Source of the DNA: Escherichia phage Phi1
Sequence record: EF437941
Length of the DNA stretch: 64,000 nucleotides
Strand: one strand, 5' to 3'
In this document: one piece after another, positions 1 to 64,000 of the stretch
Layout of the letters: each line of letters opens with the position of its first letter
Position numbering within the stretch: the stretch's first letter is position 1
The notes under the pieces: generated by a model
What the model was told of the DNA's origin: nothing
Databases searched by the model: none
What the model saw: the letters and a program-made list of their open reading frames with translations, nothing else
Translations under genes and position numbers: made by a program

Positions 1-227
1 ACGCCGGAACAACCAATAGGGGATTCTTTTAACGTCATAGAGTCGTAACCACTGCCGATAATAGTAATTTCTCTAACATCACCATCATCGTCAATGTCTT
101 CTACCCTAAACGGGCGACCAGCCAACAAGTCAACAATACATCTGTTAATAGACGACGAAAATTTAGTCAGTTCGGCTTTCGACGCTTCGCATTCAATCTT
201 GTAAGTTTTACCAACTTCCCATTCCAT
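1..227 (-). CDS. hypothetical protein, partial (start near 227, continues past window start)
   Basis: Open frame without stops from an ATG just downstream of the nrdG stop, preceded by GGTGA; runs off the window; coordinates approximate. Confidence 0.35.
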   Translation of the reverse strand, partial: MEWEVGKTYKIECEASKAELTKFSSSINRCIVDLLAGRPFRVEDIDDDGDVREITIIGSGYDSMTLKESPIGCSG

Positions 228-237
228 AATAATCACC

Positions 238-741
238 TCAAATAATTTTCACTGGAATACTATTAACAATCTTGTATTGTACTTGATTGTCAGACCCCCG
301 CCACGGCTTCTTCGTTGGCATATCTTTAATATAACGACCATCGATGAACATGTCAACTGATTCTACAATTTTTCTTTGCTCATCATTCAATTGGTCAAGG
401 GTATAACCGGACCATAGCCAAATATCTTTATTTGGCATCCATGATTTTACTTCATCGATGATCCGCTGTACACCCTTTAAATTGCGTTTATACAGTGGAT
501 CTCCACCTAAGAATGTTAGCCCCTGAATAAAATCAGGTCTAAGCAGATCCAGAATCAATCCCATTGTATCATCGGTGAATGGTTCCCCGTTCTTAGGATT
601 GAGTATACTGGAATTAAAGCAACCATCACATGCGTGTGAACATCCGGTAACGTAAAGGGAGACTCTCACTCCCTCACCGTTAACCATATCACAATCTTTA
701 ATATCGGCATAGCGTAGTTTGCCGTATGTATCAGAACTCAT
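238..741 (-). CDS. nrdG: anaerobic ribonucleotide reductase activating protein (radical SAM)
   Basis: CxxxCxxC-type Cys cluster (GCSHACDGCFN) near N-terminus; size and position downstream of nrdD as in T4; ATG at 741 (track start 747 is TTG). Confidence 0.85.
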   Translation of the reverse strand: MSSDTYGKLRYADIKDCDMVNGEGVRVSLYVTGCSHACDGCFNSSILNPKNGEPFTDDTMGLILDLLRPDFIQGLTFLGGDPLYKRNLKGVQRIIDEVKSWMPNKDIWLWSGYTLDQLNDEQRKIVESVDMFIDGRYIKDMPTKKPWRGSDNQVQYKIVNSIPVKII

Positions 742-887
742 ATTCAATTACCCCGAACTCGTTTACAATCTGCGCTTTATAGTAACCGCCGCGAGATGCC
801 AATAGATAAGCTGGGCTTAGGTATTCGTATTCACGGATTTCTACTTGTGCGTTTTCAGTTTCCCAAATCAGTAAAGTCCACATATTT
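738..887 (-). CDS. small hypothetical protein (~49 aa, below ORF-track cutoff)
   Basis: ATG preceded by GGAGAATCAAAT and a stem-loop promoter at ~926-954; overlaps the nrdG start; coordinates approximate. Confidence 0.35.
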
Positions 888-925
888 GATTCTCCTGTAA
901 AGTTGTATCTCGTCTTGATGAATAT

Positions 926-954
926 AGTATAGGGGATCTCGCGATCCCAGTCAA
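926..954 (-). promoter_or_regulatory. early sigma70-type promoter with stem-loop in spacer (PeSL-like)
   Basis: Minus strand TTGACT-GGGATCGCGAGATCCCC-TATACT; inverted repeat fills the 17-bp spacer. Confidence 0.6.
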
Positions 955-958
955 GCGT

Positions 959-1486
959 TTATTTTAAATTTTTTCGAATGTATTCAGACCATTCCTTCCC
1001 TGTCATTTCGGACCCGTTCTGGAAACTGAAATATTCATACGGCATCGAGTCAAGATAAAACAGGATCATACATCGCGCCATATAATACCAATCACGATTA
1101 AAGTAAACTACGTTATCACCAGTACCATCAACCCCTTTATCATAACCATCGCGGGTACGGGAGACCCATTGAATAGTATCAGTTTTCTCACGGATAGTAA
1201 CAGGTTCCCAATATCCAGCACATCCAGCATGACCACACGAACAAGTAAGGAAATATTGTCCTTTTGCTTTGTTGTCATCCCATTCACGATGGATTGGTTC
1301 GATCTCGTGAAACAGTGCCAAACAATCATGATTATGCAACACTGGCTTACCATCAATCAATGCATGGAATGTATGCAAACGACCAGTAGACAAATAGCTA
1401 TCCTCACGCTCAACCAGTTCAATAGCAATCCTTTTAGCTCGTTCTTTGTGTCGTTGTGCTTTACGCTTACGGTTTAATGATTTCAT
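959..1486 (-). CDS. hypothetical protein
   Basis: Minus-strand ORF tiled between neighbours; GAGGTGA before the internal ATG chosen as start; start uncertain (959..1507 in track). Confidence 0.5.
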   Translation of the reverse strand: MKSLNRKRKAQRHKERAKRIAIELVEREDSYLSTGRLHTFHALIDGKPVLHNHDCLALFHEIEPIHREWDDNKAKGQYFLTCSCGHAGCAGYWEPVTIREKTDTIQWVSRTRDGYDKGVDGTGDNVVYFNRDWYYMARCMILFYLDSMPYEYFSFQNGSEMTGKEWSEYIRKNLK

Positions 1487-1503
1487 ATTCACCTCACACA
1501 TTA

Positions 1504-2046
1504 TCAAAGGTCGCGATATAGTACATTATGAAAATGAGAACTTGCATTACCAATATTGTAGATAATAAATTCTTCATCCGGCGCTTGCGCTACAAATTGA
1601 GTATGAGCAACCGCCACAACCTTAAAAATACGATCCGTTATCTTGTGTTTAATTTCTGCTCCTACTTCCATAGGAACATATTCCTGTGTTTCTGTTTCAG
1701 TCGCAAAACAGCCATCTTCTTCATAAGCACGAACAAATCGATCGCAATCAGTACGCTTAACAAATTCAAGAGTATACAATTCTCGTGAATTGTCGGTATA
1801 GACCAATACAGAATTATTATGATAGCGAATCACATACAGGTTATTATCATCGTCAATTACGCAAAAGCTACGGATTCCTTCGCCTTTACTCCAGCAGATA
1901 TTAACCACCGTTCCTCTAATAAAAAAACTTTCCTTTAAATTAAAACTAGTCAATGTGCTAGCGTGCATTTTAACAACAACACCATCGCCAATTTCCAGTT
2001 TACGAAGTTTAACTTCTTTGCTCAGTACACAAAACATCATCATCAT
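1504..2046 (-). CDS. hypothetical protein
   Basis: ORF with GAGAGGA RBS, directly downstream of an early promoter at ~2076-2103. Confidence 0.55.
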   Translation of the reverse strand: MMMMFCVLSKEVKLRKLEIGDGVVVKMHASTLTSFNLKESFFIRGTVVNICWSKGEGIRSFCVIDDDNNLYVIRYHNNSVLVYTDNSRELYTLEFVKRTDCDRFVRAYEEDGCFATETETQEYVPMEVGAEIKHKITDRIFKVVAVAHTQFVAQAPDEEFIIYNIGNASSHFHNVLYRDL

Positions 2047-2075
2047 GTTGTCCTCTCGTTGTTTTCGATGTGAGC

Positions 2076-2103
2076 ATTATACATTAGCTAATCACGTTGT
2101 CAA
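2076..2103 (-). promoter_or_regulatory. early sigma70-type promoter
   Basis: Minus strand TTGACA-N16/17-TATAAT, directly downstream of the nrdD terminator. Confidence 0.6.
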
Positions 2104-2107
2104 CACC

Positions 2108-2141
2108 CCAAAACGAAAAAGCCGACCCTTTCGGATCGGCT
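2108..2141 (-). terminator. intrinsic terminator after nrdD
   Basis: GC hairpin AGCCGATCCGAAAGGGTCGGCT followed by TTTTTCGTTTT on the minus strand. Confidence 0.7.
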
Positions 2142-2146
2142 AAAAA

Positions 2147-4009
2147 TTACATGTGCTTAACGCGGTTTACCATCTCGGAGTGTTTCCCGTGGTTAAATGG
2201 ACGCAGATCAACAGATCCAAGATATCCACTAACGCGACGGATAACATTCATTTTTTCCAGATTATCATTGCCGCAATCAGGACAAACAAAACCAGTCTCG
2301 GTCGCTCTCATTTCCTTAGTAGATCCGCATACATGACACACATCAGAAGGAGTATTAACACCGAAGTAGTGCAATTTATCCATTGCATAGTCTACTACAG
2401 TTTCAAGACCTTTCAGGTTGTTTTTCATGTCTGGGAACTCAACATAAGAGATCATGCCACCGGACGCCAGCCAGTGATAATCTTTCTCAAAGTCGATTTT
2501 CTCAAATGGAGTGACTTTCCGGTCTACGTCGAGGTGGAATGAGTTGGTGTACCAGTCTTTATCGGTAGCGCCCTTAACAATACCAAATTGCTCTCGGTCC
2601 AGTCGATTAAATCGATAGCAAAGGCTCTCGGCTGGCGTACCGTAAAGACTAAACCCAAGTCCGGTTTCGTCCTTCCATTTTTCAGTATAATGACGCAAGA
2701 TCTTAAGAATATGTTTACCGTATCGCTGCACATCTTCCGAATCAAACGGATGAACACCAAACAGGACGCTCAATACCTCATGTAAACCAATATATCCAAG
2801 AGAGATACTAGCGCGACCATCTTTCAGCACTTCAAAAATTTCATCGTTTTGATGAATACGGAAAAATGCACCTTCGGTATACAGTACAGGAGCAACATTG
2901 GCTTTAGCCCCTTTTAAAGCGTCTACGCGACTCATGAGCGCATCAAAGCAAATAGGCATACGATTAGCTAGCTCTTGTTCGAATAGCTCAATTCTGCGCA
3001 TTACAGACGCTTTACCAGCACGACGCGCGGCAATAAGGGCAATACGCGGAAGATTCAGAGTCACAACACCTAAGTTATTACGTCCGTCTAATACTTCTTC
3101 GCCTTTCTCATTATGCCACACACCCAGGAAGCTACGACAACCCATCGGGCTAACCGGAACACTAGATCCAGTGATACTACGGTTATTCTTCGCAGAGATA
3201 TAATCAGGGGTAAGACGCTTACTAGAACATTCCAATGCAAGTTGCTTAATGTCGTAGTTCGGATCTTCCGGGTTAAGGTTTAATCCTTCTTCTAAGAACA
3301 TCACCAGCTTAGGAAACACCGGAGTTATACCATCTTTACCTAAACCTTTAGTTCGAACTTTCAGGATCGCTTTCTGAATCAGTTTTTCTTCCCAGCTAGT
3401 ACCCATACCAAATGTTAAAGTCACAAAAGGCGTTTGACCGTTGGTGGAGAACAAAGTGTTGATTTCATATTCCAACGCTTGATACCCGTCTAGCGTTTCT
3501 TTTTCTGTCTTCTCTTGTGCATAGAGAGTATCAGCTTTGATTCCGTAGGTTTCGGCATCAGCAAGGTGTTTATGATATGTTTTCTCAACATACGGTGCTA
3601 ACACCTGATCGATGTTTGCAATTGTGGTCCCGCCATATTGATGACTTGCCACCTGTGCGATAATTTGAGCGGTTACAGCACAAGCAACACCGATCGATTT
3701 AGGACTTTCGATTTGTGCGCTACCCAATTTAAAACCATTCTCTAACATGTCTTTGAGATTAACAAGACAGCAGTTAGTAAACGGCATAGCGGGTGCATAA
3801 TCCATATCATGATAATGAATATCACCGTCTACATGCGCTTTATAGATGTGCTCAGGTAACACGGTTTTAGCAATCTGTTTAGACACAGCGCCAGCAATCA
3901 GATCTCGACGTGTCGGGAATGTTCGCGCGTCTTTGTTCGCGTTCTCTTTGCTTACTTCGTTTTCTTTACCCGTTGCGATCTCTGTAATGTCTTTGATTAG
4001 TTTTTCCAT
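2147..4009 (-). CDS. nrdD: anaerobic ribonucleoside-triphosphate reductase (class III, glycyl radical enzyme), uninterrupted
   Basis: 620 aa; C-terminal glycyl radical motif RVSGYLG and Cys-x2-Cys zinc ribbon (CHVCGS, CPDCG); single continuous ORF, no intron. Confidence 0.95.
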   Translation of the reverse strand: MEKLIKDITEIATGKENEVSKENANKDARTFPTRRDLIAGAVSKQIAKTVLPEHIYKAHVDGDIHYHDMDYAPAMPFTNCCLVNLKDMLENGFKLGSAQIESPKSIGVACAVTAQIIAQVASHQYGGTTIANIDQVLAPYVEKTYHKHLADAETYGIKADTLYAQEKTEKETLDGYQALEYEINTLFSTNGQTPFVTLTFGMGTSWEEKLIQKAILKVRTKGLGKDGITPVFPKLVMFLEEGLNLNPEDPNYDIKQLALECSSKRLTPDYISAKNNRSITGSSVPVSPMGCRSFLGVWHNEKGEEVLDGRNNLGVVTLNLPRIALIAARRAGKASVMRRIELFEQELANRMPICFDALMSRVDALKGAKANVAPVLYTEGAFFRIHQNDEIFEVLKDGRASISLGYIGLHEVLSVLFGVHPFDSEDVQRYGKHILKILRHYTEKWKDETGLGFSLYGTPAESLCYRFNRLDREQFGIVKGATDKDWYTNSFHLDVDRKVTPFEKIDFEKDYHWLASGGMISYVEFPDMKNNLKGLETVVDYAMDKLHYFGVNTPSDVCHVCGSTKEMRATETGFVCPDCGNDNLEKMNVIRRVSGYLGSVDLRPFNHGKHSEMVNRVKHM

Positions 4010-4021
4010 TGTATCACCTAT

Positions 4022-4044
4022 GAAAAAGCGGGATTTTCTCCCGC
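4022..4044 (-). terminator. intrinsic terminator-like hairpin immediately upstream of the nrdD RBS
   Basis: GCGGGAGAAAATCCCGC plus TTTTT on the minus strand. Confidence 0.55.
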
Positions 4045-4054
4045 TCGTTGATAG

Positions 4055-4549
4055 TTATTTTACCAGTTCTGCTAATTCTTTTTCTTTAGCTTCCAGTTCA
4101 GCCTTAAGCTGTTTAATCTCTTGTCGCTTCTTATTAGCGGCTTCCTGCTTACTATTTCGGATAATCTGATCTAGATACAACTCCCAATCCTGAATATTTT
4201 TGATAATATAACCGTCAACATTAATTGGTCGGATATTTAGTACAGCTTCCAGTTTAGTCGCAAAAACTTTAATTGCTGGTGTGAAGTATTCATATTCGTT
4301 ATCTTCAAACCAATAACCTAGACTTGCATTCTCAATGCGAAGACGAAGTTCAAGATCAAGGTCTTTATCTTCGGTGTAAAGATCTTGCACATGTCCCATC
4401 GAGCTAACAACAACTTTAAAACGAATTTTATCAACACCACCAAACACATCAGTAAGGATACCAGCAATTGAGCTATTAGCGCAAGATTGGTCGCTGAATG
4501 CGTCAAGGTTTTCTTTAGTTACAGTATACCAAACATCTTGTACCCACAT
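4055..4549 (-). CDS. hypothetical protein
   Basis: ORF behind stem-loop promoter ~4580-4607 with GAGAGGA RBS; C-terminal coiled-coil-like K/E-rich tail. Confidence 0.55.
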   Translation of the reverse strand: MWVQDVWYTVTKENLDAFSDQSCANSSIAGILTDVFGGVDKIRFKVVVSSMGHVQDLYTEDKDLDLELRLRIENASLGYWFEDNEYEYFTPAIKVFATKLEAVLNIRPINVDGYIIKNIQDWELYLDQIIRNSKQEAANKKRQEIKQLKAELEAKEKELAELVK

Positions 4550-4579
4550 AATATAATCCTCTCGTTGTTAAGTGGGAGT

Positions 4580-4607
4580 ATTATAGCATACTCCCTTTGC
4601 ATGTCAA
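4580..4607 (-). promoter_or_regulatory. early promoter with stem-loop overlapping the -10 (PeSL-like)
   Basis: TTGACA-N16-TATAAT; inverted repeat GGGAGTAT/ATACTCCC spans the -10. Confidence 0.6.
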
Positions 4608-5782
4608 GCACGAACTTTTTTCTTTACTGCTTTCACCTTCTGGCGAATTGCTCGAATCTCTTCGATCTCTTTTTCAGTCTCTTTAACAATTTCTTTGCGA
4701 TTCTGAATATCTGTATCGAGATTATCATCAAGTTTAGGCAGCATGTCAATCAAGAACTTTTTAAAGTCTTTCAGGTTTCGGATAACAGCACCTTCACCCA
4801 TTACCGCCACCCCTACACCATCCGGCAGATCACCAAACAGCTTAACCAGTTCAGATAGATGACCATGATCTTCTAGTGCTTCTTCCGGTTCAGATGGCAG
4901 TTCAACAAAGTAATAACGTTCATCATTGCTGATCAGGTGATACCAGCAAAGCCCAAAAGATTTAGGAGTATATTCTACACCACCAACTTCAACCGCGTCA
5001 ACACTTCCGAAAGAATCTACTTTAGTTACCTTAAATCCATGTTCCAGCGTTTTAATAATTTCAATAACATGACTGGATACGGTTTCAGTATTAAACCAAT
5101 GAGGCAAATTATGTGGATTTGGTTTGTATCGTTCGCCTACTTTAAATCTCTGACCACGCTCTTGCATACGGACATATTCAACTCGCGTGATTTCCGCGAA
5201 GTATTCAAATTCGCTACCGTCAAACAAGCAATTCCATTGATCACAAAAACGATCCGCCTTAACGGTTTCACCTTTCGCGGTGATCATGGTAGCCGACCCG
5301 TGCAATTCTTCTTCAACTAAAAAGCCATATTCGACAAAATCAACAAGTTTCATGGCTTCTTTGTGCTCTGGATCATGCTCTCCCCAGAATCGCTTAAATT
5401 CTTGCAAACCTTCCGGGGTAAACGAATAACATTTACCTTTTTCAAAGTAAGTCGGCATTGCATCCTCTTTCTTGTTCATCGCTTCGTATGCCTCTTTTGA
5501 GATACGTTTAAAGAATTTACGCTCATCGTGCATAAGCATAACAGCCCAATAATAAACGATATCCTCAGCGGAATAAACTACATCTCCAGCTTCAATAGTA
5601 ATAACATGACCGTGGTCATCTTTTTCTAATACTTTAAAGCCCTTTTCTACGATTCCAGCAACCCGAATATGACCACGGCGCGAAGCATCGGTCGGAATAG
5701 TTGAATAGCGAGAAAAGTCTAGAAACTCATCTTTACCACCTTCACGGAATGCATAGTAATGCCCTTCAAAGAATTTAGCCAT
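4604..5782 (-). CDS. hypothetical protein (paralog family A, two repeated domains)
   Basis: 392 aa; shares a GFKVL...ERKFFKRI(S/T)K domain with the two downstream-adjacent genes; stem-loop promoter at ~5814-5842. Confidence 0.6.
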   Translation of the reverse strand: MAKFFEGHYYAFREGGKDEFLDFSRYSTIPTDASRRGHIRVAGIVEKGFKVLEKDDHGHVITIEAGDVVYSAEDIVYYWAVMLMHDERKFFKRISKEAYEAMNKKEDAMPTYFEKGKCYSFTPEGLQEFKRFWGEHDPEHKEAMKLVDFVEYGFLVEEELHGSATMITAKGETVKADRFCDQWNCLFDGSEFEYFAEITRVEYVRMQERGQRFKVGERYKPNPHNLPHWFNTETVSSHVIEIIKTLEHGFKVTKVDSFGSVDAVEVGGVEYTPKSFGLCWYHLISNDERYYFVELPSEPEEALEDHGHLSELVKLFGDLPDGVGVAVMGEGAVIRNLKDFKKFLIDMLPKLDDNLDTDIQNRKEIVKETEKEIEEIRAIRQKVKAVKKKVRA

Positions 5783-5813
5783 AATATAATCCTCTCGTTG
5801 TTTAAATGGGAGT

Positions 5814-5842
5814 ATCTTACTACTCCCGTTTCATCATGTCAA
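5814..5842 (-). promoter_or_regulatory. early promoter with stem-loop (PeSL-like)
   Basis: TTGACA-N17-TAAGAT; inverted repeat GGGAGTA/TACTCCC. Confidence 0.55.
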
Positions 5843-6405
5843 GCGTTAAATGACTTTTGGATCTCTTTCAGTTCAGCTACTTTATCGGCGCTATACTTTG
5901 CTTGATGTTCCATGCGCTTAAGCTCACCTTTGATATAGGTTTCTAGCTTAGGTTTATTCTCAATCAGAAAATCTTTCAAGTCATCGGCATTTTTAAAGTA
6001 TAGCTGATTATCAAAGCTAAAATCTTCCAGCGTCAATGATACCAAAGAAGACTTCGCAAACAAGTTAATCAGATCTTCCAGAGATTCTTCTTTCTTAACT
6101 GGTTTCATTTCTTCAAACTGCTTTTTAGTGATGCGTTTAAAGTATTTGCGCTCGCTTGCATCAATCATTATTGACGCGCCCTCATAATCATGAGTTTCTA
6201 CCAAATACACTTTACCCATAACATTAACCGTAAGAACTTTAAAGCCCCGGTGAAGCACACCATACAGGAACTTGTTATGTTGTGGATAGCGTTTAACAAA
6301 TTCCTCTGCGGACTCAGAATTACGGAAAGTGTAATAACGACCTCGTTCAAAAACAGCATCATTTGAAGACTTAGACGGATACAATTTATACGTTTTCTGT
6401 ACCAT
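5839..6405 (-). CDS. hypothetical protein (paralog family A)
   Basis: Shares the N-terminal domain with 4604..5782; second ATG with AGAGGAT RBS chosen as start (track start 6423). Confidence 0.55.
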   Translation of the reverse strand: MVQKTYKLYPSKSSNDAVFERGRYYTFRNSESAEEFVKRYPQHNKFLYGVLHRGFKVLTVNVMGKVYLVETHDYEGASIMIDASERKYFKRITKKQFEEMKPVKKEESLEDLINLFAKSSLVSLTLEDFSFDNQLYFKNADDLKDFLIENKPKLETYIKGELKRMEHQAKYSADKVAELKEIQKSFNA

Positions 6406-6419
6406 AATATAATCCTCTA

Positions 6420-6692
6420 TCATTTCACTAATTGAACAGCACGAAACAGAATGCGGTCACACGGAAGCAGCATAAATTCCCAACGCGGATCAAAGTCTTT
6501 AGCGGTGTATGTTTTCCCATCAACAGAGATTTCACTTACATAACCAATAGGTGACACTTTAAGAACAGTAAATCCATTCTTGATTGCTTCGTAGGTATCT
6601 TTCAGACCTTCGTAGTCGTCCTCTAAGAAGTCTTTACGTGCTTGCTCAGATTTAAAAACATAGGCCACGCCAGCTTTAAACATCTTACGCAT
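6420..6692 (-). CDS. hypothetical protein (paralog family A, short)
   Basis: Track ORF N-terminus overlaps the promoter at ~6724-6752; internal ATG after AAGGAGAATCAACA taken as start. Confidence 0.5.
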   Translation of the reverse strand: MRKMFKAGVAYVFKSEQARKDFLEDDYEGLKDTYEAIKNGFTVLKVSPIGYVSEISVDGKTYTAKDFDPRWEFMLLPCDRILFRAVQLVK

Positions 6693-6723
6693 TGTTGATT
6701 CTCCTTCTTGATTAGATGGGAGC

Positions 6724-6752
6724 ATTTTACTACTCCCATTTCTTATTGTCAA
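6724..6752 (-). promoter_or_regulatory. early promoter with stem-loop (PeSL-like)
   Basis: TTGACA-N17-TAAAAT; inverted repeat GGGAGTAG/GCTCCC. Confidence 0.5.
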
Positions 6753-6755
6753 CTA

Positions 6756-7229
6756 CTATCTTAATCTTTGTATGAATTGTTTCTTATACTTCTTCGTGAT
6801 TTCTTCTCGTGTATCAGCGTCGCAGTAATCGAAACCTTCTGCGTCCATAATAGCAACCATCTCCGCTCGTGTCAAGCGTGAAAATCGTTTTACTTTATCA
6901 ACGGCATATTGAGGATGTAAATGATTGTTGGTGTAGTCTCCTTTGATGTAATTAACATAGTTTGTAGCCCAAACAACGAAATCAGCACCTAAAGCACCAA
7001 CACCAAACCGTTTAAAGTCTCCGGTCAACGATCCTTCTAGGCGGTTGCAACACGAATGAAGCAATCCCCTTACGCGGCCTTGCCCTTTCCCTTCTAGATC
7101 GTGGTCGTGGTCAAGATGGTTTTTGCTCATATCCTCAAAAAGTGGCAATTGACAAAGGGGGCAAATGCCCCCCTGTTTTTCGAATAGTTCTTGTTTGTAC
7201 TCTTTAGCACTCTTAGCAGTCAGTAACAT
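6756..7229 (-). CDS. 49: recombination endonuclease VII (Holliday junction resolvase)
   Basis: Strong similarity to T4 gp49 as recalled: N-terminal Cys pair CPLC, HLDHDHDL, RGLLHSCCN; start at ATG after GGAGGGTGA. Confidence 0.9.
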   Translation of the reverse strand: MLLTAKSAKEYKQELFEKQGGICPLCQLPLFEDMSKNHLDHDHDLEGKGQGRVRGLLHSCCNRLEGSLTGDFKRFGVGALGADFVVWATNYVNYIKGDYTNNHLHPQYAVDKVKRFSRLTRAEMVAIMDAEGFDYCDADTREEITKKYKKQFIQRLR

Positions 7230-7253
7230 AAATTCACCCTCCAAAGAAGGTAT

Positions 7254-7535
7254 TTAACCATTAATCTTGTTTTTGACTACAAAGGATCGGAACTCATCAA
7301 AGCCACCGATATAATCACCATCATAGAAAATCTGCGGCATGGTGGCAATAACTTCTACCCCTGCGCGATCCTGAATATCGGCAATGATAGAATCAATCTT
7401 TACCGGGCGACCGTTTTCGTCCACACCATCATTAACCGGAATGTAGATGTAAGGGATCTTACGCGCTTCACAAAGGCGCTTTGCATTCTGGCAATACTTA
7501 CAGTTGTAACCTTCAAAACCAAAAATTTCTACCAT
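7254..7535 (-). CDS. nrdC: glutaredoxin / phage thioredoxin
   Basis: CKYC active-site motif and overall similarity to T4 NrdC; GAGG RBS before ATG at 7535. Confidence 0.8.
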   Translation of the reverse strand: MVEIFGFEGYNCKYCQNAKRLCEARKIPYIYIPVNDGVDENGRPVKIDSIIADIQDRAGVEVIATMPQIFYDGDYIGGFDEFRSFVVKNKING

Positions 7536-7543
7536 GTTATACC

Positions 7544-8356
7544 TCAATCTACGTTAGTTACATAAACTTCTTGCGTATCAGAAGACTTGCCACCTGAACG
7601 ATCTAGGCAATAGGTCTTATTCAACAAGACGCAGTTTAAATCATTCCGCTTGATAAAGTCAAGAAGATGATCATTTGCCTTTCCCTTATGATGCGTGACA
7701 TTACTTATACCAAACTGAAAACCACGCGCCATAATAGATTCTACCCACTGATAGAATTTAATCTCTTCCTCGTCACTCCAGAACTTATTATATTCCGCAG
7801 AAGTGATAAGGTACGGCGGGTCCAAATAAACGAAATCACCTGGCAAGATCTCGATCTCGTCATAACGACCGGACGTAAAACTGATTCGACCGTCTTTGTT
7901 TTCTTCCTTAAAATTCAGGACACGCTCTACCGCGTTTTCGTTAAAAGTCCGGCGACCAAAATTAGCATTAAATTCGCCCTTCCTGTTATGGCGGTTAATG
8001 TTGCTAAAACTGTGCTGAATCAGAACAAACAGAGATAGCGGATCTGGATTCTCATTATACTTCTTACGGAATGCCATGTAAGCATCTTTATCATCACGAG
8101 ACAAATCATTCTCGGCAATAATCCGCTTGATCGTAGAAACCGGATCAGGACACTCGTCAATCGCTTTGTACGCTTCAATTAAGCGGTGATCATAGTCATT
8201 AGCCAGCACATCCCCTTCGACGTACAGAGACACGCTCAAGCCGCCACAAAAGGCATCAACAAAGCGGTTATAGTGCTTAGGGAAATACTTACTAACACCT
8301 GGCAATAGCTTTTCCTTATTGCCAGTATAGGGAATTAAACCTAATGCTTTCTTCAT
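7544..8356 (-). CDS. dam: DNA adenine methyltransferase (alpha-class, DPPY)
   Basis: Motif I FVDAFCGGLSV and motif IV DPPY; overall similarity to T4 Dam as recalled. Confidence 0.9.
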   Translation of the reverse strand: MKKALGLIPYTGNKEKLLPGVSKYFPKHYNRFVDAFCGGLSVSLYVEGDVLANDYDHRLIEAYKAIDECPDPVSTIKRIIAENDLSRDDKDAYMAFRKKYNENPDPLSLFVLIQHSFSNINRHNRKGEFNANFGRRTFNENAVERVLNFKEENKDGRISFTSGRYDEIEILPGDFVYLDPPYLITSAEYNKFWSDEEEIKFYQWVESIMARGFQFGISNVTHHKGKANDHLLDFIKRNDLNCVLLNKTYCLDRSGGKSSDTQEVYVTNVD

Positions 8357-8787
8357 TATCCCTTCCTCAAATAAGTTCTCTCAATCTCTACCAGTTCGAA
8401 AAATTCTTGCCAATCACACGGAAAATTGCAGTTTCCGAAATGATCCTCTTTGTAAAGTTCTTTACCGGATGGCAGCTTAATATCTGTTACGCTGTAGTAT
8501 CCGCAACAATCGCAATCACCCTCTGTATATTTTGTTTTAGTCGGAATATCCATCATTGCCAGATACAAAGGTACATCGTCTTGCTCAAAGTTCATGTAAC
8601 CTTCATGGTCGAATGAAACAAAGTTATCATCGCCACCGAAAGGGATATAATGGTCATAATCGGTTACAGGTTGACCGTGTAATTCCCATTCTACAATTTT
8701 AACATTACCACTAAACTTTATACCCATAATTTCAACAAGAAAATGAGTATCGTCAATGTAAATCTTACTAGGGGTTGGATAAACCAT
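8356..8787 (-). CDS. hypothetical protein (Cys-rich C-terminal half)
   Basis: ORF tiled on minus strand, start overlaps the upstream stop. Confidence 0.5.
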   Translation of the reverse strand: MVYPTPSKIYIDDTHFLVEIMGIKFSGNVKIVEWELHGQPVTDYDHYIPFGGDDNFVSFDHEGYMNFEQDDVPLYLAMMDIPTKTKYTEGDCDCCGYYSVTDIKLPSGKELYKEDHFGNCNFPCDWQEFFELVEIERTYLRKG

Positions 8788-8797
8788 TATATAATCC

Positions 8798-9094
8798 TCA
8801 TATCTCAGAGAATAGAATCTCTGTTAGCTTCACTGACTGCTCTCTGAATGTTAGCGTATACTCGAAAGGAAAGTCAACACCTAATTTCAGAAGAGAATAG
8901 CCTACCGCCTCTTTATGTTTATCGGTTAGGGCGATCCTAACCAATTCCCGTTGAATCTCTTTAGGCGGTGAATGGATAGTAACACGGGTATCATGTAATG
9001 TCCAGTCACCATTTCGAATTAAGATTAACGGTTTATCATCATTGAAGATCACCGACCCCTTTCCGGTCGGTGAGTGTTTTATATTAATCATCAA
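8798..9094 (-). CDS. hypothetical protein
   Basis: Tiled minus-strand ORF. Confidence 0.45.
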   Translation of the reverse strand: MMINIKHSPTGKGSVIFNDDKPLILIRNGDWTLHDTRVTIHSPPKEIQRELVRIALTDKHKEAVGYSLLKLGVDFPFEYTLTFREQSVKLTEILFSEI

Positions 9095-9305
9095 ATTCTA
9101 AGAAATATTCTGGAACGATATAACCGTTAAAGTCATTACACTTATAAAAATGTGGTGCATTTAATGCTGGATGAGCATTAGTAAAGAGTTTACCCTCTAG
9201 AAACAGAATGTAATTAATAGGTCTAATACCGACAGAATCAGGGTCTAAACCTTTTTCTTTCAGTTCAGCCAGCGTTAAAACTCGTCCAGATCGTAACTTA
9301 GCCAT
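9084..9305 (-). CDS. hypothetical protein
   Basis: Tiled minus-strand ORF overlapping neighbours by a few bp. Confidence 0.45.
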   Translation of the reverse strand: MAKLRSGRVLTLAELKEKGLDPDSVGIRPINYILFLEGKLFTNAHPALNAPHFYKCNDFNGYIVPEYFLEFDD

Positions 9306-9591
9306 GATTTACCCCCAATTCATCAAGATTATGTCGCAGCATTTCAGAGTATTTTTCTACTTCCTTAATCTTAGTGTGGATCTCCACGATCTCATCTTCA
9401 CTATCAGAAAGTTTAATGGCAATAGGGGTGCTGCTTTTACCCACCTTGATCGCTTCTTTCAGTTCAACCAACATGTCCGCGTGTTTCAATAGTAATTCTT
9501 CACGTTGAACATAAGCTACGGTCAAAGCCTCATCAGCGATTTCTAAAGCATTTTCAGCGACACCAACAACCATTTTACGAGTAGACAGCAT
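9298..9591 (-). CDS. hypothetical protein
   Basis: Tiled minus-strand ORF. Confidence 0.45.
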   Translation of the reverse strand: MLSTRKMVVGVAENALEIADEALTVAYVQREELLLKHADMLVELKEAIKVGKSSTPIAIKLSDSEDEIVEIHTKIKEVEKYSEMLRHNLDELGVNHG

Positions 9592-9605
9592 AAATTCACC
9601 TCACA

Positions 9606-9914
9606 TTATTTCACATTAACGCCGTCATCAATCCAGCCGACGCTATTTGGTTTAACAGTTTTACCATAGGATGCATACTTAATCAAGCATGGTTTAACAT
9701 CATTATCAAATCTTCCTAAACGTACCCCAAGATCAGGAATATCCATGTATGCGGCTTTATATCCCCATGTGCCATATTCAGAATCAATCTCAACCGGACG
9801 GCCTTTAAAAGCATACACTACACCGTGACGGTCAACGATAACATAGCAATAACCAGCCGGAAGATACACAGTTTCGCCGTAAACTTTAACTGGAGTAGCA
9901 GAAGAGATAAACAT
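9606..9914 (-). CDS. hypothetical protein
   Basis: ORF behind stem-loop promoter ~9949-9977 and GAGGATTATATT-ATG initiation region. Confidence 0.55.
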   Translation of the reverse strand: MFISSATPVKVYGETVYLPAGYCYVIVDRHGVVYAFKGRPVEIDSEYGTWGYKAAYMDIPDLGVRLGRFDNDVKPCLIKYASYGKTVKPNSVGWIDDGVNVK

Positions 9915-9948
9915 AATATAATCCTCACATCGTTCATTTGATGCGGTT

Positions 9949-9977
9949 ATTATAGATTAACCGCATTTTCATGTCAA
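9949..9977 (-). promoter_or_regulatory. early promoter with stem-loop (PeSL-like)
   Basis: TTGACA-N17-TATAAT; inverted repeat GCGGTTA/TAACCGC around the -10. Confidence 0.6.
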
Positions 9978-9984
9978 ACAGTTT

Positions 9985-10293
9985 TTAAAAATCTTCTTCC
10001 GGTTTATATCGACCGTCATCGACTGGTTTTGGACTGAATCCGGTATGTGTGCGCGGCTTCGCTTCCGGTTTACCGGCAATCATCAAACCAAAACATTTCA
10101 GCCCTTTATAACACATAACAATATTAACCACGCTCCAAGTTATAGGCCATATAATAGAACAAATGGCATATGCTCCAATATCGACCTCTTTGGTGTCCTT
10201 GTCGAATCTGGCATACAAGCAAATTATAAGATAGGTGATCATTGCACCAGTAGGCCAAATATAAAGCACATTAACAATATCTTGTGTTGTCAC
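9985..10293 (-). CDS. hypothetical membrane protein
   Basis: Two to three hydrophobic segments; tiled minus-strand ORF. Confidence 0.45.
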   Translation of the reverse strand: MTTQDIVNVLYIWPTGAMITYLIICLYARFDKDTKEVDIGAYAICSIIWPITWSVVNIVMCYKGLKCFGLMIAGKPEAKPRTHTGFSPKPVDDGRYKPEEDF

Positions 10294-10302
10294 GTTATCC
10301 TC

Positions 10303-10581
10303 CTACATGTCTTGCAGAGCATAAAAGCATTTTTCTTCGTAGTCATAGAAAATGTCAAAGTATGCTTTTTCTACATACTCACCATTGATCCAAGCGGCAG
10401 TAACAATCAGAGTGGTCCAGTTAGATCCGCTCTCAACGGTAAAGGTTTTAATACCCAGCTTAACAGCCAAGTCACGAGCAAACTGGTCGCAACCACGACA
10501 GGATGTGATATTGGAAGTTTTGATTTTAAAGCCACCGCGAGTTTTAGAAATTTCTACTTTAGCGAAAGACAGGTTGCTCAT
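10303..10581 (-). CDS. hypothetical protein
   Basis: ORF behind stem-loop promoter ~10624-10652 and conserved AAGGAGAATCAAA-ATG region. Confidence 0.55.
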   Translation of the reverse strand: MSNLSFAKVEISKTRGGFKIKTSNITSCRGCDQFARDLAVKLGIKTFTVESGSNWTTLIVTAAWINGEYVEKAYFDIFYDYEEKCFYALQDM

Positions 10582-10623
10582 TTTGATTCTCCTTAAGAAA
10601 GTATGTTTCGTTTTGATGTGTGT

Positions 10624-10652
10624 AGTATAGGGGATACGTGATCCCCTGTCAA
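10624..10652 (-). promoter_or_regulatory. early promoter with stem-loop in spacer (PeSL-like)
   Basis: TTGACA-GGGGATCACGTATCCCC-TATACT. Confidence 0.6.
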
Positions 10653-10659
10653 CAACTTT

Positions 10660-10965
10660 TTATGATTTTAGTGAATTAACTACTACATCAAAATGATGTA
10701 CAGAGTACACCTTACGAAACACGTATTCATCATGTTTAGGAATCGCCCCTAACCGCTCTATTTCGCTCGCTGACACGATAAACCGCTTATCTGGTGCATT
10801 TACCTTATATGCTTCAACAACGCACGGAAAACGCGTTTTAGCGAGTTCTGGATAGTTTTCCGAATCCATCAGGACAATGAATACCCTATTACATTGATTG
10901 TAGAATCCTGTTTTTGATTTCATCAAGTTTTCTTCTCTGTGAAATTCGTGCAATCTTCCTTTCAT
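10660..10965 (-). CDS. hypothetical protein
   Basis: Tiled ORF; start ambiguous (track 10989), overlaps the upstream gene. Confidence 0.4.
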   Translation of the reverse strand: MKGRLHEFHREENLMKSKTGFYNQCNRVFIVLMDSENYPELAKTRFPCVVEAYKVNAPDKRFIVSASEIERLGAIPKHDEYVFRKVYSVHHFDVVVNSLKS

Positions 10966-11230
10966 GATTTCGTTGGTTCCTGTCTTCATAGTCTACCCAC
11001 TCAACAAGGTCTTTACCTAACTCGAAAGCCCATTCTCGGTCCTGCTTTACGTTTTGTAGGTATGGGCTTTCCGACACTCGACGAAGTGATGTTGTCGTAA
11101 CAAGAATGATCCCAGGAATGGTCGGATGTTCCTTGCCATATACAATAGGACGCGAGTTACTATCAATACCTTGTAAGAAGGTGTATCCTGAATCACTTAG
11201 AATCATATACTTTTTCATTTCACACATCAC
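10889..11230 (-). CDS. hypothetical protein
   Basis: Tiled ORF, ATGA overlap with the upstream gene. Confidence 0.45.
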   Translation of the reverse strand: MMCEMKKYMILSDSGYTFLQGIDSNSRPIVYGKEHPTIPGIILVTTTSLRRVSESPYLQNVKQDREWAFELGKDLVEWVDYEDRNQRNHERKIARISQRRKLDEIKNRILQSM

Positions 11231-11487
11231 AGTTTCCTCAACCAGTTATTAAAGCGAGTAAACCATGATGCTTTTCGTGCTTCTTCTTCGGCTTTGCACG
11301 CACGCAAACCACTGAAACACCATTCATAATCATCACTGAAACATGATTCAACAGGAACACCCGCATTTCGTAGTTCTCTGGTCGTTATCATGAATCCTTG
11401 ACATAATGGGCGACCTTCAACAATGATAGGAAGTTTAACTTTTTCCATGAAAGTATACCCAGCACGGTCAATAATTTCAATCTTCAT
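11227..11487 (-). CDS. hypothetical protein (paralog family B)
   Basis: MKIEIID..G..FM..VKLPIIVEGR...YEWCF pattern shared with 11505..11702. Confidence 0.55.
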   Translation of the reverse strand: MKIEIIDRAGYTFMEKVKLPIIVEGRPLCQGFMITTRELRNAGVPVESCFSDDYEWCFSGLRACKAEEEARKASWFTRFNNWLRKL

Positions 11488-11504
11488 AATATAATCTCAA
11501 TTAG

Positions 11505-11702
11505 TTATACCGCCCAGGCTTCATTTGCACGAAAACACCATTCATACTCAGGAAAATAACCTTTAATTGGTACGCCAGCTTTTTGTAGTTCCTGCGTTTC
11601 TACAAGATAATCAAGCCCATAACGACGACCTTCCACGATGATAGGAAGTTTAACGCCATTCATGAAAGAAAATCCACCGTCATCAATAATTTCAATTTTC
11701 AT
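11505..11702 (-). CDS. hypothetical protein (paralog family B)
   Basis: Tandem paralog of 11227..11487. Confidence 0.55.
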   Translation of the reverse strand: MKIEIIDDGGFSFMNGVKLPIIVEGRRYGLDYLVETQELQKAGVPIKGYFPEYEWCFRANEAWAV

Positions 11703-11946
11703 TTACATTATCTCCATAGATCTTTCCAGCAATATCAATTTCACCAGCGCGAACATCTAGGATAAGATGCGGTAGGTGTATGCAGTTTTCCCACCCTACG
11801 CGCTTCATTTCTTCTACGGTAACGTAAGCCCACCCGTTCGCTGTAATAAAGTCTACTTCAACCTTGATAGGAAAGCAAGACTTTTCTATGTCTTCGAATC
11901 CGACAATATGTTTTGTTGTTGAATATGGAATATATCCGGTGATCAT
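11692..11946 (-). CDS. hypothetical protein
   Basis: Tiled minus-strand ORF. Confidence 0.45.
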   Translation of the reverse strand: MITGYIPYSTTKHIVGFEDIEKSCFPIKVEVDFITANGWAYVTVEEMKRVGWENCIHLPHLILDVRAGEIDIAGKIYGDNVNEN

Positions 11947-12404
11947 TTTGTGATCTCCTTATACTCAACACACCATAAGCGGGTAGCCCATGATAAACGC
12001 TCATAACGCTGGCAGAAATCGGACCATAGATATTGTGCACCGTTCGGCATAGTTGAAATATGCGTTTTCTCTCCAACTTTCACGAAAGAAGTATTCGATT
12101 TTGTGATCTCGACCGGAGTATATCCGAAAGCGGGTTCCAATCCAACATCTGAACTAAATTCCAATTTAACAGAATTTGTTTTTCTGACCGCTGTACGGTT
12201 TCCTTCTGGGTATAGCACAGCAGGTTTAGCGCCTAAGCGGATAAACTCAGTGTTTTTAATAAACAGAATATCATGATAACCGTCATATTCCGACACTTCC
12301 ATAGTAACAGGAAAATCGATATGTGCTAAACCTGGTAGATCTCGCATATCATGAAATGTAGCCATCAACTTTTTCATCTTGTATGCCTCACTCTTCTGTT
12401 TCAT
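11943..12404 (-). CDS. hypothetical protein
   Basis: Tiled minus-strand ORF. Confidence 0.5.
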   Translation of the reverse strand: MKQKSEAYKMKKLMATFHDMRDLPGLAHIDFPVTMEVSEYDGYHDILFIKNTEFIRLGAKPAVLYPEGNRTAVRKTNSVKLEFSSDVGLEPAFGYTPVEITKSNTSFVKVGEKTHISTMPNGAQYLWSDFCQRYERLSWATRLWCVEYKEITK

Positions 12405-12624
12405 TTCTTTTATATGGTACTATAACAGGATTAATACAGCAAGCACCAATTACGTTATGAGCACCACAATTTAAACATTTATAGTCATGGAACTTATTAA
12501 GAAATCGACCAAACTCATAACCGACTAGCGCCGCATGTACTTGAGTCTCGATCTCATCCATATCAGCCAATGTTTTAACCTTCATAGTATAATCCTCAAA
12601 TGGTAGTTTTGCGAAGATGGTCAT
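12388..12624 (-). CDS. hypothetical Cys-containing small protein
   Basis: CLNCGAHNVIGACC motif; tiled ORF. Confidence 0.45.
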   Translation of the reverse strand: MTIFAKLPFEDYTMKVKTLADMDEIETQVHAALVGYEFGRFLNKFHDYKCLNCGAHNVIGACCINPVIVPYKRNETEE

Positions 12625-12886
12625 TACATGCTTTTAATGCATCGGTCGCGGTGTCATAGCGAGTATTATCATAGCACCAATAACCATCTGTCAACTGATA
12701 AATTAATCCATCCTTTTTAGCTTCGATGAAAGACAACTCTTTGAAAGTTTCTACTTTCTTTGCTGATACTCCACGGTCACGGCGTTTATAGAGTTTAGCT
12801 AAAATGCGTTCAGCTTGTTCCTCTTTATCGCCAGACAGATCCCAGATGATGCTTCGGATATGCTTGATTAATTGTTCAGTGGTCAT
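12596..12886 (-). CDS. hypothetical protein
   Basis: ORF behind TTGACA-N16-TATAAT promoter at ~12916-12943 and AAGGAGAATCAAAG-ATG. Confidence 0.55.
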   Translation of the reverse strand: MTTEQLIKHIRSIIWDLSGDKEEQAERILAKLYKRRDRGVSAKKVETFKELSFIEAKKDGLIYQLTDGYWCYDNTRYDTATDALKACNDHLRKTTI

Positions 12887-12915
12887 CTTTGATTCTCCTT
12901 AGTTGGTATGCGTGC

Positions 12916-12943
12916 ATTATAGCATTGTGATTATCTTTGTCAA
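12916..12943 (-). promoter_or_regulatory. early sigma70-type promoter
   Basis: TTGACA-N16-TATAAT directly downstream of the terminator. Confidence 0.6.
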
Positions 12944-12946
12944 CAC

Positions 12947-12982
12947 CCAAAAAACAAAAAAGGCTATCCCGAAGGATAGCCC
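12947..12982 (-). terminator. intrinsic terminator after the gp38-like gene
   Basis: Hairpin GGCTATCCTTCGGGATAGCC followed by TTTTTTGTTTTTT on the minus strand. Confidence 0.7.
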
Positions 12983-12988
12983 ATAAAA

Positions 12989-13765
12989 TTACACGCGAGC
13001 ACCGTAGATCGTGCCTACTTTATCCCAACGAGGGGCATTACCAGTAACGGCTTTACCAGCAGCACCACCGTTATATTCTGTACCGTTACCCTGAGTATTA
13101 CATCTTCCTCCAGCAGCACCAACGTTACCTCCAGCACCGCCTGTATATGCACTAAGAGACCCCGAACCAACAGATCCTTTACCTGGAGCGGAAATGGAGC
13201 CAGCGGTTGCACCAGAACCCATATTAGAGGAAGACCCACCAGCACCGAATGGGCGACCACCGCCACCACCAAATACTAGTATACCCCTGTTACCGCCACC
13301 ACCACCGCCACCGCCGCCAACGATAGCACCGTTATTTGTAATTCGTAGACGTGTACCGATAGCGTTATTGATTGCGTTTCCACCAGCAGCGCCAGCAGCG
13401 TTACTACCACCATTACCCCCACGTCCGTAGACAGTCACACCGGAGTTAATGATCAATGTTACATATTCGTTTGTTAACGAGCTAGGGAAGTCAAGACAAG
13501 GAACGCCAGTAGAATGAGAAACAATATTACCAGTGATAGTAATTACTACCGGAGTAGATCCTTGTGCTTTCATCCAGTTAATAAGAGTGTCTTTATTGTA
13601 AGAGTTACTAGCACCAATGCTATAATGAATCTCTTTAGAGCGTCCGACCATTGCCGACATATACGCCGGACGACCTAAGCGTACAGCTTGCATTGCGGCG
13701 CTCATCCACCGTTGACCAGTCTCGGACACCGCAGATGATCCTACCCATCCAGAAGATATTGCCAT
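12989..13765 (-). CDS. 38: glycine-rich protein, gp38-like receptor-recognising adhesin (T2-type architecture)
   Basis: N-terminus GWVGSSAVSETGQRWMS followed by several poly-Gly motifs separating short variable segments; about 258 aa; flanked by hairpins. Confidence 0.55.
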   Translation of the reverse strand: MAISSGWVGSSAVSETGQRWMSAAMQAVRLGRPAYMSAMVGRSKEIHYSIGASNSYNKDTLINWMKAQGSTPVVITITGNIVSHSTGVPCLDFPSSLTNEYVTLIINSGVTVYGRGGNGGSNAAGAAGGNAINNAIGTRLRITNNGAIVGGGGGGGGGNRGILVFGGGGGRPFGAGGSSSNMGSGATAGSISAPGKGSVGSGSLSAYTGGAGGNVGAAGGRCNTQGNGTEYNGGAAGKAVTGNAPRWDKVGTIYGARV

Positions 13766-13819
13766 AAAATTTCCTCACAAGAAAAGCCCCAATTAAGGGG
13801 CATTGATTGATAATATTAC

Positions 13820-14041
13820 TTAGATGACCTCTGCTTCACCATCCAGGAAGAAAGACCATGTTTTGTTAGGATAGCGAAGCGCCCATGATTCAGCAGTTTT
13901 AACACCAGCTTCGAACAATTGACGGCTGGTTACTTTAGCCATACCATCTTCGATGGCAACGTTTTCAATAATCATCGGGTACTTAGCGCCACGCATGAAA
14001 CCGAAACCAGCGGAAGATTTGATAATTTTAACAGTTGCCAT
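13820..14041 (-). CDS. hypothetical protein (paralog family B-like)
   Basis: Start at ATG after AAGGAGAATCAAAA; KII...GFGFM...YPMIIEN pattern resembles 11227..11487. Confidence 0.55.
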   Translation of the reverse strand: MATVKIIKSSAGFGFMRGAKYPMIIENVAIEDGMAKVTSRQLFEAGVKTAESWALRYPNKTWSFFLDGEAEVI

Positions 14042-14080
14042 TTTTGATTCTCCTAGAAAGTGTCGTGTTTCGATGGGTGT

Positions 14081-14109
14081 ATTATGCAATAACACCGGAA
14101 CGATGTCAA
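14081..14109 (-). promoter_or_regulatory. early promoter (PeSL-like)
   Basis: TTGACA ... CATAAT with a GT-rich inverted repeat; conserved leader follows. Confidence 0.5.
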
Positions 14110-14127
14110 CACTTTCTAAGAAAAATT

Positions 14128-14412
14128 TTAAATTAATCGAATATAGCCCAGAATTTCAGCACCTTTAGCTAGTCCTAAAACCTCCCATTCAAGGTCGCCG
14201 TAGTCATAATTTGCAACCATCAGTTCACCGTTTTTCATGCAGCAATCATGAGAGAAAATTTGCCCCGCATAAACTACGATAGTAATAAACTTTCCTGATT
14301 CTGGCGGTATGGAAGACAAAGCGACCATATGACCATTCAGCTTAGTCACCAGTGATGGAACAATAAAATTCGGGCTTACCTGAATACCGTTAAATTCGTT
14401 TGTGTCTTTCAT
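14128..14412 (-). CDS. hypothetical protein
   Basis: Tiled minus-strand ORF. Confidence 0.45.
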   Translation of the reverse strand: MKDTNEFNGIQVSPNFIVPSLVTKLNGHMVALSSIPPESGKFITIVVYAGQIFSHDCCMKNGELMVANYDYGDLEWEVLGLAKGAEILGYIRLI

Positions 14413-14759
14413 GCCAGACCTCGCAAAACACTAATAGCATAATCATGCTGGTTATTCATAATATCAATTGCATTGTGATAACGAGCTAAACCATCAAGGA
14501 TAAATTCTTGTTTATCCTGTTTCAGTTTGGTATCACGCGCAGCCATAAGAGCATCGAGAACAGGTCCAAAGTGATTATCTAATTCATCTTCGGTTGCAAT
14601 GTTTCCTATTGCATCGTCGATCCGTGATTCTAATGCTTGCTTTTCGTTGATCACTTGCTGGGTATATTCCAACACATCAAGAATATCGCGGGTAACGTCG
14701 CCATGATAAGGTATCCCCGCATGAAGATGATCAATTAATCGCTGAATATCAATGTTCAT
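14409..14759 (-). CDS. hypothetical protein
   Basis: Tiled ORF with ATGA overlap. Confidence 0.45.
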   Translation of the reverse strand: MNIDIQRLIDHLHAGIPYHGDVTRDILDVLEYTQQVINEKQALESRIDDAIGNIATEDELDNHFGPVLDALMAARDTKLKQDKQEFILDGLARYHNAIDIMNNQHDYAISVLRGLA

Positions 14760-15094
14760 TTGTAACCCTCCTCTGAAAGCACATCCCAGATCGTTGCGTC
14801 AAGATGCATTAAATTCCACATAATAGAGTCATAACTACCGAAGCCAGAAGTAAAAATTACATCACACTGGCGATAAGTCTTATGAAAATCGGTAGCGGTC
14901 TTTGCGTCAATAGGCATATCGTCACCGGAAAGCACCAGACATTTAAGAATCATAACTCTGTTAGCCGTTGGCGCTTGCTTAGTCTTTTCAGCATATTTTT
15001 CGATGATCCGTTTTGCCTTTTCTTCTTTGATACGTCCAGACCAAATCCGGTTTCGGTATTGATTCATAATAATTTCAATCACATCATTTTGCAT
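14756..15094 (-). CDS. hypothetical protein
   Basis: Tiled ORF. Confidence 0.45.
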   Translation of the reverse strand: MQNDVIEIIMNQYRNRIWSGRIKEEKAKRIIEKYAEKTKQAPTANRVMILKCLVLSGDDMPIDAKTATDFHKTYRQCDVIFTSGFGSYDSIMWNLMHLDATIWDVLSEEGYK

Positions 15095-15293
15095 TCTTCA
15101 CGGTCTCCATAATTGTTTTGTAAGCCAGTTTAAGATGATCACCGAAAAACTTTGCAGTGTTACCCTTCGGATCGCGGAGCATGGTTTCTACGATCTCATC
15201 GGCAGTAACAATTTCTCCTTTCTTTGCTGCATGTTCTACCATATACTTCAAAGTTTCTTCGGAAGCAAGTGCTGCGGCTACTGGATTAATCAT
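15084..15293 (-). CDS. hypothetical protein
   Basis: ORF behind promoter ~15320-15350 and conserved AAGGAGAATCAAA-ATG. Confidence 0.5.
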   Translation of the reverse strand: MINPVAAALASEETLKYMVEHAAKKGEIVTADEIVETMLRDPKGNTAKFFGDHLKLAYKTIMETVKNAK

Positions 15294-15319
15294 TTTGATT
15301 CTCCTTTGTTGTCGATGTG

Positions 15320-15350
15320 TGCATTATGCTATACCATGATCCGGTTGTCA
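15320..15350 (-). promoter_or_regulatory. early promoter
   Basis: TTGACA then -10-like TATAGCATAAT; conserved AAGGAGAATCAAA-ATG leader follows. Confidence 0.5.
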
Positions 15351-15354
15351 ACAC

Positions 15355-15388
15355 CTAAAAACGAAAAAGCCACCCTTTCGGATGGCTT
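15355..15388 (-). terminator. intrinsic terminator
   Basis: Hairpin AAGCCATCCGAAAGGGTGGCTT plus TTTTTCGTTTTT on the minus strand. Confidence 0.7.
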
Positions 15389-15702
15389 TTGATTATATTT
15401 TATTCACGTCCATTTGTATAGTAGTGTTTGAATCGACCGTAACCAGTTTCAATGGTCATTGTTCTTTGGTGAACAATAGCCCAATAACCGTTACAGGAAT
15501 ATTGCAGATACAAATCTTTACCTTTCATAAACTCATTAAAGATTGTTTCTGCCAGTCATAATAGACAACATCTTCAAGTTACCCATCCATGCGGGTCTTC
15601 CGATTCGGCAGTAATTGAACACGCGAAAGTATGAGGAAGCCAAATGGTTGTGTTAATGCTAGTTTTCTTTTACTTCTGGTATGTATCCCACTGTGACTAA
15701 CA

Positions 15703-16101
15703 TTAAGCCAGTCGAGTGAGTTTATAAATTGTTTTAAAGCATAGAGCTTTGATATCGTCTAAAACACTCTGTAACGAGCTATCAACATCATTATAAATCT
15801 CACTAGCCATTTGCGTTAACTCTTGCAAATAGGCAATTTCGCTAATCTCCTTGCGGACGACCAACGTTGGCTGATAACGACCAGTGATCCCAATATTGGT
15901 TTCAGTGAAATTATCAACCAATTCTTGCATTTCAAGATAGAACTCTTCTAGAGCCTTATGTTTTGCATAAGACCCCGGACCAGTTACCCCAAAATGCGCA
16001 GAATGCATATAAGTAACACTCATCAGACATTCACCGATAAAGCGGTCAACTTTATTAGCTTTCCCATCTTCGGACGTCTTTCGAAAATCACTGAATTTCA
16101 T
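15703..16101 (-). CDS. ferritin-like / Dps-like protein (tentative)
   Basis: HFGVTGPGSYAKHKALEEFY resembles the Dps signature (HWNVKGPNF..H..FEE.Y) recalled from memory; start at the internal ATG (MKFSDF). Confidence 0.45.
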   Translation of the reverse strand: MKFSDFRKTSEDGKANKVDRFIGECLMSVTYMHSAHFGVTGPGSYAKHKALEEFYLEMQELVDNFTETNIGITGRYQPTLVVRKEISEIAYLQELTQMASEIYNDVDSSLQSVLDDIKALCFKTIYKLTRLA

Positions 16102-16390
16102 GTTCTCGATTCTCCATATTATGCAACATAACAAATTGTTGTGCGGCATATTCCCCCATAATAAAACACTGCTTAGAATCCATACATTTACTACGAGCAT
16201 ACATCTTCATAATATGGGCATGAAATTTCTGGCTGGTTTCAATGGAAGGAGATATTTTGTTTACATATACTATCATTGCACCGTCGAAATAATCAGTAAA
16301 GTCACCAGTTGGATCATATTGATCAGCACTAACGCTTCCGACCGCAGTAAAGCATATTGCCGCTGTTAGAGTTTTACGAATAAATGACAT
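16088..16390 (-). CDS. rI: RI-like lysis-inhibition antiholin (signal-anchor periplasmic protein)
   Basis: N-terminal hydrophobic signal; Cys-x6-Cys ... GEYAAQQ segment resembles T4 RI as recalled; adjacent to tk as in T4. Confidence 0.5.
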   Translation of the reverse strand: MSFIRKTLTAAICFTAVGSVSADQYDPTGDFTDYFDGAMIVYVNKISPSIETSQKFHAHIMKMYARSKCMDSKQCFIMGEYAAQQFVMLHNMENREHEIQ

Positions 16391-16458
16391 AAGTCATTCC
16401 CCCAGATTTAAAATATTCAGTTATATTTATAATCTGGGGCTTTATTTATGATTAACTC

Positions 16459-17055
16459 TTATTTGGTAGTACCGTCAATAAAATGTTTACGGCACACAGA
16501 AACATATTTATCCTCTGCACCAACTTCTATTTGAGCACCATCGCGAATAACATTACCATCTTTATCTACTCGAAGGACCATTGTTGCTTTCTTGCCACAA
16601 TGACAAATACCCTTCATTTCGACCAGCTTATCGGCAAATGCCATTAATGCCGCAGATCCTTCAAATAGATTGCCCTGAAAGTCAGTGCGAAGGCCATAGC
16701 ACAGTACAGGGATATTTGCATCATCAACAAGCGCACACAAGCCTAAAACATGCTCTTTAGTCATAAATTGGGCTTCGTCTACAAAAACTGCATCTGGACG
16801 CCATCGATCCGGTCTACGCTTACCTAACGATTCACGATAAACCAAGTCGAAAAGATCATCAGATTTAGTGAAGGTGATCGCTGGAGCACTTAGGCCAATT
16901 CGGGAAACGACTTCACTTTCTGAATCTCGATTATCAATCGCTGGCTTAAGAATTAATACTCGCATATCACGTTCGGTATAGTTATAAGCACTTTGTAATA
17001 GGGAAGTTGATTTGCCAGCGTTCATAGATGCATAGTAGAAATATAATTGCGCCAT
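16459..17055 (-). CDS. tk: thymidine kinase
   Basis: P-loop MNAGKST, FVDEAQF and a C-terminal Cys cluster typical of thymidine kinases. Confidence 0.95.
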   Translation of the reverse strand: MAQLYFYYASMNAGKSTSLLQSAYNYTERDMRVLILKPAIDNRDSESEVVSRIGLSAPAITFTKSDDLFDLVYRESLGKRRPDRWRPDAVFVDEAQFMTKEHVLGLCALVDDANIPVLCYGLRTDFQGNLFEGSAALMAFADKLVEMKGICHCGKKATMVLRVDKDGNVIRDGAQIEVGAEDKYVSVCRKHFIDGTTK

Positions 17056-17348
17056 TAATTAATCTCCAAAAATCCAGCAAGACCTAAACCGATATAAGTC
17101 CATATACCAATAAAAAAGATGTTAATGCTCATGGCAAGGATAAACCCTTTCAGCGTTTTGGGATACCCAACCCAATATTCCCGACCATCTTCTAACCGGA
17201 TCAACTTATTGCCTTGCGAGTCCATATCAACTACAACATGTTTATTTCGAGATTGCACTAGATATTGTTTTACAATCTCTACACCCGCCATAATAACAAT
17301 AACGAAAATAAAAGTCCACACAACAAGATTAATGATAGTCTCAAGCAT
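17055..17348 (-). CDS. hypothetical membrane protein
   Basis: Two hydrophobic helices; tiled ORF. Confidence 0.5.
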   Translation of the reverse strand: MLETIINLVVWTFIFVIVIMAGVEIVKQYLVQSRNKHVVVDMDSQGNKLIRLEDGREYWVGYPKTLKGFILAMSINIFFIGIWTYIGLGLAGFLEIN

Positions 17349-17391
17349 TTTCTATCACCTCCACCCAATCAGGTGTTTCCTGAAAGACTCC

Positions 17392-17583
17392 TTAGCCTTC
17401 ATGATGGTCGCAACCTTTATTGCTACAGTACATCCACCAATCCCACATTCCCCACGGTAAACGCTGCATATCGTCGTTACAACAAGTGAAGATGATAGGC
17501 CAACCACATCTAACACATCGGCAGTTTTCTTTCATGTGAGCGGTATTAGGCTTCTTCATAGATGACTCCAATATAATCGACAT
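17392..17583 (-). CDS. small Cys/Trp-rich protein (putative zinc-binding)
   Basis: Multiple CxxC-like pairs in 63 aa. Confidence 0.4.
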   Translation of the reverse strand: MSIILESSMKKPNTAHMKENCRCVRCGWPIIFTCCNDDMQRLPWGMWDWWMYCSNKGCDHHEG

Positions 17584-17786
17584 TTACATTTAGGGCAATG
17601 CGGTTCTTTAATATAATACCCGTCTGTCTTTGGAACACTAACAGGAGCGGTTTTTATATTATATTCAGTGAAACAACGAAAACAAGTTACGTTTTCTACA
17701 GACTGACGTTTCACCCAATCACCGGAATATAGATCATTTTTATTTGTCATATTCAACCACCACAATGTTAATGTCTGGAGTAGCAA
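17556..17786 (-). CDS. small Cys-rich protein (putative zinc ribbon)
   Basis: CFRCF ... CPKCKC pairs. Confidence 0.4.
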   Translation of the reverse strand: MLLQTLTLWWLNMTNKNDLYSGDWVKRQSVENVTCFRCFTEYNIKTAPVSVPKTDGYYIKEPHCPKCKCRLYWSHL

Positions 17787-18195
17787 TATTAATAATCTCT
17801 TCTACACATTCCCACTCAAGGCCACCGATACCGCAACCGATTTTAGGAATATAGAAAGGCTGTATAGCACCTTCAAAAACATCATTGAGAGACTCAAATC
17901 CTTTCAGGATAGCACCATATTCAGCATTTGGACCCGGTCGGAATTGGGTATAGAGATTCACCCCGCACCAGTTATAACCATTAACTTGATGCGTCCAGAT
18001 ACTAAACCCACCCAACTTTTCTACCTTACCGCGAGAAGTTTGCTTGTCAATCTCTAACGCTTGCGGGAACTCTTTCGCGATCTTTGCAGCAATACCAGCG
18101 CCCATAGTATGAAAACAATTACAACCATGAATTAAATGACCGTTTCCTTGTTTAAACAGGGCGATGAGATCGCCCTTTACAGTATCAATAATCAT
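17740..18195 (-). CDS. macro domain protein (ADP-ribose binding / hydrolase fold)
   Basis: GDLIALFKQG...HGCNC....GAGIA signature typical of macro domains. Confidence 0.75.
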   Translation of the reverse strand: MIIDTVKGDLIALFKQGNGHLIHGCNCFHTMGAGIAAKIAKEFPQALEIDKQTSRGKVEKLGGFSIWTHQVNGYNWCGVNLYTQFRPGPNAEYGAILKGFESLNDVFEGAIQPFYIPKIGCGIGGLEWECVEEIINIATPDINIVVVEYDK

Positions 18196-18210
18196 AATAT
18201 AAACCTCTCA

Positions 18211-18570
18211 TTAGTCACGGGAAGACAACCCAGCCATAAAACGGCTTAACAGTGTGTCGCGATAAGCAAAGCATAATTGCTTATCAGGGGCAGTATCACA
18301 CAGGTTGCGTTTTGTTTTAGCAAAGCTGGCAATACTCAGATCCCATGCTCGATTTTTTCGTTTTTCGTCTCGACCTTGTTTGTATGCTTCATCAAGTTCG
18401 AGCGCGATAAAATCACTACACATGTTATCATCATCACAGAAAGTTTTAATTATCTTTTTGTTGATCTCAAATCCTTTGTATTCGAACTTTGGATAAGGGC
18501 GCTCATTACTAGCAAGCGCACCAGCCGAGAACATCATAGCAATCATAGCAATTATTGTCAACTTTTTCAT
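18211..18570 (-). CDS. secreted/periplasmic hypothetical protein
   Basis: N-terminal signal peptide (MKKLTIIAMIAMMFSAGALA); 4 Cys. Confidence 0.5.
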   Translation of the reverse strand: MKKLTIIAMIAMMFSAGALASNERPYPKFEYKGFEINKKIIKTFCDDDNMCSDFIALELDEAYKQGRDEKRKNRAWDLSIASFAKTKRNLCDTAPDKQLCFAYRDTLLSRFMAGLSSRD

Positions 18571-18577
18571 ATATTCC

Positions 18578-19168
18578 TCAATAGCGTTTAGTCTTAAGAA
18601 TGCCTTTACTCTTTAGATGGTTAGCCTTTTTTAGTACGTCATCAGCATAACCTAATCCGGCTTTATAGTTCCATCCAGCATTGTAAGAAGCTAGCGCGAG
18701 TCGGATATTACCGTTTCGAATATCCAGCCAGTATGCTAACTCATCCATCGCGTAGAATGCAGAAACCTCGCGATTCATGATAAAGTTGATAGTCTGGCGA
18801 TCACTCATTTTAACACCACGCTTTGCATTTTTCGCTTTCACCGTTTTAAGGTAATTTTGAAATAATCCATAAGCATGATGATTTTTCTTTGGTGCTAAGT
18901 TTGCACCCGCGCTTGATTCTTGCCATGCGATACCCGCTAGGATGTGGCCTAAACCCTTTCCGTTATAGCGAATATTCGGATGGTACTTTTTCAACTTACC
19001 GCTTTTCTCGAATTGCTCGCCGTATTGATAGGCGAAATGTAAATTATCTAGTTGGTGTGCTGTAAAGTTGTCTATCGGCGCTTTTTTGATCGGTGCGCTA
19101 GTCGATGCGTGTGTAGCACCAACGGCTAGTGACAGACTCAATACTATCGCTTTTAGAACTTTTAACAT
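18578..19168 (-). CDS. lytic transglycosylase-like (SLT domain) protein with signal peptide
   Basis: Signal peptide then AGIAWQESS...YGLFQ, resembling the SLT catalytic Glu-Ser and GLMQ motifs. Confidence 0.6.
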   Translation of the reverse strand: MLKVLKAIVLSLSLAVGATHASTSAPIKKAPIDNFTAHQLDNLHFAYQYGEQFEKSGKLKKYHPNIRYNGKGLGHILAGIAWQESSAGANLAPKKNHHAYGLFQNYLKTVKAKNAKRGVKMSDRQTINFIMNREVSAFYAMDELAYWLDIRNGNIRLALASYNAGWNYKAGLGYADDVLKKANHLKSKGILKTKRY

Positions 19169-19254
19169 TAATTTCTCCTGTTTGGCTTAACTTTCTGATT
19201 CCATAATATAGCCCTATCACCAGAAAGTCAAGCATTATTTTTAACCAATTTCCA

Positions 19255-19719
19255 TTATTGGTCTACCTTCAAAACAACCGCCGACATTTTACCCGCCAGT
19301 CGTTTTGGATTCTCTATAATCATTCGGCAGCATAGACCGTGATATGGCTTACCCTCTTCGATTAGATCTACTGTCATCCCGATCCACATGTTACCGTCAG
19401 TAATTTCTAATCGATTAGGTCGGTCTTCCATTTTCAGGAAGTCGAAGATCTCCGGCAAACGAGTTTCTATCTTATTGAATAGTTCCATTGTCTTATGTTC
19501 ATCAATATGACGATCGGTTAGACGGTCGATCATATGCGGACTAAAGCGAATGAAAATATACTCACCATAACCATCATTCAAGCACTTTTCTTTGATCTTC
19601 GCATTGGTTTTGCGCATTTCGGTTTCGAAGAATCTACGCAGCTTACTACGGCGAACATGTACGTTAATTGTTTCCATTTTATTATCCTTTCTTAAACAAA
19701 TTGCGAATCCAGTATACAA
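19255..19719 (-). CDS. hypothetical protein
   Basis: Tiled ORF; true start may be the internal ATG (METINVH). Confidence 0.45.
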   Translation of the reverse strand: MYTGFAICLRKDNKMETINVHVRRSKLRRFFETEMRKTNAKIKEKCLNDGYGEYIFIRFSPHMIDRLTDRHIDEHKTMELFNKIETRLPEIFDFLKMEDRPNRLEITDGNMWIGMTVDLIEEGKPYHGLCCRMIIENPKRLAGKMSAVVLKVDQ

Positions 19720-20017
19720 ACGGGATTTCTTTAAACTTGAATTTCTCTATAGTTAATTCTTTAGTAGCAAGATGAATACCATAAGCATCATGTGTCACGA
19801 TATGCCATTTTCTATAGTCCAAATGTGAACAACCGTCTGGATCTAGGTTAATAAGAGTTTCTCGCTCACTAGGATTATTTTTCCACAATTTTGTAATAGG
19901 ATCGCACATAATTCGACCTAGCGTACCATGAATAATCTCACAACGGTAAAGTTTTCCAGCAGTGAGATAGGCGCACCCGTCATAGTCGGTATAAACAAAC
20001 ACTTCTTTAACACTCAT
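19682..20017 (-). CDS. hypothetical protein (paralog family C)
   Basis: GCSHL...W motif shared with 20075..20335 and 20317..20511; start after AAGGAGTATTAAA behind promoter ~20046-20074. Confidence 0.5.
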   Translation of the reverse strand: MSVKEVFVYTDYDGCAYLTAGKLYRCEIIHGTLGRIMCDPITKLWKNNPSERETLINLDPDGCSHLDYRKWHIVTHDAYGIHLATKELTIEKFKFKEIPFVYWIRNLFKKG

Positions 20018-20045
20018 TTTAATACTCCTTTGTTTCGATGGGGGT

Positions 20046-20074
20046 ATATTACTACCCCCGTTTTGTTGTGTCAA
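20046..20074 (-). promoter_or_regulatory. early promoter with stem-loop (PeSL-like)
   Basis: TTGACA-N17-TAATAT; inverted repeat GGGGGTAGTAAT/ATACCCCC. Confidence 0.55.
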
Positions 20075-20335
20075 CTACTTTTTCAAGATTTTTTTAATTG
20101 CGTTCCAAAGACCTTTATTCTCAGGTTGTTTTGGTTCTTCGATCAGTGTCCAGGTTCGACCGTCTAAGTGTGCACAATTTTTAAGACAAATAAAAATCTG
20201 GTGTCCCTTATCATCACGGATATAACCACTATTCGCAAATCTTTCATGTGGTGTATATTCATACAGTGTATTTGGTGTAATATACTTGCGGTTACTATAA
20301 GGTGTCATCACATACATCATGGTACTAACTCCCAT
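20075..20335 (-). CDS. hypothetical protein (paralog family C)
   Basis: Shares the C(A/S)HL-D-x-(R/K)-x-W motif. Confidence 0.5.
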   Translation of the reverse strand: MGVSTMMYVMTPYSNRKYITPNTLYEYTPHERFANSGYIRDDKGHQIFICLKNCAHLDGRTWTLIEEPKQPENKGLWNAIKKILKK

Positions 20336-20511
20336 TTATCACCGCGAAGATGAGAACATCCACCATCAAGAAGGATCGTAATACGAAACCCCGCATCATC
20401 TTCAATATACCCGATAGTCGGTGGATATTCGTCGTCTCGTGCCGGGGTAAAATCATACATCTTTCCCGGTGTGATATCAGTGCCTTTATTGCTATTGGTA
20501 TAAACTTGCAT
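20317..20511 (-). CDS. hypothetical protein (paralog family C)
   Basis: Shares the GCSHL motif. Confidence 0.5.
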   Translation of the reverse strand: MQVYTNSNKGTDITPGKMYDFTPARDDEYPPTIGYIEDDAGFRITILLDGGCSHLRGDKWELVP

Positions 20512-20532
20512 TTTCTTAATCTCCTATATTAA

Positions 20533-21231
20533 CTAACCACGGGTATAGTGTTCCAGAACAACTGTCAGATGAATATATTCTAATAGATCTTTCCAAAAGT
20601 CAACATCTGGTTCTTCCGGCATACCGTTTTTCTTTGCCTCTTCACGAGCGAGTTTAACACGCTCGTAGAGATCTTTCAATTCTTCCCGCACATTATCAAA
20701 GGTTCTTTCTCCTAACTTACACGCTAAAATAGAAGAACGTCGCGCGAGCGGGAATTGTAGATCACCTGTCTGATAGATTTCAAGTAGCTGATAACCAACA
20801 CGCAGAGCATGAGAAAGATCTTTCCAGTTACTGAAATACTTTTCAGATTTGGCTACCTGTTTCTTGAGATAACCAGACAAACCCCACATCCCAACATGAT
20901 AGAATTTATCGCGATGTGTTCGGATGTATTCCCATTCTCTGGAGGATTCGATCAACATGTTACTAGGAGCGTGCACCATGTCAATAGCGCCGATATCACC
21001 TTTACATGCCAGATTGATAAACCGTTTTAGACTGAACATATTAACGTCAATATCGTCTTTGGTGTTCTTGATACCTTGACCGCTAGTGCTTTGGTCATAG
21101 TGTTCTTTCATCGATCCTAAGATAATTTCTTTCGCAGTCGGAACAAAGATACCACGATAATCTTTATCGGAATTTTCAGTATCAAGGCCGTATAAGTGAG
21201 ATCCGAAGACCATTTTAACCATTGTATGCAT
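20533..21231 (-). CDS. Pol-beta superfamily nucleotidyltransferase-like protein
   Basis: N-terminal GSHLYGLDTENSDKDYRGIF matches the hG[GS]x(9-13)[DE]h[DE]h nucleotidyltransferase signature. Confidence 0.6.
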   Translation of the reverse strand: MHTMVKMVFGSHLYGLDTENSDKDYRGIFVPTAKEIILGSMKEHYDQSTSGQGIKNTKDDIDVNMFSLKRFINLACKGDIGAIDMVHAPSNMLIESSREWEYIRTHRDKFYHVGMWGLSGYLKKQVAKSEKYFSNWKDLSHALRVGYQLLEIYQTGDLQFPLARRSSILACKLGERTFDNVREELKDLYERVKLAREEAKKNGMPEEPDVDFWKDLLEYIHLTVVLEHYTRG

Positions 21232-21273
21232 AATTAAACCCTCAGTTGATTAAGAGATTGCATCATATCATCA

Positions 21274-21308
21274 TAAAACGAAAAAGCCAACCCTTTTCGG
21301 ATTGGCTT
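21274..21308 (-). terminator. intrinsic terminator after the GrcA-like gene
   Basis: Hairpin AAGCCAATCCGAAAAGGGTTGGCTT plus TTTTTCGTTTT on the minus strand. Confidence 0.7.
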
Positions 21309-21317
21309 GATGAAAAA

Positions 21318-21734
21318 TTAGAGAGATTCGGTAAAGGTACGCGCGATAACGTCACGCTGCTGGTCTGGAGTCAGACTATTGAAGCGCACCGCGTAACCAG
21401 AAACGCGAATTGTAAGCTGCGGGTACTTCTCAGGATGTTCAACAGCGTCCAGCAACATTTCTCGTAACAATACGTTAACATTCAAATGCTGACCACCTTC
21501 GACAACCGGAGCACCATTATCTACAATGACAGGGCGGAAGCTAGTTGTGTGCAGTGCCAGCGAATCGACGTCTTCTGCGGTGATCACATGATCTTCTGCG
21601 AAAGTTTTACTAACAATTACTTTAGCGCCGATCAGTGCTTTCGGTTCGGATACCAGAATCATAGGCGCGAAGTGTCCACCAATAATAGTACCTTTATGCT
21701 CACCTTTCATGATTTGAATTGCTTTAAATTCCAT
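21318..21734 (-). CDS. autonomous glycyl radical cofactor (GrcA/YfiD-like)
   Basis: C-terminal [13 protein letters not shown] glycyl-radical motif; C-terminal ~60 aa closely resemble E. coli GrcA as recalled. Confidence 0.85.
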
Positions 21735-21744
21735 AATTCACCTC

Positions 21745-21870
21745 TTATAGATCAGGACGTTCGTCATTAACTTTTCCAACCAAAACACCATAGAGTTTAT
21801 CAGGTTGGACTTTACGATTCTTTTTAATTGTAGCACGAAATCGACGAGCTACGCTATCTTTATTTTTCAT
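21745..21870 (-). CDS. small basic hypothetical protein (~41 aa, below ORF-track cutoff)
   Basis: ATG overlaps the upstream stop (TAATG); ends just before the GrcA RBS. Confidence 0.35.
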   Translation of the reverse strand: MKNKDSVARRFRATIKKNRKVQPDKLYGVLVGKVNDERPDL

Positions 21871-22355
21871 TAGTTGATACCTAAGCCAATGAAAATAGGT
21901 TGGTCTTCTACATTACCCATCCCAACACTAAGTCGATTTACTTCTAAAAACTGCAATACGCTGTCAGTAAATCCGCGCATGGTAGTATCTAGGATAAAAA
22001 TTGTTTTGTCAAGACTACGACCTCGCCATGTGATCGGATTCAGGAAAGTTCGGATCGACGTACAATCTACATTTGAAATATTTACATTTTCACCGCGACC
22101 GCGATCTCGGATCGTTTTGACATGTTCCCGCGTTGTTGAAACGATAAAGACACTATAGCCTTTTCGCGTATAATGATCATATAACTTGATTGTAGCGTCT
22201 GTATGCCCTGTTTGACGGCCTAAATTGATTGAGACGATGGAATCTAGGTCATCAGCAAAATTGCGTCGCTTACGGCGTTCTATGATGCCATTTACGGCAG
22301 ATACACACGCAGCATAAATCAAATCTTTACTTTCTAATTTTACATCAATATTCAT
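21870..22355 (-). CDS. hypothetical protein
   Basis: Tiled ORF; GGAG RBS just downstream of a GC hairpin. Confidence 0.5.
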   Translation of the reverse strand: MNIDVKLESKDLIYAACVSAVNGIIERRKRRNFADDLDSIVSINLGRQTGHTDATIKLYDHYTRKGYSVFIVSTTREHVKTIRDRGRGENVNISNVDCTSIRTFLNPITWRGRSLDKTIFILDTTMRGFTDSVLQFLEVNRLSVGMGNVEDQPIFIGLGIN

Positions 22356-22417
22356 GGTAAAGTCTCCAGTGAACGGGGAGAGATCCTTAGATGGTCTCCC
22401 CGTTGATGGTTAATATT

Positions 22418-22807
22418 TTATTTTTGGTCTGGGTATTTGCTGTGTGGTAATTGTAGATGAGGACCATCTTTAAACGATACCCAATCCCCACCCCATTCAA
22501 CAGGAACACCCAATTCTCGACCAGCTTGTTTAAATGCATCAGCGATCATGCGGTAATATTTCATATTCCATGTATCTTTATCTTTCGGATACGCTACAAC
22601 GTCAACCGCGAAACCGTGAAGATGACGAGATTTCATAGTCTTAGATTTACCTTCCGCAACATATTTCTTTTGCGTTGCGAGACTACGCACACCTTCCGTA
22701 ATACCAAAATCGACCGGAGTCAGTTCTAACGCACGATGAACGACTTTTACCAGGTCTGGATGTACACCAACAAGCCGATCTTTGCTTCTTTGAGATAATT
22801 TAAACAT
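22418..22807 (-). CDS. endolysin, L-alanyl-D-glutamate peptidase (peptidase M15 family)
   Basis: SRHLHGFAVDV and WGGDWVSFKDGPHLQL motifs typical of Zn-dependent M15 phage endolysins. Confidence 0.8.
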   Translation of the reverse strand: MFKLSQRSKDRLVGVHPDLVKVVHRALELTPVDFGITEGVRSLATQKKYVAEGKSKTMKSRHLHGFAVDVVAYPKDKDTWNMKYYRMIADAFKQAGRELGVPVEWGGDWVSFKDGPHLQLPHSKYPDQK

Positions 22808-22835
22808 TATTCACCCCCTTTGTGAGTGATAATAT

Positions 22836-23027
22836 TTAGATTCCGGCGATCCTGCATAGAGTTCTTGTATTAGCACCAATAAGGATAGCATTAACGACAA
22901 CCATTCCCCAATCAACCCACGGATTATTATAAATGTTAAATCCGTTTGTTAGGCCAAATACAAGCATTCCAGTACACATACTCAGAGCAACAATCAACAT
23001 CACGGTAAAACCAAATGCAAATCTCAT
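22836..23027 (-). CDS. small membrane protein
   Basis: 63 aa, two hydrophobic helices; member of a tandem array. Confidence 0.45.
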   Translation of the reverse strand: MRFAFGFTVMLIVALSMCTGMLVFGLTNGFNIYNNPWVDWGMVVVNAILIGANTRTLCRIAGI

Positions 23028-23028
23028 A

Positions 23029-23295
23029 TCATTTTCCTTTTCTCTGTTTACGTTTATAAAAGTAATACATTACATCATCACGTCCGGTGATCCAACATGC
23101 TAGGGCAGTAAACAGGTTTACAATTCCCAACACACCTACTGACGCGGCGCTGTCAACAGACATAGGAACAGTAAAGGCCATAGCTAACATAGCAACGCCA
23201 CAAATGACATTAAGCACCATTATAATAAGACCGAAGAAAACCATTGTCAATCCTCCCAAATAAGAAAACCAACAATCACGCCAGTGATAAGACAT
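23029..23295 (-). CDS. small membrane protein
   Basis: 88 aa, hydrophobic helices, basic C-terminus. Confidence 0.45.
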   Translation of the reverse strand: MSYHWRDCWFSYLGGLTMVFFGLIIMVLNVICGVAMLAMAFTVPMSVDSAASVGVLGIVNLFTALACWITGRDDVMYYFYKRKQRKGK

Positions 23296-23438
23296 GATGC
23301 GCCGCTAATAAGACAACCCGCGCCAAGTGATTCCCACCAGATCAGAGAAGCGACAATAACGCAAAATCCCCAGACTACCGCAATCACAACATAGGCAATG
23401 GTCGCCCAAAACATATATTTGTTCATAATAAACCCCAT
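23247..23438 (-). CDS. small membrane protein
   Basis: 63 aa, hydrophobic. Confidence 0.4.
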   Translation of the reverse strand: MGFIMNKYMFWATIAYVVIAVVWGFCVIVASLIWWESLGAGCLISGASCLITGVIVGFLIWED

Positions 23439-23611
23439 TCACCAAACAAATAAGAAAAAAGCCATATCAACAGAAACGAGGCAATTGATCCGGCAAGCAA
23501 AATGATATTAGAGAATCCGCCGTCTATCCAGGCGACAAAACAGAATACGCCAGTATAGAAGCATAAACCCATTACAAAGCATACTATAAGCAACCATAGA
23601 CAAAACGCCAT
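23423..23611 (-). CDS. small membrane protein
   Basis: 62 aa, hydrophobic. Confidence 0.4.
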   Translation of the reverse strand: MAFCLWLLIVCFVMGLCFYTGVFCFVAWIDGGFSNIILLAGSIASFLLIWLFSYLFGEWGLL

Positions 23612-23669
23612 AGAAAGCCCTCCATCGAGATAAATTAGTGCGGGTAGGGGACTGCACTACCCGCTTTGT

Positions 23670-23830
23670 TAATCAACGCAGAGCTTGTTCTAGCGCGATC
23701 CCAAACCATCCACAAACAACGCCCATACAGACAGCTACAAGAAGATTCATTCTCTCTTTAGGGATCATTGCAATCATAACAACAACCATACAGAAAGCCA
23801 TTACCATTGAAGTTAACATTTGTTCAACCA
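23670..23830 (-). CDS. small membrane protein (~52 aa, below ORF-track cutoff)
   Basis: Met-rich hydrophobic minus-strand ORF filling the gap; coordinates approximate. Confidence 0.3.
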
Positions 23831-23833
23831 TTA

Positions 23834-24166
23834 TCACACCTTTAAAGTCATAGACGCATAAACATTAATGCCAGGCCAGTTAGGATCGCAATTATACTCA
23901 ACATCCCACAAATAAAGCGGTTTAGATGTATCAGCCAAGTTTTTAAAATCTTCTACCCACATTTCAATGCTATATGATGGATAAACTAGGCTGTCATATC
24001 CTCCGTAACGTTGGCCTACTGGTCGGTCAGTAAAAACTACCTCAAGATCCGGTAATTCTTTTTCAAGGATAACCGCCAGCGCATAAATCAGACGGTCTTC
24101 CTTGTTACGCTGCCGAAGGACCGTTGTCAGTTGGTTTTTCTGGTTCACTAGCAAGCACCTCCACAT
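23834..24166 (-). CDS. hypothetical protein
   Basis: Tiled ORF; start uncertain. Confidence 0.4.
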   Translation of the reverse strand: MWRCLLVNQKNQLTTVLRQRNKEDRLIYALAVILEKELPDLEVVFTDRPVGQRYGGYDSLVYPSYSIEMWVEDFKNLADTSKPLYLWDVEYNCDPNWPGINVYASMTLKV

Positions 24167-24425
24167 TTTCACAGAATGAAATTTTCACAGACACAATTTT
24201 ACCATAAGTGAAGAATGAATATACATTATCGATATATTCAACGTCACCTACAATCACATCAAACTGCGGATCAGCAACCGCCGCAACATATTCTACCAGT
24301 TCATCAAGAGAATGCAACTTAATTTCATCAATTCGGCTGTATTTGGTTGCATCTTTGATTTTAAAACCACGTTCTTTCAGCTTATCAATTAGAATTTCAC
24401 GCGGAGTTTCAAACAGTTTGCTCAT
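24105..24425 (-). CDS. hypothetical protein
   Basis: Tiled ORF with RBS. Confidence 0.45.
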   Translation of the reverse strand: MSKLFETPREILIDKLKERGFKIKDATKYSRIDEIKLHSLDELVEYVAAVADPQFDVIVGDVEYIDNVYSFFTYGKIVSVKISFCENVEVLASEPEKPTDNGPSAA

Positions 24426-24446
24426 AATATAATCCTCACATTAAAT

Positions 24447-24647
24447 CTAAAATTTGTTAACGACGAATTGCATAATTAGACTAATCACAAACATTGCAAA
24501 CCAAGTATAAATGCAACAGATAAAAGCTACATACAATTCAATCTGGTCAGAGAATACACCGGGTAAAAGCATTAGCAAAATAACAACAGTAAAGACGCTA
24601 GCGATACCCGCAACAAAACCAATATCATTTTTACTAATCGTCATCAA
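24447..24647 (-). CDS. small membrane protein
   Basis: 66 aa, two TM helices. Confidence 0.45.
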   Translation of the reverse strand: MMTISKNDIGFVAGIASVFTVVILLMLLPGVFSDQIELYVAFICCIYTWFAMFVISLIMQFVVNKF

Positions 24648-24853
24648 GTCACCGTTTTGTAAAGAAACACAATAAAATCCAAGACAAGAAAGACAGTGTA
24701 AATGATCATCGTCAAGACAGTAAACACTGTCAAATTTTCATCGTTAGTTAATTCATAGTCGCCCATCCATACAATCACAAGATATAGCATTGAAAGAATG
24801 GAAGCACCTACGAAGTTAAAAAACATATTCTTGAGCGTCATATTAACAACCAT
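24644..24853 (-). CDS. small membrane protein
   Basis: 69 aa, two TM helices; ATGA overlap. Confidence 0.45.
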   Translation of the reverse strand: MVVNMTLKNMFFNFVGASILSMLYLVIVWMGDYELTNDENLTVFTVLTMIIYTVFLVLDFIVFLYKTVT

Positions 24854-25025
24854 CGCGGCTTAAGTCAACAGCAATTGCATACAGCATAATGAATATGCTA
24901 GCAGATCCAAGAATCAATACACCCTCACATTTTGAAACTCGCTCATCAAAATGTAACATTATCCATCCGAGGATGTTAAAGGCGCAGACCGCGCCTATGT
25001 TCGCTAACCAATTAATCTTTTTCAT
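24843..25025 (-). CDS. small membrane protein
   Basis: 60 aa, two TM helices. Confidence 0.4.
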   Translation of the reverse strand: MKKINWLANIGAVCAFNILGWIMLHFDERVSKCEGVLILGSASIFIMLYAIAVDLSRDGC

Positions 25026-25033
25026 AATATACC

Positions 25034-25360
25034 TTAGAAAGAAACAGTTTTCAAGAAATCCAGATTTTCAGTACCGAAAACAGAAAAGTAGTGTTTTCCT
25101 TTTTCGGTTTTAGAGAAAGCGATTGTCTTCTCTACATGGTGACGGAAGCCAGACAGACGATCACCCAGGTCAAGGCGGCAAGCGTAAGTAGTGCCGTTTT
25201 CGAAAGTAACCTCGATTTGAGTTTTGTCATATTCGCTTTCATAGGCTTTTGCTGCCGCGTCCTGTGCTTTACGCTCGAAGTCTTCGAAGTGGAATACTTC
25301 GTTTGCGTTAGCGAATACAGAAGATTCAGAGAAGATAACTTTAACAGATACTGGTTTCAT
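25034..25360 (-). CDS. hypothetical protein
   Basis: ORF behind stem-loop promoter ~25403-25431 and AAGGAGTATCAAA-ATG. Confidence 0.55.
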   Translation of the reverse strand: MKPVSVKVIFSESSVFANANEVFHFEDFERKAQDAAAKAYESEYDKTQIEVTFENGTTYACRLDLGDRLSGFRHHVEKTIAFSKTEKGKHYFSVFGTENLDFLKTVSF

Positions 25361-25402
25361 TTTGATACTCCTTAGTAGTTCGTGTTTCGTTTCGATGGGT
25401 GT

Positions 25403-25431
25403 ATTATGCTATACACCCTCTTGTGTGTCAA
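25403..25431 (-). promoter_or_regulatory. early promoter with stem-loop (PeSL-like)
   Basis: TTGACA-N17-CATAAT; inverted repeat GGGTGTAT/ATACACCC around the -10. Confidence 0.55.
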
Positions 25432-25439
25432 CAACTTTT

Positions 25440-25628
25440 TTAGTCTTTTTTCATAATTTCTAGAGCAGTTTCTACAGCACCTTTCCAACCCTCCCACATA
25501 ATGGACATAGTAATGAAGTTAAAGCACCCGCAGGAATCAACCTTTTTAGAGATAAACCATTCAACAAATCCTTCGCTCATACCATGCTCTTTAGCGGATT
25601 CGCGTAATTGTTCAATTTGGTCTTCCAT
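25440..25628 (-). CDS. hypothetical protein
   Basis: Tiled ORF. Confidence 0.45.
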   Translation of the reverse strand: MEDQIEQLRESAKEHGMSEGFVEWFISKKVDSCGCFNFITMSIMWEGWKGAVETALEIMKKD

Positions 25629-25637
25629 AGTATCACC

Positions 25638-25826
25638 TCAACACTTAACGTTATTCAAACGATTTTGAAAGTACATATAGCAAGCATAATTTTGCTTTGG
25701 TTGTACCGTATCAGATAGACACGCTTTTACAGCCTCGCGGTCCGATGGATCTACACCCTCAGCTTTAAGTAATGCTAAAATCTGGTTATATCGTACTCTT
25801 AGTTGTACTAATGGTTTATCCCCCAT
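25638..25826 (-). CDS. hypothetical protein
   Basis: Internal ATG after GGGGGT RBS taken as start (track 25892). Confidence 0.4.
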   Translation of the reverse strand: MGDKPLVQLRVRYNQILALLKAEGVDPSDREAVKACLSDTVQPKQNYACYMYFQNRLNNVKC

Positions 25827-25836
25827 ATTACCCCCA

Positions 25837-26064
25837 TTATAGTTGATCAGCAATGTATGCGGTGCATTTGCGGAGTTTAGCCATAGCACCACCTTTCATG
25901 TCGCTTGCGCCTACAATGTTCATGATCTCTAAGCGATCAGCCGGATTCAGTCTAGTAGCCCAGATCTGGTTAGCCAGTTCCATTTTACCCATCTGCGGTT
26001 CCATCTCAAACAGTTCACGCTCAAAGTCGATAATTTCTTTTGCGGCGTCTTTAAAGTTAATCAT
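25837..26064 (-). CDS. hypothetical protein
   Basis: ORF behind stem-loop promoter ~26094-26122. Confidence 0.5.
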   Translation of the reverse strand: MINFKDAAKEIIDFERELFEMEPQMGKMELANQIWATRLNPADRLEIMNIVGASDMKGGAMAKLRKCTAYIADQL

Positions 26065-26093
26065 TTTGATTCTCCCGTTTCGTTGATGGTTGT

Positions 26094-26122
26094 ATTGTAG
26101 GGGAGTTATCCTCCCCTGTCAA
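26094..26122 (-). promoter_or_regulatory. early promoter with stem-loop in spacer (PeSL-like)
   Basis: TTGACA-GGGGAGGATAACTCCCC-TACAAT. Confidence 0.6.
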
Positions 26123-26130
26123 CACTTTTA

Positions 26131-26316
26131 TCAGAAATATGCAATATAGTTTGCCAGTCCTACAGAGTCATCATTCGGCATTGCTTTTACTGCCAGTTCA
26201 AACCCTGCTTCAACTTTCTGTTTAGCGGATTCTTCGTTATAACCCCAGATTACCAGAATAGCTACTACGTTTTCTTTGCTTACTGCTTTCAGTGCTTTAG
26301 TGATGCGACGTGCCAT
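26131..26316 (-). CDS. hypothetical protein
   Basis: ORF behind promoter ~26363-26391 and conserved leader. Confidence 0.5.
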   Translation of the reverse strand: MARRITKALKAVSKENVVAILVIWGYNEESAKQKVEAGFELAVKAMPNDDSVGLANYIAYF

Positions 26317-26362
26317 AATTTGATTCTCCGTTTAAGAAAGTGTGTTTCGTTTCGATGGGTGT

Positions 26363-26391
26363 ATTATGCTATAGGCCGGATCTGGTGTCAA
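26363..26391 (-). promoter_or_regulatory. early promoter
   Basis: TTGACA-N17-CATAAT followed by the conserved leader. Confidence 0.5.
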
Positions 26392-26417
26392 CAACTTTTT
26401 TAAAAAAATTTTAGGCA

Positions 26418-26447
26418 ATAAAAAAGCCACTCCGAAGAGTGGCTTAT
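26418..26447 (-). terminator. intrinsic terminator
   Basis: Hairpin AAGCCACTCTTCGGAGTGGCTT plus TTTTTTATTGCC on the minus strand. Confidence 0.7.
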
Positions 26448-26590
26448 AGGGAAGGTAGCGAATCTTCCTTGTCTCCAACCTGCTAGCGGCCTAGCAAGTG
26501 AATGCTTTAGCGTACCGGATCGCCCACATACGCTGTAATAAATGCGGCTAGGTGACGTCCAAATCATTCTAACCGCGCTGTCTTTAGTTC
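26448..26590 (-). ncRNA. candidate small non-coding RNA (late-promoter-like motif to terminator, no ORF)
   Basis: TATAAATA on the minus strand at ~26581-26588, ~130 nt with local hairpins (GGAAG...CTTCC, GCTAG..CTAGC), then a strong terminator. Confidence 0.3.
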
Positions 26591-26594
26591 ACTA

Positions 26595-26813
26595 TTATTT
26601 ATATCGCTTTCTCTCGCGACGTTTTTGATCTTCTTCCTTGATAGAGTTAAATGCATCAAAAAGACACATGACACTGATAATGAACATAACCGTATTTTCT
26701 ACGATATCCAACGGCTTCGCATCAGTACAGATCACCCAAACGGTAAGAAATGCAAATAAGGCAGAAGAGATCACAAGCATGATACTTGCTAAGATATAAA
26801 AAGTCATTTTCAT
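26595..26813 (-). CDS. small membrane protein
   Basis: 72 aa, hydrophobic N-terminus, basic tail. Confidence 0.45.
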   Translation of the reverse strand: MKMTFYILASIMLVISSALFAFLTVWVICTDAKPLDIVENTVMFIISVMCLFDAFNSIKEEDQKRRERKRYK

Positions 26814-27004
26814 GGTTTTACCTCAATTCTTCGATATTCATCACACATCCACGCAGTAAGCAAGAATCCCAACACATAAGCAACAAAATACGTTAATGCT
26901 TCTTCTGGTTCGGTGCTATGCGCCATCATCAGACCAGCGAGAAAGGTCTTAACAATTACATTTAAAATAATTAGCCACGCAAATAATTTCATCGTTTGCC
27001 CCAT
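26810..27004 (-). CDS. small membrane protein
   Basis: 64 aa, two TM helices. Confidence 0.45.
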   Translation of the reverse strand: MGQTMKLFAWLIILNVIVKTFLAGLMMAHSTEPEEALTYFVAYVLGFLLTAWMCDEYRRIEVKP

Positions 27005-27228
27005 TTCGGACGAGTCTTTTCAAACTTATACATTACGCAACAATCTCGAATCATCCACGTAACAAGAGCACCAGTCAACACAGACAACACACAGAAGAAG
27101 TAAAACGGTCCGGTTGCATTATCAACATGAGCAAGCCATGTAAAGAAAACACATGCAAGGAATGTAAAGAACATCATAAAACACAAGAAAGCAAAATATT
27201 TTATGCTACTCATAGCGCCACCATACAA
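26989..27228 (-). CDS. small membrane protein
   Basis: 79 aa, hydrophobic. Confidence 0.45.
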   Translation of the reverse strand: MYGGAMSSIKYFAFLCFMMFFTFLACVFFTWLAHVDNATGPFYFFCVLSVLTGALVTWMIRDCCVMYKFEKTRPKWGKR

Positions 27229-27316
27229 CAGATCATAAGAAAACCCAACGCAATAAGAATTGCATCAAATTTAGTGAACTCCGGTCCACCTATCAACATC
27301 ATTCGTTCCTGTTCAG

Positions 27317-27559
27317 TTATAGATCACAGAGCCATCTTAAAGCACCACATAAAGCGAGCAGAATACTAGGTATAAACGAGATCAAAACAAGTTTGCAAAA
27401 ATCATCTAAGGTAACACCGGAATAGCTACCAACTGTAACAACACCGATCATAAGACACAGAAAGAAAACAAATGCAATCAGAAACAAAGTATTGCTAAAC
27501 AGTTTAGTGATCATTAGACACCCCACGACGGTCAATTTCAAAAACTTTTTTATCATCAA
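27317..27559 (-). CDS. small membrane protein
   Basis: 80 aa, hydrophobic. Confidence 0.45.
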   Translation of the reverse strand: MMIKKFLKLTVVGCLMITKLFSNTLFLIAFVFFLCLMIGVVTVGSYSGVTLDDFCKLVLISFIPSILLALCGALRWLCDL

Positions 27560-27707
27560 CGAAGCATGTCACAACTGCCTCGTTGACTTCCGCAAATTGT
27601 TGTGTTACCCACTTAAGGTCAGATCGAAACAATGTTCTATTAATAACAAATGTTTTACCGCTCTTATCCTTACCCATAAATTTTGCTTTAACCATATCCA
27701 ATTCCAT
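27504..27707 (-). CDS. hypothetical protein
   Basis: Soluble 67-aa ORF, tiled. Confidence 0.4.
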   Translation of the reverse strand: MELDMVKAKFMGKDKSGKTFVINRTLFRSDLKWVTQQFAEVNEAVVTCFVDDKKVFEIDRRGVSNDH

Positions 27708-27719
27708 ATTATCACCTTA

Positions 27720-27878
27720 TTTGCTAATCGCTAAACCTAATCCGAAGAGAGCACCCGACGCTACAGTATACCCGAAAGTTTCAAAGGCAGTAAAGATATC
27801 TAAGCCACCAGCTAACAGAGTTGCAGTAAACAGAGTACCAGCTACGAACATAAAAGTTTTACCGATAAATTTCATTTT
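27720..27878 (-). CDS. small membrane protein (~52 aa, below ORF-track cutoff)
   Basis: ATG after AAGGAGAATCAAA directly behind stem-loop promoter ~27907-27935; coordinates approximate. Confidence 0.4.
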
Positions 27879-27906
27879 GATTCTCCTTTCGTTTGTTTGT
27901 GGGGGT

Positions 27907-27935
27907 ATCTTACTACCCCCGTTTCATGTTGTCAA
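27907..27935 (-). promoter_or_regulatory. early promoter with stem-loop (PeSL-like)
   Basis: TTGACA-N17-TAAGAT; inverted repeat GGGGGTAGTAAGATACCCCC. Confidence 0.55.
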
Positions 27936-27941
27936 CTATTT

Positions 27942-28316
27942 TTAAGAATATTTTACTTCGTCTACAATGTCTTTCATGACATTGATTTCCATTCCGGTCA
28001 GAACACGTTGGAACATGTGCTGAACATACGCTTTCAGGTATTCATTTGATGGCTTGCTATCGAAAGTCTTTTTAGTGTAGTAGTCATCACCGAAAGCTAC
28101 TGTAATTACATTTTCGTCGTCGTTCCAAGCGATATAAGCAAATTTGCCGTTATCCCAGAAGCGAGCACTAATTGCTACTTTTGTTGAATCGAATCCTACT
28201 TCGCTGTGAGATTCAAGAACTACTTGCGTGCCAGTTTCTTTATGAATGTAGTAGCGGGATACTAAGTCAAAGTTACGGGTGTAGTGACATTCGAACTTAT
28301 CTTTAAACATCATCAT
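27942..28316 (-). CDS. hypothetical protein
   Basis: ORF behind promoter ~28355-28383; start at ATG after GGGAGAATCAAAA. Confidence 0.5.
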   Translation of the reverse strand: MMMFKDKFECHYTRNFDLVSRYYIHKETGTQVVLESHSEVGFDSTKVAISARFWDNGKFAYIAWNDDENVITVAFGDDYYTKKTFDSKPSNEYLKAYVQHMFQRVLTGMEINVMKDIVDEVKYS

Positions 28317-28354
28317 TTTTGATTCTCCCAAGTGTTTTTCGTTTCTATGTGTGC

Positions 28355-28383
28355 ATTATGCTATAGTCGTTTATGGTTGTCAA
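28355..28383 (-). promoter_or_regulatory. early promoter
   Basis: TTGACA-N17-CATAAT directly downstream of the terminator. Confidence 0.5.
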
Positions 28384-28387
28384 CACA

Positions 28388-28420
28388 TAAAAACAAAAAA
28401 ACCCCGAAAAATTTTCGGGG
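28388..28420 (-). terminator. intrinsic terminator after the 1-57A-57B unit
   Basis: Hairpin CCCCGAAAATTTTTCGGGG followed by TTTTTTTGTTTTT on the minus strand. Confidence 0.75.
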
Positions 28421-28427
28421 TATAGAA

Positions 28428-28898
28428 TTACAGTTTGGTCGTCCACTCCAGGTCTAGATCTTCGACATATTCATGAGATCGGACAATCTCTAAATCGAAC
28501 TCTAGGTCAGTGCCAAATTTACGCGCACCAACATCATAAGAAAGCGTGATATGCGGTACATATTCAGGATAATCCCACGTCGCACCTAAAGCAGTTCCGA
28601 TATCGTGTCTGAATTGCATGTAGTCGCTTTCAAATGCCAACACAAGCGCATTAGTACCGGATTGAGTTTCAAACACTTTCAGATGGCATAGAGAGCCTAA
28701 AAACTTTTCACCCTCTTCTGGGATAAACGGAACATAGACACGAGAATATAAGATAGTGCTATGCAGTTTATCACGAGGAACGGCATTAGGCAGATCGTAG
28801 AACTCCTGCAATTTTTCAATGCGGTCTAGTGTATCCTCAGTGAATTTAACAGCCGCATATGTACCTTTAACGGATTCTCGAAACGGGGTCATAATCAA
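28428..28898 (-). CDS. 57B: gp57B-like protein
   Basis: Size (156 aa) and position immediately downstream of 57A in the 1-57A-57B order of T4; synteny only. Confidence 0.45.
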   Translation of the reverse strand: MIMTPFRESVKGTYAAVKFTEDTLDRIEKLQEFYDLPNAVPRDKLHSTILYSRVYVPFIPEEGEKFLGSLCHLKVFETQSGTNALVLAFESDYMQFRHDIGTALGATWDYPEYVPHITLSYDVGARKFGTDLEFDLEIVRSHEYVEDLDLEWTTKL

Positions 28899-29161
28899 GC
28901 CTCCGTGATCAGTTCTACTTCCTCTTTATCGTCTTCCGCTGCTTCGTCTTTAGGGAGAAGTGCTTTCACTTCTTCGACAATCGCATCAAGGGAAACAGTG
29001 CCGTTTTCGTCTGGCTGAATACCCAGAATGCGTACCAGTTCCATCAATACACGCTCACGATCTTTCAGTTGGCCTTCTAAGAATGCGGCCTTTTCTTGAG
29101 TGTCAAACAGACGTACTTTCAGGACATTAATCATTTGTTCATGCTGATTGGACATATTCAC
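28895..29161 (-). CDS. 57A: tail fibre assembly chaperone gp57A-like
   Basis: Small acidic coiled-coil protein (88 aa) immediately downstream of gene 1. Confidence 0.55.
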   Translation of the reverse strand: MNMSNQHEQMINVLKVRLFDTQEKAAFLEGQLKDRERVLMELVRILGIQPDENGTVSLDAIVEEVKALLPKDEAAEDDKEEVELITEA

Positions 29162-29187
29162 ATCTCCTACTTGTTGATAACTTTTTA

Positions 29188-29844
29188 TTAAATGTTCGCG
29201 AGAATCGCGCTTTCAAATTCTTCTAATGTGCCATTATTTATAATGATGGTTTCACCGTCAATAGGCAAAATTCCTTTTTCGGTGGAGTGAGTCGATACAA
29301 TACCAGTATCACGCTGAATATGCAACACCTTAGCACCCATAGAACGCATGAGAGCAATTTCAATAGGCTGACGCACATCAACCACTACAAAATACCCTTC
29401 TTCATTTTTGCGCTTCATAAACTCATCCACAAAGAGATTACACCAATAAAGCGGATTGATCAAGTTAACCATTATATCAGTACCGAGAGTGGTTAACATG
29501 AGACGAATAGACCAGACGTTATTATGTTTTTCGCCGATCTCATTAACGACCTTGTAAATCTCAGCCAGACGATCACAAGTAAAGGAGCTACCGCCATACT
29601 TCGAATCTAGCATAAGCAGACACTGAATAAACCACTTATGCGCGGTGTAGGTATCAATACCTAGATCGGCTTCTCTGTCACGCCCTAACCCGTCAAAGTC
29701 AAGATAAGTCAGACCTAAGTCTGGTTGACATTCGCATAAGATTTCTTTGATCGGTGCTGCCAGTTGATAACTGTGTCCATCAATGATTAACGCGGCAGTG
29801 TCTTTTCCTACTCGCTTTTTACCACAAAGTGCAATCAATTTCAT
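29188..29844 (-). CDS. 1: deoxynucleoside monophosphate kinase
   Basis: N-terminal P-loop GKKRVGKDT; LGTD and DVRQ motifs match T4 gp1 as recalled. Confidence 0.9.
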   Translation of the reverse strand: MKLIALCGKKRVGKDTAALIIDGHSYQLAAPIKEILCECQPDLGLTYLDFDGLGRDREADLGIDTYTAHKWFIQCLLMLDSKYGGSSFTCDRLAEIYKVVNEIGEKHNNVWSIRLMLTTLGTDIMVNLINPLYWCNLFVDEFMKRKNEEGYFVVVDVRQPIEIALMRSMGAKVLHIQRDTGIVSTHSTEKGILPIDGETIIINNGTLEEFESAILANI

Positions 29845-29859
29845 TATATAAGCCTCTTA

Positions 29860-30450
29860 TTACTTTCTAAAAGCAGGGTGCATAGCTTTAATACCTTCCA
29901 CCCGCTGACGATCCGCCGCCTGAATTGCTGGGCGAGGAACGATCAGTTGACCATCACGTTCAATGCTCATTGTTTTAAATGGAAGAATTGCAGTACACAC
30001 CAGAGATTCATGCATATCATCGGTGTATGTTAACTCAAGTTCCCCCAATTGTGAACACCAACAACCATAAAAGTTAAAGGTGCAAACAATGTTACGTCGT
30101 TCATTGTCCATCATGTGAACTTGAACGGCTTCCGGCATTGAATCCTTCCACGCTGTGGAATTACCGTTATTGTAGTCTACTATAGAAAGCATCCATGTGT
30201 AAAGGTTTAGATAGCTTTCTAGATGTTCATCGACAATAAACCGAACTACCAACGGGTCAAACTCCACATGACTAGACGGATAATCAGCAACCGCCAAACC
30301 ATATTGACCAGCAACTTGCTTAGTCGGTGGAATGGTTATAGCAGGAAGTGTAACACCTTGACAGTTTAAAGTAAAGCCTTTTGTTAGTTGTCCATCTGGA
30401 ATATTGATCTGCCAGTTACTAGGGTTAGCATAGTTAAAGAGATTAGACAT
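29860..30450 (-). CDS. 3: tail completion / sheath stabiliser protein gp3-like
   Basis: Size and position relative to genes 1 and 2; late-promoter-like AATAAATA upstream; synteny only. Confidence 0.55.
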   Translation of the reverse strand: MSNLFNYANPSNWQINIPDGQLTKGFTLNCQGVTLPAITIPPTKQVAGQYGLAVADYPSSHVEFDPLVVRFIVDEHLESYLNLYTWMLSIVDYNNGNSTAWKDSMPEAVQVHMMDNERRNIVCTFNFYGCWCSQLGELELTYTDDMHESLVCTAILPFKTMSIERDGQLIVPRPAIQAADRQRVEGIKAMHPAFRK

Positions 30451-30639
30451 TACTGATTCCTCAAATGAAAATATTTATTAACAATTGTCGCTTTGCGACG
30501 TGCCGTAGGCACTGACTACTTTTTAACCGAAACAAATTTTTATTATTCTAAAGATCTTTCTTCGTTTTGGTTATGTTTTAACCAATAACTATATTTTTAT
30601 ACAGTAATAAATAAAACGGGTACTATACGAGGACTTCTT

Positions 30640-30894
30640 ATGACAGAAGACATTTTGTTAAAACTCTATGATCGTTTGGATAACGAATTAGCAACATTGC
30701 GGGGTGAAGTTCTCTATTTGTCTAAATGCAATACAGATCTGCTTAAGCAGATTGCAGAAAGGGATGACCAAATAAAATCCCTTTCAGGTGCATTACGTGA
30801 TCGCGACAAGGCATTAGAGATTTTACAGCGTGTTACCAATAAGGAAGAATTAAAAGACTTCTTACATGGTTATGCTCATGCTATCGATCTATAA
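30640..30894 (+). CDS. hypothetical coiled-coil protein (divergent plus-strand ORF in a minus-strand region)
   Basis: 84-aa ORF with heptad-like Leu spacing, ending at a bidirectional terminator. Confidence 0.45.
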   Translation: MTEDILLKLYDRLDNELATLRGEVLYLSKCNTDLLKQIAERDDQIKSLSGALRDRDKALEILQRVTNKEELKDFLHGYAHAIDL

Positions 30895-30927
30895 TAAAAA
30901 AGCCCGTCAATGACGGGCTTAATTTTA
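30894..30927. terminator. bidirectional intrinsic terminator
   Basis: Hairpin AGCCCGTCAATGACGGGCT flanked by an A-run and a T-run; follows the stops of convergent ORFs 30640..30894 and 30925..31956. Confidence 0.65.
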
Positions 30928-31956
30928 ATATGTATCAGCTAATTTAATTATGTTATCAAGTTCCGTGATTGGTAAAGTTTCTGTGTATCCATCTTTCAAC
31001 ATGGATTTGTCAACAACGCCACAATGATAAGTTCTCTTTATTTCCTTTTCAAGTTCCCACGGAATCCAGCCATCAACACTTTGTTTGACGTAAACAAGTT
31101 TGTGAACAAACTTAGATTTCTGCATATGTTGTTTCATTCTGGTTTCTGGTAATTCATTGGTTACACCAAACTTTATAAATTTATCATCTAACGTCTGGAT
31201 ATAAAAATATCCCATCTCAGATGGACGATAGCCAGAAGAACTACATTTCGGACACCCTTTAGATCTATGACCATCAAAAGTACAAAATCTAACAGAAAAC
31301 TCCTGATTGTGTTTATTGCACTTCATTTTCAACCATGATTTATCAGATCCTATCCATCCACCATCAAATTCAATAAAACTATAATTTAATTGGTCGCATC
31401 TTTCAATTATTCGTTTAATAGCCACACTTTCTGGTAACAAGTGTGTTGTCTTTTTACTTTCGTTTACACATTTCTTACAACCACATGTCCCACACTTCGT
31501 GAAGTTAAAGAATTGTGTGTTCTTCCAAATATGGTTATGTTTCTTACATTTTAATATCATTTTAGTAGTGACGTGCTTCCACGCACCAACAAAACCTAAA
31601 AATTCATAGTTTAATTCCTCACATCTTTCTTTTGCTATTTTAATAGCGTCTTCTTCTAGTAAAGACCCGTTACACTGCGGACAGCCTACTATAACCTTTT
31701 TACCATAGAAACTATTGCTAGAAACATCATAGATAGACCCGTGCTTATTGCATTGGATAACAGATCTAGTCAATTTTCCTTTCCATTCTCCAGAAAATCC
31801 TAAGAATGTATGGTCGACAAGTTTACACCTTTCAATAACTTTATCCGCAAATTCTCTAGGAGATTTTGTTACCTTGTTTACTCTGTATTCTATTTCTTCC
31901 GGTTGACGAAGATCATAAACGTGGGGATTGCTCCCCACGGAATTAATATTACGCAT
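30925..31956 (-). CDS. T5orf172/GIY-YIG-like domain protein with three N-terminal Cys-rich repeats (putative freestanding nuclease)
   Basis: Three ~58-aa repeats (IERC..L.Y.F.GF.G.W...KC.KH...GCPxC); C-terminal GYFYIQT...KFGVT...R motif; ATG overlaps the gene 2 stop (ATGCGTAA). Confidence 0.6.
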   Translation of the reverse strand: MRNINSVGSNPHVYDLRQPEEIEYRVNKVTKSPREFADKVIERCKLVDHTFLGFSGEWKGKLTRSVIQCNKHGSIYDVSSNSFYGKKVIVGCPQCNGSLLEEDAIKIAKERCEELNYEFLGFVGAWKHVTTKMILKCKKHNHIWKNTQFFNFTKCGTCGCKKCVNESKKTTHLLPESVAIKRIIERCDQLNYSFIEFDGGWIGSDKSWLKMKCNKHNQEFSVRFCTFDGHRSKGCPKCSSSGYRPSEMGYFYIQTLDDKFIKFGVTNELPETRMKQHMQKSKFVHKLVYVKQSVDGWIPWELEKEIKRTYHCGVVDKSMLKDGYTETLPITELDNIIKLADTY

Positions 31957-32770
31957 CTTTCCACACCTTCCTTGCATCGTAATTTTTTCCCTTTGACAAG
32001 AAACGGAACGTTGGCATGAATATGACATTCCCCCAGTCTTTCGGGCTAATCTCAACAAGTTTTGTTTTAATGTGTCCCGGTAGATATGCTTTGATCATGT
32101 GATCACTTCCACGCATACCTTTTACATCGCTCCATTTGATTTTTAAGCGTGTTTTATTGCTCAAGGTAGGAGTAGATGCATATTGCTTTAAAAGTGCCTC
32201 TAAAAACTGCTGACGGGCTTTAGGCGTTACATAGTGCAAGTTAAGACCCAACATTACAGTATTACCCGCCTTTGTCTTAGAATCACCCAGACAAATGATC
32301 AGCGGGAAAACATCCCAATATGGCAAAGTGTCTTTATACTTCGCATCATACATAAAGGTATAGATTCGCCCTACTTGCGGTTTTACAATCTGGTGTCCCT
32401 TTATTCCCGCTTTTATTGTTTTAGTAAACCACTCCTGTGATTTTTCTTTAGGGCGACTCTTTGATACAGCACGCATAGACGCACGAAAATCATTAATCAT
32501 CATCATTGCGCGTTGCTGCTTATTGAGACCCTTTGCGCCTTTCCCTTTTAGTTTTTCAACTTCTATTGCTGTTTTAATTTCGCTGGGATAACGAGACATA
32601 CTTTTAGTGAAAGTCGCATAGGCTATTCCCTTAGAATCTGCAAATGCTTTAGCTGTCATTCCTTTGGCTTTTGCTTTCGCAAATTCTACACCCAATTCGA
32701 CCCACTGTTTAGACTTTCGTTTTTGGGGAGACGGCTTTTCGTCTTCGGTGATTATTTCAAATACGCTCAT
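31949..32770 (-). CDS. 2: DNA end protector protein gp2-like
   Basis: 273 aa, basic; adjacent to gene 4 as in T4; size and synteny. Confidence 0.65.
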   Translation of the reverse strand: MSVFEIITEDEKPSPQKRKSKQWVELGVEFAKAKAKGMTAKAFADSKGIAYATFTKSMSRYPSEIKTAIEVEKLKGKGAKGLNKQQRAMMMINDFRASMRAVSKSRPKEKSQEWFTKTIKAGIKGHQIVKPQVGRIYTFMYDAKYKDTLPYWDVFPLIICLGDSKTKAGNTVMLGLNLHYVTPKARQQFLEALLKQYASTPTLSNKTRLKIKWSDVKGMRGSDHMIKAYLPGHIKTKLVEISPKDWGNVIFMPTFRFLSKGKNYDARKVWKDA

Positions 32771-32781
32771 AATATTATCCT

Positions 32782-33255
32782 CTATTTGTTAAGCCCTTTA
32801 AAGCCAAACACTTTCTTTAATGCATGTTCGGTTATGATCTTAAACTCCATGTTATGCTTTTGACATAATTTCACGGCAGCTAACCATTTTTCAGTATTTT
32901 TTGTGTATGTCCATACTTCATGCATATATCGTTGCTTTGTCTTCGCGGTCATTCTTTTTGGCTTTTCCGGTGGCCTTGTCTCTTTAGCTGGTTTAACTTC
33001 CCATAAATGCTCCTTGCCATCATCAAACTTAACGTAAAAATCCATAAAGTATCTGTGTCTTTTTCCGTCTGTTGATGACTCATAAGGAATTACTACGGTC
33101 TCAGATCCCCATTTTGCAACTCTAGGATTGCGGTCTAGCCACTGCATGATCCATCTTTCCCAGCTTGAACGGTATGTGATCTTACGTATATCCCCTTTAT
33201 ACTTTTTCTTATTCTCAGGAACATACTTGCCCTTATAAGTGTTAGATCCTCCCAT
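32782..33255 (-). CDS. 4: head completion protein gp4-like
   Basis: 157 aa, divergent from gene 53 as in T4; size and synteny. Confidence 0.65.
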   Translation of the reverse strand: MGGSNTYKGKYVPENKKKYKGDIRKITYRSSWERWIMQWLDRNPRVAKWGSETVVIPYESSTDGKRHRYFMDFYVKFDDGKEHLWEVKPAKETRPPEKPKRMTAKTKQRYMHEVWTYTKNTEKWLAAVKLCQKHNMEFKIITEHALKKVFGFKGLNK

Positions 33256-33270
33256 TTTAGCACCCTTTAT

Positions 33271-33278
33271 TATAAATA
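33271..33278 (+). promoter_or_regulatory. T4-type late promoter (TATAAATA) for gene 53
   Basis: Exact TATAAATA ~33 nt upstream of the ATG. Confidence 0.65.
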
Positions 33279-33310
33279 CATAATACTATTTATCAATTGA
33301 GGGTGCTAAA

Positions 33311-33865
33311 ATGCTCTTTTCTTTCTTCCCTGCCATTGAATACAACGGCAAGATGATTACTGACATTGTGCGCAATTACCGCGCATATTTCAACGCAATA
33401 ATTTCTGATTATAACATACAAACATATTACATTCAAGGTAGTCCACGACCGGAACAAGTTGCATATGAAGTATACGGAAACCAACAACTTTACTGGATCT
33501 TGCTGATGCTTAATGACGTATACGATCCGTTTCATGACTGGATCACCGATCAAGAGACAGCATATGAATCAGCCGAACAGCGATATGCAAATGTAGGAGG
33601 AAATCAAGTATTATACCACGTTGATATTGACGGAAACAAGTATTGGAATCTTACCGAATATCCGAAAGGATCAAGCAATTGGTATGATAAAGGGGATATT
33701 CATCACCGTCATTTGCAGTTTCAGGGTGCATTATCGGCAGTAGACACACTGGAAGATGCGATCCTCCGTAATGAGGAACGACGCAAGATCAAGATCATAG
33801 ATCCTACACAAATTAAACAATTTATTAACGCATTCATTCGAGAAATGGAAAAGGCTGATGTGTAA
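33311..33865 (+). CDS. 53: baseplate wedge protein gp53
   Basis: First gene of the plus-strand late cluster, late promoter TATAAATA upstream; size and synteny. Confidence 0.75.
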   Translation: MLFSFFPAIEYNGKMITDIVRNYRAYFNAIISDYNIQTYYIQGSPRPEQVAYEVYGNQQLYWILLMLNDVYDPFHDWITDQETAYESAEQRYANVGGNQVLYHVDIDGNKYWNLTEYPKGSSNWYDKGDIHHRHLQFQGALSAVDTLEDAILRNEERRKIKIIDPTQIKQFINAFIREMEKADV

Positions 33866-33876
33866 GGTGATTAATT

Positions 33877-35676
33877 ATGCTAATGTTTAATAACTCCGTT
33901 AAATGGTTTACCGGAATTGTAGAAAACAGGGAAGACCCATTAATGCTGGGGCGTGTTCAGGTTAGGATTCATGGTATACATCCCTCGCTATCCGCACACG
34001 GTGACATTCAAGGTCTTCCAACCGAAGATCTATTATGGATTACGCCAGTACAAGATATTACAAGCGCGGCGATCTCCGGTATAGGTCAAAGCCCTACTGG
34101 TATTGTTGAAGGTTCAATGGTATTTGGTTTGGCTTTAGATGAACGTTATTTAAACTGCGTTATTCTGGGTACTATTGCCGGACAATATACAGAGAAACCA
34201 CTCACTACAGAGGGTTTTTGCGACCCTTCTGGTGCATATCCTCGTTATATTGGTAATGATGTTAATATTCTTGCTCGTGGCGGTATTAACCCAGAAACCG
34301 GACAAACAACAAAACCTGATAGTGTCTATATTCGAGATGAAAACACTGGAGTTGCAGTAAATCCAGACGACGAGCCATTAGACCAAATTCCGGTTGATGA
34401 TAATCCTGATTTTACAATCGAAAAAATGCTGCGGGGCGATGAGGGATATCGCGAGAAATGGTATCTTGATTCAGAAGGATATCCGACAATAGGCATCGGG
34501 CATTTGATCATTTATAAGAAAACCAGTGATCTGGGTATTATCAATAATGAACTTTCTAAGCTGGTAGGGCGTGAAGTTACAAACGGAAGACTTACCGCCG
34601 AAGAAGTTAGTAAAGTATTTGCCGACGATATAGAAAAGACTCGTCGTGATATGCGCAAACATCCACGAATTGCACCTGTCTATAATAAATGTAATGCCTC
34701 ACGTCGTATGGCATTAGAAAATATGGCGTTTCAAATGGGTGTTGGTGGATTGGGTAAATTTAAGAATAGTCTTGCTGCGATGTTAGCGGAAGAATGGAAA
34801 CAAGCCTATGATGGATTACGTCAATCGGTATGGGCTAACCAAACTCCAGGACGCTCCAGCCGTGTTTCTAAAATTATTTTAACTGGTAACTTAGAATCAT
34901 ATGGCGTAATTGCTCCAAAGAAAGAGGAATCAATTTCTGATGATCCGCGAGCACGTTTGAGAAATGCCCGTATTGCTGCCTATAAGACGCAGAGAGCAGA
35001 AGAAGACCCAGAAGCACCGTTTACCCCACAAGACACACGAATCATGTTTAAAGAGCCTAAGAGTTCGTATTCCGCAAGGTATCCATATAACCATGTGTAC
35101 GAGTCAGAGAGCGGTCATATTATCGAGATTGATGATACTCCTTCTCATGAGCGATATCATCGTAAACATCCTTCGGGTACATTTGAAGAAACCAGACCGG
35201 ACGGAACGAGGGTAGAAAAGATTGAAGGTGATGATTATCTAATCGTTAAACAAGGCAGGAAAGTAAACGTTAAGGGTAATTTGCAAGTTGTTGTTGAAGG
35301 TGACGCGCAAGTTTATTATATGGGTAATGTGATGCAAACCGTTGATGGTAACGTCACTGAATTTATTCGTGGTAATGTTAATCAGACCGTTGAGGGTACA
35401 GCTAATATGCATGTTGTAGGTGATGTTACCGCTCAGCTTGACGCTAATTTAACGGCTAATGTCAAGGGTAATGCTGAATTAATGATCGAGGGTAACACTA
35501 CAGAGACAATTAAAGGTAACTATGATTTAACCGTTGAGGGTAATTTTAATATGACCGTCAATGGCACTAAATCAGATCAGGTTAATGGTGACTGGTCCCG
35601 TAATTGTGGTGCAAGCGTTAAAGATATTGCATCTGGTACAGTTAAAATTGATGGTAGCCGTATTGATCTTGGGTGA
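33877..35676 (+). CDS. 5: baseplate hub and tail lysozyme gp5
   Basis: OB-fold N-terminus, lysozyme motif (EGYPTIGIGHLI) and C-terminal VxGxxxxx beta-helix repeats. Confidence 0.9.
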   Translation: MLMFNNSVKWFTGIVENREDPLMLGRVQVRIHGIHPSLSAHGDIQGLPTEDLLWITPVQDITSAAISGIGQSPTGIVEGSMVFGLALDERYLNCVILGTIAGQYTEKPLTTEGFCDPSGAYPRYIGNDVNILARGGINPETGQTTKPDSVYIRDENTGVAVNPDDEPLDQIPVDDNPDFTIEKMLRGDEGYREKWYLDSEGYPTIGIGHLIIYKKTSDLGIINNELSKLVGREVTNGRLTAEEVSKVFADDIEKTRRDMRKHPRIAPVYNKCNASRRMALENMAFQMGVGGLGKFKNSLAAMLAEEWKQAYDGLRQSVWANQTPGRSSRVSKIILTGNLESYGVIAPKKEESISDDPRARLRNARIAAYKTQRAEEDPEAPFTPQDTRIMFKEPKSSYSARYPYNHVYESESGHIIEIDDTPSHERYHRKHPSGTFEETRPDGTRVEKIEGDDYLIVKQGRKVNVKGNLQVVVEGDAQVYYMGNVMQTVDGNVTEFIRGNVNQTVEGTANMHVVGDVTAQLDANLTANVKGNAELMIEGNTTETIKGNYDLTVEGNFNMTVNGTKSDQVNGDWSRNCGASVKDIASGTVKIDGSRIDLG

Positions 35677-35684
35677 GGTAACTA

Positions 35685-36251
35685 ATGGTTGAAATTCTTC
35701 CGATGAGTTCAAAATTGGAGGATATCAGCGAGCGAGAAATCTTTGAGGTGGTGTTCTCTTATAAAGCAACTCCACCAGATGCAAATACCACATACACGAT
35801 TAAAGAGTTTAAGATCAGCGAGTATCGCCCTAATAAGGGCGTTACCGTTGAAGAAACTAAAATATCTGGTGAGTATAGGGATAGTTTTTCGCTTGGCGCG
35901 GATTCTCTTAAATATATAACGAAAGATAGAATTAAAAAATCTGCCGGAAGTTTTGATGATTTACCAGATCCAACTACCGCAGATCTATATTATTTTAACG
36001 CTCCTACACGTCTACAGGAGGTTTATACTTATAAAGTAACCCTAACCTATATCCAATCTGTTTCAGAGTCTTCTGGTGGTTCTGGTGAAGGAAATAGTGG
36101 TGGTTCCAATAGCCGAGAGGGTGCTGGTGAAACTAATCCTCCTCCGGTAGTAACCGAACACACAATAGAGAAAGTTTATACTCAAACCGTTTTTGGAAAT
36201 TGGGATGTGTGGGCGCAGCAACTAAGAGATTATGTACATAGGGGTGTTTAA
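35685..36251 (+). CDS. hypothetical protein (position of T4 5.1)
   Basis: ORF between gene 5 and the PAAR-like 5.4. Confidence 0.5.
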
Positions 36252-36544
36252 TGGCTGGATTATCCTACGATAAAGCTAAAACTACAGGGCACGGAAACTA
36301 CCCACCTACTGTAATTAATGCAACTCAATCTAAGGTATTTGTTGAGGGTATCCCTGTATTAGTCGAAGGAGACCCAATTACACCACATACAAAAACAACA
36401 AAGCCTTATGATACACACGGGGGAACTACGGTCGCCAGTACCCCGAAAGTATTTGTTACCGGAAAGAAAGCAATTCAAATGGCAGATCGTATTAGCTGTG
36501 GCGATACCGTCGCTATGGCATCACCGAAGGTATTCATAAAATGA
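36251..36544 (+). CDS. 5.4: PAAR-like tail spike tip protein gp5.4
   Basis: 97 aa, immediately downstream of gene 5; size and synteny. Confidence 0.7.
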
Positions 36545-38445
36545 CAAAGCAAAAGATTACACAAATTCCTGATATTTTTAATGCTGCTACGTTTGATGAA
36601 ATTAAAAGCGCATTAACAGACTGGATGAGAAACCAGGAAGAATTTAAAGATTTTGATTTTAATGGTGCTGGTATTAACGTATTGATGGACTTGCTCGCAT
36701 ATAACACTCTGTATATTCAGCAATTCGCTAACGCCGCGCTATATGAATCTTTTATCAGAACGGCAATTAAGCGTAGTTCAGTTGTTCAAGCCGCGCAAGA
36801 TTTAGGATATTTGCCAGCAAGTAAAACTAGTGCATCGACTACAATTATGTTGCACGTAACACATCCGCGAAATCCGGCAAGTATTCGAATCCCACGAGGA
36901 ACTAAATTTATTGCAAGTGTGGATCGCCAGACGTCTTATCCGTTTGTGACTACCGAAGACGTTGTGAGCGTTTTAGGTTCAAATGGTTTATATACGCCTA
37001 TGCTTAAAGTCGCACAAGGTCGTATTGTTCGTACAGAAATGTTATTTGATCCGAAGAAACAAATTCTGATCCGCGATCCTGATATTGACCGCGCTCAGGT
37101 TAAATTGTGGGTAGACGGTGCTGAATGGAAAGACTGGACGCGAGAAAGCATTGTTAATGCAACTGGCGCTAGTAATATTTTCTATATGCGTGAAACCGTA
37201 GACGGTCATACAGAAATCTTCTTTGGTGAAGGTGAATCAACTTTATCTGCTGCTGGCGGGGCGCTGGAAGCAAATTATATTGGTGGACTTAAGCCGTCAA
37301 CTGGTGCTAATATTGTTATCGAATATATTAGCACTAAAGGCGCGGAAGCAAACGGTTCAGTTAATTTTACATATGCGGATACCCTTGCATCTATCTCTAT
37401 TGTTAAAATTATTGAGAATCCGACAAATGATCGTGATTATGTCGGTGCAGATGGTGGTGGTGACCCTGAATCAATCGAACGTATCCGTGAACTTGCTCCG
37501 GTAATGCGTGAATCTCAGCGTCGTTGTGTTACTGCTTCTGACTATGAGGCTTTTGTATCTAGCCGTTTTGGTAGTATTGTTCAGGCGGTACAATGTTTCA
37601 CCGACCGAGAAAAACCGGGTTATGCTTTTGTTGCTGTTAAGCCTAAATCTGGCTTGCGTTTGACAACTGTTCAAAAAGAAGATATGCGGGATTATCTGGC
37701 AAAATATAATCTTGCCCCTATCACGCCGAGCATCATTGACCCTAACTATCTGTATATTAAACAGAATATTAAAGTTTCCTATTCAATCAATGACTTGTCA
37801 GAATCAGAGCAGTGGTTGCGCGGTGCGGTTATTGATCAGATTGATGCATATTATACCGACGAAGTGGAAATTTTTAACCAGACCTTTAGTAAGTCTAAAA
37901 TGCTTGCTCGTATTGACAAAGCTGATGTATCTGTGATAGGTTCTAGTGCAGAAATAGAGATGGTGCGAGAGATCGACAACTTCTATAAAGCGCCTATGGC
38001 TGGAATCAAGTTTTTAAACCAGTATAAGAGCGGAATCAAGTCTAGTTCATTCAACTTCGAAAAGGACGACAAGCAATATCCGATCCATTATGTAAGTACA
38101 GAAATGAACAAAGAATCCGGTTTAGCTAAATTGCTGGTTGGACCTTTCCCTGTTGATTCTACAATCGCTTTACCGCACTATTCCGGCACTGATTTTGATA
38201 AAGAGGTTATCGACGGTGCGGACCTATACTTTGAGGTTGGAGAGGTTCAGCATTATGACGACCTTATTTCATGGGATCTGGGTAAACTGAATATCAATAG
38301 CGATCGCTTTACTGGTTCATATATTGAGTTGACAGCTAAACCGATTGCTGATAACATCTTTACTAAAGACGGTTCTTTGATCGTGTTTGAAAACGATCTC
38401 CGTCCTCAGTACACAACTATTAGTCTGGAGGCAATTGCTCAATGA
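36541..38445 (+). CDS. 6: baseplate wedge protein gp6
   Basis: 634 aa; synteny 5-6-7-8. Confidence 0.8.
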
Positions 38446-41400
38446 TTAAAGCGCCTAGTGTAACTAGCTTGACAATAGAAAAATTGTCTGCTAATCAGGC
38501 GTATATCACATGGGATGACGTAGGCGAAAACTTCTTTTATTTTGTGGAGTTAGCCGAAACCAGAACACGAGACGGGGAGGTCATCCCCGTCGATGAGTTA
38601 AGCTGGGTAAACCTGGGATATACTGCCGAACAAAACTGGTTTGAGGATAAAAACCTTTTTCCAGAATATTATTACAAGTTTCGTGTAGCAGTAGCCGCAG
38701 AAGGATTTGAACAAAGTAAATGGGTTGAGACAGAAGAGTTTCAGACATTTAAAACAAACGCATATAATTTTTCTATGATGCGAGAGTTCAACCTTGCAAA
38801 CGAGTTTGTTAAGCAAAAGTTTACATATGATAATCGTGATTATATTAAATTCAATACTGATTTAATTCAAGCATCATTGATGAAGGAAGATTTTGTCTTT
38901 AGTCCTGAATATGCAAACATGACAAATATCTCAAACTACATTGTAGTTGATGAGAACTTTCATGAAATACAGGATCACATAGAAAAAGTTTGTACTGATA
39001 TAAACCGCACAATGTTAGCGGAAATGAACGGTGTTTTGTACCTTTTCGAACGGTTCCAGCCGATCGTGAAAGTGTCAAATGATAAAGGCCAATCATGGAA
39101 AGCATACAAGGCTTTTAATGATCGTGTAGGCAATCCGGTTTCCCGCACATGCGTTTATCAGTCTAAAACCACTACTTACGTTTTAGGATATGACCGAATC
39201 TTTTACGGACGACAAGCTAGCGATACTCGATGGATCGCGGACGATGTTCGATTTAGTGATGATACGATCACTTTTGCAAAGGTCGGTGACGAGAACGATT
39301 TAGGCTTTGACGTTGAGGTCTTTGGTGTATTTTCCAGATTAACAGGGGACACCACAAAATACGCCGAAGCTATGGCGTGCAGTGACGATTATTTGTGGGT
39401 TGGTGCTAAAGATGTTATTCGCCGGATTCGTCTTAAGAATACTCCAGTTGATACCGTACAGGGTTCTCCTACGTTTGGCGAAAAAATATTCGACCCTGAT
39501 GTTATCCGAGTAACAGGAAATGATAAAGCTGTCATTCAGAAAATGGATGTGATCGACGGTAAATTGCTTGTATTTGTTACGGGTGAAGTTAAACAGCGTT
39601 ATCAAGATCCAACTAAACCAGAAAACGTTGTTCCGTCAGATGATGCGGGTGTATACTTAATAGGGAGTGATGGTCTGTCTTTTCAGAGAGTATTTGGCAA
39701 CACTCCGCAGGAAAGGGAATATATTCAGCACGGGTTCAGTAATATGTCAACCAATGGTGATGAGGTGTTCATAAGCCATTATAATCATCACTTCGAAAGC
39801 ATTTTACCTGATCCAGAAACTGCCGCGAAATATGAATTAGGCGAAGCTGTGAAATATTCTCAGGAGCCAACTTATCTAACTGATAAGAAAATACATCAAA
39901 CTACTTTCAGAGCAAGTTATGATGATTTGCGTATTTGGGAGCTAGGACCGCAAGCGTATTATAATGAGGCTGATTATACATGGATGCGTCGAAACGGTGT
40001 CCGTGTGTGGATCACAAATGATAATCGCCCGTTGGTTGTTTATCCAGAGGTTATCTATACTCAAGAAGTTGATACATCTGGCATTCTTGACCAAAATAGG
40101 GTTAACCGAGAAGTTTATGATAAAGGGACCGTGACCTGTTATCTTAACAATGTTAAATTTGAAGGATTCAAACAATATGCATCCGGTGTAATGTTCCATA
40201 AAAACACAGGAGAGATCATTGGATTCTATCAATTTAATTATCGTGTTCGTGATCAGGTTGGTGTATATTGGAAACCTACAAATGTAGCATTTGTTGCTGA
40301 ATTGCAAAATCAGGTTCGAGAGGTTCCCTGGGTTCCGGTTCACTACGATCGAGAGCAAGACCCAGATTTGCGACCTTTACTGAATAAGATGACACCGGAT
40401 AGCTTTTTACTTGAGAACGAAAATTTCAGAAAATTCTCTGAATATTATCTGCAATTCTTAAGTGATGGTTCAGGAACATATTATAATAAACTAAAAAATC
40501 TGATTAAAAACAAATATCCACGCGAGCAAGATGCATATGAGTATCTTTGGTCAGAGATGAACAAACGAAACATATATGCAGATAAAAACAAGCGAGATGC
40601 GGTAGTAAGATTCTTTGAATCCCGCAAATCAGATTTTTATTCCACTAAGGGCGTGGAGGCTTCTTATAAGTTCTTGTTTAAGTTACTTTATAATGAAGAT
40701 GTGGAAATTGAGGTTGAATCACAAGCCGGACTAGAGTATGATATTGTTGTTAGTTCAACGAACATTGACGAGGATATCGTAGGTCGCACGATTTATACTC
40801 CAACCGGACGGGCTAACGTGACGTATCTTGAAAGGGAATATGAAGGTGGTCGCCTACGCTGGCGAGTAACCATTCATAACCTGATCGGGCGGTTCGAAGA
40901 AGGTCAAGTGATCAAATCAGAGAAAACAGCGTTTGAAGGGATGATCCTTGTTGGTGTACGTGGTAAAGAGTTGTTGAGTAGTTCAATCGACTATATCAAC
41001 CGCTCACGAAGCCAATACACCATGAAGATTAAAAGTGCATTGCCAGTTTCGCGCTATGCAAATGATGTAATGCGATTCGTTCATCCTGTCGGCTTTGGTT
41101 TTATCGGTGTTACCCTGCTTACGATGTTCATTAACAGCGGGTTGAGCATGAAGCACACCGAGACTATAATTCAATCTCTGAAAAATTATAAGTTTGACAG
41201 CGGATTGCCTAGCGTGTATCCTGATCGGGTGGCAGACCTTGACGTTGACGGAAACATTAAGAAAGACCCGCTTACCGGAAAAGCATTATATTTGACTTCA
41301 CCTTTAATTGGTGATGAATTTCCGGTTCCTCCTGAATATGATCAGGAGAACAGCGAATTGTTCCACGGACTTAAAGCAAGCGAACGAAGATTTGCAATGA

Positions 41401-41528
41401 GTCCACTGTTTGACCAGTCGGCGGTAACATTCTCTATGTTCCGTGAACTTGTAGATAAACGGTTGAAGGATAATATAGGGAATCCACGCGATCCGAAGAA
41501 TCCGACACAGAGGAAAATTAATGGCTAA
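38442..41528 (+). CDS. 7: baseplate wedge protein gp7
   Basis: 1028 aa; synteny. Confidence 0.8.
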   Translation: MIKAPSVTSLTIEKLSANQAYITWDDVGENFFYFVELAETRTRDGEVIPVDELSWVNLGYTAEQNWFEDKNLFPEYYYKFRVAVAAEGFEQSKWVETEEFQTFKTNAYNFSMMREFNLANEFVKQKFTYDNRDYIKFNTDLIQASLMKEDFVFSPEYANMTNISNYIVVDENFHEIQDHIEKVCTDINRTMLAEMNGVLYLFERFQPIVKVSNDKGQSWKAYKAFNDRVGNPVSRTCVYQSKTTTYVLGYDRIFYGRQASDTRWIADDVRFSDDTITFAKVGDENDLGFDVEVFGVFSRLTGDTTKYAEAMACSDDYLWVGAKDVIRRIRLKNTPVDTVQGSPTFGEKIFDPDVIRVTGNDKAVIQKMDVIDGKLLVFVTGEVKQRYQDPTKPENVVPSDDAGVYLIGSDGLSFQRVFGNTPQEREYIQHGFSNMSTNGDEVFISHYNHHFESILPDPETAAKYELGEAVKYSQEPTYLTDKKIHQTTFRASYDDLRIWELGPQAYYNEADYTWMRRNGVRVWITNDNRPLVVYPEVIYTQEVDTSGILDQNRVNREVYDKGTVTCYLNNVKFEGFKQYASGVMFHKNTGEIIGFYQFNYRVRDQVGVYWKPTNVAFVAELQNQVREVPWVPVHYDREQDPDLRPLLNKMTPDSFLLENENFRKFSEYYLQFLSDGSGTYYNKLKNLIKNKYPREQDAYEYLWSEMNKRNIYADKNKRDAVVRFFESRKSDFYSTKGVEASYKFLFKLLYNEDVEIEVESQAGLEYDIVVSSTNIDEDIVGRTIYTPTGRANVTYLEREYEGGRLRWRVTIHNLIGRFEEGQVIKSEKTAFEGMILVGVRGKELLSSSIDYINRSRSQYTMKIKSALPVSRYANDVMRFVHPVGFGFIGVTLLTMFINSGLSMKHTETIIQSLKNYKFDSGLPSVYPDRVADLDVDGNIKKDPLTGKALYLTSPLIGDEFPVPPEYDQENSELFHGLKASERRFAMSPLFDQSAVTFSMFRELVDKRLKDNIGNPRDPKNPTQRKING

Positions 41529-42516
41529 TGAAAATAGTGTGATCTATCGCTCAATCATTACTAGTAAATTCAGAACGGAAAAACTTCTGAATTTCTATAA
41601 TTCTGTAGGCGATGGGGCAAATCAAATTACAATTTATGGAACGTTTGGACGTTCGGAGCCGTGGTCAGAAAACGAAAAAGAGGTGGGCTTTGCCCCACCT
41701 TATCCGACCGATTCAACGGCTGGTGTTGTTGACATGTGGACCCATATGATGGGGGCGGTTAAGATTAACAAATCACTTCTTGATGCGGTTATCCCTCGTA
41801 AAGATTGGGGTGATACCGGACAGGATAACCCGCGCACATTCTTTATCAATGACATTGTTGTTGTCAACTCAGCACCATATAACCGAACTGATGTTGGTAG
41901 CGGCTGGATGGTGTATCGCGTAACCGATGTTCCTGATCGCGGTTACTGCTCGATTTCAAGCATTGACGCTAAAGTAGAGTGTTTGAAGTTGGGCGGAAAG
42001 TGGACACCCACTCATGAATCAATTGCGCCACCTGTAGGAAAGGGCGATTCTATTGATATGGGTGATGGGTATCGTTGGGAATATCTGTACACAATTCCAC
42101 CTGATGCGGCGATCAACCGTTGCACCAATGAACATATTGTTGTTCCATTCCCGGATGAATTGAGACAAGATCCGGCGCGTTGGGGCTATGACAATGTGAT
42201 CACCTGGTATAATGACTATAATCTGCTTTATCGGCTGAAAGTAGTAACTTTGCGTTTTCAGGCTTATATGGACTCTGCGCAATTCCCAACTACCGCGTTA
42301 GTGGGTAATACTGGTTTCCGTCAGTTAAGCATTATCCTTAACCCATTGGAAAAGAAAGCACGCCCTAGCGATCCAGACGTTAAAGCGGTTCAAGATAAGT
42401 ACCGTCCGCAAGACTTAGAGCCACACTCAGGAGAAATGATCTACATGGAAAACCGACAACCTATCGTTCGGTCATTAGATCAAACAGAACTTGTTTCTGT
42501 ATTGTTTGAGTTCTAA
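41521..42516 (+). CDS. 8: baseplate wedge protein gp8
   Basis: 331 aa; synteny. Confidence 0.8.
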   Translation: MANENSVIYRSIITSKFRTEKLLNFYNSVGDGANQITIYGTFGRSEPWSENEKEVGFAPPYPTDSTAGVVDMWTHMMGAVKINKSLLDAVIPRKDWGDTGQDNPRTFFINDIVVVNSAPYNRTDVGSGWMVYRVTDVPDRGYCSISSIDAKVECLKLGGKWTPTHESIAPPVGKGDSIDMGDGYRWEYLYTIPPDAAINRCTNEHIVVPFPDELRQDPARWGYDNVITWYNDYNLLYRLKVVTLRFQAYMDSAQFPTTALVGNTGFRQLSIILNPLEKKARPSDPDVKAVQDKYRPQDLEPHSGEMIYMENRQPIVRSLDQTELVSVLFEF

Positions 42517-42528
42517 GTGTATGATTTA

Positions 42529-42557
42529 AAAGCCAATTCGAGAGAGTTGGCTTTTTC
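42529..42557 (+). terminator. intrinsic terminator after gene 8
   Basis: Hairpin AGCCAATTCGAGAGAGTTGGCT followed by TTTTT. Confidence 0.65.
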
Positions 42558-42568
42558 TATTTTGGGTG

Positions 42569-42597
42569 TTTACAATCTTGTCTGGTAAAGGTATAAT
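42569..42597 (+). promoter_or_regulatory. sigma70-type promoter driving the inserted methyltransferase cassette
   Basis: TTTACA-N17-TATAAT, then RBS GGAGGAGG and ATG at 42630. Confidence 0.6.
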
Positions 42598-42629
42598 GCT
42601 CACATCTAAACAACGGAGGAGGATAAATT

Positions 42630-42887
42630 ATGGCACGTCGTAAATTTACAGATAATTGTGAAGCAATTCAGGTATCCCCTTGCGGTTGGGATGTGATCGC
42701 GAACGGTGAAAAGATTGGAGAGATCATCGATCATACTCATTCATCACTAGCCGATTACACCGATGAACTATGGGAGGGTATCAACTTCATGAATGACACT
42801 AAACGATTCAAGACTATCGACGAAGCTATCTATTTTGTGTATAATCCAACTTTCGGTATGTGGGGAACTAGAAAATGGCACGCGTAA
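42630..42887 (+). CDS. hypothetical protein (first gene of inserted cassette)
   Basis: 85-aa ORF with strong RBS GGAGGAGG behind a sigma70-like promoter. Confidence 0.55.
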   Translation: MARRKFTDNCEAIQVSPCGWDVIANGEKIGEIIDHTHSSLADYTDELWEGINFMNDTKRFKTIDEAIYFVYNPTFGMWGTRKWHA

Positions 42888-43207
42888 ATATTAAATTGCA
42901 TTACACAATGAATAAAGCTAAGTTCCCAATGCAAAAGCATTACTATGGTCTACGTGCACAAGATCCCAAACTCTATGGTACTCATTGGTTTTGTAAACAT
43001 GATAACCAATGGCACACATACGAAGAAATGAACGAGATGATGAAACAGGGTATTGAATTTAGTTATTCTAACTATGACCATCGTATAACTTGCATTCGAA
43101 AATTGAAACGATGGATTCGTAAGAATCCGCAATTTAAAAACTTTGTGTTCTTTATGTCTCATGTTTATTTGGGACATAGCGTTACCGTCACAGCAAAGGT
43201 TAAATAA
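42875..43207 (+). CDS. hypothetical protein (second gene of inserted cassette)
   Basis: 110-aa ORF overlapping both neighbours (translational coupling). Confidence 0.55.
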   Translation: MARVNIKLHYTMNKAKFPMQKHYYGLRAQDPKLYGTHWFCKHDNQWHTYEEMNEMMKQGIEFSYSNYDHRITCIRKLKRWIRKNPQFKNFVFFMSHVYLGHSVTVTAKVK

Positions 43208-44046
43208 TGGCACGACTTTCTAAACAAGAACAAAAATTACATAACCGAGCAATGGAGTTGATTAATTCAGATCGTCCATTGACATATGAAGAAAAAGAAT
43301 TTTGCTATAATAACTATCATGGCGATGGGCTAGGTGGTTCCGGTGCATTCTTTACCCCAGAAGGGCTTGCATGGGATTTTACCATCGATGCACATTGCAC
43401 AGGAAAAGTATTAGATCTTTGTGCTGGGATCGGTCGCTTATCTTTTTGTATGTTACATCGTTGTAAGCCAGAAAAGATCGTATGCGTCGAACTCAATCCA
43501 GAATTTGCGCGGATTGGCAAGCGACTATTACCGGAGGCAGAATGGATCACCAGCGATGTATTCGAATTTGAGTCAAACGAAAAATTCGATGTGGTGATCA
43601 GCAATCCACCCTTCGGGAAAATCAATACAACCGACACAAAGGATGTATTTGAGTACACTGGCGGCGAATTTGAATTTAAGGTTATGACATTAGGCCAGAA
43701 GTTTGCCGATGTAGGTTATTTTATTGTTCCTTCTGGTTCCGCTGGTTTTGCCTATTCCGGCAGACCTTATTATGACGGGACCATGAAGTCTAATAAATAT
43801 CTAAAATGGAGCAAACAAACTGGTTTGGTGACTTATGCCGGATGTGGGATCGATACATCAATCTATCGCGATGAATGGCATAGTACCAACGTTTTAACAG
43901 AAGTGGTTGAGGTTCGGTATTACGAAAAAGAAGCCGTAGAAGCTCCTAAATCACGTCCTAACGAACAAATAGAAGAAAGTAAGGAGATTACCTTACCGAA
44001 ACAGGAAAGCGAGTCTGGGACGCTCTCAGATTTGTTTGACATTTAA
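43207..44046 (+). CDS. SAM-dependent amino-methyltransferase (N6-adenine-type, gamma-class motif order)
   Basis: FFTP motif, motif I VLDLCAGIG, motif IV NPPF in that order; 279 aa; start overlaps the upstream stop. Confidence 0.75.
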   Translation: MARLSKQEQKLHNRAMELINSDRPLTYEEKEFCYNNYHGDGLGGSGAFFTPEGLAWDFTIDAHCTGKVLDLCAGIGRLSFCMLHRCKPEKIVCVELNPEFARIGKRLLPEAEWITSDVFEFESNEKFDVVISNPPFGKINTTDTKDVFEYTGGEFEFKVMTLGQKFADVGYFIVPSGSAGFAYSGRPYYDGTMKSNKYLKWSKQTGLVTYAGCGIDTSIYRDEWHSTNVLTEVVEVRYYEKEAVEAPKSRPNEQIEESKEITLPKQESESGTLSDLFDI

Positions 44047-44050
44047 TTAT

Positions 44051-44077
44051 AAGCCGTCCTTGTGGGCGGCTTTTTTG
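44051..44077 (+). terminator. intrinsic terminator after the methyltransferase
   Basis: Hairpin GCCGTCCTTGTGGGCGGC followed by TTTTTTG. Confidence 0.65.
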
Positions 44078-44086
44078 TATGTATTT

Positions 44087-44094
44087 TATAAATA
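44087..44094 (+). promoter_or_regulatory. T4-type late promoter (TATAAATA) for gene 9
   Basis: Exact TATAAATA ~28 nt upstream of the ATG. Confidence 0.65.
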
Positions 44095-44121
44095 ATACAT
44101 CATAACATGAGGAATTAAACA

Positions 44122-44976
44122 ATGGCACAAGTTCCAAAGAAAAGAATAGACACAGGTACTGTCGGCAATCCATCGACTGGCGATATCTTATATGATGGCG
44201 GTAATAAAATTAACGATAACTTTGATTCAATATATGACGCATTTGCTGATCAGCGGTTTAAAGACGTAGACCACGGCGTGGGAAGAATGGTTATTCATGC
44301 AACCGGATACTATCAGAAGCATCCACGTCAAAGCTACGCTGGTTCCGCTGTTGAGATTGGGAGTCTACACGATATCGATACAACTCAAGGCGCACTTATT
44401 GCTATTCTACCTAAAGCAAAGGTTGGCGAGGGTGTTGTATTCATAAATAGTAACGGTAGCCTTTCAACGACTACACCGCTCAATATTCGAACTCAAGCAG
44501 GTGATTCTATTAGCGGGTATTCCGGTGATGCTACAATAACACAACCATTTTCAAAAGTCACTGTTTGGTGTACTGCCGTTGAAGGTAGTCGCGTAACATG
44601 GCGATTGGGTATCGAAAGTATGTTTACCGATACAACAACGCCATTAGATAAAACAGTTAACGTAACTGGAGTAGCAACAAACGTTGCTATTGCCGCAAAA
44701 ACAGAATATGTTTCCATCAAATTATTAACTACCGCTAGCAATACATCCGGTTCAAAAATGCGTTCAAGTGAAACGCTACTGATGATTGATTCTAAAGCCG
44801 GAAAAGTTTATGCGACGGAATATGCAGTTTTGCAGAAGACAGAAGATGAACTATACACGGTTCGTTATTTCATCGGTTCCGGCGATAAAGTATATGCAGA
44901 GTATAAGGCTACTGGCGAAAATATTCGTTTAGCAGTTAAAGCCGTAGACACTATTAAAATCGGGGTTGCTACATGA
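44122..44976 (+). CDS. 9: baseplate wedge / tail fibre socket protein gp9
   Basis: 284 aa; late promoter TATAAATA upstream; synteny. Confidence 0.8.
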   Translation: MAQVPKKRIDTGTVGNPSTGDILYDGGNKINDNFDSIYDAFADQRFKDVDHGVGRMVIHATGYYQKHPRQSYAGSAVEIGSLHDIDTTQGALIAILPKAKVGEGVVFINSNGSLSTTTPLNIRTQAGDSISGYSGDATITQPFSKVTVWCTAVEGSRVTWRLGIESMFTDTTTPLDKTVNVTGVATNVAIAAKTEYVSIKLLTTASNTSGSKMRSSETLLMIDSKAGKVYATEYAVLQKTEDELYTVRYFIGSGDKVYAEYKATGENIRLAVKAVDTIKIGVAT

Positions 44977-46775
44977 AACAATTAATTAATATCGGTAACG
45001 TTGTTGATGACGGTACAGGTGATTATCTAAGAAAAGGCGGTCAAAAGATTAATGACAACTTTTCTGAACTTTATACTAAGCTGGGGGATGGTGATATCCC
45101 TCATGCATCCGGCGCGTGGAAAACTCACACACAACCAGTATTAAAACCAAATTTTGGTGATGCATGGGCGATTAATACAACGAACAACGCTGTTTCTGTT
45201 GAATTACCTAAAGGAAGCGCGAGTGATTACAATAAAACAATTAAACTTCGTGATGTTTGGCGCTCATGGGCTGCACATAACGTAACATTGAAGCCAGCAC
45301 AAGGTGATACCATTAAGGGATCTCCAATCGACCGTGAGTTGTATAAAGATTTCATGGATGTTGAATTGGTTTATTGTGCGCCCGGACGTTGGGAATATGT
45401 CGAAAATAAACGAGTAGATACTATCACCACTTCCGATTTAAGCACAGTCGCTAAGGAAGTTTATATTGCAACCGAAGGACAAACAGACTTCCCTAATGTG
45501 TTTGGTTCCAATACTTACAATATTCGAAATGTTGAAGTGTATTATCGCGGTAACTTGCTTTATTATGGCAAGGATTTAACCGATGATTCTAACTATGGTT
45601 CAATCGGTGAAAACGGTGATATTGTTCCGCTGGACGGTAAAAGCATTAAATTACGCTTCCCTTGTTCGGCGGGTGATACCATTCAAATCATCACTTATAT
45701 GGACGGTATCGCATCCTTCCGGTCAAGCTATATTACTCATACAATCCGCGTTTATGAAACAGGAATGACCACTTTGGAATCCATCCCAGGTGAAGTTTGG
45801 GTTGGTGAACTAGCTAATAAGAAAGAATTTACTAATGCGGAATTAGGCGTAAGTAAGAGAGATCTTATTAATCCAAATTCATTTGAATTGCTGATCAACG
45901 GCACACAAATGATTAAAGCGGGTGATGCGGATTTACCTTCCTTTATTTGTGAAGGCGCTGACGGTGAAACAGAAGAAACTTGTGCACTTGCTGGCGGTCA
46001 ATGGGTGGAATCTGGGGAAGATTATTCATTGATGTTCGACGAAAACAGCGTGGTGACCGGTATTAAATTATCTAAAGCACTAGATAACCGAGACACTATC
46101 ACTATTCGCTGGTTTAATAATGATATCGGAACATTAATGGAATGGGACGGTGTAGGCGGTATTAAAGAAAAAGCAGATAAAATCTATCTTAATAACGAAG
46201 ATGAAGTTACGCTGACAAATCGAATTGAATATACCGATTTCCAGAATCCAAGCCAAGCAACTAAACGCCCAATGGAAGATTATACAGGTCGTGTGATGGA
46301 TATCTATTCCATATTCGATATTTTCTATCCTATAGGCACAATTTATGAAAATGCGCATAACCCAGCTAACCCAGCGACATATATGGGATTTGGTACATGG
46401 GTACGTTATGCAGAAAAAGAATTTTTAGTTGGTTGGTCTTCTGACGCAAGCGATCAAAACTTCGCACTAAACAACAACGATCTTGATACACATGGTCAAC
46501 CTACACACACCGCAGGGGGTAACGGTGGTGATGTTGCATACCAGATCAAGAAAAATATGATTCCTGAATTACAGAGCGACGATCGAGTTCTTGTAAAAGA
46601 TGATAACGGAAATATTATTATCGGTGGTTGTCAGGTAGACCCTGATGCAGTAGGTCCAGCGTTTACCAAATATCGCGAAGATAATATTAAAGTTAATCAG
46701 GGAAATACCGACCCGTCAATGATTGGTATTCTTCCCCCATACAGAACTGTCTATCGTTGGTTAAGGGTAGGTTAA
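44973..46775 (+). CDS. 10: baseplate wedge protein gp10
   Basis: 600 aa; synteny. Confidence 0.8.
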   Translation: MKQLINIGNVVDDGTGDYLRKGGQKINDNFSELYTKLGDGDIPHASGAWKTHTQPVLKPNFGDAWAINTTNNAVSVELPKGSASDYNKTIKLRDVWRSWAAHNVTLKPAQGDTIKGSPIDRELYKDFMDVELVYCAPGRWEYVENKRVDTITTSDLSTVAKEVYIATEGQTDFPNVFGSNTYNIRNVEVYYRGNLLYYGKDLTDDSNYGSIGENGDIVPLDGKSIKLRFPCSAGDTIQIITYMDGIASFRSSYITHTIRVYETGMTTLESIPGEVWVGELANKKEFTNAELGVSKRDLINPNSFELLINGTQMIKAGDADLPSFICEGADGETEETCALAGGQWVESGEDYSLMFDENSVVTGIKLSKALDNRDTITIRWFNNDIGTLMEWDGVGGIKEKADKIYLNNEDEVTLTNRIEYTDFQNPSQATKRPMEDYTGRVMDIYSIFDIFYPIGTIYENAHNPANPATYMGFGTWVRYAEKEFLVGWSSDASDQNFALNNNDLDTHGQPTHTAGGNGGDVAYQIKKNMIPELQSDDRVLVKDDNGNIIIGGCQVDPDAVGPAFTKYREDNIKVNQGNTDPSMIGILPPYRTVYRWLRVG

Positions 46776-46776
46776 T

Positions 46777-47421
46777 ATGATTTCGAAAACACGTTCAAAA
46801 GCTAGTGTATTTTCCAGCGATGCGGCGTTTATTTCATACGATCCAGGATCGAAAGATCCTGTTATCGGTGGTTCTCGTCCTATTGGTGGTGTTAATGTCG
46901 ATCAATCAAGAAAAGGTTCCTATGTAAGCAACGTTCAATCTGCAATTGATGACCTTTATTCATTGTCAATGATCCGAATTGGTGATGTGTTGGTTACAAC
47001 CAACTCAACTCCACCACAAGCCGCAGGACAGATTGAAACTCTGTCATTTTCTGGTTCTGTTAATAATCAGCATAATCCAGACGCAAACAAAGTATTAATT
47101 GATGTTTTGGGTTATCCATTTATTGTTGATGTTGGGTCTTCCGGCGTTTCTCTATGTGAGAAAGTAACGGAAAAATTTACCGAACTAATGAATAAAAACA
47201 TTATGTTCAAAGAAGTAAAAAGAAAAGGAAGTAGCAACGACCAATTAGAAATTCATTATATCGATTCTCTTGAACATCCACCAACCGATATTAGCAAGTA
47301 CGGAATTACAATCACAGGAAATGTTGATTCTCCTGCTCGTGTTGGTTATGGTTCATGGTCTCGAATGGGTACAGAAGAGAAATTTGGAACTACCCTATAT
47401 TATTTCAAACGTATTGCATAA
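46777..47421 (+). CDS. 11: baseplate wedge protein gp11
   Basis: 214 aa; synteny. Confidence 0.8.
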   Translation: MISKTRSKASVFSSDAAFISYDPGSKDPVIGGSRPIGGVNVDQSRKGSYVSNVQSAIDDLYSLSMIRIGDVLVTTNSTPPQAAGQIETLSFSGSVNNQHNPDANKVLIDVLGYPFIVDVGSSGVSLCEKVTEKFTELMNKNIMFKEVKRKGSSNDQLEIHYIDSLEHPPTDISKYGITITGNVDSPARVGYGSWSRMGTEEKFGTTLYYFKRIA

Positions 47422-47432
47422 GGTGATGTATA

Positions 47433-48833
47433 ATGGCAAACAATACTATTAACCATGTAAAAGACGATGCTCAATACGTCAAGTTTAACCCTGTAAATGA
47501 TTGGCCTCAAAGCATTACCAACGTACAAGCGGCTTTAGCCGCTATTAATGGCTTTGCCGTAAATGGATTACCGGACGCTACGGAAGATACAGCCGGGATC
47601 GCTGCAATCGCAACTCAGGAAGAAGTAAACGACGGGACAGTAGACAATAAGATCGTGACTCCAAAAACACTGGCTGTTAAAATGTCACGTCCAGATGCTA
47701 CAAAAGAAGTAAAAGGCATTACCCGATTTGCCACGATGGAAGAATCGCTGCAAGAGAGCAACGAGAACATGGCAATCGGTCCAGACACACTAAACCATTA
47801 CTTCACCACTAAAAAGGCGTCAGAGAGCGTTCAGGGGACTATTAAGATATGTTCTCTTGAGGCGGCAAAGATTGGCAGTGATGACACAATGGCAGTAACA
47901 CCGAAAAAGATGCACACTGCCATTGCACAGATTGTACCGGGATTAATTCCAGATCAAAACACAGCAACCGAAAGCACACAGGGTTTAGTTCAGTTAGCAA
48001 CCAGTGCGCAAGTTTTACAAGGCCAGATTCGAGAAGGTTTTGCAATTAGTCCTTATGCATTTGCAAATGCTCGCGCCAATGAGAATCAGGCGGGTACTGT
48101 TAAGATCGCCAACCAGTCACAGATGAATGCTGGTTCAGATGATACTGTAGTTGTTTCTGCCAAGAAGTTTGCAAGCACTAAGGCAACAACGTCTCAATAC
48201 GGTATTGTTAAACTACGAGACACCGTAGGAAGTGAGGCTAACGCTGCACTATCAGCAAATGCTAAGGTTCTTCCTAGCACTGGCGGTACGGTAAGCGGAA
48301 ACGTCTATAAAGGTTCAAACTCAGACGGCAACCAGTTTGTTACTAAAAATGAATTAGCGAATCATGCAATGCCAATTGGTGGTATTATCCTTTCTGGATT
48401 CAATGCCGATCGAGGTGACTTTCTGATCTGTAATGGTCGTTCACTGAATAAAAATCAATATCCGCAATTATTTTCTGCGATTGGTTATACCTTTGGTGGT
48501 TCAGGTGACAATTTTAACATTCCTGATATGCGCGGTTTAGTTGCTCGTGGTTGCGATCATGGAAGAAACCTTGATCCAGGTCGTCGATTTGGTTCTTATC
48601 AAGAAGACGCAATGCAGAGAATCACTGGTAAATTCCCTGTAGCTGACCGCTGGCGCGGTTGGTATGGTGGCGCATTTACTGCACAGCGCGGTCAATGGAG
48701 CACGAACTATAAAAACGGTGGTGGTGATGATTGGGGTACTACTGTTAACTTTGACTCAGGAAGATCCGTAAGAACGGCTAACGAGACTCGCGTCAAGAGT
48801 CTGGCATTAAACTATATCATAAGGGTGCGCTAA
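47433..48833 (+). CDS. 12: short tail fibre protein gp12
   Basis: N-terminus and central repeats resemble T4 gp12 as recalled (YVKF...QAA.AAI...GV.G.PDA). Confidence 0.85.
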   Translation: MANNTINHVKDDAQYVKFNPVNDWPQSITNVQAALAAINGFAVNGLPDATEDTAGIAAIATQEEVNDGTVDNKIVTPKTLAVKMSRPDATKEVKGITRFATMEESLQESNENMAIGPDTLNHYFTTKKASESVQGTIKICSLEAAKIGSDDTMAVTPKKMHTAIAQIVPGLIPDQNTATESTQGLVQLATSAQVLQGQIREGFAISPYAFANARANENQAGTVKIANQSQMNAGSDDTVVVSAKKFASTKATTSQYGIVKLRDTVGSEANAALSANAKVLPSTGGTVSGNVYKGSNSDGNQFVTKNELANHAMPIGGIILSGFNADRGDFLICNGRSLNKNQYPQLFSAIGYTFGGSGDNFNIPDMRGLVARGCDHGRNLDPGRRFGSYQEDAMQRITGKFPVADRWRGWYGGAFTAQRGQWSTNYKNGGGDDWGTTVNFDSGRSVRTANETRVKSLALNYIIRVR

Positions 48834-50602
48834 TGATTGAACAATTAAACATCCACGAGATCCCACATGTTGACGGTGTACCAAGCGAAGGACAGCACCG
48901 TATTATTTGGATCAAGAATGGCGAATGTTTAAGCGCAGCAACGACACAGACTGGCAATGACGGGACGCTTAACCGCGCCCCGGTTGCAATTCAAGAAAAC
49001 GTTGCACGCGTAAACGAAAACGCAAAATCAACCGTCGCTAAAGTTAACGAGGTTGTAACGGCGGTTAACGATATTAAAACAACTTTAGGGGTAATTTCTG
49101 ACGGAAGTATCATTGATGTGGTTAACCAGACTGTCGCAAAAGTTGAATCCGTCGAAGAGAACTTAGGAGAAACAGCAAGAACTCTGCAAACAACGGTAGA
49201 CGCTGTATCAGAACTTAACATCAAGATTGGTGATCGCCCCGCTGCCGATCCGAGCACAAGAACAATCTATGATGACATTTCTTTCATCAAACAAGAAATG
49301 GGTTCTTATCCTAACTTTAATATCAATGGTTCCCCTGATGCTGGCAGTTCCGGTTCTGGCATCAAATACCGAGTTATTCAGAATACCGCAGCATTAAATG
49401 ACCACGGTCGCCGAATCGTTCAGCTTGAAAACGACTGGCAAGATTCTGACGTAGGCGAGTTAACAAGACAAGTTAACAAAATGCGCAGTGAGATCGGCGA
49501 CACGTCTCTTGCAACACAAGAAAATGTGTATGTTCGTCTCCGCACCAACGCAAGAAACATTGCTAACATATCAAACGAAGTTCTAGAAGTCAAGAAAGCA
49601 ATTTTGTTTGATTCAATCCCTGATATCGGGACTAAAGTCACTACTCTGGGAACTAATTATGAACTTCTAAACAATGATGTTAATGGTGTAGATTCTGGTA
49701 TTCGTCCTCGTCTTCTGGCTGTCGAGAATAAGATCGGAACGCCTCAATCGGCTGGAAGCATTGATTATCGATTAACCAACACAGAGCGAGAATTTTTAGA
49801 TCTTAAACAGGTTGTTGGTGTAAGCGGTGCTGACGGTTTGCGCGGTGAAGTTGTTCGACTTTCCAATGAGATTGGCACTGACAGCGATCGACATACTCTA
49901 GCCGGACGTCTTAAAGTTGTAGAAAACACTCAGGGTCGGTTAGAAGCAAGCGTACAGGACATGGAACAGATTGTAGGTGATCGCGAATCAGGTTTGACCG
50001 CTGGCGTTATTAAACTATCAAGTGATATCTATGGCGATGATGGTTCAGAAGATCCATTTACTCAGAAAGGCGTGATTAAAATCGTCAAAGAGCTACAAAC
50101 ATCTAACGGAAACAAAGTAGATGATGTACCTGATGACGGTTTCCATTATCTGCGTAAGCGCGGAGAATGGGTGCAAGTTGCATATGCTGCTGGAGCATTT
50201 AAAAATACCGCAGATATTACGGTTGAACTCGACGAACAGGATGTTTATAAACCGATTCCGCTTAACGACATGGCGGCAGAAGTTAATGCTCGTCAAATGG
50301 TGAAAAGTGAATCTGTTGTTACCGTTCAGGACAAAGGTTTATTCCGTTGTGTATTCCGTTGTGCTGTACAAGCTCAACATAATGCAACATTCATTGTTGC
50401 GATTTTCAAAAATGGACAGATGGTATATGAAGCGAAAAATGGTCATTACGGCACAGACGAATTGATCAGCTATTCTACCAGTGCTTTCCTAAATATTGAA
50501 AAGGGCGATCAAATTAACATCCGTATTAAGGGTGTATCTGTCGAAGCAGTAGCACAACCAGTACAAATTAAAGAGTTCCTCTTTGGGATTTCTCCGGTAT
50601 AA
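48833..50602 (+). CDS. wac: fibritin (whisker) with extended C-terminal domain
   Basis: N-terminus (VDGVPSEGQHRIIWIKNGE) matches T4 fibritin; foldon-like GFHYLRKRGEWVQV followed by ~135 extra residues. Confidence 0.85.
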   Translation: MIEQLNIHEIPHVDGVPSEGQHRIIWIKNGECLSAATTQTGNDGTLNRAPVAIQENVARVNENAKSTVAKVNEVVTAVNDIKTTLGVISDGSIIDVVNQTVAKVESVEENLGETARTLQTTVDAVSELNIKIGDRPAADPSTRTIYDDISFIKQEMGSYPNFNINGSPDAGSSGSGIKYRVIQNTAALNDHGRRIVQLENDWQDSDVGELTRQVNKMRSEIGDTSLATQENVYVRLRTNARNIANISNEVLEVKKAILFDSIPDIGTKVTTLGTNYELLNNDVNGVDSGIRPRLLAVENKIGTPQSAGSIDYRLTNTEREFLDLKQVVGVSGADGLRGEVVRLSNEIGTDSDRHTLAGRLKVVENTQGRLEASVQDMEQIVGDRESGLTAGVIKLSSDIYGDDGSEDPFTQKGVIKIVKELQTSNGNKVDDVPDDGFHYLRKRGEWVQVAYAAGAFKNTADITVELDEQDVYKPIPLNDMAAEVNARQMVKSESVVTVQDKGLFRCVFRCAVQAQHNATFIVAIFKNGQMVYEAKNGHYGTDELISYSTSAFLNIEKGDQINIRIKGVSVEAVAQPVQIKEFLFGISPV

Positions 50603-50608
50603 GAAATT

Positions 50609-50633
50609 AAAGGGGCGTTAAGCCCCTTTTTCG
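50609..50633 (+). terminator. intrinsic terminator after wac
   Basis: Hairpin AGGGGCGTTAAGCCCCT followed by TTTTTCG. Confidence 0.65.
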
Positions 50634-50647
50634 TTATAGGTGATATT

Positions 50648-51580
50648 ATGTCAGGATATGTAACCAACAACCCAAGAGAATTAAAAGACGCTATTCTGCG
50701 TCGTTTAGGCGCACCAGTAATTAACGTAGAAGTAACAGAAGACCAGATTTACGATTGTATTCAGAGAGCATTAGAACTCTATGGGGAATATCATTTCGAT
50801 GGTGTGAATAAAGGATATAAAGTATTTCGTGTTAGTGCAGAGCAAGCGCAACATGGGGTATTTGATTTGAGCGATTCTGGAGTATTCGCAGTAACTAAAA
50901 TAATTCGAACAAACGTAGGTAGCGCGGCTACGATGGATGGCACTGCCGTTTATCCGTGGTTTACTGACTTTCTGTTGGGTTTAGCGGGTGTAAATGGAGG
51001 TTTAGGATCTGGCTGTAGTAAATTTTATGGTCCAAATGCAATGGGCGGTGATCTAGGATATTTCGAACAGCTTATGAGCTATCGAGCCACTATGCAAAAT
51101 ATGCTTAATCCTCTTCCCGATTACTGGTATAACAGCGCAAACGGACAACTTAAGATTACAGGAAACTTCCGAGAAGGTGATCTCATTGTTGTTGAATTAT
51201 ATGTTAAAAGCTATGTAGACGTTCCTGATATGATCGGCGCGGTTGCTGGTTATGCTCATGCTGGAGGATGTTCTACCGCTGGCGGGATTAGCGCCGTTTA
51301 TGATAATCCAACTGCTGGTTTAAGCGGGATTGTTGCTGGCATGGGACCAATCAGTGAGAACAAACAGGGCGCATATAATAACCGTTGGGTGAAAGATATG
51401 GCTACCGCCTTCACTAAGGAGGTTTGGGGGTCCATCATGGCTAAACATCAAGGTCTGCAATTACCCGGTGGTGTCACTGTTGATGGTATCCGAATCATTG
51501 AAGAAGCACGCGCCGACATTGAGAAATTGCGACAAGAACTAGAATTATTAGATCCTCCGTTCGGCATCCTCATGATTTGA
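50648..51580 (+). CDS. 13: neck protein gp13
   Basis: 310 aa; synteny. Confidence 0.8.
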
Positions 51581-51589
51581 TTAAATGTG

Positions 51590-51631
51590 TTGACTAATAT
51601 GTTCTCGTTAGTGTATGATCTGACGAGAACA
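51590..51631 (+). promoter_or_regulatory. sigma70-like promoter plus inverted repeat upstream of the homing endonuclease gene
   Basis: TTGACT-N18-TATGAT; 9-bp inverted repeat TGTTCTCGT/ACGAGAACA spans the -10; RBS AAAGGAG follows. Confidence 0.45.
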
Positions 51632-51646
51632 TAAAAGGAGAATCAT

Positions 51647-52231
51647 ATGGCATATTATTATCTATATCAAATAACAAATAATTTAAATGGGATGGTCTAT
51701 GTTGGTATGAGAACGTCCAAAAAACCAATAGAAAAGGATTCTTATTGGGGGAGCGGAAAACGAATTAAAAGAGCAATAAAAAAGTATGGAATAGAGAACT
51801 TCACAAAAACTATTCTTTCCACACACAACACGTTAGAAGAACTAGCTTTAGCAGAAAAAAAGATAGTGACTAAGGAATTTGTAGAAAGAGAAGATACATA
51901 TAATATTGCTCTGGGTGGAGTGAATAGAGGTTCTTTGTGGGATGACATGGACGAAGAAACCAAAAATGAAGCAAGAAGAAAAATATCTGAAAAAGCATCC
52001 AGTCGAAAAAGAGAATCTCACTCAGAAGAGACTAAAAATAAAATGAGTCAATCGGCAAAAAATAGAAATAGAGATTGGGAAAATTTTAAAGGCGCAAGAA
52101 AAATTATGGCAGAAGGTGTTCTATACTTAACCACTCAAGAATGTTGTAGAAAGTATGGGATATCAGCCGCTTCTATGAGGAAACGAGTAAAGTCAACCGC
52201 AGAAAAATGGAAGGAGTTTTATTATGTTTGA
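51647..52231 (+). CDS. GIY-YIG homing endonuclease-like protein (freestanding, seg-like)
   Basis: N-terminal YYLYQITN...GMVYVGM (GIY-YIG), NUMOD3-like [13 protein letters not shown]-terminal HTH-like segment. Confidence 0.8.
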
Positions 52232-52964
52232 CTCTACATTATTTGCCAGATTGGAGTCACAGAAGGATTATGAGAACACTAGACAAACAGAAATTCTCAA
52301 TCCTTATGTGAATTTCAATTCACATACAAATACACAAACTCTAGCCGATATTATGGTTGCCGAGTCTATACAAATGCGCGGCGTCGAGATGTACTACATA
52401 CCGAGAGAATTTGTTAAACCTGATATGATATTTGGGGAGGATGTACAAAGCAAATTCACTAAGGCGTGGAAGTTTGCAGCGTACATAAATTCTTTCGATG
52501 GGTATGAGGGCGCTGGCAATTTCTTTCAATCTTTCGGTTATACCGCTAATGATGAATTAACCATAACCATAAATCCAAATTTATTCAAACATCAAGTAGA
52601 CAACAAAGAGCCTAAATCCGGCGATTTGTTTTACATTCCTATGAGCAACGATTTATTCGAAATCTCATACGTCGAGCCATATCAGCCGTTTTTTCAGGCT
52701 GGCAAAAATGCCATGCGTAAAATTATTGCAGAGAAATTCGTGTATAGCGGTGAGGAATTGCGACCAGAATTACAACGCAATGAGGGAATTAATGTTGATG
52801 AGTTTGCGGATCTGGACCTTGCACCAATCACTAATCTGGACGGGTTAACAGATATCAACTTAGATCAGTACAAAGAAGATAAGCAATTCAGAAGCGAAGG
52901 ACAAGATTTTATTGATCCGTTTGATCCTATTAATGGCAAGGGTTCACCTTTCGCCGATTTTTGA
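52224..52964 (+). CDS. 14: neck protein gp14
   Basis: 246 aa; synteny. Confidence 0.8.
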
Positions 52965-53824
52965 TAAATACTCATAAACAAGGGGGTCAAATGTTCGGTT
53001 GGCACTATAATTCGTCAATTAGACGGTATATTGTATTGCTGGGTAATTTATTCTCCGGCGTACAAATTAAAAGGGTGCGTAGCGACGGTGAGCGTTTTAT
53101 TAAAGTTCCTATCACCTACGCAAAGAAAGAAAAATTCATGATGAGTCTGGACAAATATAACAATATCTCAAGTGAGGAAGATGTAGCAAAGGTAGAAACT
53201 ATTTTACCGCGTATGTGTCTTTCTTTGATTGATATGACATACGCCCAGAACTTTAAAACAAATATTGCAAATAAGACAGTACCAAAATATACGGCTGATG
53301 GAATCAGGAGTGTGACACAATATAATCCTGTACCATATAAGTTTACCTTCGAGTTAGGGATTTATACGCGTAACGAAGATGATATGTTTCAGATAATTGA
53401 ACAGATTCTTCCTTACTTCCAGCCTCATTTTAACTGTAAGATTAAAGAACTACACGGTAATGATGTATGGATTGATCGAGATATTCAGGTCACAATTAGT
53501 TCTATTACTCCAGATGAACAGGTAGGCGAAGATAAGTTTTCTCGTCGTCGTCTTGAGTGGACCATTATGTTCGAATTTATCGGCTTTATATATCCTCCAG
53601 CTACCGACGTTAAGGGGGAAATTAGAACGATTTATCTTGATTTTCATGCCAATTCTCGTGAATTGAATCCTAGCGGTAATTTTGAATCAGTGGATCACGA
53701 GGTCGTTAAACGTGACGTCGAGCAAGAAGATTGGGACGGAACTATCAAAGAATCATATTCTAGTGATATTCCAATACCAGTTGCACCGACTCCACCGGGT
53801 CCACGTATTGTAAGAGAATTTTAA
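52961..53824 (+). CDS. 15: tail sheath stabiliser / terminator gp15
   Basis: 287 aa; synteny. Confidence 0.8.
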
Positions 53825-53837
53825 GAGGTAATTTATT

Positions 53838-56158
<2,321 letters not shown>

Positions 56159-56189
56159 CGATAATGCATAAAAAGATGAGGAAATTCTA

Positions 56190-58190
56190 ATGACTCTATT
56201 ATCACCGGGTTTCGAAACGAAAGAAACTACTCTCTCCACTACCATTGTGCAATCTGCGACTGGTCGCGCGGCACTGGTAGGTAAATTCCAATGGGGTCCA
56301 GCTTTCCAGATTATTCAAGTAACTAATGAAGTTGAATTAGTTAATAAATTTGGTCAGCCGGATAATAACACCGCAGACTATTTCATGAGCGGGGCTAACT
56401 TCCTCCAGTACGGTAATGATCTGCGTGTTGTTCGTGTATTGAATAAAGAAAAAGCGAAAAACGCAACCGCACTGGCTGGTAACATCGAGTTTGAAATCAC
56501 AAACGAAGGTTCAAACTATGAAGTAGGCGATACCATCAAGATTAAACATAACCGTCAAGATATTGAAACGGCGGGTAAAGTAACTAAAGTTGATGGTGAT
56601 GGTAAAGTTAAGGGCGTATTTATCCCAACTGGTAAAATTATCGCTCACGCTAAAGCAATCGGTGTATATCCAGAACTTGATGGCGATTGGACGGCAGAGT
56701 TCACTTCTTCGTCGGGTAACGGTAGTGCGGCGCTGTCAGTAACGAAAATTGTTACTGATTCCGGTCTTCTGTTAACGGATCTGGAAACTTCCCGCGCCAA
56801 TATCACAAATCAAACTTTCTTGACTAAACTCCAGAAGTATGATATGCCAGCGGTAAGCGCGATCTATGCTGGTGAGATTGGCAACTCGCTGGAAGTTGAA
56901 ATTCTGGCACGTAGTGCGTTTAAGAACACTGCACCAGATCTGACCATGTATCCTTATGGTGGCGAGCGCACCGCAGCACGCAACCTGATTCCATATGCAC
57001 CGCAGAATGATAATCAATATGCATTTATTGTTCGTCGCGATGGTGTTGTGGTAGAATCCTATGTACTGTCTACTCTGAAAGGGGATAAAGACGTATATGG
57101 CAATTCTATCTACATGGACGACTTCTTTGGTCGTGGTTCTAGCCAGTACATCTATGCAACCGCTCAAGGGTGGGTAGATGGTTTCAGTGGTATTATCTCT
57201 CTTGCCGGTGGTGTTTCTGCTAACGAAGCAACGACTGGTGGAGTTGGTGCTGATCCGTTCATCGGTGCGATGATGCAAGGTTGGGGTCTGTTTGCTGAAC
57301 GAGAATCTATTCACGTAAACCTGTTGATCGCTGGTGCATGTGCTGGCGAAGGCGATGCGTTCTCTACCGTACAGAAACATGCTGTTTCCATCGGTGATGA
57401 GCGTCAGGATTGCTTAGTAATGGTTTCTCCGCCACGTAGCACTGTTGTTAATATTCCGGTGACTACTGCAATTGATAACCTGATTGCATGGCGCGAAGGT
57501 TCAGGAAACTATAATGAAAACAACATGAACATTAATACCACTTACGCGGTTATTGATGGTAACTACAAATATCAGTATGACAAATACAACGACGTAAACC
57601 GTTGGGTTCCGTTGGCTGCTGATATTGCTGGTTTGTGCGCTCGTACTGATGCTGTATCCCAGCCGTGGATGAGTCCGGCAGGTTATAACCGTGGTCAGAT
57701 CATGAACGTGGTTAAACTGGCAATTGAGCCTCGCAAGGCGCACCGCGATCGTCTGTATCAGGCTGCAATTAACCCGGTGATCGGTGCTGGTGGTGAAGGG
57801 TTTATCCTGATGGGTGATAAAACCGCTACGACTGTTCCTAGCCCGTTTGACCGCATTAACGTCCGTCGTCTGTTTAACATGCTGAAAAAGAATATCGGTG
57901 ATTCAAGCAAATACAAACTGTTTGAAAACAACGATAACTTTACTCGCGCTTCCTTCCGTATGGAGGTTTCGCAATATCTCAGCACGATTCGCTCTCTGGG
58001 TGGCATTTATGACTTCCGAGTACAATGCGACACCACGAATAACACGCCGGATGTAATTGATCGTAACGAATTTGTTGCTAGTATGTTCATCAAACCAGCA
58101 AAATCGATCAACTATATCATGCTCAATTTCACTGCTGTTGCAACTGGTTCTGATTTTGACGAAATTATCGGTCCAGTTAACCAGGCATAA
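56190..58190 (+). CDS. 18: tail sheath protein gp18
   Basis: 666 aa; late promoter TATAAATA upstream; synteny. Confidence 0.9.
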   Translation: MTLLSPGFETKETTLSTTIVQSATGRAALVGKFQWGPAFQIIQVTNEVELVNKFGQPDNNTADYFMSGANFLQYGNDLRVVRVLNKEKAKNATALAGNIEFEITNEGSNYEVGDTIKIKHNRQDIETAGKVTKVDGDGKVKGVFIPTGKIIAHAKAIGVYPELDGDWTAEFTSSSGNGSAALSVTKIVTDSGLLLTDLETSRANITNQTFLTKLQKYDMPAVSAIYAGEIGNSLEVEILARSAFKNTAPDLTMYPYGGERTAARNLIPYAPQNDNQYAFIVRRDGVVVESYVLSTLKGDKDVYGNSIYMDDFFGRGSSQYIYATAQGWVDGFSGIISLAGGVSANEATTGGVGADPFIGAMMQGWGLFAERESIHVNLLIAGACAGEGDAFSTVQKHAVSIGDERQDCLVMVSPPRSTVVNIPVTTAIDNLIAWREGSGNYNENNMNINTTYAVIDGNYKYQYDKYNDVNRWVPLAADIAGLCARTDAVSQPWMSPAGYNRGQIMNVVKLAIEPRKAHRDRLYQAAINPVIGAGGEGFILMGDKTATTVPSPFDRINVRRLFNMLKKNIGDSSKYKLFENNDNFTRASFRMEVSQYLSTIRSLGGIYDFRVQCDTTNNTPDVIDRNEFVASMFIKPAKSINYIMLNFTAVATGSDFDEIIGPVNQA

Positions 58191-58223
58191 TCAGTAAATT
58201 AGCATAGATTAAAAGTTAAATCA

Positions 58224-58244
58224 AGCGGGGAGAAAATCCCCGCT
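58224..58244 (+). promoter_or_regulatory. conserved GC hairpin between genes 18 and 19
   Basis: AGCGGGGAGAAAATCCCCGCT, no U-tract; near-identical copy at 58771-58789. Confidence 0.5.
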
Positions 58245-58263
58245 CTATTAAGGAATATCAATT

Positions 58264-58758
58264 ATGGCACTCGATTTGAATGATATTACACGCGGTTTCG
58301 AGTCTGGCGATTTTGCTCGTCCTAACCTGTTTGAAGTTGAGATCCCGTATCTGGGGCAAAACTTTAAGCTGATGTGTAAGGCTGCGACTGTCCCGGCTGC
58401 TACCGTAGAAAAAATTGCTATAGGCTATCAAAACCGTAAAATTAACATCGCTGGCGACCGTGTATACGACGACTGGACCATCACTGTATTCAACGATGAC
58501 GCACACAAGATCCGTGATGCTATCGTTGCATGGAGCGATCAGACACACGGCACTGGTTCGGCGATCACTGGTGCAACTCCTGCACAATATAAGAAACAAG
58601 CTATTGTTCGTCAACTTAACCGTAACACCGAATCAACTAGCGAAAAAACATTGTACGGTATTTTCCCTACCAACGTTGGTGAAGTAACCCTCGATTGGGA
58701 ACAAAACAACGAAGTTGAAACGTTTGAAGTTACTTTTGCTATCGATTGGGTAGAATAA
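58264..58758 (+). CDS. 19: tail tube protein gp19
   Basis: 164 aa; synteny. Confidence 0.9.
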   Translation: MALDLNDITRGFESGDFARPNLFEVEIPYLGQNFKLMCKAATVPAATVEKIAIGYQNRKINIAGDRVYDDWTITVFNDDAHKIRDAIVAWSDQTHGTGSAITGATPAQYKKQAIVRQLNRNTESTSEKTLYGIFPTNVGEVTLDWEQNNEVETFEVTFAIDWVE

Positions 58759-58770
58759 ATATATTATCAT

Positions 58771-58789
58771 GCGGGGAGAAGTTCCCCGC
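58771..58789 (+). promoter_or_regulatory. conserved GC hairpin between genes 19 and 20
   Basis: GCGGGGAGAAGTTCCCCGC, no U-tract. Confidence 0.5.
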
Positions 58790-58816
58790 CTAATTTCTCC
58801 CAATTCGAGGTGAATA

Positions 58817-60382
58817 ATGTTTAGTAGATTAAAAATGCTTGCGCGTTGGGCTGATTTTGACAACGACAAATACGAAGAACAAATTAAAGATAAAGCAGAG
58901 TCTATCGCCGCACCTAAAAACAATGATGGTGCTACGGAAGTAGAAATTAATGATAATTTACCTGCTAGCGCGTGGAACTCTCTTACCCAGCAATTTTACA
59001 GCACCGACCAGAAAATCAGCACAACTAAGCAATTAGTTAACACATATCGCGGTTTGATGAATAACCATGAAGTCGAAAACGCTGTACAAAATATCGTTAA
59101 CGATGCGATTGTATTTGAAGAAGGTCATGAAGTTGTTTCATTAAATCTTGAGGCGACTGGCTTTAGTGAATCTGTAAAAGAGCGCATTCATGAAGAATTT
59201 AAAGATCTTTTAAACACTATCCAGTTTGATAGGCGCGGTCAGGATATGTTCCGTCGCTGGTATGTAGATTCGCGTATTTTCTTCCATAAGATCATCGGTA
59301 AAAATCCAAAAGATGGTATCGTAGAATTACGCCAGCTTGACCCACGTAATCTTGAATATGTTCGCGAGATCATTACAGAAGACACACCGGAAGGTAAAAT
59401 TTATAAAGCAACGAAAGAATATTTCATTTACACTGTAGGCAATAGCTCTTATTGCGCAGGTGGTCAAGTATTCTCTCCTAATAGTCGCGTTAAAATCCCG
59501 CGTAGTGCTATTACATACGCTCACAGCGGCTTGATGGATTGTGATGATAAATATATCATTGGTTATTTGCATCGGGCTGTTAAGCCAGCAAACCAGCTTA
59601 AATTGTTGGAAGACGCAATGGTCGTTTATCGTATCACGCGTGCACCGGAACGCCGAGTGTTCTTTATTGATACCGGAAACATGAACAACCGCAAGGCTGC
59701 ACAGCACATGAACTCAGTGGCACAGTCTTTTAAAAACCGCGTTGTTTATGATGCATCGACTGGTAAACTTAAAAACCAGCAAGCAAATCTATCAATGACA
59801 GAGGACTACTGGTTACAGCGTCGAGATGGTAAAGCAATCACCGACGTTACTACTTTACCCGGTGCATCCGGTATGAGTGATATCGATGATATTCGCTACT
59901 TTAACCGTAAATTGTATGAAGCGTTGCGTGTACCATTGTCACGCAGTAATCTCTCCGATGCTAATATGGTGATCGGTGGTGACGGTTCAGAAATTACTCG
60001 CGATGAGTTGGAATTTTCGAAATTCATTAGAACTCGGCAATCACAGTTTTCGGAAGTATTGCGCGATCCTCTGAAATATAATCTGATTCTCAAAAATGTA
60101 ATTACGGAAGATGATTGGGATCGTGAAATAAATAATATCAAGGTGGTTTTCCATCGGGACTCTTACTATACAGAAGTTAAAGACGCGGAAATTTTAGAAC
60201 GTCGAATCGGTCTAATCGAACGTATTACACCTTACATTGGTAAATATTTCTCTAACCAGACAGTGATGCGTGACATTCTGAAATATACCGATGACCAGAT
60301 GGACACCGAGAAGAAACAGATCGAAGAAGAAGCGAACGATCCGCGCTTTAAACAAACTCCCGATGAAATAGAGGATTTTTAA
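58817..60382 (+). CDS. 20: portal vertex protein gp20
   Basis: 521 aa; synteny. Confidence 0.9.
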   Translation: MFSRLKMLARWADFDNDKYEEQIKDKAESIAAPKNNDGATEVEINDNLPASAWNSLTQQFYSTDQKISTTKQLVNTYRGLMNNHEVENAVQNIVNDAIVFEEGHEVVSLNLEATGFSESVKERIHEEFKDLLNTIQFDRRGQDMFRRWYVDSRIFFHKIIGKNPKDGIVELRQLDPRNLEYVREIITEDTPEGKIYKATKEYFIYTVGNSSYCAGGQVFSPNSRVKIPRSAITYAHSGLMDCDDKYIIGYLHRAVKPANQLKLLEDAMVVYRITRAPERRVFFIDTGNMNNRKAAQHMNSVAQSFKNRVVYDASTGKLKNQQANLSMTEDYWLQRRDGKAITDVTTLPGASGMSDIDDIRYFNRKLYEALRVPLSRSNLSDANMVIGGDGSEITRDELEFSKFIRTRQSQFSEVLRDPLKYNLILKNVITEDDWDREINNIKVVFHRDSYYTEVKDAEILERRIGLIERITPYIGKYFSNQTVMRDILKYTDDQMDTEKKQIEEEANDPRFKQTPDEIEDF

Positions 60383-60622
60383 ATGAAACAATTTATCGAA
60401 GCAATTAAAACTCGCGATCTAACGCTGATCGAAAAAGAATTTGATAAGATCATGGAGGCTAAAAAAGCCCAGATCATCGAATCTCAGCGTGTCGAAATCG
60501 CATCCAGTATCATGATCGAAGGTGAAGAAGAAAAAGACCGCGATGATGAAGATATGGAAGATGAGGACGACGAAGACGAAGATCGCAAAGACGATAAAAA
60601 AGACAAAGAAGACGACGAATAA
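60383..60622 (+). CDS. 67: prohead core protein gp67
   Basis: 79 aa, highly acidic C-terminus; synteny. Confidence 0.75.
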   Translation: MKQFIEAIKTRDLTLIEKEFDKIMEAKKAQIIESQRVEIASSIMIEGEEEKDRDDEDMEDEDDEDEDRKDDKKDKEDDE

Positions 60623-60634
60623 TAGGAAGCCAAC

Positions 60635-61042
60635 ATGATTAAAGATTTTACTCCTAAAGCTGACTTAGAAACTTTTCTGCCGGAAGCACAGGAAAAATTG
60701 GACATGTTGGCTATGTTTGAGTCAGAAGAACTATTGAAAATCGTTGAAGGTATCTCCGAGGATGAGCCGGAACTGGCGGTAGCAATGCTGTCTATCATCG
60801 ACGGAATTACTGTAAATGAAGCAATGGTTAAACATGTAAACGCACGCGGGGAAGTTGCACGTAAGAAAGATCGCAAAACCCGTGAGCGTAATGCTTACAT
60901 GACTACTGGCCTAAGCAAAGCTAAACGCCGTCAAATTGCCCGTCGTGCTGCAAAAACCAAACGTGCAAATCCATCTATCGAACGTCATGCGGAACGTAAG
61001 CGCAAAAAAGCAATGCGTAAACGTAAGGCGTTAGGATTATAA
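60635..61042 (+). CDS. 68: prohead core protein gp68
   Basis: 135 aa; synteny. Confidence 0.75.
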   Translation: MIKDFTPKADLETFLPEAQEKLDMLAMFESEELLKIVEGISEDEPELAVAMLSIIDGITVNEAMVKHVNARGEVARKKDRKTRERNAYMTTGLSKAKRRQIARRAAKTKRANPSIERHAERKRKKAMRKRKALGL

Positions 61043-61053
61043 CAGGAAACAAC

Positions 61054-61749
61054 ATGGAAAAGAACGAATTACTGATCGAACAATGGGGCGTTCCTTGTGC
61101 TCGCGGTAGTTCGTCATTGCTTGAATCATTTGATGATAAGGCTACAGGAAATCTCTATATTCAAGGGATTTTCCTGCAAGCCGAAACAGTAAACCGTAAT
61201 AAACGCTGGTATCCTCGCAGTGTTCTAGAAAATGCGGTTACTAAATACATACATGAACAAGTTGAGACACATCAAGCTCTAGGCGAACTTAATCACCCAG
61301 CAAGAGCAATGCCAGATCCATCTAATGCTTGCATCATAATTGAAAAATTATGGTGGGAAGGTAATAACGTGATGGGTAAAGCCCGTGTTATTGAAGGGGA
61401 TAAAGGCGCAGGTGATAAACTTGCTGCACTGATTCGCGCTGGCTGGATTCCTGGCGTTTCATCCCGTGGATTGGGTCGTTTGAAAGACTCAGGTCGCGGA
61501 TACAATATTGTACAGGAAGGTTTTGTGTTGACGGTTGGTGTTGATGTTGTATGGGGTCCGAGCGCACCAGATGCGTGGGTAACTCCGGTGGTTGAGTCAA
61601 CGGATAGCGATTCTAGCGCGTCAGACGCACCAGAAAGCGATAAAACCGAAAAAGTGACTAACCCTACAGCCTCACAACAAAACATCGTAGAATCGAATAA
61701 TAGCGCGTTTATGGCGCTCGCAGAAGCGTTATCTAAACGCTATAAATAA
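61054..61749 (+). CDS. 21: prohead core protease gp21
   Basis: 231 aa; position between 68 and 22. Confidence 0.85.
   Translation: MEKNELLIEQWGVPCARGSSSLLESFDDKATGNLYIQGIFLQAETVNRNKRWYPRSVLENAVTKYIHEQVETHQALGELNHPARAMPDPSNACIIIEKLWWEGNNVMGKARVIEGDKGAGDKLAALIRAGWIPGVSSRGLGRLKDSGRGYNIVQEGFVLTVGVDVVWGPSAPDAWVTPVVESTDSDSSASDAPESDKTEKVTNPTASQQNIVESNNSAFMALAEALSKRYK
61741..61748 (+). promoter_or_regulatory. T4-type late promoter (TATAAATA) for gene 22
   Basis: Exact TATAAATA overlapping the end of gene 21. Confidence 0.6.
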
Positions 61750-61780
61750 TAACGTCGTTATCAACAAGAAGGTTATAACC

Positions 61781-62575
61781 ATGCTTAAAGAAATGCTGCT
61801 CGAAGAAGCAAAACAGATCACCGTAGACGTTGCTCTCGATGACCTGTTTGAATCCGTCGAACTGTCGCCGGAAGTAAAAGAAAATTTTGGTACTATCTAC
61901 GCTCAGGCGGTAAAAGCTAATGCTGTTGCTCTGGCAGAAAGCCACATTGAAAAAATCGCCGCTAAAGCCGATGAACTGGTAGAATCAAAGGTCGAAGAAG
62001 CACGCACCGAGATTGAAACCAAACTGTACGAAGATGCAGATAAATTCCTGAATCACTTAGGCGCTAAATGGCTGGCAGAAAATAAAGAAGCCGTTACCCG
62101 TAATATTAAAGCGGATCTGTGCGAATCCCTGATTGGTTCTCTGAAAGATGTTTTCGTTACTCACAATGTTGTAGTACCGGAAGAATCTGTAGACGTTGTT
62201 GCTGAACTTGACGAAGCACTCAAAGAAGAAAAAGAAAAAACCTCTGAACTCTTTGATGCCAAACTGCAACTTGAAAGCGAAATTCGTGGCATGAAGCGCG
62301 AACAAGCGATCAATGAAAGCACTCGTGATCTTTCCGATACTCAGAAAGAAAAAGTAACCGCGCTGATTGAAGGTCTGGAATATAGCGAAACTTTCGATAA
62401 GAAATTAACTGCAATTGTCGAAATGGTTGCTAAGAAAGAAGACAAACAAGCGAAGATTGAAGAATCACTAAATACTGATGCCGACAAGCTGAATGTTATT
62501 GCAGAAAATGTCGAAAAATCAGATAAAAAGGCAACTGTAGATTCCGGCGTATCCCGCTACCTGAATTTCATCTAA
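61781..62575 (+). CDS. 22: prohead core scaffold protein gp22
   Basis: 264 aa, acidic coiled-coil; late promoter upstream. Confidence 0.85.
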   Translation: MLKEMLLEEAKQITVDVALDDLFESVELSPEVKENFGTIYAQAVKANAVALAESHIEKIAAKADELVESKVEEARTEIETKLYEDADKFLNHLGAKWLAENKEAVTRNIKADLCESLIGSLKDVFVTHNVVVPEESVDVVAELDEALKEEKEKTSELFDAKLQLESEIRGMKREQAINESTRDLSDTQKEKVTALIEGLEYSETFDKKLTAIVEMVAKKEDKQAKIEESLNTDADKLNVIAENVEKSDKKATVDSGVSRYLNFI

Positions 62576-62593
62576 TGTAATTCAAATCTACTT

Positions 62594-62601
62594 TATAAAT
62601 A
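62594..62601 (+). promoter_or_regulatory. T4-type late promoter (TATAAATA) for gene 23
   Basis: Exact TATAAATA ~33 nt upstream of the ATG. Confidence 0.7.
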
Positions 62602-62634
62602 CTTTAGGTTAACAACAAACAAGGTTTAAAGAAC

Positions 62635-64000
62635 ATGAAAACTACCAAAGAACTGATGGAAAAATGGTCCCCGCTGCTGGAGAACGAAAAACTGCCGGAA
62701 ATCGCAACTGCGTCTAAGCAGAAACTGGTTGCTAAAATTCTGGAATCTCAGGAAGCGGATTTTGCTGTAGACCCGATCTATAAGGATGAAAAAGTTGTTG
62801 AAGCATTCGGTGGCTTTATCGCAGAAGCCGAAGTTGCTGGCGACCACGGTTATGACGCATCTCAGATCGCGGCTGGTCAGACTACCGGTGCAATCACCAA
62901 CGTAGGTCCGGCTGTTATCGGTATGGTTCGCCGTGCTATCCCTAACCTGATCGCATTTGATATTTGTGGTGTTCAGCCGATGAGCACTCCGACTAGCCAG
63001 ATCTTTGCAATCCGTTCTGTATACGGTCCTAACCCGCTGGCGTCTCAGGCTAAAGAAGCATTCCATCCGATGTATGCACCTGATGCGTTCCATAGCTCTC
63101 TTGCTGCTAAAGGTGCAGCTGTAGGTTCTCCGACCGGGACTCCGTTTGCTAAACTGGCAATCGGTACTCAGATTGAAGCGGGTGATATTGTACATCACAC
63201 CTTCGCAGAAACTGGCATTGCGTATCTGCAAAACGTTACCGCAGAACAAGTAACCCCGACCAAAGCTGGCAGCGAGTCCGAAGATGAAGTTGTCATGAAG
63301 CTGATGGAAGAAGGTAAACTGGCTGAAATCGCTTTCGGTATGGCGACTTCCATTGCCGAAATTCAGGAAGGCTTTAACGGTTCCAGCAATAACCCGTGGG
63401 CTGAAATGTCAATGCGTATTGACAAACAGGTTGTTGAAGCGAAATCTCGCCAACTGAAAGCCCGTTACTCTATCGAAGTTGCGCAGGATCTGCGTGCTGT
63501 ACACGGTATGGATGCTGACGCTGAACTGAATGCTATCCTGGCTAACGAAGTTCTGCTTGAAATCAACCGTGAAATCGTTGACGTCATCAACTTTACCGCT
63601 CAGGTTGGTAAGACTGGTATGACTCAGACCGTTGGTTCTAAAGCTGGTGTATTTGACCTGCAAGACCCGATCGATACTCGCGGTGCTCGTTGGGCTGGTG
63701 AATCCTTCAAATCTCTGATCTACCAGATCGACAAAGAAGCTGCTGAAATCGCTCGTCAGACTGGTCGCGGTGCTGGTAACTTTGTTATCGCTTCCCGTAA
63801 CGTTGTAAACATTCTTGCTTCTGCTGATCAGGGTATCAGTCTTGCTATGCAGGGTGCTGCAAAAGGTCTGAATACCGACACCACTAAAGCTGTGTTCGCT
63901 GGTGTTCTGGCTGGTAAGTACAAAGTGTTCATCGACCAGTATGCTCGTCAAGACTACTTCACCGTAGGTTACAAAGGCGACAACGAAATGGATGCTGGTA
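62635..64000 (+). CDS. 23: major capsid protein gp23 (5' portion, continues past window end)
   Basis: Near-identity to T4 gp23 over long stretches as recalled (GVQPM, NPWAEM, DKQVVEAKSRQLKA); not in ORF track because there is no stop in the window. Confidence 0.95.
   Translation, partial: MKTTKELMEKWSPLLENEKLPEIATASKQKLVAKILESQEADFAVDPIYKDEKVVEAFGGFIAEAEVAGDHGYDASQIAAGQTTGAITNVGPAVIGMVRRAIPNLIAFDICGVQPMSTPTSQIFAIRSVYGPNPLASQAKEAFHPMYAPDAFHSSLAAKGAAVGSPTGTPFAKLAIGTQIEAGDIVHHTFAETGIAYLQNVTAEQVTPTKAGSESEDEVVMKLMEEGKLAEIAFGMATSIAEIQEGFNGSSNNPWAEMSMRIDKQVVEAKSRQLKARYSIEVAQDLRAVHGMDADAELNAILANEVLLEINREIVDVINFTAQVGKTGMTQTVGSKAGVFDLQDPIDTRGARWAGESFKSLIYQIDKEAAEIARQTGRGAGNFVIASRNVVNILASADQGISLAMQGAAKGLNTDTTKAVFAGVLAGKYKVFIDQYARQDYFTVGYKGDNEMDAG

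Follow-up and report, generated by a model that had tools for sequence, protein, structure and literature searches.

The C-terminal end of fibritin, the neck whisker protein encoded by wac, takes several forms among T4-type phages. Letarov and Krisch (2013) listed eight known forms, one of which is the "RB49-type", and reported that only the fibritins of T4 and JS98 fold via the small foldon alone, whereas RB49 fibritin needs an expanded C-terminal domain to trimerise or fold. In the literature, the T4 foldon drives trimerisation by itself and the foldon-like motif of the RB49 type does not do so alone. Cryo-EM and genetics, as summarised in the literature, indicate that T4 fibritin touches the long-tail-fibre knee with its C-terminal end, and the published view is that the fibritin C-terminal module has shown no recent mobility.

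Here we describe a wac gene in the window, by which we mean the whole stretch of 64,000 nucleotides analysed. Its product extends well past a foldon-like motif, and the gene and its surroundings are laid out as follows.

48833..50602, + strand: wac (fibritin / neck whisker) ORF, 589 aa, uninterrupted; position 50602 includes the stop codon.
48833..50107, + strand: region of homology to T4 fibritin (aa 1 to about 425), made up of the neck-attachment N-terminus and a putative shaft of segmented coiled coil.
50105..50185, + strand: foldon-like beta-hairpin motif, aa 425-451, NGNKVDDVPDDGFHYLRKRGEWVQVAY.
50186..50269, + strand: linker, aa 452 to about 479, starting with a conserved AAG(A/R)F motif.
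50270..50599, + strand: predicted C1q/TNF-like beta-sandwich head, aa about 480-589, which would form the distal tip of the whisker.
50609..50637, + strand: terminator-like GC-rich hairpin with a short T-rich tail, a pattern match from a consensus scan.

PHROGs places the whole product in "fibritin neck whisker" (PHROG 1056, phrog_1056), with E=4.9e-186 and a match to positions 1-574 of the 582 in the profile. Megablast with the gene returned 56 matches, every one a Krischvirus-type phage of E. coli or Shigella, with nucleotide identities of 99.4% to wac of GEC-3S and 99.0% to wac of RB49, and we therefore assign the window to an RB49-like T4-type phage of the genus Krischvirus. The gene sits between gp12 upstream (466 aa, with a phage tail Collar domain) and a 310-aa ORF downstream that corresponds to the RB49 neck gene g13.

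Several other features lie in this neighborhood. At window 48830-48836 the sequence TAATG overlaps the wac ATG with the gp12 stop codon, an arrangement suggesting that translation of the short tail fibre gene and that of the whisker gene are coupled. A hairpin at 50609-50629, 6 nt past the wac stop and ahead of g13, has an 8-bp stem with 5 GC pairs and a 5-nt loop, and the TTT of its stem is followed by TTTTCG; terminator-like on both strands, it is a candidate terminator. Between g13 and g14, a 194-aa ORF (window 51647-52231, + strand) encodes a GIY-YIG nuclease domain of the SegE type (E=9.5e-7), and its tail weakly resembles the DNA-binding part of I-TevI. In RB49 the two genes adjoin directly with no gene between them, and annotations at the same site read "SegC homing endonuclease" in ECD7 and "homing endonuclease" in MIZ4. 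The ORF has the look of a mobile homing-endonuclease gene whose insertion varies among members of Krischvirus.

Through most of its length the protein resembles T4 fibritin. A phmmer search against the PDB aligned aa 7-431 with residues 5-435 of T4 fibritin (E=2.7e-49), and aa 7-84 matched the N-terminal T4 fibritin fragments 1ox3 and 2ibl (E about 5e-15), so that the product carries the N-terminal neck-attachment domain (~50 aa) of T4-type fibritins; by the same homology the shaft is presumably a coiled coil. Pfam Fibritin_C matched aa 368-451 (E=1.7e-30, 105.4 bits against a cut-off of 21, profile 2-92 of 93). The foldon itself is recognisable: the phmmer search paired aa 425-449 (NGNKVDDVPDDGFHYLRKRGEWVQV) with residues 456-480 of T4 fibritin, and this part of the product includes the motif GFHYLRKRGEWVQV (aa 436-449, nt 50138-50179) from which a reading of the sequence alone had proposed a foldon-like segment. 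Many foldon-tagged recombinant glycoproteins in the PDB also match aa about 396-451 because they share this motif. An alignment of Krischvirus, Muldoonvirus and a T4-like metagenomic contig (L008) shows no variation at the foldon residues P, Y, R, W and Q, and in the structural model described below aa 437-442 and 445-451 pair as a hairpin, with low to moderate confidence. The product thus contains the foldon motif of a T4-type fibritin, but internally rather than at its end. The T4 chain (487 aa) stops 7 residues past the foldon-aligned stretch; the protein encoded here runs 138 residues beyond the motif.

These 138 residues (aa 452-589, nt 50186-50599) bear out the structural part of the sequence-only reading, which had recognised a fibritin with a T4-like N-terminus and an extension of ~135 residues absent from T4. 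The interval it gave, 50150-50602, located the extension correctly, although it starts at aa 440 within the foldon motif and ends with the stop codon included. The extension is not peculiar to this phage. By tblastn, aa 452-589 were found in all 56 Krischvirus records at 100% coverage and 75-99% identity, in every case under an annotated wac; the search also recovered the fibritin of Serratia phage WSPA (27% identity). The extension is the normal wac C-terminus across Krischvirus, already published as the RB49-type fibritin.

RB49 gpwac (AAP04366.2) is the nearest described protein. It has the same length of 589 aa and the same position between g12 and g13, and only a few substitutions set it apart, with ~97% amino acid identity in the C-terminal domain (97.1% at 100% coverage in tblastn of aa 452-589 against RB49 wac), which places the product in the RB49 type. 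A query with the WSPA domain added Serratia phages 4S, 92A1, PS2, Muldoon and SP1 and Cronobacter phage VP8, all of them Muldoonvirus except 92A1, which is recorded at family level only (Straboviridae). When 1.84 billion representative proteins were scanned exhaustively with the head in HMMER, the only genuine matches were a close relative (P0004) and a distant fibritin (P0008), the latter 591 aa long and encoded between gp12 and gp13 on L008, a contig of 11 kb. Four further matches in the scan (P0005, P0006, P0007 and P0009) are internally repetitive and match over several short stretches, and we treated them as spurious. The fibritins of PS2, Muldoon, SP1, WSPA, 4S and VP8, together with those of 92A1 and L008, share the same order of parts with a C-terminal domain of 138-140 aa; the Muldoonvirus-type proteins and that of L008 are 591-595 aa long and lie between g12 and g13. 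Identity of these C-terminal domains to the one described here is only 20-32%. In every genuine family member the order is shaft, foldon-like motif, AAG(A/R)F, variable linker and domain.

Selection has acted to keep the extension. Compared with alleles of the JSE type, its dN/dS is 0.17-0.19 (Nei-Gojobori), showing that the domain is under purifying selection. Amino acid identity to the same alleles is 75-79% in the domain and 77-78% in the shaft: the extension diverges as the shaft does, unlike a host-range determinant.

Some database entries might at face value point to an artefactual extension, produced by read-through, by fusion with an ORF downstream, or by a mistake in assembly or annotation. 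Word-indexed protein searches with the head returned only two 110-aa fragments starting at M480 (P0001 and P0002), and a search with aa 368-589 returned only a 220-aa protein (P0003) that appears to end just past the foldon; P0001 and P0003 hint at split or truncated genes. Both turned out to be assembly artefacts. The 1.9-kb contig encoding P0003 (L007; ENA ERZ27268015 k141_11135) is a fold-back chimera at the foldon: its positions 924-1717 match window 49387-50179 in the forward direction and 1714-1829 match window 50229-50114 in reverse, giving rise to a false 220-aa "fibritin", and its reverse strand reads on into the linker (...WVQVAYAAGAFKNTADITVEL). We accordingly rejected P0003 as a relative lacking the extension. 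P0001 and P0002 were likewise rejected as an independently expressed head, as P0001 lies behind a scaffold gap within wac: L014 (ENA ERZ28635246 scaffold_107) has a gap of 100 N at 2829-2928 inside the gene, because of which the gene caller reports only the last 110 aa. As none of the 56 Krischvirus genomes has an interrupted 589-aa ORF, and as the extension is conserved at an omega of about 0.18, an artefactual origin has next to no probability and we exclude it.

We modelled aa 425-589 as a monomer with AlphaFold2 from an alignment of 5 sequences, which gave a model of moderate confidence (mean pLDDT 64.8). Between aa 482 and 588 nine beta strands are predicted, with a single short helix, in keeping with the beta-rich character expected from the sequence alone, and from about aa 480 to 589 the strands form a nine-strand beta sandwich whose 10-residue blocks average pLDDT 66-84. 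The linker beyond AAG(A/R)F is of low model confidence and variable between genera, with pLDDT below 50 at model residues 30-46 and 52-56 (aa 454-470 and 476-480); the two alanines of the AAG motif, A28 and A29, are invariant across genera.

Structural comparison of the model assigned the extension to a familiar fold. In a Foldseek search of the PDB, C1q domains ranked on top, with cerebellin-1 (E=4e-5), adiponectin, C1QL and the NC1 domains of collagen X and VIII. Against predicted viral structures (BFVD), the matches comprised tips of phage tail fibres, collagen-repeat proteins and viral proteins labelled "C1q domain-containing"; the top one was a 594-aa protein of the same length as the Muldoonvirus fibritins. 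Sequence profiles point the same way at lower strength: Pfam BclA_C (PF18573) matched the extension at E=4.8e-4 (20.4 bits, below the gathering cut-off of 38) and Pfam C1q (PF00386) at E=0.011 (16.3 bits, below the cut-off of 23.7), while among nine family members matches at E<=1 were seen in four for BclA_C and two for C1q. The extension misses the gathering threshold of both profiles and, by these thresholds, is a member of neither sequence family, and a PDB sequence search with the head gave no matches even at E<=10. At the level of fold, the model shows the compact jelly-roll beta sandwich of about 110-140 residues that characterises the C1q/TNF superfamily, and we are fairly confident in predicting a C1q/TNF-like (C1q/TNF/BclA) jelly-roll head. 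The sequence-only reading had named as its counter-case an extension that belongs to the usual fibritin C-terminus of close relatives and lacks a separate fold; close relatives do all carry the extension, yet its predicted fold is a separate one.

Two small stand-alone proteins in BFVD have a similar predicted fold. One, A0A192YAF6, is annotated "fibritin neck whiskers" and has 141 aa (Morganella phage MP1; TM-score normalised to the target 0.57); the other, A0A1J0MHA5, has 159 aa (Klebsiella phage KPV15; 0.51). They may be free-standing or split whisker-tip domains of other T4-like phages.

The head also moves between lineages. The wac gene of ECD7 (L004, 148-1917) is a mosaic: from the shaft past the foldon motif and on for ~28 residues into the extension it is 98-100% identical to the gene described here, and its beta-sandwich head is of the JSE allele (99-100% nucleotide identity to JSE, 81% identity to the head here). 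The breakpoint falls at about window 50203-50250, within the linker. Because a near-identical shaft is joined to a JSE-type head, the head has been exchanged as a unit between Krischvirus lineages, which adds a nuance to the published view of a C-terminal module without recent mobility.

What might such a head do at the end of a whisker? In trimeric stalks that end in a C1q-, NC1- or BclA-type head, this C-terminal head is the nucleus of trimerisation. We consider it probable that the predicted jelly roll of this RB49-type fibritin serves both as a trimerisation nucleus and as the distal tip that contacts the long-tail-fibre knee. Given its place on a trimeric fibre, the head would assemble as a trimer on the threefold axis and act as the nucleus for C-terminal registration and folding of the coiled coil, the role played by the 27-residue foldon in T4; the jelly roll, not the degenerate foldon hairpin, would then set the register of the three chains. 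A fold of the C1q/TNF type would explain why RB49 fibritin needs its expanded domain to trimerise. The trimer would form a knob at the free end of each whisker, and by analogy with T4 this knob would meet the knee of the long tail fibre (gp35/gp36), aiding attachment of the fibres and keeping them retracted.

RB49 gp36 (L009, 15157-16647) has 496 aa, of which only the first ~171 residues resemble T4-type gp36; about 70 records, most of them Krischvirus, match the whole of the remainder. The gp36 of Serratia phage PS2, whose fibritin carries the same head, also matches the RB49 gp36 C-terminal part (28% over 81%). These patterns are consistent with contact between head and knee, and they agree with the argument from covariance of wac and gp36 that Letarov et al. 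reportedly made in 2005. Short segments of RB49 gp36 at aa about 220-270 recur at 60-70% identity in many tail-fibre proteins of Klebsiella and Enterobacter phages, which suggests a shared fibre module. At the level of alleles, covariation between head and gp36 was not seen in ECD7, where a JSE-type head occurs beside a gp36 C-terminal part 100% identical to that of RB49. If the head binds gp36, the interface must be conserved between alleles; the partnership with gp35/gp36 is one that we infer by analogy with T4.

The ECD7 combination also fits a head that is purely a clamp for folding and trimerisation, a jelly roll that replaces an insufficient foldon-like hairpin and has no binding partner. 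The need of RB49 fibritin for its expanded domain, where the foldon alone suffices in T4, would follow from this reading too, as would the established role of C1q-type and NC1-type heads as classic trimerisation nuclei. Against it, 27 residues are enough for the task in T4, so that a 138-residue replacement kept in two genera suggests an extra function, and the end of T4 fibritin that contacts the fibre is the C-terminal one. A clamp alone is possible but uneconomical, and we regard it as improbable.

Slightly better placed, though still unlikely in our judgement, is a head that acts as an accessory adhesin or lectin, with the six whisker tips binding a host-surface glycan or an environmental ligand to approach the cell or sense conditions. 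The fold class includes glycan- and receptor-binding heads, and the structural neighbours of the model include the short-tail-fibre "CBD" of A-1(L), the A4 tail fibre, a TNF-like lectin of Photorhabdus, CBM-type modules and many phage fibre tips. Letarov and Krisch suggested adhesin-like functions for novel fibritin C-terminal domains, and proposed such a function for the RB43 and AehI variants. The sequence-only reading had itself proposed a binding module, which is reasonable by fold class, since these folds are often the binding heads of trimeric fibres, although no ligand was found; for its examples of carbohydrate binding and environmental sensing there is no specific pointer, and the literature assigns the domain a demonstrated role in trimerisation and folding. 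We found no ligand-binding motif in the head, and its purifying selection and shaft-like divergence differ from the behavior of the gp37/gp38 receptor-binding tips. In the literature, the host range of RB49-like phages and their recognition of the O-antigen have been mapped to gp38, and different fibritin types occur in phages that share hosts. Taken as a general statement that the whisker tips of RB49- and Muldoon-like phages are C1q/TNF-type lectin heads for a ligand on the host envelope or in the environment, such as mucus glycans or a conserved sugar of LPS or ECA, the idea is doubtful, on a par with the partnerless clamp. Were it true, the whiskers would constitute a second, low-affinity adhesin system or a ligand-gated switch for release of the long tail fibres, and would do more than hold the fibres.

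The extension found here belongs to a fibritin variant already in print since 2005 and described again in 2013, and the significance of finding it anew is modest. The retained foldon-like hairpin indicates a domain added after the foldon rather than in its place; this, the assignment of the C1q/TNF fold and the exchange of head alleles between lineages within a genus are the additions made here. None of the three was found in the searchable literature, where a search for a description of fibritin in terms of C1q or TNF also returned nothing relevant. The predicted head fold suggests constructs with which binding of the tail-fibre knee or of an external ligand by the whisker tips could be examined. 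As a C-terminal tag for trimerisation the head might offer an alternative to the foldon, which already fills that role.

Set beside T4 fibritin (PDB 1aa0, 1avy, 2bsg and 3j2o), the protein has a homologous N-terminal domain and shaft and conserves the foldon hairpin P-x-D-G-x-x-Y-x-R-K-x-G-E-W-V. Set beside the C1q/TNF heads of trimeric stalks (C1q, adiponectin, cerebellin, collagen VIII and X NC1, Bacillus BclA and APRIL/TWEAK), it shares 10-20% identity; its predicted core is compact at about 110 residues, and its stalk would be an alpha-helical coiled coil with a foldon rather than collagen. The tail fibre of cyanophage A4 (9k09), the short tail fibre of cyanophage A-1(L) (8ke9, "CBD") and the tail-fibre and C1q-domain proteins of BFVD resemble the predicted fold. 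Like the predicted wac head, the jelly rolls of phage fibre tips occupy the distal end of a trimeric phage fibre; they belong to tail fibres for host recognition, whereas the wac head belongs to the neck whiskers and shows no hypervariability.

Follow-up and report, generated by a model that had tools for sequence, protein, structure and literature searches.

In phage T4 the neck genes 13 and 14 are contiguous, with 1 nt between them. In Escherichia phage Phi1 a 194-aa reading frame stands between the two genes, and the question raised by this locus is what the reading frame encodes and how it came to be there. The reading frame lies in a window of 64,000 nucleotides (the whole stretch of DNA that was analysed, one strand of record EF437941). 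An earlier note, made from the letters of the window, had proposed a freestanding GIY-YIG homing endonuclease gene and had rightly taken the two neck genes to be adjacent in T4. The present analysis makes it likely that the reading frame is a freestanding Seg-type GIY-YIG homing endonuclease gene (seg), moved by intronless homing and expressed by the scheme given below.

The gene itself is not a discovery; it is already annotated in the Phi1, ECD7, kvi and phiS records, in Phi1 from the deposition of its genome onward. The "SegC homing endonuclease" of the Phi1 record (ABR24660.1 / YP_001469494.1) is the same gene, with 194 of 194 residues identical. The homologues in ECD7, kvi and phiS are 99% identical, also lie between genes 13 and 14, and are called homing endonuclease or SegC. 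In the 2010 review by Petrov et al., Table 5 counts one such seg-like GIY-YIG gene each for phi-1 and JSE but none for RB49 (PMC2993671). The literature searched contains no cleavage or homing experiment on the 194-aa protein. In a database of 5.8 billion proteins, the nearest sequences outside its own cluster share with it either at most about 60% identity over no more than half of its length, or about 35-50% over a span of about 70% or more. T4 SegC is of the same family and length class, but it has 35% identity over 97% of the protein and its gene is found outside the neck module, between genes 5.1 and 5.4. With this low identity and different locus, orthology to T4 SegC was rejected; the label "SegC" is a best-hit name only and, judged from these alignments, is misleading for annotators.

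The reading-frame map and the domain matches of its neighbors place the 194-aa frame between genes 13 and 14, as had been claimed, with both neck genes intact (Table 1). The gene 13 reading frame has no Pfam match and is labeled gp13 in the ECD7 and RB49 records. The earlier note gave the span 51585-52231; the ATG is at 51647, and the longer span includes the promoter-like region 5' of it. The seg gene has translation signals of its own, a Shine-Dalgarno sequence and an ATG. Its TGA stop codon (52229-52231) lies past the gene 14 start at 52224, which bears out the proposed 8-bp overlap. Gene 14 is called essential, and its Shine-Dalgarno sequence is located inside seg, as it also is in the E26-type and Brandy-type cassettes described below. 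The window is from a Krischvirus, an RB49-like coliphage of the T4 type, and over positions 50600-53000 it is 98.6% identical to ECD7 and 98.0-98.1% identical to kvi and phiS.

Table 1. Features of the 13/14 junction of Phi1 (positions in the window)
Feature	Position	Strand	Basis or detail
Gene 13 (neck protein / head-tail adaptor; left flank)	50648..51580	+	PHROG_211 head-tail adaptor Ad2, 4e-40
Inserted cassette (promoter + hairpin + seg)	51583..52223	+	Junction alignments; GC 32-34%
Sigma-70 (early-type) promoter-like site, TTGACT-18 nt-TATGAT	51590..51619	+	10/12 matches; TTGACT 51590-51595, TATGAT 51614-51619
14-bp stem-loop	51598..51633	+	Arms 51598-51611 / 51620-51633, loop 51612-51619; -19.9 kcal/mol
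Shine-Dalgarno AAGGAG of seg	51635..51640	+	Ends 6 nt upstream of ATG; sequence reading
Seg-like homing endonuclease gene	51647..52231	+	194 aa, ATG start
GIY-YIG domain (about residues 1-92)	51647..51922	+	Pfam, TIGR01453, PDB alignment, model
NUMOD3 motif, single (residues 125-138)	52019..52060	+	Pfam E = 0.038, sub-threshold
I-TevI-like helix-turn-helix (residues 148-192)	52088..52222	+	I-TevI_DNA-bd E = 6.6e-4, below gathering score
Shine-Dalgarno AAGGAG of gene 14	52211..52216	+	Within final seg codons; sequence reading
Gene 14 (neck protein / head closure; right flank)	52224..52964	+	Pfam T4_neck-protein 1e-101
Foreign tract accompanying seg (initial ~450 nt of gene 14)	52224..52673	+	~24% divergent from all seg-less Krischvirus alleles

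The N-terminal half of the protein is a GIY-YIG nuclease domain by several profiles, as the note had read it. A Pfam search with the 194-aa protein gave PF19835 (SegE_GIY-YIG) at 29.5 bits, above its cut-off of 25. The NCBIfam profile TIGR01453 ("group I intron endonuclease") scored 57.9 against a cut-off of 56.05, and PHROG_314 (homing endonuclease) matched at 1e-45. A PDB sequence search aligned residues 6-88 with the catalytic domain of I-TevI. The AlphaFold model, built with 50 homologues, has a pLDDT of 96-98 over residues 1-90 and low confidence in the C-terminal half; its top three PDB matches are the I-TevI catalytic domain (1MK0, 1LN0) with a probability of 1.0. Among the 50 homologues Y7, N11, G20, Y33, G35-S36-G37, A43, G48, N51, F52, E70, Y85, N86, G90 and G91 are invariant and Y18 nearly so. 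In the alignments Y7, Y18, E70 and N86 correspond to I-TevI Y6, Y17, E75 and N90, thus all four of these core catalytic residues are present. The equivalent of I-TevI Arg27 is ambiguous in the sequence alignment, with R22, R39 and R42 as candidates.

The C-terminal half is less clear. The NUMOD3-like motif noted earlier aligns with HSDITKSKISEK in the NUMOD3 region of I-TevI (PDB 1I3J), and its Pfam match is sub-threshold. The HTH-like tail aligns, within residues 110-192, with the I-TevI DNA-binding domain (1I3J) at E = 0.0015 in a PDB sequence search; the corresponding Pfam profile stayed below its gathering score. There is no zinc finger in the protein, whose only cysteines are C165 and C166. 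The evidence for NUMOD3 and helix-turn-helix is weak but consistent. The protein is built like I-TevI, from a GIY-YIG nuclease at the N terminus, a short linker bearing one NUMOD3, and a helix-turn-helix at the C terminus. As the linker has one sub-threshold NUMOD3 and no zinc finger, and the paralogues have three to about five NUMOD3, the protein may have arisen by shortening, its activity being changed or gone. An Rfam search of 50600-53000 gave no match at E up to 1. This ruled out a group I intron or other RNA family at the locus, and seg is therefore not intron-borne.

The junction was compared in 51 non-duplicate Krischvirus records by classing it according to span length and annotation. 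Nine loci were read directly, RB49 and pEJ01 among them as examples of the empty site. The junction is empty in 38 of the 51 records, as it is in T4; the gene is thus not one that all T4-type phages carry at this site. Together with the fitting domains and the absence of an intron RNA, this supports a freestanding GIY-YIG gene inserted between genes 13 and 14. The other 13 records have one of four different Seg-like genes at the junction. The Phi1-type seg is found in three of the 51 (ECD7, kvi and phiS), a 311-aa paralogue in E26, a 271-aa paralogue in Makalu_001, Makalu_002, KFS-EC, PHB13, MIZ4 and MIZ5, and a 214-aa paralogue in G37-3 and G5211, of which Brandy has a frameshifted copy. In JSE-like phages another Seg-like gene, the fifth, is located at the 14/15 junction.

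The 13/14 paralogues resemble the Phi1 gene in domain set and in their position between genes 13 and 14. All paralogues have SegE_GIY-YIG, NUMOD3 and I-TevI_DNA-bd, with a variable number of NUMOD3 (three to about five at 13/14). Those at 13/14 share 24-47% identity with the 194-aa protein in full-length alignment, the E26 type being the one at 47%. The E26 type also shares with Phi1 seg the promoter in a hairpin and the 8-bp overlap with gene 14. The Makalu, Brandy/G37-3 and E26 types differ from Phi1 seg in NUMOD3 number and in the linked foreign flank, and the Makalu and Brandy types differ also in the point of insertion. The empty site of RB49, in the 13-14 region at about 82.6-83.7 kb of AY343333, is an intergenic region of 36 bp with a native hairpin, GGGGGAGTATTCCCCC, that is conserved among empty sites. 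In the window and E26 cassettes the native GGGGGAGTATTCCCCC hairpin is replaced and the start of gene 14 is overlapped; the window cassette stands in place of 34 bp of the RB49 intergenic sequence. The Makalu cassette lies upstream of the native hairpin, which stays, and the Brandy/G37-3 cassette lies inside it, with the 5' arm of the hairpin acting as Shine-Dalgarno sequence.

The insertion is linked to a foreign stretch with sharp bounds in gene 14. Gene 13 is RB49-like as far as its stop codon, its codon differences from RB49 being 28 synonymous and none non-synonymous. The 5' stretch of gene 14 has 110 differences from RB49 in 462 nt, which change 75 codons synonymously and 16 non-synonymously; past this stretch 2 of 279 nt differ (0.7%). 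The sliding identity to RB49 is 70-80% in the foreign stretch versus 97-100% on both sides elsewhere. The foreign tract of about 450 nt goes with seg in all carriers, phiS having a variant of the allele. The other types have other foreign flanks: about 430 nt at the 3' end of gene 13 in E26, the final ~40 nt of gene 13 in the Makalu type, and the initial ~100 nt of gene 14 in the Brandy type.

The cassette also differs less than its flanks do. Among the carriers, divergence is 0.17-0.69% for seg and 0.65% for the gene 14 tract (3.3% in phiS), versus 2.3-4.1% for gene 13 and 1.6-2.5% for gene 15; the flanks have diverged 3-20 times as much as the cassette. The GC content of seg is 33.7%, against 43.5% for gene 13. 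The backgrounds of the carriers differ; the C terminus of wac is RB49-like in the window, and ECD7 and E26 are just 71-83% identical there. The linked foreign tract and the low divergence of the cassette match what co-conversion of the flank with seg would be expected to leave.

The foreign allele is found in part in two phages that have no Phi1-type seg. The junction of pEJ01 is empty, and its gene 14 is of the RB49 type at nt 1-135 but turns into the foreign allele at nt ~141 and stays so up to nt 450. In Makalu_002 the foreign allele covers nt ~322-450 of the gene. No donor of the tract emerged from the phage collection, in which nothing but the seg+ phages, pEJ01 and Makalu_002 exceeded 79% identity. 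IMG/VR gave ECD7 only, an exact 24-mer was absent from the metagenome contigs, and the best matches among metagenome proteins, at 90% and 87%, were at the level of the RB49-type allele.

Ordinary crossovers are frequent in T4-type phages and can also yield gene 14 mosaics. Simple crossovers can account for pEJ01. The tracts share a right boundary near nt 450 of gene 14, and this may simply be where the first recombination joined the two sequences.

The sequence upstream of seg has a promoter-like site and a hairpin that are interwoven. The sigma70-like promoter proposed earlier is present as a sequence match, and the -10 hexamer lies within the hairpin loop. Within 43-64 kb the plus strand has no other match of at least 10/12 to the sigma-70 consensus; in the early region (0-33 kb), by contrast, the minus strand is densely set with such sites. 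Locally, 9 promoter-like sites fall within 2.8 kb, versus 8.6 expected by chance. The promoter had been described as embedded in a 9-bp inverted repeat. The repeat, TGTTCTCGT (51600-51608) and ACGAGAACA (51623-51631), is real, but it is only part of a longer stem, which measures 14 bp. Folding gave z = -7.2, and none of 200 shuffles folded as well. The base of the hairpin is 2 nt upstream of the seg Shine-Dalgarno sequence. Translational control by the hairpin is a conjecture, because the Shine-Dalgarno sequence is outside it.

The same layout is found at the homologous place in E26, with TTTACA-17-TATAAT, the -10 hexamer as the loop, and a hairpin of -21.1 kcal/mol. Compared with the window, pairs of the E26 stem are kept through double changes: U-A to C-G, A-U to C-G and A-U to U-A. 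These compensatory changes, in a cassette whose protein is only 47% identical, argue that base pairing of the hairpin is under selection in the window and E26 cassettes. A hairpin is located just after gene 13 in all junction states examined except Brandy/G37-3 (native -12.9 kcal/mol, Makalu -12.4 kcal/mol). It is therefore just as possible that the cassette hairpin acts for the 3' end of the gene 13 mRNA. Any regulatory role of promoter and hairpin is putative.

Two other control elements were looked for and rejected. An autorepression operator, in which the promoter/hairpin region mimics the homing site as in I-TevI, was discarded as the alignment was no better than shuffles. Positions 51581-51650 and the E26 equivalent, aligned with the RB49 13-14 region, scored 9 versus a shuffle mean of 10.5, and 292 of 300 shuffles scored as high or higher. 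A T4-type late promoter for seg was discarded as there is no TATAAATA upstream of the gene; on the plus strand this sequence comes no nearer than 44087 and 56151.

By analogy with T4 SegF and SegG we infer the following course of intronless homing; cleavage activity, target site and regulation are all predicted rather than observed. In a mixed infection with a seg-less Krischvirus, Seg would make a double-strand break in or near the 5' half of the rival gene 14. Repair by recombination with the seg+ genome as the template would copy seg together with the adjacent stretch of gene 14. The ~24% divergence of this stretch would shield the carrier from self-cleavage. Since the tract is one-sided and partial tracts occur without seg, the cut may fall in gene 14 beyond nt ~140; a cleavage site from about 52364 onward is a low-confidence prediction. 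Cleavage sites of freestanding endonucleases are located hundreds to thousands of bp from the gene (PMC2988022).

Expression would follow from the layout of the cassette. Transcripts from the early-type promoter would start at about 51626, within the 3' arm of the hairpin; they would lack the 5' arm, and the ribosome-binding site would therefore be free. Late read-through from gene 13 would fold a hairpin of -20 kcal/mol ending 2 nt before the Shine-Dalgarno sequence. This hairpin probably damps Seg translation, takes over from the displaced native hairpin in stabilising the 3' end of the gene 13 mRNA, or does both. At its other end seg runs into the start of gene 14 and includes the Shine-Dalgarno sequence for that gene; expression of gene 14 would therefore be coupled to seg and a simple deletion of seg disfavored.

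A wider picture can be drawn tentatively, and we hold it to be possible but doubtful as a whole. The neck module would be a contested landing pad, with at least four Seg lineages at 13/14 and a fifth at 14/15, each bringing its own "immunity" flank and its own substitute for the displaced native hairpin. The window/E26 lineage would have a switch that is the mirror image of the I-TevI, segB and e-type switch of T4. With an early sigma-70 promoter in the hairpin loop, Seg would be made from early, hairpin-free transcripts and damped on late read-through. The cleavage site within gene 14 belongs to the same picture. If that site is true, pEJ01 and Makalu_002 would be natural products of "marker exclusion without gene transfer"; co-conversion accounts for marker exclusion by Seg enzymes (PMC2988022).

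Other explanations of the locus were weighed against the homing endonuclease. The gene might be defunct or domesticated, cutting no DNA and kept for the gene 14 start signals, the promoter and the hairpin, its product perhaps only a DNA-binding regulator. The short linker with its one sub-threshold NUMOD3, as against three to about five in the paralogues, would fit such a protein, as would the lack of a clear Arg27 equivalent in the alignments. The location of the gene 14 Shine-Dalgarno sequence inside seg is also in line with it, as regulatory signals embedded in an endonuclease gene favor its retention (PMC2988022), and the frameshifted Brandy copy of another Seg shows that decay does occur at this junction. 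However, the reading frame is intact and 99-100% identical in Phi1 (Georgia), kvi (Denmark), phiS (China) and ECD7, and every GIY-YIG core residue that does not vary among 50 homologues is kept. The cassette is moreover much younger than its flanks, which points to recent spread rather than passive retention, and we consider a defunct gene unlikely.

Spread might also have occurred by general homologous recombination only, with seg hitch-hiking on a favored gene 14 allele and the nuclease contributing nothing. The gene 14 mosaics do include the seg-less recombinants pEJ01 and Makalu_002, the tract has 16 non-synonymous differences, and other mosaics such as the wac C terminus have no endonuclease gene next to them. 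Yet hitch-hiking leaves unaccounted four independent Seg genes at one junction and a fifth at 14/15. Each Seg has its own adjacent foreign tract, which is the pattern expected of endonuclease-driven conversion (PMC2988022; PMC10448857), and this makes hitch-hiking quite improbable. Hardly credible is an ancestral Krischvirus gene, never mobile at 13/14 and lost from most lineages, even though 13 of 51 records have a Seg-family gene there. Those 13 occupants are four different proteins (24-47% identity) with other insertion points and foreign flanks, and at the empty sites the 36-bp intergenic region is intact and its hairpin conserved. The low GC of seg and a cassette divergence 3-20 times below that of the flanks also speak against descent from an ancestral gene, and the presence of seg is not in step with the relatedness of the flanks. 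The preferred reading thus remains a freestanding Seg endonuclease gene that spreads by homing.

The element is an ordinary one, already catalogued, and the hotspot, the foreign flank and the promoter in a hairpin are useful details that are in line with established knowledge. What is added is the junction survey of 51 records, the foreign gene 14 stretch, the cassette divergence, and the promoter-hairpin conserved in E26. The locus provides a clean natural example of intronless homing, in which one junction has five states, empty and with four Seg types, among genomes otherwise 92-99% identical. Its value as a system is increased by the visible foreign flanks, the frameshifted copy and the seg-less recombinant alleles. 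It is a ready system for studying how homing endonucleases compete and how self-immunity evolves, as well as the life cycle of endonucleases in therapeutic coliphages.

Among known systems, T4 SegF and SegG are like Phi1 seg in being freestanding at an intergenic site with a linked foreign flanking tract, and a cleavage site some way from the gene would be expected for Phi1 seg too (PMC2988022). Their cleavage sites and co-conversion gradients have been measured, whereas those of Phi1 seg are only deduced from natural mosaics. The T4 segF and segG genes are described as promoter-less (PMC2988022), and the Phi1 cassette has its own promoter-like site. I-TevI has in common with Phi1 Seg the GIY-YIG fold, a NUMOD3-like linker element and the C-terminal helix-turn-helix. 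It is, however, encoded in the td intron of T4, is 245 aa long, has a zinc finger as well as a linker of 75 aa, and cuts 23-25 bp from the insertion site; at the Phi1 locus there is no intron, zinc finger or homing-site-like operator found.

Control by a promoter in a hairpin is known for I-TevI, segB and mobE (PMC2988022). The I-TevI promoter is placed inside the hairpin so that one transcript class alone folds it (PMC2988022), and the layout of the Phi1 cassette is similar. Unlike those of I-TevI, segB and mobE, the Phi1 promoter is of the early sigma-70 type and not late, and unlike that of I-TevI the Phi1 hairpin abuts the Shine-Dalgarno sequence without covering it. A close parallel in this respect, in another phage, gene and site and with a hairpin role that is putative in both, is seg43(25) of Aeromonas phage 25, where a very stable hairpin is located just 5' of an unsequestered ribosome-binding site, as in Phi1 (PMC2988022).

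The 3' part of wac, which encodes fibritin, is mosaic among the relatives. RB49 is 96-100% identical to the window across this segment; the phages ECD7 and E26 match it at only 71-83%, despite near-perfect agreement on either side. From these sequence identities, the receptor-sensing C-terminus of the whisker appears to have been swapped independently of seg.

Gene 14 also varies among the relatives. In pEJ01 the 13/14 junction is empty, and in Makalu_002 it is occupied by the Makalu-type Seg. Both phages lack the window-type seg and still carry part of the foreign gene 14 allele linked to it, at nt ~141-450 in pEJ01 and nt ~322-450 in Makalu_002. These could be resistant alleles that exist without the window-type endonuclease gene, or they could be simple recombinants. 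The ECD7 gene 14 has a 1-nt gap close to its 3' end (alignment column 718), which puts the reading frame out and makes the annotated ORF longer; the gap probably reflects either an error in sequencing or a variant C-terminus. The 214-aa-type Seg of Brandy is 1 nt shorter than the G37-3 copy. The Brandy annotation here contains only a 141-aa C-terminal ORF without the GIY-YIG half; either the endonuclease gene is decaying in this phage, or the sequence contains an error.

The wac and gene 13 genes are separated by a strong bidirectional terminator-like hairpin. A search for the late promoter TATAAATA between this hairpin and gene 13 found none. On the minus strand, a sigma-70-like site spans the seg start codon and is directed antisense into gene 13. 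In DNA this AT-rich, the match has probably arisen by chance.

Three additional ORFs lie between baseplate genes 8 and 9, and the longest encodes a methyltransferase that contains an NPPF motif and matches the Pfam families MTS (1e-9) and Eco57I (1e-6). Upstream of the three is a near-consensus early-type promoter, TTTACA-17-TATAAT. Judged by its sequence, this insert is a further early-type cassette within the late structural cluster. For gene 17, which encodes the large terminase, the annotated length is 2817 nt in ECD7, kvi and Makalu_002 vs 1824 nt in the window and RB49. The difference suggests that some Krischviruses have extra sequence inserted in gene 17, for instance an intein, an intron or a fused endonuclease.

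Coordinates of the features in the window and in the loci of relatives
Feature	Location	Strand	Details
Gene 8, baseplate	window 41521-42516
Three ORFs between genes 8 and 9	window 42569-44046, including promoter (at 42569)	+	85, 110 and 279 aa
Gene 9, baseplate	window 44122-44976
Mosaic segment, 3' part of wac	window 50200-50550		basis: relatives' identity
Terminator-like hairpin	window 50609-50629		AAAGGGGC-GTTAA-GCCCCTTT, then T run
Sigma-70-like site	window 51670-51642	-	TTGATA-17-TATGAT, 10/12
Gene 17, large terminase	window 54332-56155		1824 nt
Gene 17 annotation starts, 2817 nt	ECD7 (L001) 5233; kvi (L008) 5235; Makalu_002 (L007) 5496
Gene 14	pEJ01 (L006) 2519-3259
Gene 14	Makalu_002 (L007) 3388-4128
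Gene 14	ECD7 (L001) 3126-3878		annotated ORF, 753 nt
214-aa-type Seg region	Brandy (L005) 2483-3143		compared with G37-3 (L011) 2500-3144
Fifth Seg-like gene, between genes 14 and 15	JSE (L010) 2501-3256		251 aa

The 14/15 junction is the site of a fifth Seg-like gene. It is present there in JSE, its product showing 42% identity over 170 aa, and also in SAP, TB34, AV108, FL20, G2494, MIZ4 and MIZ5. An extended -10-like sequence, TGATATAAT, lies upstream of it. In MIZ4 and MIZ5 the 13/14 junction seems to be occupied by a Seg gene as well as the 14/15 junction.

Follow-up and report, generated by a model that had tools for sequence, protein, structure and literature searches.

GC-rich hairpins on either side of tail tube gene 19 and before nrdD in an RB49-type phage, and their relation to PeSL stem-loops

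Stable intercistronic hairpins with UUCG or GNRA tetraloops were reportedly described for T4 mRNAs by Tuerk et al. in 1988, and the geometry of 5′-terminal hairpins is said to stabilize E. coli mRNAs, as put forward by Emory et al. in 1992. Comparable GC hairpins are found in REP-type elements, which serve as intercistronic stabilizers. The intercistronic tetraloop hairpins of T4 mRNAs have been summarized in a later publication (PMC4371310). For E. coli, another source states that transcript 3′ ends often lie at stem-loops without U-tracts (PMC13613805, citing Dar and Sorek, 2018). The locus described here resembles such U-less 3′ stem-loops of Rho-dependent or processed transcripts in having a GC hairpin without U-tract between cistrons that need different expression levels.

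Closely related to the present locus are the PeSL (promoter-early stem-loop) cassettes of RB49 and phi1, in whose commonest layout a hairpin forms the spacer between the −35 and −10 hexamers (Arbiol et al., 2010, PMC2839356). In a lacZ reporter, the stem-loop of PeSL211/210, which has no U-tract, lowered expression to about the same extent as rrnB T1, PeSLs were proposed as recombination sites, and nrdD was named as a PeSL-associated gene (Arbiol et al., 2010, PMC2839356). PeSL cassettes sit in hyperplastic regions upstream of ORFans, whereas two of the hairpins examined here lie on the late strand and flank the essential core gene 19 in the virion module.

The analyzed stretch of DNA (64,000 nt, referred to as the window) is of T4 type and 99% identical to RB49-like coliphages of the genus Krischvirus (ECD7, GEC-3S, RB49). 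Its closest relative is ECD7, whose complete genome was searched for further copies and in which positions 33722-98637 are collinear with the window.

Hairpins and promoters around gene 19 and nrdD

An earlier note had described two hairpins flanking gene 19 (H1 and H2) and a related one before nrdD (H3), and all three sequences were confirmed at their coordinates (Table 1). H1 starts 33 nt past the gene 18 stop codon, with 5 nt between its end and the Shine-Dalgarno sequence of gene 19, H2 lies 12 nt 3′ of the gene 19 stop codon, and H3 is found 9 nt past the stop codon of its upstream neighbor and directly before the nrdD Shine-Dalgarno sequence. In the window all three loops are pentaloops. 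With flanking outer pairs, H3 folds at a dG of −15.3 to −16.6 kcal/mol; the folding z-scores were −3.2 for the H1 spacer and −4.5 for H3.

Table 1. Features of the window and copies of the hairpin stem in the complete genome of phage ECD7. Loops of the ECD7 copies are those of the sense strand, except where another strand is given.
Feature	Record	Position	Strand	Description
Perfect T4-type late promoter TATAAATA	window	56151-56158	+	31 nt before gene 18 start
Gene 18	window	56190-58190	+	tail sheath, 666 aa
Left repeat copy	window	58205-58243	+	contains AAAAGTT (58211-58217)
H1	window	58224-58244	+	AGCGGGGA[GAAAA]TCCCCGCT; gene 18/19 spacer; 8 bp stem, dG −15.2 kcal/mol
Gene 19	window	58264-58758	+	tail tube, 164 aa
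Right repeat copy	window	58751-58789	+	contains late-promoter variant and H2
A(−13) late-promoter variant AATAAATA	window	58754-58761	+	overlaps gene 19 stop codon
H2	window	58771-58789	+	GCGGGGA[GAAGT]TCCCCGC; gene 19/20 spacer; 7 bp stem, dG −12.9 kcal/mol
Gene 20	window	58817-60382	+	portal, 521 aa
nrdD	window	2147-4009	−	anaerobic ribonucleotide reductase, 620 aa; Pfam NrdD, E 9e-175; downstream of H3
H3	window	4045-4027 (4023-4045 including T-tail)	−	AGCGGGA[GAAAA]TCCCGCT then TTTT; 7 bp stem
Unnamed ORF	window	4055-4549	−	164 aa; upstream neighbor of H3
Loose copy	ECD7	27200		upstream of gene 47; complete PeSL; loop GAAA
Strict copy (H3)	ECD7	37752		before nrdD; loop GAAA
Strict copy (H1)	ECD7	92860		loop GAAAA
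Strict copy (H2)	ECD7	93406		loop GAAGT
Strict copy	ECD7	115047		between convergent genes (gene 54 side); loop TAA (plus strand)
Strict copy	ECD7	134013		adjoins denA; loop GAAA
Strict copy	ECD7	137308		downstream of nrdA; complete PeSL; loop GAAA
Strict copy	ECD7	153307		between genes 36 and 37; loop TTATC

The near-identity of H1 and H2 goes far beyond chance, as their common pattern is expected only 0.04 times in the window and none of 100 shuffled sequences contained two matches; H3, which is 2 nt shorter and does not match this pattern, stands outside the estimate. Both hairpins are parts of a direct repeat that is longer than noted before, extending over 39 nt at 77% identity.

As far as the stem is concerned, all three hairpins have what is expected of an intrinsic terminator (7-8 bp, on the sense strand, past a stop codon). 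The tails differ: UUUUU is directly attached to the stem end of H3, while the 3′ tail of H1, CUAUUAAGG, has 3 U in 9 nt, none of them touching the stem. The tail of H2, CUAAUUUCUC, with CUAA as its proximal bases, is partly U-rich and was flagged by a simple terminator scan. The former statement that neither hairpin flanking gene 19 is followed by a U-tract therefore holds for H1 and only in part for H2, which moreover received a TransTerm score in RB49 (see below). Clear terminators in the window have long U-tracts such as UUUUCGUUUU or UUUUUGUUUU, and no such tail follows H1.

Some of these structures have been annotated previously. The TransTerm list for RB49 contains H2 as ‘19-->20’ at 89423-89441 with a score of 100 and H3 as ‘nrdD<--RB49ORF057c’ at 36406-36422 with a score of 98, while H1 is absent from that list (Nolan, 2006, PMC1524935, Additional file 6). 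In GenBank, ‘terminator’ features are placed at H1 and H2 in phage G2248 and at H1 in Ec_Makalu_001 (on the minus strand) and Ec_Makalu_003, and H3 is labeled as terminator in many records. A search of the literature for transcript, 3′-end, 5′-end or long-read maps of RB49-like phages or of T4 late genes found none, and a term search for late-gene products in a T4 RNA-seq table, the first part of which lists early genes (PMC6024815), gave no matches. An Rfam scan of positions 58100-58900 assigned no family (best E-value 0.23, 22 bits versus a gathering score of 100). H1, H2 and H3 are real but ordinary hairpins of a kind that is already known.

In the T4 tail, gp18 and gp19 are present in equal copy number (138 each), versus 12 copies of gp20. 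The single perfect late promoter upstream of genes 18-20 is the one preceding gene 18, which equals the predicted RB49 promoter Pl:86777, and within the window no promoter of its own was found for gene 19 between H1 and the start codon. In line with this, the late promoters predicted for RB49 leave a gap from 86777, ahead of gene 18, to 92358, and the site equivalent to AATAAATA at 58754 is not among them (Nolan, 2006, PMC1524935). The A(−13) variant is accepted at 9 of the 50 late promoter sites of T4 (PMC2988020), and RB49 uses it commonly (PMC1524935). The window has four other AATAAATA sites, three of which precede an ORF start by 21-28 nt; for perfect late promoters this distance is 27-33 nt. 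The predicted +1 of the site at the gene 19 stop is at about 58767, which would put the start of H2 near +5 of a transcript of gene 20, and the leader of 55 nt that would result corresponds approximately to a normal leader plus the hairpin. At the equivalent gene 19 stop site, (T/A)ATAAATA is also present in 44RR, AhFM11, IME523, MX01, Earwig and leB. No leftward promoter above chance was detected near H1 or H2.

Genome-wide copies and loop alleles

A genome-wide search for further copies had been proposed along with the original observation. In ECD7 there are seven strict copies and a looser one of the stem GCGGG(G)A-loop-T(C)CCCGC (Table 1), two of them within complete PeSLs, so that the hairpin is not tied to gene 19. 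Early as well as late regions contain copies, which are placed at the ends of genes and whose loops follow the orientation of transcription; sense-strand GAAA is found in the loose copy and in three strict ones, all four among minus-strand genes. A similar bias is seen among the 54 hairpins in ECD7 spacers between co-directional genes, eight of which have GNRA and five UNCG loops on the sense strand, with no antisense equivalent of either loop type in the same set.

The two complete PeSLs of ECD7 that contain the module (137330 and 27221) read TTGAC-GCGGGGAGAAATCCCCGC-TATAAT and TTGAC-GCGGGGAGAAATCCCCGT-TATACT, so that the −35 and −10 hexamers are separated by 17 nt that make up the hairpin. 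Twelve PeSLs of this hairpin-spacer subclass are present in ECD7, and the window has three, each of them on the minus strand (26122-26094, 10652-10624 and 954-924). The hairpins studied here share with these cassettes the intergenic location, the stem of a G-run and a C-run, and a stem-loop identical to that of the two ECD7 PeSLs, but they lack working sigma-70 hexamers, and H1 and H2 lie outside hyperplastic regions. At the −35/−10 positions of a PeSL, H1 has ATCAAG and TCTATT (without A at the second position) and H2 has ATCATG and CTAATT, while TTTTTC takes the place of the −10 hexamer in H3; upstream of H2 there is a single chance-level match of 9/12. Still, H1 keeps AAAAGTT at the PeSL offset from the stem together with a PeSL-like SD-ATG module, although its flank shows only a modest likeness, consisting of one correctly spaced 8-mer and agreement at 10 of 20 bases upstream, and the upstream flank of H3 resembles that of the PeSL at nrdA. 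These similarities are suggestive of H1 and H3 being PeSL derivatives that are devoid of the promoter. Since all three hairpins belong to the published PeSL stem-loop family, this family reaches into the conserved late gene cluster.

Loop sequences were surveyed in 57 Krischvirus records of the GenBank phage set. For H1, stem and flanks are essentially invariant, while four alleles of the loop occur. About 46 records have GAAAA; the others are GAAGT, which equals the H2 loop, in JK32, Whisky and MIZ6 (read directly) and in MIZ2, MIZ3 and pEJ01 (deduced from the same two-mismatch identity); GAAA in G2248; and TTTTC, the exact reverse complement, in JSE and Skers. All of them fold alike, with dG values from −14.3 to −15.3 kcal/mol. 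The H2 loop is GAAGT in all surveyed records except JK32 (TTAT). For H3, the loop is GAAA in ECD7, and most records share a length difference of 1 nt relative to the window. The invariance of the stem within Krischvirus is by itself uninformative, because the flanks are near-invariant too (98-99% genome identity). The loop, in turn, is on this allelic evidence a mutational hotspot under weak constraint and not a conserved recognition motif. Slippage and palindrome-mediated inversion are likely mechanisms of the loop changes, and the occurrence of GAAGT in H1 is probably due to conversion from H2.

Gene 19 spacers of other T4-like genera

For comparison, 13 lineages were examined, including T2/T4, Mosigvirus, Dhakavirus, Jiaodavirus, Kanagawavirus, Pseudotevenvirus, Biquartavirus, a Schizotequatrovirus, Acajnonavirus, Ceceduovirus, phage Ursula and cyanophage S-PM2, with the 18/19 spacers taken from annotated gene boundaries. 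Both the 18/19 and the 19/20 spacer contain a GC hairpin shortly past the stop codon in 12 of the 13 lineages, S-PM2 being the exception, and the gene 19 loci of marine cyanophage-like genomes have very short spacers that are mostly without hairpins. Across the 13 lineages the mean folding z-scores against dinucleotide shuffles were −2.7 for the 18/19 and −2.8 for the 19/20 spacers. The stems are unrelated in sequence, and the loops are mostly GNRA or UUCG on the sense strand. As the hairpins of different genera cannot be aligned in sequence, MAFFT and RNAalifold applied to their 19/20 spacers gave no consensus structure. The presence of unrelated hairpins in the same spacers, together with the predominance of GNRA and UUCG on the sense strand, therefore points to a role at the RNA level that is driven by the stem.

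T4 and T2 carry AUGGGGA[GAAA]UCCCCAU after gene 19 and GGCCUGU[UUCG]GCAGGCC after gene 18, in the same spacer positions as H2 and H1. Phage G2248 has an H1 allele identical to the 14-nt core GGGGAGAAATCCCC of the T4/T2 hairpin after gene 19. In contrast to these tetraloops, H1, H2 and H3 of the window have the pentaloops GAAAA, GAAGU and GAAAA and not the extra-stable tetraloops typical of T4; the GNRA form GAAA exists as an allele of H1 (G2248) and of H3 (ECD7). The promoter layout differs as well: in T4 each hairpin flanking gene 19 is followed by its own late promoter, whereas RB49-type phages have none at 18/19. Among the other genera, many phages have a late promoter directly 3′ of the hairpin, and in others it lies ahead of the hairpin, at the stop codon of gene 19, like in the window. 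Searching IMG/VR for GCGGGGA-N3-7-TCCCCGC matched more than 120 unrelated contigs, for which reason the stem alone is not diagnostic; the flank-specific H1 pattern matched two Krischvirus contigs only.

Proposed role and alternative explanations

On balance, and with somewhat better than even confidence, we regard H1, H2 and H3 as copies of one repeated RB49-type module, GCGGG(G)A-loop-U(C)CCCGC, of which H1 and H2 would act via the stem as weak attenuators and transcript-end stabilizers. Since the loops show a strand bias and the positions are conserved without conservation of sequence, the module would function as RNA on the transcribed strand, through its stem rather than its loop. In a late transcript starting at the gene 18 promoter, H1 and H2 would fold shortly 3′ of the gene 18 and gene 19 stop codons, respectively, and may represent factor-independent transcript-end elements, being both weak attenuators and barriers to 3′-to-5′ exonucleases, which would delimit and stabilize abundant 18 and 18-19 mRNA segments and lower the flow into the portal gene 20. 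As gene 19 has no promoter of its own and gp19 is needed in the same numbers as gp18, H1 must be largely read through, and its likeliest role would be to block 3′-exonucleases, to attenuate mildly or to insulate folding. H2, whose tail is partly U-rich, would let less transcription pass into gene 20 and shield the 18-19 mRNA at its 3′ end; as it lies at about +5 of the probable variant late promoter AATAAATA, it may also cap the gene 20 mRNA as a 5′-terminal hairpin, provided that this promoter is active. H3 with its U5 tail would be a conventional intrinsic terminator or attenuator before nrdD. The sequences show that the hairpins are present and repeated, how their alleles are distributed, on which strand the loops are biased, that the positions are conserved across genera, and how the promoters are arranged; termination, stabilization and any effect on protein ratios are what we infer from this.

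With respect to the earlier note, its general idea of a partial terminator or stabilizer agrees with the anatomy, the public annotation and the comparative data, so that its interpretation is partly supported; a tuning of gene 19 relative to gene 18 is unlikely, given the equal need for gp18 and gp19 and the missing promoter between H1 and gene 19.

A different explanation would be that H1 and H2 are relics or DNA-level elements, that is, leftovers of duplicated or recombined PeSLs or promoter cassettes with little RNA function beyond providing short homologies for gene conversion or modular exchange. Several observations would fit: both hairpins lie within the 39-nt direct repeat, six phages have the H2 loop in H1 in a conversion-like manner, the inverted loop of JSE and Skers is expected from template switching in a palindrome, the flanks of H1 and H3 still resemble PeSLs but have no working promoter hexamers, HNH genes have inserted into the 18/19 spacer in phiS and Ursula, and PeSLs are proposed recombination sites (PMC2839356). 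However, homologies of 19-39 nt are short for efficient recombination, and the unrelated hairpins with sense-strand tetraloop bias in the same spacers of most T4-like genera imply selection on RNA structure, for which reasons we consider this explanation unlikely, though worth keeping in view. Fairly improbable is the assumption that H1 and H2 are efficient intrinsic terminators which end transcripts after genes 18 and 19, as the TransTerm scores of H2 and H3 in RB49, the GenBank features in G2248, Ec_Makalu_001 and Ec_Makalu_003, and the reporter outcome of the PeSL211/210 stem-loop could suggest. H1 has no U-tract, and the 19 nt that separate it from gene 19 contain no promoter; an efficient stop there would starve the cell of gp19, which is needed at about the copy number of gp18. 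Efficient termination at H2 would also end transcripts from the putative promoter at 58754, and the canonical terminators of the same phage carry long U-tracts.

That the hairpins act instead on the opposite strand, terminating antisense leftward transcription that enters the late cluster, is very improbable in our view. It is true that H1 on the minus strand has nine pairs and a U-rich tail, GAUUUAACUU, placing it at the top of the terminator scan, that it was annotated on this strand in Ec_Makalu_001, and that some sites of T4 are transcribed from both strands (PMC2988020). Yet GNRA and UUCG loops are biased to the sense strand across the ECD7 genome and in the same spacers of other genera, H2 has no U-rich tail on the minus strand, and leftward promoters in the vicinity did not exceed chance. 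Equally hard to sustain is the view of the earlier note that the shared loop, GAGAAAAT/GAGAAGTT, is a common recognition element; a specific site for an RNase or an RNA-binding protein, with a RegB site or a boxB-like antiterminator site as candidates, is in our view highly unlikely. The loops of H1 and H3 are indeed identical in the window, that of H2 differs at two positions, and GGAG is found at the stem-loop junction. But because H1 has four loop alleles in near-invariant flanks, loop-specific recognition is unsupported; the series GAAAA/GAAGT/GAAA/TTTTC in H1, TTAT in H2 and GAAA in H3 among close relatives has, as far as sequence comparison goes, already largely refuted it. Furthermore, the GAAAA loop also occurs on an unrelated stem at 21284-21308.

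Individual candidates for such an element were likewise rejected. RNase III substrates are far longer than stems of 7-8 bp, and the hairpins are too short for an RNase III site. The boxB of lambda has a GNRA-like pentaloop (G1, A3, A5), with GAAAA in nutR and GAAGA in nutL. The likeness of the locus to a nut site consists of a short GC stem with a GAAAA pentaloop; a lambda-type nut/boxB was dismissed, as no boxA is found upstream, the H2 loop GAAGU lacks A5, and the loops are variable or inverted in relatives. To our knowledge, there is no N-like factor for these phages. The RegB/S1 site is an 11-nt single-stranded GGAGRAYARAA on early mRNAs (PMC1702504), whereas the corresponding sequence of H1, GGAGAAAAUCC, departs from it at positions 7, 9, 10 and 11 and lies inside a −15 kcal/mol stem on late mRNA.

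The PeSL211/210 reporter suggests that hairpins of this type can be strong blocks, an outcome that fits badly with read-through at H1. A quite improbable proposal would be that PeSL-type hairpins stop the ordinary sigma-70 RNA polymerase, as the stem-loop of PeSL211/210 did on the reporter plasmid, and are read through by the late gp55/gp33/sliding-clamp complex. If true, such mode-selective hairpins would reconcile the strong block in the reporter with the read-through of H1, and late genes would be insulated from early or spill-over transcription.

For biology at large, these findings change little. For annotators of T4-like phages they call for caution, as a ‘terminator’ label on H1 conflicts with the read-through that is needed there. 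The natural allelic series of H1 (GAAAA, GAAGT, GAAA and TTTTC) constitutes a ready-made test set for the effects of the loop on termination and mRNA stability. The occurrence across genera, at either side of gene 19, of hairpins whose sense strand has a GNRA or UUCG loop suggests that this small gene may be expressed as a structurally delimited mRNA segment.

Loop alleles and mobile genes in the gene 18/19 spacer

In the 18/19 spacer of JSE and Skers, the loop of H1, the GC hairpin separating the tail sheath gene (18) from the tail tube gene (19), reads TTTTC, the exact reverse complement of the GAAAA found in the window. JK32, Whisky and MIZ6 have at H1 the loop of H2, GAAGT, H2 being the GC hairpin of the 19/20 spacer. 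The 80-nt flank of H1 is otherwise identical in all these variants. Judging from these alleles, the variation looks like palindrome-mediated loop inversion and gene conversion between the H1 and H2 copies.

In phiS, gene 18 is separated from H1 by an inserted HNH-type endonuclease ORF (444-1043, 199 aa), which has carried in its own hairpin, GGGGGAGGTCAACTCCCCC, and in Ursula an HNH gene (1-471) lies directly upstream of gene 19. These insertions identify the 18/19 spacer as an insertion site for mobile genes. In the close relative ECD7, gene 17 is interrupted by an insertion of about 990 bp (88465-89456) that is absent from the window (about 54822); gp17 is annotated with 938 aa in the ECD7 record vs 607 aa in the window.

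Further hairpins, PeSL cassettes and the gene 20 ribosome-binding site

The stem of the terminator with a GAAAA loop is unrelated to those of H1 and of H3, the GC hairpin before nrdD. With regard to the promoter-early stem-loop (PeSL) cassettes, the copy at 10652 shares the core TTGACAGGGGATCACGTATCCCCTATACT with the experimentally tested PeSL211/210 of RB49 (PMC2839356).

Features located in the window
Feature	Position	Strand	Elements
Canonical terminator	21284-21308	-	long U-tract; sense-strand loop GAAAA
Canonical terminator	2120-2141	-	long U-tract; sense-strand loop GAAA
Canonical terminator	12961-12982	-	long U-tract; sense-strand loop UUCG
Complete PeSL	26122-26094	-	TTGAC, hairpin, TATAMT
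Complete PeSL	10652-10624	-	TTGAC, hairpin, TATAMT
Complete PeSL	954-924	-	TTGAC, hairpin, TATAMT
Late promoters (n=5)	33271, 44087, 56151, 61741, 62594	+	TATAAATA

Outside the window, a further pair of nearly identical hairpins without a U-tract, GGGGGC[GAAA]GCCCC, occurs in ECD7 at 139627-139646 (-) and 150442-150457 (+), and both members lie within short intergenic spacers and end right at ATGG.

Within window 58795-58812, UUCUCC, located 5 nt past H2, is complementary enough to GAGGUGA, the Shine-Dalgarno sequence of gene 20, to form a weak helix in the MFE fold, by which the ribosome-binding site of the portal gene could be weakly occluded. Comparable pairing (AUUCC/GGAGAAU) is found in T2 and AV115.

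Late promoters and leader length

A 40-nt hairpin (dG about -16.4) at window 16400-16439 (-) contains a perfect late promoter, TATAAATA, in its 5' arm, with ORF 16390-16088 starting 33 nt past this promoter. In Acinetobacter phage Acj9, a late promoter is located in the loop of the 19/20 hairpin. For all five plus-strand TATAAATA sites in the window, the distance to the ORF start is 27-33 nt, a constant leader length that could serve for scoring late promoters in Krischvirus.
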